DNA of 64,000 nucleotides from Eledone cirrhosa (lineage: Eukaryota): assembly GCA_964016885.1 (NCBI GenBank), contig OZ024740.1, positions 150,350,001 to 150,414,000 of the forward strand, in the 5' to 3' direction. The position numbers and the translations under genes were made by a program. The notes under the pieces were generated by a model. It did no database searches. It was not told the origin of the DNA and worked only from the letters and a program-made list of their open reading frames with translations. Shown here one piece after another: positions 1-64,000 of this stretch (position 1 is its first letter; each line of letters opens with the position of its first letter).

Positions 1-559
1 GGGGCTCTTAGCGATCAGGGTGGTTACGGATCTGTGGGGTTCCCAATTCATCCCTGGTTGGTACTTCTCTCTAACTGTTTGGAAGCCCCTCAGATCGACT
101 GTATCTGTAATTCATGGGGCCAACATTGTTACATATTTTGTTACACTGAATCTCCATCAGAAGTATATTAAAGAAACACGTGTTTTTGAAATGCTCAGCA
201 ACTTGTTAATTTCTTGAGTAGGCTGTTCCGTTAATCGAACAACTGTAACACTCATCGTCTAAAATGACGGAGATCCGTTCCATTTCATAATGTCATTTGG
301 GAGGATAGGTTTGTAGTTTGTATAGTGATGATGTGATGAATTCAGATCCGTCCAAAGTATTCCATTAAATGTATCTCTTCACGAACTTTACGTTTCTATT
401 GTTTACCTGGCAGTTTCATTTATATATTTTTAAATTCCATGTGAAATTAAGTGCCCTGCCTGCTCACAATGAAACGCCTTCACTTCACTTTGAATGTTAA
501 ATCGACTTTGTAATTAACTGTCACTGTTTATTTTATGCAACTTGGGAGGATATAAAGAG

Positions 560-650
560 AAGTTGACCACGGCAGAATTTGAACTCAGAACGTAAAAGGC
601 CATAGCTAAATACCTCAGATATTTTCATCAACGTTCTGCCAGTCAGCCAC
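560..650 (-). mobile_element. degenerate tRNA-derived SINE fragment
   Basis: Contains GAATTTGAACTCAGAACGTAAA, the reverse complement of the B-box region (CTGAGTTCAAAT) seen in the intact SINE copies in this window. Confidence 0.5.
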
Positions 651-1231
651 AAGTAAATGTCGAAAATTAAAGATAAATAAATAGAATAAACCCCAACCAT
701 TACTACTTGATATTGAACCACTTTCGAACACGGCCGAAGCGTATCTACTGAATTAAATTACGGTAACGGCTTATGTGCAAATTAAACAATTTTATTCAGC
801 TTTCTATAGACATTTTAATTTTGGTTCTAACAGATTACAATTTAATTTCCATTTCTTCAAATCCCTTCAGAATCAGACGCTTTTTTCAGCTTCGCATTTT
901 TGTTTTATTTCTTGTTTTGTTTTTCTTACTGCAAAGACATTCTAGAAATGAAGAAGACACTTATGCTTTTATTGAAGCATCAGAATCTCCATAAATGACA
1001 CCATCAAATCTAACAATAAAAATAACTAAAACAGCAGCAACGGCTAACTAATCATTTGGAAATCAACTGACATTTTTCGATCGAGAGTAAAATGGTGCTG
1101 TTTATTGAAGATCGCTCGTTAAGTTAGCGGAAGCTAGAGTGTAGAAAGAACTTCTGGGAAAATAGATTAAATTGTGAAAATTTTATGGGCGTATGATGTG
1201 GAAGCATTATTTCTCGAATAACTCTTGTTTA

Positions 1232-1237
1232 CATGTG

Positions 1238-1325
<88 letters not shown>

Positions 1326-1650
1326 GGCGCACGCGTTAGTGTGCGTGCGTGCGTGTGTTCGCATCTGTGTATATATACACACATACACACACGCATATCT
1401 GTGTGCGCATTTGCGTTTGTGTGACTGTGTATCTATAAACATATTTTCATACACACACATATATATATATGCACACACACGCACACACATATATATATAT
1501 ATGTGTGTGCATATATGTGTGCGTGCGTATACACACACGCACATACATACGCACATACGTACATACATACATACATAAATACATACATACATAACACACA
1601 TATATGTGCACCCAAGCCTCCATACACATTTAGGCATGTATATATTTATA
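1232..1650. repeat. (TG)n/(TA)n/(TACA)n compound microsatellite
   Basis: Directly visible; explains the CV/HT/YI ORFs. Confidence 0.95.
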
Positions 1651-3374
1651 TTGTCTCATTACTATTGAAGTTTTGAAGCTAATGATTTTGTTTGTGTTGT
1701 TGATGTTATTATTGTTTCATTTGTTGTAGTTCCTTATACGCGGCTTGAATTGTGACGTTTGTAATGACATTTTTATTGAAAAATCAAAAACTGAGGCTTT
1801 GTGTGGATGTATGTATGTAGGTAGGTGGCCGTTGAGAGATGTAGATATACAATGGAGACGGTATATATGGAAGTGGTGTGTGAGTTATGTTGAAATGTGG
1901 AGTAGTCGTGGTGGGAGGGAAGTGTTGAAGAGAGTGTAGGTGGTGGTAGAAAGGAGGCCAAGAAGAAATTGTAGGTAGTTGTTGTGAAGTAGGTGTTAAC
2001 GAGAATGTCAGCTGTGTTGGAAAGTATCGTAGTACTGGGGTACACGCCGCCTAAGGCTTCAGAAAGCAACTGATTCTTTTTTGGTACTTTCCTTTCGTAT
2101 GTTATTCTAACATTGCATCACGATTTAAAAAAAAATGCTGTGTATCGTGTATGTTTATTGATGTCTCGTTTTTACTCATGTAAAACATGAATACGTTACA
2201 TGTTGCTTCATGTAAGATTGTTGGGTGCCTTCTTCAGAAACGTTTAAGACTTATTCTGAATCTCTGTTGGCTGTCACAGACTCCGGGCACAGATTTTTAG
2301 GGAAGCTAACGTCTTGATTATTATAAAAAACAAAACAAAATGTACCGTTTAGGTTGGACCAGATATCTTGTACGAATGAATGACCAAAGATCCCGAAGCA
2401 GATGCTATACGGTGAGCTTGTATGAGAAATGTGCTCCTAGCACAAACCAATGTATAGCATGACAGAGTGCTGAAGAGGTCCAATAAGACAGTAATATATC
2501 AATAATTGTTACTGTACTATTAAAAATTAGATTAAATTCTGTTTGCATTCCACATTAATTAGTTCAGATGTTGGGGTTATTTCTCCTGCCTTTTCGGTCC
2601 TTCTCCCCAAATATATTGGATACAGACTGTATTGGTCACTCCGACAGGTGATTACAGAGTATTTTACGGCCAGCGCTTCACTTTTGAAAAGTACTAAAAT
2701 AATTCCGAGTTGCCTGGTTCTAGTAATGTGGTGCTGCCTCCGGTCGTCTGGTTTTTGCCGAACTACATCAGTAGTTAAAGGTTTTTTGCGGTTGCTGCCA
2801 ATACCTCAGGTGGAATATTGTTGTTCATGTTGTTTATGTTGTTATTGTTCATGTTGCTGTTGTTACTATTTATTTTGTCGTTGTTGTCTGTGTAATTGTT
2901 ATTTTGTTTTTGTTGCAGTGGTGGTGGCTGTGGTGATGATGGTGGGGTTGTAGTGGTAGTGGTGGTGGTGGTGGCAATGTTCGTATTAGTGTTGTTTTTT
3001 TTTGTTATGTTTGTTTTATTTTGTTTTTTTTGCGAATATGACGGTGGTGTCAATGTTTTTAAAAGCGGTAGTTGGCTTCATATTCCCATATAGAGTTGTT
3101 GGTGTTGCTGCTGTCGTTGTTTTGAAATGTGCTTGTTTCATCCTGTAGACAGCTGGCTGTTCATTTTAGCGAAAAAACAAACAAACACATGTTTAGTCCT
3201 TAAGAGTTCCAGGTAGGGGAAACCAACCAGATCCCTATGGTAATGGTTGGTTTTGCCACAAATTAATATATAATGTTCAGAGAAAAATGTTTTAAAAACA
3301 CGTAAACAAATAAGGAACGTACTCCACAGCTGTGTACCAGGTCTCAAGAGAGTAAACAACAACAACACCAGTAA

Positions 3375-3715
3375 TAATTGTTTCTACTTTTGGCACAAGG
3401 CCAGCAATTACCCAGTGTATTACTGGTACTTTATTAAGCCTGTAAGGATGAAAGGCAAAGTTAACCTCGGCGGGATTTGAACTCAGACCATAAAGGGACG
3501 TAACTCTTTGCTGCAAAGCATGGCGAACACCACCAGTAATAATGGTTTCTGATATAGGCACTATGCCAACAACGTTTGGGGAAAGGGAAGTCAATTTAAT
3601 CGACCCCAGTGCATTACTAGTACTTTATTTTATCGACTCCGTAAGGATGAAAGACAAAGCTAACCTCGACAGGATTTGAACTCAGAACGTAAAGGGACAT
3701 AACTCTGTTGCAAAA
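3375..3715 (-). mobile_element. two tandem tRNA-derived SINE copies
   Basis: Both contain GGATTTGAACTCAGA and GGATGAAAG(G/A)CAAAG; ACACCAGTAATAAT occurs at ~3365 and ~3529 (TSD-like). Confidence 0.85.
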
Positions 3716-4255
3716 CTAATGATTTCCTTATTAGCCAGAAAGCATTACACATAGACTATAATTGGTCACAATACATATGGGCGAAACAGAAATCTATTTA
3801 TAAAACAATAAGAGTCTAGGAGCAAGAATGTTATACAATACATATTAATTTGATAGAATATAAATATAATGTAAAATTCTTACAGAACAAACAATAATTA
3901 ACACATATTAAAAAGCCCCACTTACTCACATATAGATGGGTCCACACTAGTTAAATCGAGTCAGAACACCCAACAGTTCTGTTCACTCACCATGCATTAT
4001 ATATCTCGGAGATCACCGAAATCCTCCATAAGCATTTCTTCGGTGACTTCATCAACAGATCGCGAAATTACTACCAGTCCCTTATCAGTCGTCAGTAAAA
4101 ATGTATGAACTTAAGTTTATGTTATTCCAAGACATTTTTAACACAAAGAATGTCCGGCATAACTGAACTGACACCTGCTTTAACGAAAGCCTGTACGATA
4201 ATGATGCAGCTTTACTCATTTAATTCCACAATTAATTAAATAATTATGATTTAAA

Positions 4256-4445
4256 TAATTGTTTCTACTTTTGGCACAAGGTCAGCAATTACCCCAGTGC
4301 ATTACTGGTACTTTATTTTATCGACCCGTAAGGATAAACGGCAAAGTTAACCACGGCTTGATTTGACCTCAGAACGAAAAGGGCGATAACTCTATGTTAC
4401 AAAGCATGGCGTCCGACCCTCTACCGATACTGCCAATCCACCGCC
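4256..4445 (-). mobile_element. tRNA-derived SINE
   Basis: Full-length reverse copy of the family (TTGGCAGTATCGGTAGAG...GTAGAAACAATTA). Confidence 0.9.
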
Positions 4446-4462
4446 ATTACTAACTAAAGTGG

Positions 4463-4711
4463 ATTGGCAATATTGGTATAGGCAATATTGGTATTGGCAG
4501 TATTGGTATTGGCAGTATTGGTATAGGCGGTGGATTGGCAGTATTGGTAGAGTGTCGGATGCCATGCTTTGGCGCATAGAGTTACGGCCCTTGCCATTCT
4601 GAGTTCAAATCCCGCCGAGGTTAACTTTGTATTTCATCCTTACGGGGTCGATAAAATAAAGTACCAGTAATACACTGGATAATTGCTGGCCTTGTGCCTA
4701 ACGTAGAAACA
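4463..4711 (+). mobile_element. tRNA-derived SINE with 17-bp TSD and tandemly amplified 5' end
   Basis: ATTACTAACTAAAGTGG at 4446-4462 and 4712-4728; GAGTTCAAATCC B box; repeated GGCAGTATT/GGTATT units at 4463-4550. Confidence 0.9.
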
Positions 4712-5073
4712 ATTACTAACTAAAGTGGGGAGGCATGTTTTCATTGTCCAGCTACGTCACGTTCTAGTTTCGATTCATAGTTGTGCAACGGCTATGATAT
4801 CTTATCCAACGTAGAGGCTCAGTTTTAAAAGAAGCAACACCTGGCTACGCGTTTATCGGACACTGGTCATTTGCCGGTAGCATCCGTTCACTCTTAATCA
4901 TCACCACAGTCGTTAATACAACAATGACGACGACGATGGCGACTACCACCACTAACACCACCGCCGCCGACAGCACAGAAGCGTAGCTATCAACTACTGT
5001 TCTAATCACGATCATCACACTACTATTTCTACTATCATCGCCACTACTACCATCATTATAACTACTACTACTG

Positions 5074-5158
<85 letters not shown>

Positions 5159-5391
5159 GCAGACCCACACACAGACTTTACATAAGCACATACTGCACAC
5201 ACAAATGTGAATTCCACACTAATAACCACACGCTACATAACTACTCACACATACACACATCCTGTATGACGCCATTACACCCCGAACATCCATTATATTT
5301 AAGAGGTTTTCAAGATGTTTATTAACTCATTCTATAATCTCCTCCTCCGCTAAATCCAACCTCTGCACTACCACAACATTAATGCTACCTG

Positions 5392-6230
<839 letters not shown>

Positions 6231-6509
6231 ACGTATGAAAGCGTGGATGTGAGTACGAATGTGGGTGTCTAGGAATATATCCATTTTATAGTCACGTATG
6301 TGTTTTTCTCAATATGGATGTATCAATATGTACATTAGAGTTGAGTAACGAATACAGTAGTGGAGGGGGAGTTTCTGAATTCCCAGAATGCTTTCCGTTT
6401 GTTACATAGCTAAGTCGATGAGGCGAAAAGTATAATGGTAATGACGGCAATAGCTGTGGTGGTGATGATGGTGATGTGTATATGCATAGCTGTATATGTG
6501 TGTATGTGA

Positions 6510-6581
<72 letters not shown>

Positions 6582-6584
<3 letters not shown>

Positions 6585-6768
6585 TTTATCCCGGGTTCAA
6601 TCGGGGGTAACCACAGTAAGTAAGGTACTCAATACATATCAGAGTATAAATATTTAATATAGAAATGGCTTCTACAGGACTAGAACTGTTTCATTTAGGA
6701 GAAATCATTAGGGCTTCCTGATGATTTCTCCCGAATGAAACAGTTCTAGTCCTGTAGAAGCCATTTCT
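6582..6768. mobile_element. small HHR-bearing fold-back element (PLE pLTR-like); same family as 46704-47010
   Basis: Inverted arms AGAAATGGCTTCTACAGGACTAGAACTGTTTCATT / AATGAAACAGTTCTAGTCCTGTAGAAGCCATTTCT; lies between (TA)n and (CT)n. Confidence 0.7.
6712..6762 (+). ncRNA. type I hammerhead ribozyme
   Basis: Stem I GGCTTC/GAAGCC; CTGATGA 6718-6724; stem II TTC/GAA; GAAA 6737-6740; stem III CAG/CTG; GTA triplet. Confidence 0.75.
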
Positions 6769-6792
6769 CTCTCTCTCACTCTCTCTCTCTCC

Positions 6793-6831
<39 letters not shown>

Positions 6832-6992
6832 TTTGCATGTTTCTTTCACCTGCGTCTTCCCACGATGGGATCTGCACACTTTTTTCTTCTATTCCTTTCC
6901 TATGTTCCCCTTCTTGCTCTCTCCTCATCTCCCCCCCCCCCTGTTCTTCCTCATTTCCCTCTCTCTCCCTTTTTTTCTCTCTTTCTCTCTCC

Positions 6993-7113
6993 TTTTCCAC
7001 CTGGCCTTTTGATTAATAAAAGGCCCCTGGCGCACCCGAACTATACCGATGTCCCGTAATTCAGCGCCGAAACATCGGTTCGGGATACATTTACAGCTGA
7101 CGATGGAAAGTCC
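6993..7113 (+). ncRNA. candidate non-circularly permuted (pseudoknotted) hammerhead-like RNA, copy 1
   Basis: ACCGATG-TC pairs with GAAA-CATCGGT; GGCGC/GCGCC precedes GAAA; CCGTAA/TTACAG precedes CTGACGA; same topology at 46401-46509. Confidence 0.6.
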
Positions 7114-7494
7114 TTTCTTTCTTTCTCCTCCTCTTCCGCCCTAACCACCATCCTAAACCTTGTTTTTAGTAACCACACAGCTCCTTTCGTTTCATATCAT
7201 TATATATATATATATAAATGCACTTACTTTCTCTCTCTCACCCACATATATATAAAACTACATGTTTGCGCCTCTATCGTGTTCCAGCAGAAAGCGAGGT
7301 AGAGGGGTGCTTTACCTTAATAATGCCCATACGTCAGAAACAGCTATCGGTAATTCCCCCTTGTTTCTGCTGGAACTCGTTAGATGGGACCTTGCCACCA
7401 CCTCTTAATATTCACAGCTAAAGGCTTTCAAATGTTCATTTGTAAATATATCGTATACTATTCGATATACAATACACACACACACGCACGCACG

Positions 7495-7614
<120 letters not shown>

Positions 7615-7699
7615 CACATACATGTACAGGTATTTTTTTACACTAATCAGGTGCAATTGTTTTTATTAGAAACCATCAACTTTATTAACTCCCCCACTA

Positions 7700-8075
7700 C
7701 AGAACAATGTCCTCTACACCAAGTTTGCAATGTGCCCGCTGTGATATATGAGGTCGAGATCATCTCGACTCAACAAAACCAACTGGGCGTCATAACCTAC
7801 GAGGGAATGTCGGAAGGCCGGTTTAAAAAACAGCCTCTGTAACCCCGAGACAACCTTCAGATCTCTGGAAAAAAGGTGAACATTAAACTTGCTAGCCATG
7901 TGTAGACACTTAAAGACAGTGGCACTAATTTCTTGATGAAATGAAGATTCACAATAGATTCCAACCGTATGCAAATGGTTTGAGTCCATACCAATTATGT
8001 ACAGCAGAAATATGGAACATTCTTAAAATGCTATACAACCCAATCAACTGTTTGAATAGAATTGCTGCTCTCACA
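7700..8075 (+). pseudogene. decayed Penelope-like GIY-YIG endonuclease fragment
   Basis: CPL..CNVPAVIYEVEI...YEGMSEGRFK followed by frameshifts; same family as 14960-15845. Confidence 0.6.
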
Positions 8076-8089
8076 CACACAGATTCGTC

Positions 8090-8400
8090 TTAGAGAACTG
8101 GAAAATCGATCTTCTCATTCAAGCTGGAGGAACCCTTCCCTTGTTGACTTCCATCGCTTTCTGTTTGGTTTTGGTCATGTCTGGAGTGCAACTATACTCA
8201 CTACGCTTTCCCAATTGCGGATGGCCGTTGACTCTAAAGAGTTCATCCACCCTTTTAACAGCTCTTGTTTTTTTGCGCTGCTGGGGTTCCATTTACCCTC
8301 CTCACAAAACCAGGTTCTGGTGGGGGAGCCGGTTTAGTCACTAACCACTTGACCATGAAGCAGGCTGTACTGGGCTACACGGTACCAGTAGCATGCAGAA
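8090..8400 (-). mobile_element. LINE (RTE-like) 5'-UTR-type repeat; related to 42020-42270
   Basis: Shared ACCCTCCTCAC...GGTGGGG...GTTTAGTC and TACTGG...CCAGTAGCA hairpin; family assignment from memory. Confidence 0.4.
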
Positions 8401-8560
8401 TCCTGACCTGACATAATAAAAGAAGTACATCTCACTTTATATATATATTATATATATATATATATATGAAGTACAAATCTGAGACCTAGAACTCTAGGTT
8501 TACGCTTGTATTGCATTATAATATAGAGTGCCCATTCTTGTGACGGTCAATGCAATGTGG

Positions 8561-8687
<127 letters not shown>

Positions 8688-8729
8688 ATGATATTAAATA
8701 AATGGAAACTATATTTATAAAACCATATT

Positions 8730-8790
8730 TATTCTATTATATATATTTCAAGGGTACCAAAACTTTGGTACGCTCTCATCAGATAAAATA
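8730..8790 (-). ncRNA. type I hammerhead ribozyme in a small TA-embedded element (~8688-8945)
   Basis: Minus strand: TATTTTAT-CTGATGA-GAGCGTACCA..TGGTACCCTT-GAAA-TATATA-TA-ATAGAATA; 8-bp stem I, palindromic stem III. Confidence 0.75.
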
Positions 8791-9255
8791 CAAAGTTTGT
8801 TTTATAAATATTGACATAACCAGGAAGAAGAACTTAACGGTTCAAGTTCAAATTATTAAGATGAGTATGCAAATGAGGTTGAGGTATAGGGCTGAAAAAA
8901 ATGTTATTTTTAGACGCTATGTAGATTTAAATAATCATTAGGATATATATATGTATGTGTAGGAAGAAGAAATAAGAGCTTGTATTTACGTTAATTTAAA
9001 AAGAATTAATATATATATATATATAGTGAATGAATGAAGAATCCTAACTATGGAAACATCTTGTGGAGTATTGATGATTCTTTTTTATCTTGAAGTTCTC
9101 GCCAGTGTTCATTTAACCGTTCTCCTATGCTACGAGCTCTCTCACCTATGTACACTATATTCTTATCTTTACATTGTCCTTCAGTACATCTTATACTATA
9201 TACTACATTTCTAGTTTCACAGTTAATATGGTGGCTTAGTTTACAGATTATGCAT

Positions 9256-9573
9256 TTTAACTGTAAAACTAGAAATGTAGTATATAGCATAAGATGTACT
9301 GAAGGACAATGTAAAGATAAGAATATAGTGTACATAGGTGAGACAGCTCGTAGCATAGGAGAACTTCAAGATAAAAAAGAATCATCAATACTCCACCAAC
9401 ATGCTAAAATAGAACATAAGGGCAAATTAGAGAACATAGAAATAAAAATAGAATCTACACACAGAAAAGACGCAATGTTTAGACAAATCACAGAGGCAAT
9501 AAACATAAATGAACTCCAACCAAAATTAAATAGAAAACATGAATGGAATAGCAACATCACAACTTACAATTAA
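9256..9573 (+). pseudogene. Penelope GIY-YIG endonuclease C-terminal fragment
   Basis: NCKTRNVVYSIRC...YIGETARS...HAKIEH...RQITEAININELQPKLN. Confidence 0.85.
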
Positions 9574-9756
9574 GGACAAAATGAAAACACACACACACAT
9601 AGAACAAACAACTAACTAGTAACATGTAAATAAACAAATAAAAACACACACAGACACCCGGATGTAACACATGCGCAAACTAAGCACACAACACACAAAA
9701 ACAAGATGGCGTAGGACAGAACAAAGGAGAGGCACAAAACAAAGAAAAGAATCCCC

Positions 9757-9800
9757 AGTCACTGAAGAGGTCACAGAATATGTGACGAAAGAACCATGAC
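9757..9800 (+). ncRNA. minimal type I hammerhead, probably inactivated
   Basis: GTCA-CTGAAGA-G-GTCACA..TGTGAC-GAAA-GAAC-CA-TGAC; U16.1 is C here but T in the 31680 copy. Confidence 0.65.
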
Positions 9801-10234
9801 AATATATGAACAACCGTCCGGTTATCGAACCAACCAACTAACCGGAAATTTATAAATTTAATTTATAATAAATTGGAGTGAAAGCAACTGGTGAGTGTGT
9901 TTCTTATTGGCAACATGACCCTGACCCTCCCAAAGCATAACAATATATATATATATATATACACAGTTTAAGAGTAAACCAATCTTAAAGACAGAGATGG
10001 AGATATGTGAGGAGAAGAGAGAGTGGTGAATTAGTTAGAAGCCAAAAGCGTAAAGGCATGTGCTCAATGTGCAATATGCAGTGGACGGCAGCTAGATGGC
10101 TGGGTTCATGCAGAGGTTAGGTGCACAGAACTGGAAATATTCATTAGTTAAGCAAAACAAGACCATAAATTTGACAAGGAAGACATTATTTAAAGATTGT
10201 CAACATAGTTGTAGTTTAATGTAAGGAATGTAAG

Positions 10235-10290
<56 letters not shown>

Positions 10291-10409
10291 TCCGTTTACT
10301 TTATATTCCTTATTCCATCGTACCTTTATCAATATTTCATTATCTCTTTTGAAGTTCCGATGAACTGCTCCATTTTTACCTAAGTTAATTATCTTCATCT
10401 GAACCAGAT

Positions 10410-10552
10410 CAATAATTGTTTCTACTTTAGGCACAAGGCCAGCAATTATCCAGTACATTACTGGTACTTTATTTTATCGACCCCGTAAGGATGAAAGGCA
10501 AAGTTAACCTCAGCGGGATTTGAACTCAGACTGTAAAGGGACGTAACTATGC
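10410..10552 (-). mobile_element. 5'-truncated tRNA-derived SINE
   Basis: Reverse copy of the family; inverted relative to 10604-10753. Confidence 0.85.
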
Positions 10553-10603
10553 TAGATTCAGAAACATTATATGGAGTAGCGAAACAATTGCAAACGGACA
10601 TTA

Positions 10604-10753
10604 TTATGCTTTCCAGCATAGTTACGTCCCTTTACGGTCTGAGTTCAAATCCCGCCGAGGTTAACTTTGCCTTTCATCCTTACGGGGTCGATAAAATAAA
10701 GTACCAGTAATGTACTGGGTAATTGATGGCCTTGTGCCAAAAGTAGAAACAAT
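10604..10753 (+). mobile_element. 5'-truncated tRNA-derived SINE with (ATT)n tail
   Basis: CTGAGTTCAAATCCCGCCGAGGTTAACTTTGCC...GTAGAAACAATTATTATT. Confidence 0.9.
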
Positions 10754-10870
10754 TATTATTATTATTATTATTATTATTCCTTACACTCCTTACATTAAAC
10801 TACAACTATGTTGGCAATCTTTAAATAATGTCTTCCTTGTGAAATTTGTGGTCTTGTTTTGCTTAACTAA

Positions 10871-10951
<81 letters not shown>

Positions 10952-11495
10952 ATATATTCGCTTGTTTACATTTCAAAGCCATTCATTTAGCTTTTAGTAT
11001 TTAGCAAATTTCGGCATGATTCTTGTAAGGGAGTGTTTAGCTCAATGTTTAGAGTAATACGCTGGTATCTGAGATCTGGAATTTAATACATCATATCAAC
11101 CGCTGGCCACTTTTCCCGCCAACAGAATGAGGTGGTGGCTATTTAGATCAACCAATTTTATTTACAGTTATTTTTCTAAACCTCATAATCTCTCAGTGTT
11201 TCGAAAATTCAAACACTCACCATCTATGTAACTCCTACCCACAACCATCGAACAGGTTGCACATTAACCCTGTTCTCTACTCTTTCTTCCTCGGTACGTT
11301 AGCCTTCTTGGAACCAGTTCCTATTAATTTGCAGCTGAAGCGGGTGGTGGATGGGGACCAATATCATCACATCTATTTTACCTGCTCTATATTCTCCCGC
11401 ACATTCTCACTACGTCTTCTCTCCGTCACTATTCCTTCCCCTTCTCTGTCATTATCTATATGTATTTAAACCCAATTTATAATATTTTAATATTT

Positions 11496-11559
11496 CTTAT
11501 CTGATGAAGCTTAGCAGATATACGCTTTGCTGAAACATTGCGAAATTAAAAATGTTAAG
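11496..11559 (+). ncRNA. degenerate hammerhead motif
   Basis: CTGATGA-AGC...GCT-GAAA-CATT...AATG-TT; stem I (CTTAT/TAAG) fits only if 2 nt were deleted. Confidence 0.45.
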
Positions 11560-11680
11560 TATGTGTTTGTGTATGTATACAATGACCAGTTAGATGGCAT
11601 TTACTATAACTTGATATGGTATATATGTGCATATATAGTGTGTGTGCATATATATATAAGTATCAGGGTATTTATAGGAA

Positions 11681-11756
<76 letters not shown>

Positions 11757-11762
11757 TATATG

Positions 11763-11798
<36 letters not shown>

Positions 11799-12834
11799 CA
11801 CGGAATTTTGTATATATGTATATATACAGTGGCCAGTTAGAAGCGGTTTGTTAAGATTGGTGGATAAGAACAGTCCATTAGTTACAGACAAGATAGAGAT
11901 TAGAAAAAATAAATAAAACAGACGAGCCTACACTGCTAACAGGAATATTCGAGAAGAAATTCACTGAGAACACATTATATCAAATTCCGTGTATATGTGT
12001 ATATTTGTATATACATTTGCATATATATGTATATACATAGGTGTATATGTGTATATGCATGTATGATGTTCCAACTATTGCTACGCATTTATGTGTGTAT
12101 ACATGTATTAGAATGGACGTATCCGTGTACGTATGTTGGAGCTTGTGTGTTATATTGCCTCTTTAGTTGTACTGTCTATTTTGTAGGTTTTATTTTGTGT
12201 ACGTTGATCTGTTTTTCACCGAAGATTACTATTTGTTTGTCTCATTAAATATTAAAATATTACATTTTTTTCATTTTTTCTCATACATATGTATACACAC
12301 ACACACACACAGACGCACACACACATATATATAAATAGGTGTGTATGTGAGTGTATATATGTCTGTGTGCGTGAGTTTGTGTATATTAATATATCTGAGC
12401 ATGTATGTATTTTGAATAAAAATATACATACATGTATGTATGTATGTATGTATGTATGTATGTATGTATGTATGTATGTATGTATGTTTGTATGTATGTA
12501 TGTATGTATGTATGTATGTTTGTTTGTATGTATGTTTAATATGTATGTATGCATGTATGCACATATGTATATATATATATATGTGTTTTATATATACATA
12601 TATATATATACATATGTGCATACATGCATACATACATATATACATACATACAAACAAACATACAAACATACAAACACACACACACACATATATATATTTA
12701 TTTATAAGCTGAATAATGTGTTTTAAATATGATATACTGTAAAAATTATTATGCATGAACTTTTAAGCATATATATATATATATACATTTGTATGTGTGT
12801 ATGTATGCATGTGTATATATATGAATATATATAC

Positions 12835-12879
<45 letters not shown>

Positions 12880-12880
12880 G

Positions 12881-12949
<69 letters not shown>

Positions 12950-13101
12950 AAGTATTTGAGATTAATGGATATGAAGAAATCACCCACATTCTACCCATAT
13001 ACAAATATATATACATATATACTGAGATGTAGCAACATAGGTAGATAATGAGCCAATTTAATGGACTGATATGTGGAGGGAATATAATTATATATATATA
13101 T

Positions 13102-13137
<36 letters not shown>

Positions 13138-13543
13138 TGTGAGAGAGTGTGTGTGGAGAAAGATTTATAGAGATAAATAAGTAGTAATAGATTCGTAGAA
13201 AGATATAGCACATCAGGCAAATAAGAAGGTAGACCATAGAAAGACACGATTTTCTGCTCTATCGTTTTCTACACACTCTTTAGCATCAGGATCGATTTGT
13301 ACCTATTAGTCTTCTTTTTCTGTAACACCAATTATTTGGAAGACACATTGAATACAATGAATTTTAACCTAAAATATAGAGAAAATCTGTAGGATAGTTT
13401 TTACAGTTAGTGAACACTCATTTTTGTAAGTAATACTTCACACGCCCCTTAACAATTTCATCCAGTTCATTTATATGTAGTAGAAACTTATGTTTATGTA
13501 GCCCCCCCCCTCTCTCTCGCACACACGCAAATATACACAAATA

Positions 13544-42019: not shown

Positions 42020-42270
42020 TGCATCAGAGTTATATCAGAGTTTTCCTTCTTCTAGAATTCTGCCTTGACAAAGGCTAAGGGGTCATCTCTCCCGGTGATT
42101 AAGAGCTCCTTTGCCCTTTGACAGGTTTTGTTTTTAGTCCTGCAGGATGTCCAAAGTCACCCTCCTCACCAAGAAACCATGGTGGGGTTGCCAGTTTAGT
42201 CGCCAATGACCCGATCATGAGACAGGTTGTACTGGGATACATGTTACCAGTAGCACCAACTGGTGATCAT
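42020..42270 (-). mobile_element. LINE (RTE-like) 5'-UTR-type repeat; partial relative at ~41195-41280
   Basis: Minus strand CTAGAAGAAGGAAAACTCTGA and motifs shared with 8090-8400. Confidence 0.45.
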
Positions 42271-42984
42271 ACATACATGCATACATACATGCATGCAAAC
42301 ACACATATCTATGCATATACTTACATACTTACATTTATACGTACTTACATGCAACCATACATAAATGCATAAAACATGCATACATACGTTCATACATACA
42401 AACATACATACGTACATACAGAAATGTATACAAAGTTGCATATATACATACGTATTTACATACAAACATACATACTACGTACACACACACACAGACACAC
42501 ATATATATATATAGAGAGAGATAATAATAATAAAAATAATTATATAAATATATACATTAATATATATACATATATATATATACGTACATACATAATTTAT
42601 ACATACATTCATACATAGATATTGTATGTATGTAAATGATCATGTCGTGTTGTAATTAGCATTTGTAAACGGATAGGAATAAGAGATACCGATGAAAATG
42701 ATAACATGCATCCAATGTAGTTTGACCCCTCCCTCTCTTTCTCTAAAAAAATAACATCGGTCTATAGGATGGTATCATTTTATCATTTTATGCAATGTAA
42801 ATAATGCATTTACGAACCATTAACCACGACTTTATGATCAATTATCCGAAATCTACGAATATTGCCGAAAAGAGGCGCTTACAGTTAAAGTAATTACCCC
42901 CAAACACGGAAATGACAAGAAGGAAGCCTATTGGTGGTTATTTTTTAATTAAATTATTTACCTGTTAATTATTTATATTTAAAG

Positions 42985-43320
42985 TGGTGAATTAGCTGAA
43001 TCGATAGAGCATCGGATTTTAAATCCCTCGGTATTTCTTCCAGCTCAGTGCGTTGTGATATCAAATCCCGCCGAGATCACCTTGTCTTTCATCCTTTCGA
43101 CGTCGATTTATAAAGTACCAGTGCAATACTGGTATCGATTTTTCCTCTATATCTCTTCACCACTATCTTGATTTCTCTCGTACTCGTTAGTGTGTCCAAT
43201 TAAAAATGCCTCGATATTTGTTCCGGCTCACTGCGGTCTTACTTCAAATCCTCCCGGGGTCAACTTTATCTTTCAACATTTGGAGGTCGATAAATAATGT
43301 CTTGTACTGGTGTAGATTCT
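42985..43320 (+). mobile_element. two degenerate tRNA-derived SINE copies
   Basis: TCAAATCCCGCCGAGATCACC..TTTCATCCTTTCG..AAGTACCAG and a second, more diverged copy. Confidence 0.65.
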
Positions 43321-43321
43321 C

Positions 43322-43352
<31 letters not shown>

Positions 43353-43916
43353 ACACACTCTCTCCCTCTCTCTATTTCCTTCTCTCTCTCACACACACTC
43401 TCTCTCTCTCTGTTTTTTTCTTTCTTTCTTCCTTTCTCTGGAGTAAATCAGCTGCATTCCAGCCTGACGAGAAATGGGCCTGCCATGTTTGAAATTCCCA
43501 TGACACATTACCAGGAATTAAGAGCCCCTAACTCTGGTTATATAAGAGGTTATCGGAAATCTGCGAGAACTGCTGATGGGAAATACTCACAAATAAACTA
43601 ATGTCGTTAAACATAGAAATTACAAGAACGTATGTATATTAGCGGTTATCTTGTATTAAATCTACAACAGTATATCGCAGCATGTAATGTCATATTTTCA
43701 AGACTGTACATACTCCTCCTCGGGAAGATTCAAAGTCATTTTGGTGGGATCTAAAATGTAGATAAGCATCGCAACCATTATGCAATAATGTGTAAACGTT
43801 TTTTAAAACATGGGTTCTACAGTGAAACATTTTCTGATAGTTGTTCCAAAATTACAGAATAGAAAATCCTCTGCGAGAGATCTGGAACAATACATATCTA
43901 TATATAATTATAATAT

Positions 43917-44298
43917 GTAGATTGGCTGTGGATTCGCAGTATCGGGAAGGGTCGGACGCCATGCTTTGAAGCATAGAGTTACCTCCTTTTATGATCTGAG
44001 TTCAAATCCCGCCGAGGTTAACTTTGCCTTTGATCCTTACGGGGTCGATAAAATAAAGTACCAGTAATGCACTGGGTTAATTGCTGGCCTTGTGCCAAAA
44101 GTAGAAACAATTATAATATCTGGATTGGCAGTATCGGTAGAGAGTCGGACTCCATGCTTTCCAACATAGTTACCTCCCTTTACGGCCTGAGTTCAAATCT
44201 CGCCGAGGTTAACTTTGCCTTTCATCCTTACGGGGTCGATAAAATAAAGTACCAGTAATGTACTGGTTAATTGCTGGCCTTGTGCAAAAAGTAGAAAC
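43917..44298 (+). mobile_element. head-to-tail SINE dimer
   Basis: Two full copies; AATTATAATAT at 43906-43916, 44109-44119 and 44299-44309. Confidence 0.9.
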
Positions 44299-45915
44299 AA
44301 TTATAATATGGGGCTAACCGACCAGAGATGTATAAACCATATTTTAGTCGGTCAGGTTTGATGCAGATAAAATGAAGCAGCCTAACAACATGCATTGTAG
44401 AGTATTAAATACATCGAAAGCCATATACAGTTATATTAAGGTTTATTTTTATGGCTAGGTAGTTATCTTCCTACTCATTCCATTAGCCTGAGCTCGTCAG
44501 ATCGTATAAAAATATTTAAACGAATTCACATAGCTTAAAAAAAAAACTTAAAAATTAAAAAGAAATTCCTGAAAAATTTCAAAAAACCACTCATACCGCC
44601 GATCCATTGTATCACACAAAAAAAAAAAATTCAAGGGAATTTTTGAATTTTTTAAAGGAATTTTTTAAAAATGTAATTGACCGCTTCCTTTTATCTGCAT
44701 CACAGCCGATCGACTAAAATGTTGCTCGCACAAACCCCGTGTATCACTGAAACATAGAGCAATAATCCTACAGTAAATAAAAACATAATCTTCTCTCAAC
44801 AAAATAACATAAATCCAAAACCAAACATCACAGCAAAACAAATCTGTTGTAATATAGTAACACATACCTACTCCCTCAAATGCTGCACCCCACCCCTGTA
44901 AAGATAAGCGTGCACCAACCTGACTCTGTGGTAGTGTAAGATGAAGTGAAACTACTCAAGGAATTCAATATCCAGTATGACCACAGATTTATGGGAAAGG
45001 GCCTGATATGGTTATTTATGAAACAGATAAAAGGTTTGTTAGCTAACAACAGTGAATGACAGAGAATGTGAATAGGAAATGTAAATACTGAGCGGGAGCA
45101 AATCTTGAAGTGTATTAATTTGATGTATCATAAAAAATACTACATTCGTATAGTTGTTCTTTCTGCACCACCAAAGGAACGCCTCTACTTAGCTGTGTGC
45201 TTATATGTGAACGCATATGTAAGTATATAAGGTTGACAGAACTCCAATGTGTGCGTGCACATATATGCACATGCACACATGTACGCCTACACACGCACCT
45301 TGCTGGTCAGCCTCTGTTACACTCTACATTGACCAGGTAGCGCACGCACACGTACACGCACACTGTCGCACGTAGACAATAATACATAGACTGTAGCCCC
45401 CCTCCCCCCCCAAACAGTCCTGATATGACACGCTTCACTATCTTCATACCTTCACAGTTTTGTAAAACAAACTCATATTCCTCGATGCTTATCTCCCATT
45501 TTTTAATTGTCCAAAGCACGAGCCTCGTTCTGAAACCCAACCTTCCAAAATGGCTGACTTACTATACACGTGTTTCCTTTCTGTCTAAAAATCTTTAGTC
45601 TAACTTTCCATTTCTCATTCTATCTTCCGATGCAGGACTCACCTCGGATACATTAAGAATCTTTTCCTATTACACCATGCGTTAAACTAATATATATAAT
45701 ATATCATCATTGTACTGTATTGGTCTCCCGTGCTTTTGTTATTGTTGACCTTTCTTATATATATATATATATATATATTAGAAAGTGAGGTTTTTTTTAC
45801 AAAATGAAAAATAACCGAGGTGTCCTACACGAGTGGAAGTATAAAGAAAAAGGGATGAAATCGAAAATGCAACTGAAGTCTTATTTTTTTTTAAAATATA
45901 TATATTTATTTGGTT

Positions 45916-45953
45916 CCTTTACCGGTTTCGCAGTTCTTCTGCTTTTCAAAAGG
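45916..45953 (-). ncRNA. minimal hammerhead, U3-A8 variant (mirror copy)
   Basis: Reverse complement of 46008-46045. Confidence 0.7.
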
Positions 45954-46007
45954 TGAGTTGAGATGGAGGGTCTGTGAGAAAAACCACAGACCCTCCATCT
46001 CAACTCA

Positions 46008-46045
46008 CCTTTTGAAAAGCAGAAGAACTGCGAAACCGGTAAAGG
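46008..46045 (+). ncRNA. minimal hammerhead, U3-A8 variant
   Basis: CCTT-TTGAAAA-GCAG-AAGAA-CTGC-GAAA-CCGG-TA-AAGG, followed by AATAAA. Confidence 0.75.
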
Positions 46046-46149
46046 AACCAAATAAATATATATATTTAAAAATAAAATAAGACTTCAGTTGCATTTTCGA
46101 TTTCATCCCTTTTTCTTTATATATATATATATATATATATATAATAACA

Positions 46150-46184
<35 letters not shown>

Positions 46185-46400
46185 CCATCTCGCAGTCTTT
46201 TTCTCACTTACACTCGCTGGGGTCAATCGTGTCTTTACCTTCGCCCACACGTTCTCGAACTTAAGTTCTGTTACCGCTGTGGTCTTGGATTTTCTTACCT
46301 TAAGTTGCTCGCACATTCCCTGGTTTGTTGTTTTTTTCGCTGTTTTATCCTTTCTTCCCTTTTTCCCTTTTCCTTTCTATTTTCCTTCCCTCCCTCCTTC

Positions 46401-46509
46401 GTTTTCCCAACAACTTACCCGATTATTGAACGCTCTGGAGGTAGATATATTGTCTTTAAAGCGTTGAAATATCCGAGATCCCCAGTAGACAGCTGATGAG
46501 GAAAACTCC
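46401..46509 (+). ncRNA. candidate non-circularly permuted hammerhead-like RNA, copy 2
   Basis: GATA-TA pairs with GAAA-TATC; AACGCT/AGCGTT precedes GAAA; TTGTCT/AGACAG precedes CTGATGA; GTTTTCC/GGAAAAC closes the motif. Confidence 0.6.
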
Positions 46510-46589
46510 CCCCCCCCACCGCTGTTGCTTTCTTCTTATTCTCATTCCATTTTTAAGCCTAAGTTAAATAGCAACTACACAGCCAATCC

Positions 46590-46690
<101 letters not shown>

Positions 46691-46703
46691 ATATATATAT
46701 ATC

Positions 46704-47010
46704 AACAATACATAGCAGAGTATACATTTTTAATATAGAAATGGCTTCTACAGGACTAGAACTGTTTCATTCAAAAGAAATAATTGGGAAGGAAATCATC
46801 AGGAGACGCTTTCCTGATGATTTCCTTGGAATAAAAGAGTTCTAACCGTGTAGAAACCATTTATATATATATATATATGATGATTTCCTTCCCAATTATT
46901 TCCTTTGAATGAAACAGTTCTAGTCCTGTAGAAGCCATTTCTATATTAAAAATGTATACTCTGTTATGTATTAAGTGCCTTACTGTGGTTACCCCCGATA
47001 AAGCCCGGGA
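46704..47010. mobile_element. HHR-bearing fold-back element; same family as 6582-6768
   Basis: Inverted arms with three partial (C)TGATGA...GAAACAG..CTGTAGAAG cores. Confidence 0.7.
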
Positions 47011-47679
47011 TACACACACATATATATAATACATATGTGCATACATACATATAAAAAACATGTGTACATATATTGTGTGTGTTTAATACTGATTATTCTA
47101 ATTCCCCACCTTCATCCTTACACATACATTCTAATCCAACCCCAAATAGGAACCATTACACTATTGTCCTACACCTTTGTCTTCTCCGTCGCCTCTTCAA
47201 TCCCTCCCTCCTCTCATCTCTCTTCCTTTGCCTCGCTAATGTATTCGGTTTAGGCGTTAAAAGCGAAAATTCAAATACCTCTTCCATGTTCCCCCTCCTC
47301 CTCACTTTTAATAAAAGGTTGCCTCGAAGGCAAACAGAGATCTGTAAACAGCAACAACCACTGCAGCACCAACAAGAATAAGAAGAACAACAACAACGCA
47401 ATACAAATAACAAAATAGTCAACAACATAATCACAACAGTAACAACAATAATAGCAGCAGCCACCACAACAACAGCATTAACAATAATATCATCATCATC
47501 ATTATCATCAACAACATCTATAATAACAACAATAAGAAGAACATCAACAACGACAACAACAGCACAACCTCAACAGCAACCATATCAACACTAGTCATAA
47601 CCACAACAGTATCATCAATAATAGCCCCAATAACAACATCAGTAACAAAGATAATAGCAACATCAATGTGAACATCAGC

Positions 47680-48045
47680 CAACTAAGAGGCCTTAGTTCA
47701 GCTTGCTAGAAATAGCAGCCAAAATCCTCCTTAATCACACTTTGCTGCCTAAGGTAAGTTTGACAATATAAGCCTAAATACACAATGCTTTAAAAAAAGA
47801 CGCGATGATCACAGCTAGAAAACCTTTCATCATAGGCCTGTTTGATCATTGACCGACATGGGGCTAAACAATAATGTAACAAAAGCCGATGAGAGAACTT
47901 TACATGGCTACTCGATCAACTAGAAATAGCTGCTAAATCTTTTTCAATTCACAAAATGAATAGATACTTTGGATAATGTTGTCCTTGATACACCATATCT
48001 AGAGGAAAGATGGCATCATTCACGGCTGGAATGCCTTTTCATTAT
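47680..48045 (+). repeat. two diverged tandem copies of an interspersed repeat
   Basis: CTAGAAATAGC(A/T)GC(C/T)AAA and CAC(A/G)GCT(A/G)GAA..CCTTT each occur twice. Confidence 0.5.
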
Positions 48046-48049
48046 AGGG

Positions 48050-48405
48050 CAGCGGTTTGGCAGTATCGGTAGGTCATCGGACAACATGCTTTGCAGCATA
48101 GAGTTACGGCTCTTTATGATCTGAGTTCAAACCCGCCGAAGTTAACTTTCATCCTTATGGAGTCGATAAAATAAAGTACCAGTCACAGACTGAGTCGATT
48201 TAATCGACTTACCCCTCCCCAAAAATTGTTGGTCTTGTGTCTATATAAGAAACCATTATTGGTAGCGTCGGACAACATGTTTATGGCATAGGGTTACACC
48301 CCATTACGATCTGAGTTCAAATCCAGCCAAGGTGAGCTTTGCCTTTCATCCATACGGGATCGATAAAATAAAGTACTAGTAATACACTGGGGTAGATTTA
48401 ATTGA
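48050..48405 (+). mobile_element. two tandem tRNA-derived SINE copies
   Basis: CTGAGTTCAAA at 48121 and ~48311 with family body. Confidence 0.85.
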
Positions 48406-48407
48406 CT

Positions 48408-48724
48408 CTCCTCTTAAAGTGGGCGCTACCCCCCCCCCGGGGGCGTTGAGAAAGTCCAGGGGGCGCTGGGGCCTAAGGGGCGGTGGGGGTAGAGATGATA
48501 TAATAGTATATTAAATATCAAATGATACATGTTAATAAAATATTTATTTATACATAGTATATATTGTATTATTTATTATATATAAATTAACGATTTTATT
48601 TATATATTATTTACAATTTGCATGTAGGCAGGTCTCTCTGGAAATATGGGGGGGGGGGGGGTCGCTGAGGGTATTACGTGGCCGTGAGGTGGGCGGTGGC
48701 CGGAAAAGCTTGAGAACCTCAGCT
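48408..48724. mobile_element. hAT-like MITE remnant
   Basis: GC-rich subterminal GGGGGCG blocks; right end AAAAGCTTGAGAACC; left end eroded. Confidence 0.45.
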
Positions 48725-49841
48725 GTAGAGAATTAACAGGGATAAATGTACTACTTATAGCAATGACAGATTGCTTTTAAACTATTCTTTGTAAAAACAT
48801 CTAACCATACAAGTAATGTTCACGAAGCTTTCACAACAAACTAACGAGCCAACGTTAGAGCCTCAATCTGGTCATTTTCTCTGCTAGAAACCTCAGACAA
48901 ATCTTCCCCAAACCACCACTCTCCACCGTTTCAAAATAAGAATGGGAGGATACATTGGTATAAGTAAACATCACACTATACGTAAACATCACACTAACAT
49001 TTAAAATAATTTTAGTCTCCAGTCGCCCTTGATTCAATCGAGACTCAGAATTAGTCTCATTTTGCAGAGAACATTTTTAGAAGATTATAACACATTAAAT
49101 CTAATGTATTTCCAAAAGAACAATAATTTATTTAACACACACTCTTATCAAGTATATTAGAATTATTCTACTAACATTTTCATACTATTATATTTCCTTT
49201 TATTTTATCTTCACCAGAAAGCAAGCAGTTTCAACATAAAGTTCATTGTAACTAATAGCAACAGCAGATTTCCACAAGGGCTCTTTGTTTTTTTAAAATC
49301 ATAATATGATTTCTAATTTGTAATATTATATCATTGTAATTATTCAATAATCTATCTATATAATTCTAAAAGTCTGTGATTGCTTGCTTTCTTGTCTGTA
49401 ATGTAATACAGCAAAAAGAGCGCATAATGGGAAAATACTTTGAAAGTTGAAATGGGAATACAAATGGAATAAAACAAGTTAACATGATTTCAAAGTGAAC
49501 ATAACATGTTTTAAAAAAATATTTTGAAGTGAACATGTCCCAACGGGTCACGGGGGTGGCTAGTAACTATTAAAACTAGAACTTTTATTATACAAGGGTT
49601 CCGCCTTTTAATAATCTTAATTAATTATTTACACCCAGACTCAATGTTGCTTTGTCTAATCATTATTTTTACTTAATTATTAGCTATTCATAAATTTCTA
49701 TTAAAACATCAGTTTATTAACCTCCATCAAATTTATGTCAGTACTATTTTTCCAAAACTTGATTTTCAATTACTTCTAAATCCCCTGACCATTAAGATAT
49801 ATACTCATTAACCATGTTACAATCTTGTACATCGTATTTAA

Positions 49842-50058
49842 CCCTTTAGCATTTACATTACTATATATTTACTATTATATTTTCTTGTAAAAGCTTTACC
49901 TCACATAATTATCTCACACAATATCGAATCTATGAGATTTTGGTATTATTTATTTTGAGAATACCTTAACATCAATATGAGCGGTCGGTTACAGCCGGTT
50001 TTAACAGAAAGAGATGAGAGAATTTTAGCCGGATACAGCCGGTTTAAATGCTAAAGGG
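49842..50058. mobile_element. piggyBac-type MITE
   Basis: TTAA|CCCTTTAGCATTTA ... TAAATGCTAAAGGG|TTAC. Confidence 0.75.
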
Positions 50059-51309
50059 TTACACCTGTAAGTTCCTTTCTTCTGTTTGTCCTGTTTTTAT
50101 TTCTATCTTATTTCATCCATTTTGCTTTTGTTTTATTCTAACATATATTTGAATGTATACTTTTACACATTTTCTTGTCATTTGAAGGTATGTGTTATAT
50201 ATTTATATCTCTATAAAGTTATTTTAAACTTTTTGTACACCTCTTTGTAACCCTTCTAATAATTCATAATAATTCATATTCTCGCTTTTGTTCTGAAGTA
50301 TTTATTTTCACACATTTTATTTGACATCATATCTGAATTATATTGTTTTTGATTTAATAATTCCACTGTTAATAATTTCATATATAACAAACTTTTCACG
50401 GCCTTTAAACATCTACCTGCTTACGTTGTGCTCGTTGTTGTATTTCTTTTTTATAATTTCCCCCAAACACAATCTAGAAGCTTTTTTCACAAAACAAATA
50501 TCCTAAAATACCTCCTCTCAGTTTCACACGCTCATCAATAAAAAAGACTTTCCCCAGATCCAATGTTTGCTTACGTATGTTTCTTTTTAAATTACAGCGC
50601 CTGTAGTTGATTCTGATTGCTTGTATTTAAAAAAAATGTTATCAAACAAAGCAAAGCTTCTTTTTAATTTCCCTACTTTATGCTATCAGAGTAGGTTACA
50701 GTAAGTCAAGCGAGTTGAAATAGCTCTCTCAACGCAGCTCACTCGGTATTCTCCGGTGTAAAGTCATTGCAATTCTGTCAACTGGAACCACGAGACAACA
50801 CCCCCACCTGAGATTTTGCAGGTCAGAGAAGCAGAATGAGCGAACGAAAGAACGGGTCAACTTTCATTGGCTGGTCTGAGCTGTTAACCTTGGCTATAAA
50901 CATGCATGCATGCATACATACATACAAACAAACACGCATGCATACTTACATAATACATGCATACATAGATGCATGCATACATATATAGATGCATTCATAC
51001 TTACATACATACATACAAACATACATAAATATGTATGTACGTAAATACATACATACATACGTAAGTACATACACTATAACAAGATTTACCATTAATACTA
51101 GAATCACCTTGGTGAAGTAATATACACATTCATACCACCCCCTGAATTTAATGATACTTCTGATCAACATATAACAAATTGTAATCAGTAACAAGTGATA
51201 ATTTCCTCACATATTGATATGACACAGTAATGTTATTTTAAAATTTAAACGATGTATATTCAATTTTATTTACACTTTATCAAGCGCACGAAAATCAAAA
51301 GGCACGTGT

Positions 51310-51840
51310 GCTGAGTTCAAATCACGCGCATTACCGAAATAAAGTACCAATTCAGTAACGGGGTCGATTTTTCTCACTTTCTCTTCCTTACCTCTCCCTT
51401 TTTTCCTCATATCTCCCCACTTTCTCTCTTCTTGAAGAAATCAGTTGTGTTCCGAGCTGATATTAAACTGCGCTTCACCAGGTTTAAAACCCTCCAAAAC
51501 ATGCGTGTCAGGACCGCGCCCCTACAAGCTGAATTAGAAGCCTTAGCTGTGAAAATATCATACATACATATATGGTATGGATCCGTAACTCCCAAGGAAG
51601 TCGTAGGGGCGCCATATTGACATACGGCGTTTTTTGGGCATTTTTACAACTGGCGGAGCCCATCTCTTCTTCAGGCCTGAATACAGCAGATTTCCTCCAG
51701 AGAAGAATAGAGAGAGTGAAAGAAAGGAATTCAGAAAAAGATATAGAGGAAGAATCAACCCAGTACTTGACTGGTAATTTTTTATCGACCTTGAAAGGAT
51801 GAAAGGCAAAGTTGACCTCGGCGGGATTTGAACTTAGAAA
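51310..51840. repeat. imperfect ~530-bp palindrome with SINE-like outer ends
   Basis: GCGCCCCTAC/GTAGGGGCGC, AGAAATCAGTTGTGTTC/GAATACAGCAGATTTCC, and outer GAGTTCAAATC/GATTTGAACT. Confidence 0.65.
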
Positions 51841-51848
51841 GCAGAGCC

Positions 51849-51912
<64 letters not shown>

Positions 51913-52109
51913 GTATATGTATATATGTATATATATATGTATATATATATGTATATGTATATATGTATATATATATGTATATATATATGTATATATATAT
52001 GTATATATATATATATGTATATGTATATATGTATATATATATGTATATATATATATGCATGTATATATGTATATATATATGTATATATATATGTATATAT
52101 ATATGTATA

Positions 52110-52156
<47 letters not shown>

Positions 52157-52197
52157 GTATATATATATGTAGATATATATGTATATATGAGACAGAG

Positions 52198-53115
52198 AGG
52201 AACCCAAGGCTAGTGCTTCCTTAAAATGCCACACCTGGGCGAGAATACCACCAACGCTATCCGCAAGGCTATACGGAGGGAGGGCCTCGACATCCACCTG
52301 GCCCACTCGGGCCCCTCCGTGCGAAGATGCCTCCCCAGGAAACCCGGGAAATCAACTGACACGTGCTCCCTCAGAGACTGCCCGATACGCCATGCGAACT
52401 GTTGCCTACGCACATACGTCGTGTCTAAGATAGAATGTAACGAGTGCAATCAATACTATATAGGTAGCACAATCCGACCTTTGCACATCCGGATCAAGGA
52501 ACACACTAAAACCAGGGCCTCGTCTTTCTGGAAACACATAGACAAATGCGGAAACAAAGACGGAAGGCCCATTGTCACAATTCTAGCGACTGAAAGAAAC
52601 GTCGGCACGTTACGTATCAAGGTAGAACTTTGGATCAAACGCCTAGAGCCACAAATAAACAATCGATCCGAGAGAAGCGAAATGAGGTGGTTGGTTTAAG
52701 TTAACAATCGATGCAGCAACACACGCACACACACACAGTAGCATTCCACCATACGAACATACTACACTGCCAATACAGAGGAACAAGGCAACAACACACG
52801 CACACACACACACTCAAGCGAGACAACAACACACGCACACACACACACAGTAACATTTAACAAACAGGCAGAGAATGGACTGACAGCTAGCGCCACCCCA
52901 CTCCCACAATTGAAAGAACTATTTCGGCCGCTGACCTCTGCCCGACCGACCCCATTTCACGCGCACGCGCGCTCTGTTGAATACCTCAGATATTCAAAAC
53001 AACGAACAGCGGAGGACGCGTTTCGCACCTTTCCGACAGACAACCTTTCCCCCACCCCGGAAAAAAAACCCAATTGATGGATGTGAATCCGAAATATATA
53101 GGGACAATTAAATCT
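52198..53115 (+). mobile_element. 5'-truncated Penelope-like element
   Basis: GIY-YIG ORF, CA-rich 3' UTR, decayed HHR CC-CAATTGA-T-GGAT/ATCC-GAAA-TATA-TA-GG at 53069-53103. Confidence 0.85.
52226..52699 (+). CDS. Penelope GIY-YIG endonuclease C-terminal fragment
   Basis: [42 protein letters not shown]...LEPQINNR. Confidence 0.8.
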
Positions 53116-53398
53116 CTCCCAAGGTAACTCTCTCTCGTGTTGTTATTTTTATTTTATCCTTTATGCTCTTTCCTTCATTCCTCTACACGTCTTATACACG
53201 CTACACATCTCAACGTACACCCACTTACATCTCTCTCTCCACCACCAGATCTTGTTACCCGGAGATTTACCCATTTGCATTGTCGAGGCTTCCAAACGAC
53301 TTAAAGAAATTTACCTTATTATTCCACAATGCTTCAAGCAAACTTCAATACTCTCTTATATATATATAAGATCAAAAGATGGTTAAAAGAGTTCCATG

Positions 53399-53469
53399 TA
53401 TTTTATTATGCGCATTTCAAAAACAAATATCATCATGCAATAACATTTGTGTTTTCATCAGATAAAATA
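53399..53469 (-). ncRNA. type I hammerhead; homolog of 30739-30809
   Basis: Same stems I and III; stem II ACAAATGTTATT/GATGATATTTGT stays paired despite substitutions. Confidence 0.8.
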
Positions 53470-53524
53470 GGAAGACATGATATGAAGGTTAGAAAACACT
53501 TGTGGATAGTGCAGTTTTAAATAA

Positions 53525-53588
<64 letters not shown>

Positions 53589-53607
53589 ATATATATATAT
53601 AAATATA

Positions 53608-54311
<704 letters not shown>

Positions 54312-54356
54312 AGTAAGTCAAACATGTTAAATTTGGCTTCGTTTATTATAAATTCT

Positions 54357-54409
54357 CTGCTTTATATATTTCTGTGACAGCTATTATTGGCTGTGACCTC
54401 ATCGGGCAG
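54357..54409 (-). ncRNA. degenerate hammerhead motif
   Basis: CTGC-CCGATGA-GGTCACAGC/GCTGTCACA-GAAA-TATA-TA-AAGCAG; core mutated. Confidence 0.45.
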
Positions 54410-54493
54410 TACGAATTAATGTAGAAAAAACAGGTAAACATGGTGTTGAAATGTGTTCCACTGTCAATTCATCGATATGTCCAGCTCCTGGGC

Positions 54494-54828
54494 GTGTTGT
54501 TAGTCCTCCGAGGAACTGGATTTAAACCAAATTTAACATGTTTGACTTACTTATTTTACATTACTCCGGAGTAAACAAACCAACCTGCGTACTTCGTCGA
54601 GTGCTCCAATCTGCATACTGAAGTGTCGGCAAACAACCAACACATACTCAATATATATATATATATATATAAATTTTGAGTATGTGTTGGTTGTTTGCCG
54701 ACACTTCAGTATGCAGATTGGAGCACTCGACGAAGTACGCAGGTTGGTTTGTTTACTCCGGAGTAATGTAAAATAAGTAAGTCAAACATGTTAAATTTGG
54801 TTTAAATCCAGTTCCTCGGAGGACTAAC

Positions 54829-54833
<5 letters not shown>
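54494..54833. repeat. 158-bp-arm inverted repeat around a (TA)n spacer
   Basis: 54494-54651 versus 54676-54833, apparently perfect. Confidence 0.95.
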
Positions 54834-54905
<72 letters not shown>

Positions 54906-54919
54906 GTGTGTGTGTGTGT

Positions 54920-57900
54920 TCGTAAAAGGTTATCAGAAATAACAACACAATCGGTACAGTATATGGAAGGGATATATTAAGTTAGCGCTTGATATAGCAG
55001 GAAGAGGGTCTTAACGTTTCGAACGCTAGTCCTTCATCAGAAGAAAGAATGAGAAATAAGATAGATTGAGGGGACGGGCGGGTTGAAATTGGAAAAAAAA
55101 TGTCTTTAGATAAAAATAACAGGTCCATTCATGTTGACATCTCTTGTTGACATCACCAAAACTGTTGGTGCTGATATTTTGTGTATGATTTATTTTTTAG
55201 AAAAGTGGATGATGGAGCGCGTCTACCAGAAATGGAAAAGAAACCGTTTTGAAAAAAGAGCTATCCTTGTGCACGTGCGTAAGCATGTGTGTGTGTATAT
55301 GTGTGTGTTATTAAACGTCCGTACAAAGCTAAGAAGAAATGTGTGTGTATATGTGAGTAAAAGAGTGTGTGCATGTAAGTACGAAGCTACGAGGAAAAGT
55401 AATTAATATAAGGGTGTGTATGTGTGTATACAGAGCAGTGAAGGGATGAGTGAGCATATACAGTCGGTCTGTATTAGTTGTAAGAAAAGATGTTAATGAT
55501 CAAGAGAAAGCGATAGGAATCTAGGGGTGTGATAATGGACGGAGTATTAGAGAAATTGGGGAGGTGTGTTGAGTCCAAGAGGGGAATAGGACCCAAGGCG
55601 GTGAATCAGACTTTGTTAAGTCCTGGTGCGCGAGGCCTGTGAAACATGTAGGAAAGAATGACCAGGAGAACAGAAATGACGAGCGACAGGCGTATCCAAA
55701 CCGAGTCGTATGACCCTCAAATGCTCGGCAAAACGGTCCGCCGTACGGCGTCCCGTTTGTCCGATATATAAAGACCGCTAATGGAACACCAGAGGGCATA
55801 GACAACGTGGGTGGATGTGCAGGTGAAAGAGTGGCGGATATGGAAAGACACGTTAGGGCCTGTAAGAGTGGTGAGGGTGGAAATGAAGGGACAAGTGTTG
55901 CAGTGGGAATGGGAACAAGGATGAGAGCCGAGTGAAATCGTGGGAGAGGACGAGAAGGAACTGCGAACCAGGAGGTCGCGGAGGTTGCGGGCGCGCTTAA
56001 AAGCAGTAATGGGTGGGTTTGGAAAAAAGCGAGAAGTGACGGGGTCAGAGAGAGGATGGCGGAAGGAACGGAGGATATGTCGCCGGAGTGGTAGGGTGAT
56101 GGGGTGGTAGGTGATCAGGAAAGGAATGCGGGTAATTGGTGAGAGGGCTGTGGTGCGGTCTGTTTCACGGGCGCGGGTGAGAGCAGCTTGGATCACGCTG
56201 GATGAAGCAGGAAGTCATGCGAAGGGAATGGGTCTCGAAATCGTCGTCCTGGCTACAGAGCCGACGAAGACAGAGGAATTGGGAATAAGGTATAGAGTGT
56301 TTGGTGTAGGTTGGATGGGAGGAGGTGAAGTTGAGGTAAGATTGGGAATCTGTTGGTTTAATGAAGATGGAAGTAGAGAGGGTGTGGTGAGAGTGATTAA
56401 TAGATAGAGAGATATCTAGAAAAGTGACAGAAGAATCGGAGACAAAGGCTGTGAAATTGAGAACAGGATGGAAAGATAGGACAAAAGAAAGAAAGCAGTC
56501 GAGCTGTTCTCGTGATAGAGAGGTGGCGTCGATACAGTCGTCGATATAACGACTCTATAGCTCAGGAGTCGGTCCAGCGTACTGGGAGAAGATTTGGGCT
56601 TCGACATAGCCAACAAACAGGTTGGCATAGTTTGGACTCATTCTGGTTCCCATCGCTACCCCAGAAACTTGCTGATAAAATTCACCCCAAAAAGAAAAGC
56701 CATTGAGGGTGAGAACAAGCTCAGCCAGACGAAGAAGAGTGGTAGTGCTGGGGTAAAAGATAGGGCGTAAGTCTAAAAAATGTTGGAGAGCGCGGAGGCC
56801 GTCATCATCGGTGTAGAGCGAGGTGATGTCCAGGGTAAAGAAAAGGCGAGAGGGACCAGGAGGGAAGGAGAAGGAGTTGAAGAGTCTAAGGGCATGATTT
56901 GTATCGTGGATGTGGGACGGGAGATTGCCGACCAACGGGGCGCGGATGGTGTCTAAATATTCAGAAATTATCTCGGTGAGGCAGTTACACGCAGACACGA
57001 TAGGACGGCCGGGGTTATTTTGTTTATGTTCGTTGGATTTTCTAATTGGATTTTCACCCCGAAACTGGATACCAACCCGGAGTACTCCTGAACTTCTACC
57101 AGGAAATCTTTCGTATCTTTGACATTTTCTTTGCTTCTTGCATTTAAATATTCCACGACTCTCTACCACTTTTCCTCTACTACAATATTCTTACACCACC
57201 TTCTTCATCGCATCCGTCTATTTTTCACTCCCACCCTAGTACCTTCAATATGCCCAATCTCAAATCTTTTCTCCGCCAGCTCCATTCTACTCTCAAGCGC
57301 TTCCTCCAGCCTCTCCCCCCTATATGCATCCAATCCTCCCAGCATCTCTCCAACCTCCTCTTCACCAAAACAAAATACAACAGTCACATTACCTTTTTAA
57401 GACGCTGTCTCCACCACCACCTCATTCCCTGCGGTTTCCGCCTCAAGTTCCACTCACCTCTTACTCTGCTCCCACCATTGAGCCCATCCTTACCCGCTCC
57501 TCTCGCCAGCTCATGCGGGCGACCATTCGATCAACTCTCGCCCAAATCTGTTCTGTCGACCGAGATCTCCCCAAGGCCTACCTCCATCTCTCCTCCACTT
57601 GCCAATCTTTCCTCGTCCAATCCGTTATCTAATTCATCCTTTACCTCAATCGCCTCCTTTTCAATTTCCTCACTTCCATAACAAACCACAAACTCGACTC
57701 TCCGCTCTCCGCCTGCCGTCAACACCCATACTCATATCACCTCCAACCCTAACCCTTCTATCCCGTCACCTACCACCCCCTTTCCTCTTTTCACCCCTGA
57801 ATCTGCACACGCTTTGCCCAGCCACCTTAACCCTTCTGCCTCCGCCTCTTTCACTCCCTCACGTCCCTACACTGTAGTCACCATACCCCAGGACCTCCAC

Positions 57901-58470
57901 TCTCCAAAGCTGAGCGCTCCCTCCTCGCCTGTGGTTTGCGTTTTATACCAACCACATCTACCTGCGACGGGTTCCGCACACGTGCCGAGATTGAAGGTTT
58001 CTTCCGTCGATTAAAGCTGAAAGCTTTTTTTCACGATACGCCATCATCGACACAGACGGATGACTTCACTCGTCTCAGTCGCCAGCAATCACATTGAACG
58101 CCAAGCTCTGGCCAGTTCAGCTCCCTCGACTCCTTTGTCGATACTTGCCGGCGTACTGTGAATCGGTTCCGTTTCCACTAACATTCTCGTCTCTCTAACA
58201 CCACGTGGACTGAGCTCTCCGCTCTTCGCAAACTTCGGCGTCGCGATGACATTGTCATCAAATCTGCTGACAAAGGTGGCGCTGTGGTGGTTTGGAGCGC
58301 TGACCTCTATAGGGCTGAGGCTCTCCGCCAGCTTCACAATACCCTTTTTACCGCCCTTTATCCTCCGACCCCACTTCTGGCTACCAACAACTCATGTCCT
58401 CCATCATCCACGAGCTCATCTCCTCCTCTCTCCTACCCCCACAGCCACAAACCTTAGTGTACGCACCCCT
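54920..58470 (-). mobile_element. near-complete decayed Penelope-like element with inverted 5' half
   Basis: Minus 57028 to ~55520: HKQNNPGRPIVS, TLDITSLYT, GVAMGT, YIDD, GIY-YIG. Plus 57250-58470: N-terminal region including DIVIKSADKGGAVVVW. Confidence 0.85.
55009..55044 (-). ncRNA. minimal type I hammerhead at PLE 3' end
   Basis: TCTT-CTGATGA-A-GGA-CTAGCG-TTC-GAAA-CG-TT-AAGA. Confidence 0.75.
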
Positions 58471-58620
58471 ATAATTCCGTTTACTAAGAAATGAATTCTG
58501 GCGTTACCAACATTCGATGCGGTTATGTAACAGTAGCCAGCTTTGAACCATTCCAATAAAGTGAAACACGTGTCACGCGAATATACGAATAAAGATCCGC
58601 TAAACTGTAATTTTACTCTG

Positions 58621-58676
<56 letters not shown>

Positions 58677-58679
<3 letters not shown>

Positions 58680-58782
58680 AATATTAAAACAATGAAATTA
58701 AACACAAAACTGTTAATTCGTAGTAAAAAGTTTTACTATGAATTAACAGTTTTGTGTTTAATTTCATTGTTTTAATATTTCT
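58677..58782. repeat. 52-bp-arm hairpin
   Basis: 58677-58728 versus 58731-58782, one mismatch. Confidence 0.9.
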
Positions 58783-58918
58783 ATTTTGACTCTGTATCCA
58801 ATTGAATTATATCGTTGAAAATGTTTGTATTTTAAACTTTGCTTCATGACATCTTCTACATACGGATTACATTGAGTTCTTCATACGGTTTAGACCCTAC
58901 CATTGATTGGTAGATTTA

Positions 58919-59107
<189 letters not shown>

Positions 59108-60231
59108 AGGATAAAAAGCAAGTATGTGTATTGTGTTTTGTCTGTTTTGCTATAGATCTACGTACATATATCTATTGATGTTTACTTTGCTGCTAGAATA
59201 TGCACGCTTCGACTGCTTAACTTCAGTTATCATTTAACGAAAAATAACAAAATAAGATTTCCTGCTACATTCTGACGGGCGCCATGTTATAAATGGGATA
59301 TAGGATATATGTAATATGCTGCAATAATGGAGGATATCATCGGAACAGTGATAGTATTACATGTTGCAAGTTGTTTCAAAAGCCACGGATATTACAAAAC
59401 ATGCACATAGACATCGAACAATAAACGTTGCATGTCAACGCATTCAAACTGTGGTAAACCTATAGTATATACGTATACGTAAATGTATGACCTACGAGAA
59501 AGGTTTATTCATACAGAGGATAGCGTGTAAGTAAAAAACACATAATATATGCTCACATATGCACACGAACATACTCACACACACGAACACACGCAAATTC
59601 ATATGCATATAGAAAAGTCAATACAAAAGGAGACAGAGTCATAGATATCTACATGTGCCTTGTCGAAACAAATATATACGTGCTAGCATTTACAATAACC
59701 ATTCAGTAGTACGAAGAGTTTTTCCGTTGTGGTTTTAATTTTATTTAACTGGTAATTGTATTTTTTTGCGATGTTGTTTGGCTAGTATAGACCTGTTTTA
59801 CGTGGTTGGGTGGAATTGTGTAAGAAAAAAATTATTGTATTATGCCTCTAACACTGTGTGAAGTAAGATCCTCGTTGAAAGGTCTCTTATATGAAGGGTT
59901 TTTGTTATGGTTTCAATTTTAATTCATTTTATTTGGTTATTGTATTTTGTATCTTGTGTTTGGGCTAGATTAGGCTTGTAGCATTCTGTTCAACATTATC
60001 TTTACAGATCAGAGGTATTGCTTGAGTCTAAAGGTTACCTCCTCAATTCCATGCATGATTTTTTTTCCATCGCGCATCCAGTTATTCCAATTCATTTCCT
60101 ATATATATGTATTTATATATATTTATTTATTCAATTGAAGAAAGTTGGTTGATTGAAAATCTGCCGGCCGGCGAAAGGAATACCTCGTATGACCGGTAAC
60201 ATATCAATGGATATTTACATCTCGTTTGAAT

Positions 60232-60303
60232 TTTTGTCTGAAGAGAAAACGTAGGTTAGCTGTTATATAACTACCATACGTCATCGATATACATATGACA
60301 AAA
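60232..60303 (+). ncRNA. degenerate hammerhead motif
   Basis: TTTTGT-CTGAAGA-..ACGTA/TACGT..-GATA (for GAAA)-TACATA-TG-ACAAAA, then AATAAA. Confidence 0.45.
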
Positions 60304-60339
60304 TAAATAGGGATGGACAAATGAAACCGTCTTTCTTCT

Positions 60340-60408
<69 letters not shown>

Positions 60409-60577
60409 GGGTATGACATTAAACTACATCCAGTGGCAAGGCTCCAGTTCGGGAGTTCAGGAGATGTGGGGAATGTGGAGTTACCCCTTAGTTGTCATGA
60501 CTCCCAGGCCTGCCCTGGCCCGGGGTGGTAGTACCTGTTAGGGCTCCATTTATGGGTTAAATAACTACCTTATTCGA

Positions 60578-62365
60578 GTGGCGCCGGTAAGGTATTGTCA
60601 GCCATTGAAAAGAAATATGGAGAGTCGATCTAACAGCACTAGGGTTAGAGCCCCTAATTACACTGTCAAGGAGCAGCTTGGTCGTTATGACTCTGCTGGC
60701 TTAGAGCCACAGAGAGGGCCAGTGGATGATGGATCAGCTGTCTCTGAGACAAATATAAAGAATGCAGTTTTGTCCTGCAGAAGAGCCATCAAAATGGGCA
60801 CTTTGAATGTGAGGACTATTCGAACGCTGGAGAAGAGAGAGGAGTTGGGACATCTGTTTGAGGAGAGTGGTATACAGATACTTGCGATCCAAGAACACAG
60901 GATTCTACACGATGAGCCCGTGAGGAGTGTGATGATCGGGAGGAAGAGCCAGCTCATCACTACATCGGCAGTGAAGAACACAACAAATGCTGCAGTAGGA
61001 GGAGTGGGTTTTGTGTTCAGTGCAAAAACCAATCTGTTGGTGAGGGAAATAATGCCTATCTCCCCGCGAGTGTTGAGGGTGACCTTCAATGGAAACCCAA
61101 GACTGACAGTCATCTCAGCCTATAGTCCAACCGAGGGGGACAGTGATGTGAGTGCCGAGGAGTTCCATGAGGGGGTGTGTAGAGCTGTCAACACCACTCA
61201 GGCACACAATATACTGCTTGTTTTGGGGGACTTCAATGCACATCTGAGTAAGGAGGGCAGTGAAGATCCTTGCTGGTACTTCCATAACAACACCAACCGA
61301 AATGGAAGACTACTGAGAGACACCCTGCTGGAGGCGAACTTGATGGCGACCAACCTAAGGTTTAGGAAGAATCTGGGGAAGATGTGGACCTACATCTCAG
61401 ATATGCACCTGTCCAAGTCCCAGATTGATTTCATTCTGGTGAGGAAAAAGTGGCGGAATAGTGTTCTGAACACGGAACCATACAGCTATTTCAGTACACT
61501 GGGTAGTGACCACCGGCTTGTTATGAGTGAGGTCCGCGTGAGCTTAAGAAAGAGCAAGGCTCAGCCCCGGAGAACAATCTATGACTGGGGAGCTTTCAAG
61601 GAAGATGATAAGCTACAGGAGAGGTTCACAGTGGAAGTGAGAAACAGGTTTAGTGCTCTGTGTGGAGAGTCAGAGGAGAGAGAGATTGGATGGACTGAGG
61701 AGAGTGTGACGAGGAGGTACGGGCACTTCACCAATGCAGTGGCGAAAGCAAGTGAAACCCTGGTGCCGAGGAAAAAGAACAAAGGGAAGCACGTCAGCTT
61801 TGCAAACCCAAAAGTGTGTGCAGCCAGAGAACACCTGAAAGCTGCCAGGGACCAATTCTATGCTGATCCTACGGAGGAGAGGATGGAGACTGTGGAGGTG
61901 ATGAGGGAAGAGCTCTGTACCGCTTACACTGAGGTCAGAGAGGAGGCACTGATAGAGAAGATCAGAAGTGTGGAGAGAGCGGTTGACAGATCTGGATGTA
62001 AGGAGAGCTGGATGATCATCAACGAGATCACAGGGAGGAAGAAAAGGTGTTCGAGTCAGATCCAGGGAACGGTGCCCGAGGATAGGAAGAGGAAATGGCT
62101 AGACCATTTTAGGACCCTACTAGGAGAGCCACCCTCCACAGCCCGGAGCACTGGGGAGATCAGGCGGCTGTTTGAGGAACTGGATGTTGAGACAGAGCCC
62201 TTCACCAGAGAGGAGCTTCAGAGAGCCAAGAAGAAGATCAAGGAGGGCAAGGCTCATGGAGAAGATGGAGTGGCATCAGAGGTGATGAAGAGGTGTGATT
62301 TTGATGATATCATCCTGGGGTTCTGTAACGGGGCACTGGAGAAAGGAGTTGCCCCGAATCAGTGA
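60578..62365 (+). pseudogene. LINE ORF N-terminal part: APE endonuclease
   Basis: GTLNVRT, ILAIQEHR, ISAYSPT, VLGDFNAH, QIDFILV, SDHRLV; ends at a TGA in a position normally Trp. Confidence 0.9.
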
Positions 62366-62386
62366 AGGATCAGTAACATCGTCCCA

Positions 62387-63553
62387 GTGCCAAAGAAGGG
62401 AGATCTCTCTAACACCAACAACTACCGGGGGATCTCACTGACGTCACTTGTGGCGAAGACCTTCAACAGGATGATTCTTAACAGGATCCAGCCTGAGATG
62501 GAGAAGAAGCTCAGGGACAACCAGAACGGCTTCAGAGAGGGTAGATCAACCACCAGTCACATCCTGATGCTGAGGAGGATATTAGAGGGAGCTAGAGCAA
62601 AGTGCCTTCCTGCGGTCATGGTTTTCATTGACTTTAGGAGGGCCTTTGATTCTGTGGACCGTTACTGCCTGATGAAGATCTTACAGGCTTATGGAGTCCC
62701 CAAGAGGATAGTGGACCTGATATCACTGCTCTACACTAACACCAAAGCCCAAGTCATTACACCTGATGGGATGACAGAGTTCTTTGAGATACTGGCTGGA
62801 GTGCTCCAGGGAGATACATTGGCTCCCTACCTTTTTATCATCGTAGTGGACTATTGTATGCGCCTTGCACTGGAAAAACACCAGGACACTGGCTTTACTG
62901 TAGCACCGGCTCAGAGCAGGAGAGTTGGGGCGAAAAAGGTATCGGATGCTGAATTTGCCGACGACATAGTTTTGGTGACAGATACAGTGAAGGAGGCAGA
63001 GGATTTGATGCGGGAGGTTGAGACTGTGTCGATGAGTGTGGGGCTGAGAATGAATGAGACTAAAACAAAATATCTGGTAGAGAATGTTGAGAAGCCAGAG
63101 GGGATCACTAATGTAGGCGGGAAGCCGCTGGAATTGGTTGAGGACTTCCTGTATTTGGGAGCAAAGATTGGGAATACGGAAGATGATGTGGTTGAGAGGA
63201 AGAGCAAGGCCTGGGCGGCGTGTCACAGCTTGAGATCGGTGTGGAAGTCGGACCTTCGTAGAGACCTGAAAGTCCGCCTCTTCATTGCTGTAGTGGAGTC
63301 TGTGCTGCTGTATGGGTCTGAGACTTGGACACTGACCAAGAGACTCACTCAGATGGTGGATGGGTGCTACACGAGAATGCTGAGGATGGCTCTGAACATT
63401 AATCAGTATACACTGAGGATGAAAAACTCAGAGCTGTATGGGAGCATCCCAAAAGTCAGCTCAAAAGTGACACAGAGGAGACTGAGGTTGGCTGGACATG
63501 CTCACCGACATCCAGAGTTGACATTGCACTCAGTGCTCCTTTGGACACACTAG
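62387..63553 (+). pseudogene. LINE ORF C-terminal part: reverse transcriptase (same frame)
   Basis: PKKGD..NYRGISL, QNGFR, FIDFRRAFDSV, GVLQGDTLAPYLF, FADD, FLYLG, LLYGSETW. Confidence 0.92.
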
Positions 63554-63706
63554 AAGAGGAAGACCAAGGTTAACATATGTTGATGCCCTAAGGACAGACA
63601 CTGGTCTGTTGGAGATGCAGGACATGGCAGCGATAATGAGGGACAGAGACCGCTGGAGAGAACTCGTCCATGGATCTCTGGAATTTTACCCGCCTTAGAT
63701 AGATAG

Positions 63707-63755
<49 letters not shown>

Positions 63756-63766
63756 CATTGGGGTAA

Positions 63767-63987
63767 TTATTGGTTTCTCATTTAGGCACAGCGCCAACAA
63801 TTTGGGGGAAGGGGAAAGTCGATTAAATCGACCCCAGTGCATTACTGGTACTTTATTTTATCGACCCCGTAAGGATGAAAGGCAAAGACAACCTCGGCGG
63901 GATTTGAACTCAGAACTTAAAGGGCCATAACTCTATGTTGCAAAGCATGGTGTCTGACGCTCTACCGATACTGCCAATCCACAGCCC
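63767..63987 (-). mobile_element. tRNA-derived SINE with 13-bp TSD
   Basis: TACATTGGGGTAA at 63754-63766 and 63988-64000. Confidence 0.9.
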
Positions 63988-64000
63988 TACATTGGGGTAA

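Follow-up and report, generated by a model that had tools for sequence, protein, structure and literature searches.

Eckert et al. 2023 described hammerhead ribozymes in terms of three blocks, C, G and S, which the available part of that paper takes as uninterruptible, and found that types SGC and CSG cleave (PMC10085705). According to the same part, the S-G-C order was published as type SGC from environmental RNA and cleaves in vitro at 0.007-0.19 per min, and type CSG was published from two soil DNA sequences. The type SGC examples given there are of metatranscriptome, metagenome and RefSeq origin, and the terms octopus, metazoa and nematod are absent from the accompanying supplement. Natural hammerheads tolerate one extra base between A9 and G10.1 (PMC3705267; accessible text of PMC4209133), and the passages of PMC3088659 that deal with insertions at this position give 1-2 nt only. 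In the literature that we searched, a helix junction at A9/10.1, natural or engineered, had no precedent. Among Penelope-like elements (PLEs), the Naiads were reported without canonical hammerheads; the core or half core seen in some of them matched none of the descriptors (Craig et al. 2021, PMC8557442, in the portion available).

The window analysed here is a 64,000-nucleotide stretch of the Eledone cirrhosa genome, and at positions 6993-7113 of its plus strand we found a complete hammerhead core consisting of CUGACGA (7097-7103), GAAA (7069-7072) and a GUC triplet with a predicted cut after C7053. The core strands and stems assigned in the initial annotation all lie where it had placed them (15/15, counting 13 quoted strands, the cut dinucleotide and GAAA). 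Along the plus strand these are TTTTCCA (6993-99), two hairpin arms (7003-10/7018-25), GGCGC (7029-33), CCCGA (7035-39), ACCGATG-TC (7045-53), CCGTAA (7054-59), GCGCC (7064-68), GAAA (7069-72), CATCGGT (7073-79), TCGGG (7080-84), TTACAG (7091-96), CTGACGA (7097-7103) and TGGAAAG (7104-10). Stem III has 8 bp, the first being A15.1-U16.1, and stem I abuts C17 and C3 without a gap, with one C.A mismatch in the window copy. CUGANGA, GAAA and NUH are thus all present, and the correct register of stems I and III can be read directly from the sequence. What is missing is a stem II that joins the strand following A9 to the one preceding G12; two other helices, here called IIb and P0, stand in for it. 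The minus strand showed no in-register core (by eye). Standard models miss the motif, as had been anticipated: a search of Rfam with the 64-kb window returned zero matches at the gathering threshold, and none of its hammerhead models matched 6800-7300 up to E=10.

The helix map runs from 5' to 3' through P0, hairpin IIc, IIb, Pi, stem III, NUH, stem I and a 4-nt linker, and then through IIb, GAAA, stem III, Pi, stem I, CUGANGA and P0. The 5' strand of P0 (6994-6999) pairs with 7104-7109, directly after CUGACGA, in a duplex of -5.5 kcal/mol, and a P0 of at least 6 bp recurs in 24 of 26 matches of family A, the repeat family to which this copy belongs. Hairpin IIc (7003-7025), the second added arm of a predicted four-way junction, is present in the MFE fold, and four of the seven pairs of its equivalent covary in other subfamilies. 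These pairings, noticed earlier and treated as an add-on to the core, are real, but as P0 and IIc they would instead re-close the link between A9 and 10.1. The 5' strand of IIb (7029-7033) lies upstream and pairs with the strand preceding GAAA (-8.4 kcal/mol), and this stem has 5 bp in 22/26 family A matches. Helix Pi follows, its 5' strand (7035-7039) pairing with 7080-7084, and five of its six pairs covary in other subfamilies. The initial annotation had regarded CCCGA/TCGGG as a plain extension of stem III; judged by connectivity, it is better described as Pi, likely corresponding to the helix through which stems I and II interact in types SGC and CSG. In terms of blocks, S (7045-7059) holds the 5' strand of stem III, GUC and a stem I strand, and G (7064-7084) holds the 3' strand of IIb, GAAA and the 3' strands of stem III and Pi. 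Block C (7091-7109) is split, with a stem I strand and CUGACGA followed by the 3' strand of P0 in place of a stem II strand. The linker from stem I to IIb spans 4 nt (7060-7063).

From sequence comparisons, we consider the motif to be, with good probability, a monomeric hammerhead of slow to moderate self-cleavage. It would process read-through and tandem transcripts close to the 3' end of the repeat; IIb would serve as stem II, and P0 and IIc would close the split core. The active site would be that of standard hammerheads, the short linker would place IIb beside stem I, and Pi would hold the far ends of these two stems together in the manner of types SGC and CSG. The step from A9 to 10.1 would be widened into the junction of P0 and hairpin IIc.

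Direct pairing of the strand after CUGANGA with the strand before GAAA amounts to 0 bp in 26/26 family A matches, in which the base after A9 pairs within P0 and the direct 10.1-11.1 pair is absent (U.C). Non-A subfamilies have exactly one direct pair, 11.1-10.1, which covaries (UG in 5, UA in 4, AU in 3, CG in 1, unpaired in 1). Since direct pairing is limited to 0 or 1 bp, stem II would then open into the P0/IIc/IIb junction. Alternatively, the motif could be an ordinary type SGC hammerhead with a minimal direct stem II of 1-2 bp, P0, IIc and IIb forming a resting or inhibitory fold that opens before cutting. We regard this as unlikely. It agrees with the direct 10.1-11.1 pair in 13/14 non-A representatives, with the 2 bp that 25/26 family A matches reach when one base is skipped and with the unpaired base that is common at the 5' end of stem II in PLE hammerheads (accessible text of PMC4209133). 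However, the next direct pair would be A.G in 13/14 of these representatives, the direct helix is worth -0.5 kcal/mol against -8.4 for IIb and -5.5 for P0, and several Naiad ends lack a direct 10.1-11.1 pair and have a gap-free junction (by eye, in the portion of PMC8557442 available).

The split hammerhead that we favor resembles type SGC (HRIMA-1 and variants), as described in the available part of PMC10085705, in its S-G-C block order, its full set of core bases, its multiple pseudoknots, its short linker between stems I and II (~3 nt there, 4 nt here) and a fourth helix that ties the outer ends of I and II. In contrast to type SGC, block C is broken here: the strand after CUGANGA pairs with upstream P0, stem II uses another upstream strand, and a hairpin lies between the two. 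The motif therefore breaks a block that the available part of PMC10085705 treated as unbreakable. A strict SGC descriptor was passed by only three mutated copies of a second family, B, at its 3-bp floor. As to the novelty of the strand order, which the initial annotation had left to be checked, it is indeed a non-circular permutation, but the order itself was already published as type SGC; undescribed relative to the published type are the stem II made from an upstream strand and the four-way junction in which P0 and a hairpin re-close the A9/10.1 gap. The motif is predicted to work like a type SGC hammerhead and yet misses one defining trait of the type. Type CSG, its ends joined and then opened between A9 and 10.1, would give exactly this strand order, although its block C is whole and lacks P0 and IIc in the available description. 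By connectivity, we infer SGC or CSG circularised and reopened between A9 and 10.1, so that, topologically, the motif would belong to the SGC/CSG/GCS set as a circular permutation whose opening falls within block C. We found no description of the split fold or of a Naiad ribozyme in the literature searched, in which subscription journals were little covered; the supplementary figures of PMC10085705 may bear on novelty.

The motif belongs to a short Penelope-like repeat that lacks an ORF and is inserted in (TA)n, and it lies close to the 3' end of this repeat. The window copy (6832-7213, plus strand) is a 5'-truncated, non-autonomous member of family A flanked by (CA)n and (TA)n, with 89% identity to positions 393-785 of a full unit at another locus (L016). 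A first look with the 136-nt motif region gave 876 candidates in the host genome, the 40 scored ones being 93-100% identical. Family A copies have a common 3' end ~90 nt past the core, then (TA)n, and variable 5' ends, and they are arranged as direct tandems or inverted pairs; 3'-end position, arrangement and (TA)n targets were all observed directly. Truncated 5' ends, a constant 3' end, copies in partial tandem or inverted arrangement and microsatellite targets together make up the layout described for PLEs (PMC8557442, in the portion available). In families A, B and C, a full unit measures ~460-790 nt and holds ATG ORFs of at most 71 aa. In 18 tandem cases (L002, L016, L047, L062, L079 and others), members of these families restart with a common 10-nt motif straight after the tail of the previous copy, and this motif is a candidate for a 5' end or priming signal common to all three. 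The repeats share with minimal type I hammerheads of PLEs a location near the repeat 3' end, tandem or inverted copies and a proposed role in precursor processing; these minimal hammerheads, in contrast, have C-G-S order, a tiny palindromic stem III and dimeric action, against S-G-C order, a long stem III and monomer closure here (accessible text of PMC4209133). Similarly, non-LTR retrozymes are short, non-coding, hammerhead-bearing, non-autonomous Penelope-like derivatives, but they carry type I hammerheads in tandem arrays, and the words pseudoknot and octopus are absent from the accessible text (bioRxiv 10.64898/2026.07.22.740005).

Tandem copies lie 350-790 nt apart, which would allow the active form to be a dimer in which P0 or IIb forms between neighboring copies and restores an unbroken core. 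The dimeric function of other PLE hammerheads (accessible text of PMC4209133) and the palindrome GCGC within the IIb strands of family A agree with such an arrangement. On the other hand, whichever strands are exchanged between copies, the one that follows CUGANGA does not become complementary to the one that precedes GAAA, every helix closes inside one 115-nt monomer, and stem III is long and non-palindromic; we consider a dimer very improbable.

At six positions the window copy has a base other than that of most family members, and one of these changes creates the C.A pair in stem I. The mismatch in this stem, mentioned in the initial annotation, is specific to the copy, position 7055 being T in the family and C in the window. 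Its stem I has an energy of -1.4 kcal/mol, against -4.1 in an ordinary family A copy (L004), and stem I has at least 6 bp in 25/26 descriptor-passing family A matches; the window copy would probably cleave more slowly than is usual in its family. Among BLAST-selected copies, the core is intact in 31/34 of family A and 25/32 of family B. Core bases are only slightly less mutated than other positions within these families (0.3 vs 0.58 changes per position in A and 0.8 vs 1.2 in B), as expected of dead-on-arrival copies.

The window holds a second motif with the same helix map at 46401-46506 (plus strand), with a predicted cut after A46449, in an element spanning ~46182-46595. This is a member of family B, which has 1,694 candidates in the host genome and no BLAST similarity to family A. 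A third family, C, was found from a flank and has 1,636 candidates that are 98-100% identical. Families A, B and C share one helix map without BLAST-level similarity among their cores. The genome-wide scan for the strand order that the initial annotation had proposed gave 17,922 matches (8,923 + 8,999) to the S-G-C core-order pattern, some overlapping matches being counted twice, vs 23 (14 + 9) to the reversed pattern, or ~18,000 intact-looking cores. The more detailed descriptor yielded 119 distinct matches, which fell into 19 clusters, and 1 match in 3.0 Mb of reversed/complemented control sequence. In a blind 300 kb sample it gave 1 real and 1 chance match, which agrees in order of magnitude with the genome-wide pattern count. 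A metagenome scan with one subfamily D pattern gave 0 matches.

Covariation in the stems, the other check proposed at the outset, was scored in 14 of 18 aligned rows. The rows removed were A, A2 and those of the two window copies; the pair count excludes family A because the joint MAFFT alignment had misplaced its block S. Pairing held in 95.2% of 475 cells among the 14 representatives of non-A subfamilies, against 27-45% in slid controls. Compensatory changes on both sides were found in 21/34 pairs, and 0/500 shuffles were as high; the subfamilies are related, so the shuffle counts are not probabilities. Each of the seven helices has at least one double change, P0 being the weakest (1/4 pairs). 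That the motif is a rearranged hammerhead carried by a mobile family, as first suggested, is supported by register, copy number and this covariation, all of which are direct observations. Chance assembly of short motifs in a repeat, without RNA function, might be argued from the empty Rfam result and from family A copies too alike for much covariation on their own. It is refuted by the controls, both genome-wide and in the 3.0 Mb, and is at odds with the covariation and with the same fold in other phyla, and we give it next to no credence.

Further structural features distinguish the subfamilies. A standard kink-turn, tested as a 3-nt bulge followed by tandem G.A and A.G, lies between stem III and Pi in 66/70 matches of subfamilies C-J, where it gives the bend that the topology requires. 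It is partial in family B (23/25) and absent from family A (0/24, window copy included), which has a 5-nt bulge instead. Family A thus departs from the better-supported subfamilies in lacking both the direct 10.1-11.1 pair and the kink-turn. In the ordinary family A copy L004, the MFE structure is a rival fold that buries the core; a local hairpin at L004:1540-1556, found in the family A majority and absent from the window copy, lies across the 5' strands of IIb and Pi and competes with the proposed active fold. Given this competing fold, family A may be regulated or may misfold. In one variant (L137), P0 is preserved by two double changes; two tandem copies occur at this one locus, and the P0 strand is found in just one of them.

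Transcripts of the repeat would cut themselves after C7053, and some of the cut RNAs might be reverse-transcribed into copies that start just 3' of the cut. Among family A truncations joined to (TA)n, 19/22 start at +2 to +13 from the predicted cut, 3/22 start at -11 to -4 and 0/22 start exactly at +1. This bias of 19 vs 3 has a binomial p of 2e-5, or 1e-4 when A/T positions are weighted; the breakpoints were read by eye at loci within reach of the pattern, and (TA)n microhomology shifts joins. Direct (TA)n joins alone gave 15 vs 2. Of 339 copies chosen on block C only, 100 were listed, and eight of these were truncated within the 60 nt shown, with five at +2 to +14, three upstream and none at +15 to +36; three of these loci overlap with the set of 22. 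Across all families, 15/27 incidental truncations fell between -8 and +15, and 2/27, in families other than A, fell within 1 nt of the cut. The pile-up just downstream of the predicted cut is compatible with cleaved RNA being reverse-transcribed and then losing a few bases. It also argues against a fold kept as a protein-binding or reverse-transcription signal of the 3' end without a meaningful rate of cutting, as does the retention of catalytic bases and NUH in subfamilies that differ everywhere else and across phyla, although the descriptor itself selects for these bases. Such a signal would be in keeping with the Poseidon element, for which hammerhead cleavage was dispensable for insertion in vitro and no reads started at the cut (PMC11167929), with the often poor cutting of PLE hammerheads in vitro (accessible text of PMC4209133) and with the 92 of 100 listed family A copies that span the cut site. 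On balance we think this explanation improbable. If the motif does cut, its role would be to cleave read-through and tandem transcripts ~150 nt before the 3' end of the element, as proposed for other PLE hammerheads.

The same split fold appears at the sense 3' end of at least 8 of 54 published Naiad consensus sequences (by eye, in the available part of the PMC8557442 supplement). These are Naiad_Obim, Naiad_Ovul, three Acropora Naiads (Naiad_Amil, Naiad_Aacu and Naiad_Anas) and three others. The fold is present in Naiad_Ovul, whose consensus is flagged HHR_half_core, and the two octopus consensus sequences place the motif ~90 nt from the end, with a kink-turn and an IIc loop resembling subfamilies C and D. 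At least seven nematode Naiad 3' ends read as complete type CSG hammerheads with an interaction helix (by eye, same source). The numbers of supplement places around CUGANGA that were read, 60/62 for one spelling and 15/23, 15/25 and 10/43 for others, make these counts lower bounds. The repeats described here are like Naiads in their (TA)n targets, 5' truncation, partial tandem and inverted copies, want of a canonical hammerhead and the fold at their 3' ends. They differ in being 460-790 nt long and ORF-less, and in the host genome we found none of them physically joined to a Naiad ORF, which has an N-terminal GIY-YIG and a C-terminal RT. There, Naiads are decayed relics that are 68-82% alike and broken and that resemble octopus Naiads by eye (L229, L234-L284). 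Protein matches to Naiads numbered 115, in open frames of at most 254 aa; a strict Naiad RT pattern gave 0 matches in the host genome, and a looser one gave 5 vs 3 in the control, one of them a true remnant. No ribozyme was recognisable behind the remnants in 16 3' flanks, and our searches of the host genome did not find an ORF-bearing parent of the repeats. Active PLE ORFs of other clades do occur. Judging by the published consensus ends, read by eye, it is likely that the repeats descend from Naiad 3' ends and are moved by the RT/endonuclease of another element.

Two other PLE groups were considered as parents and rejected. A very young family with a 781-aa ORF has no such motif behind its ORFs, and Neptune-like ORFs lack the split motif, 3/10 of their 3' flanks showing CUGAAGA in a type I context (by eye). 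The host genome also holds type I motifs behind other PLE ORFs (by eye).

Several additional elements were noted along the way. The 781-aa family (L111-L113, G000:C2:338033000-338042500 and others) is a high-copy PLE in tandem whose ORF combines RT with a C-terminal GIY-YIG, and by eye its repeat includes a hammerhead core of type I-like form whose stem II is long and branched. The Neptune-like group comprises several families (L209-L228) with open frames of up to 1,096 aa, and three of their 3' flanks hold a type I-like core; no core was seen within 700 nt in the others. Next to subfamily D copies, L166:2770-6000 holds LTR-type gag, RT and integrase frames. Within the window, other Penelope-like RT/GIY-YIG ORF fragments lie at 9060-9570, 14914-15847, 31055-31476 and 55640-56524, and a 7-kb G-rich tandem array with periods of 24, 87 and 111 nt and strong GC skew occupies 17434-24482. 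Finally, 6660-6768 and 46736-46860 are head-to-head inverted pairs of another short repeat end, the arms of which start with CUGAUGA followed by a short stem and GAAAC and look like a 5'-truncated type I Penelope-like hammerhead.

Overall, we lean toward the view that the motif is a natural hammerhead in which the catalytic core strand is interrupted at A9/10.1 and closed again through a four-way junction, a permutation outside the six considered possible; that, together with the nematode CSG forms, it is the missing Naiad ribozyme; that non-circularly permuted hammerheads are abundant in animals; and that CSG gave rise to the split SGC form by way of tandem repeats. With thousands of natural variants whose helices covary, the fold can be tested directly, and engineered switches might be inserted at the predicted core junction. 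If this view is true, hammerhead wiring would extend past the six block orders in the available part of PMC10085705, and non-circular permutations, described from environmental sequence, would gain a known host and a role. It would also revise the published view, as given in the available portion of PMC8557442, that Naiads lack canonical hammerheads and may have no need of them.
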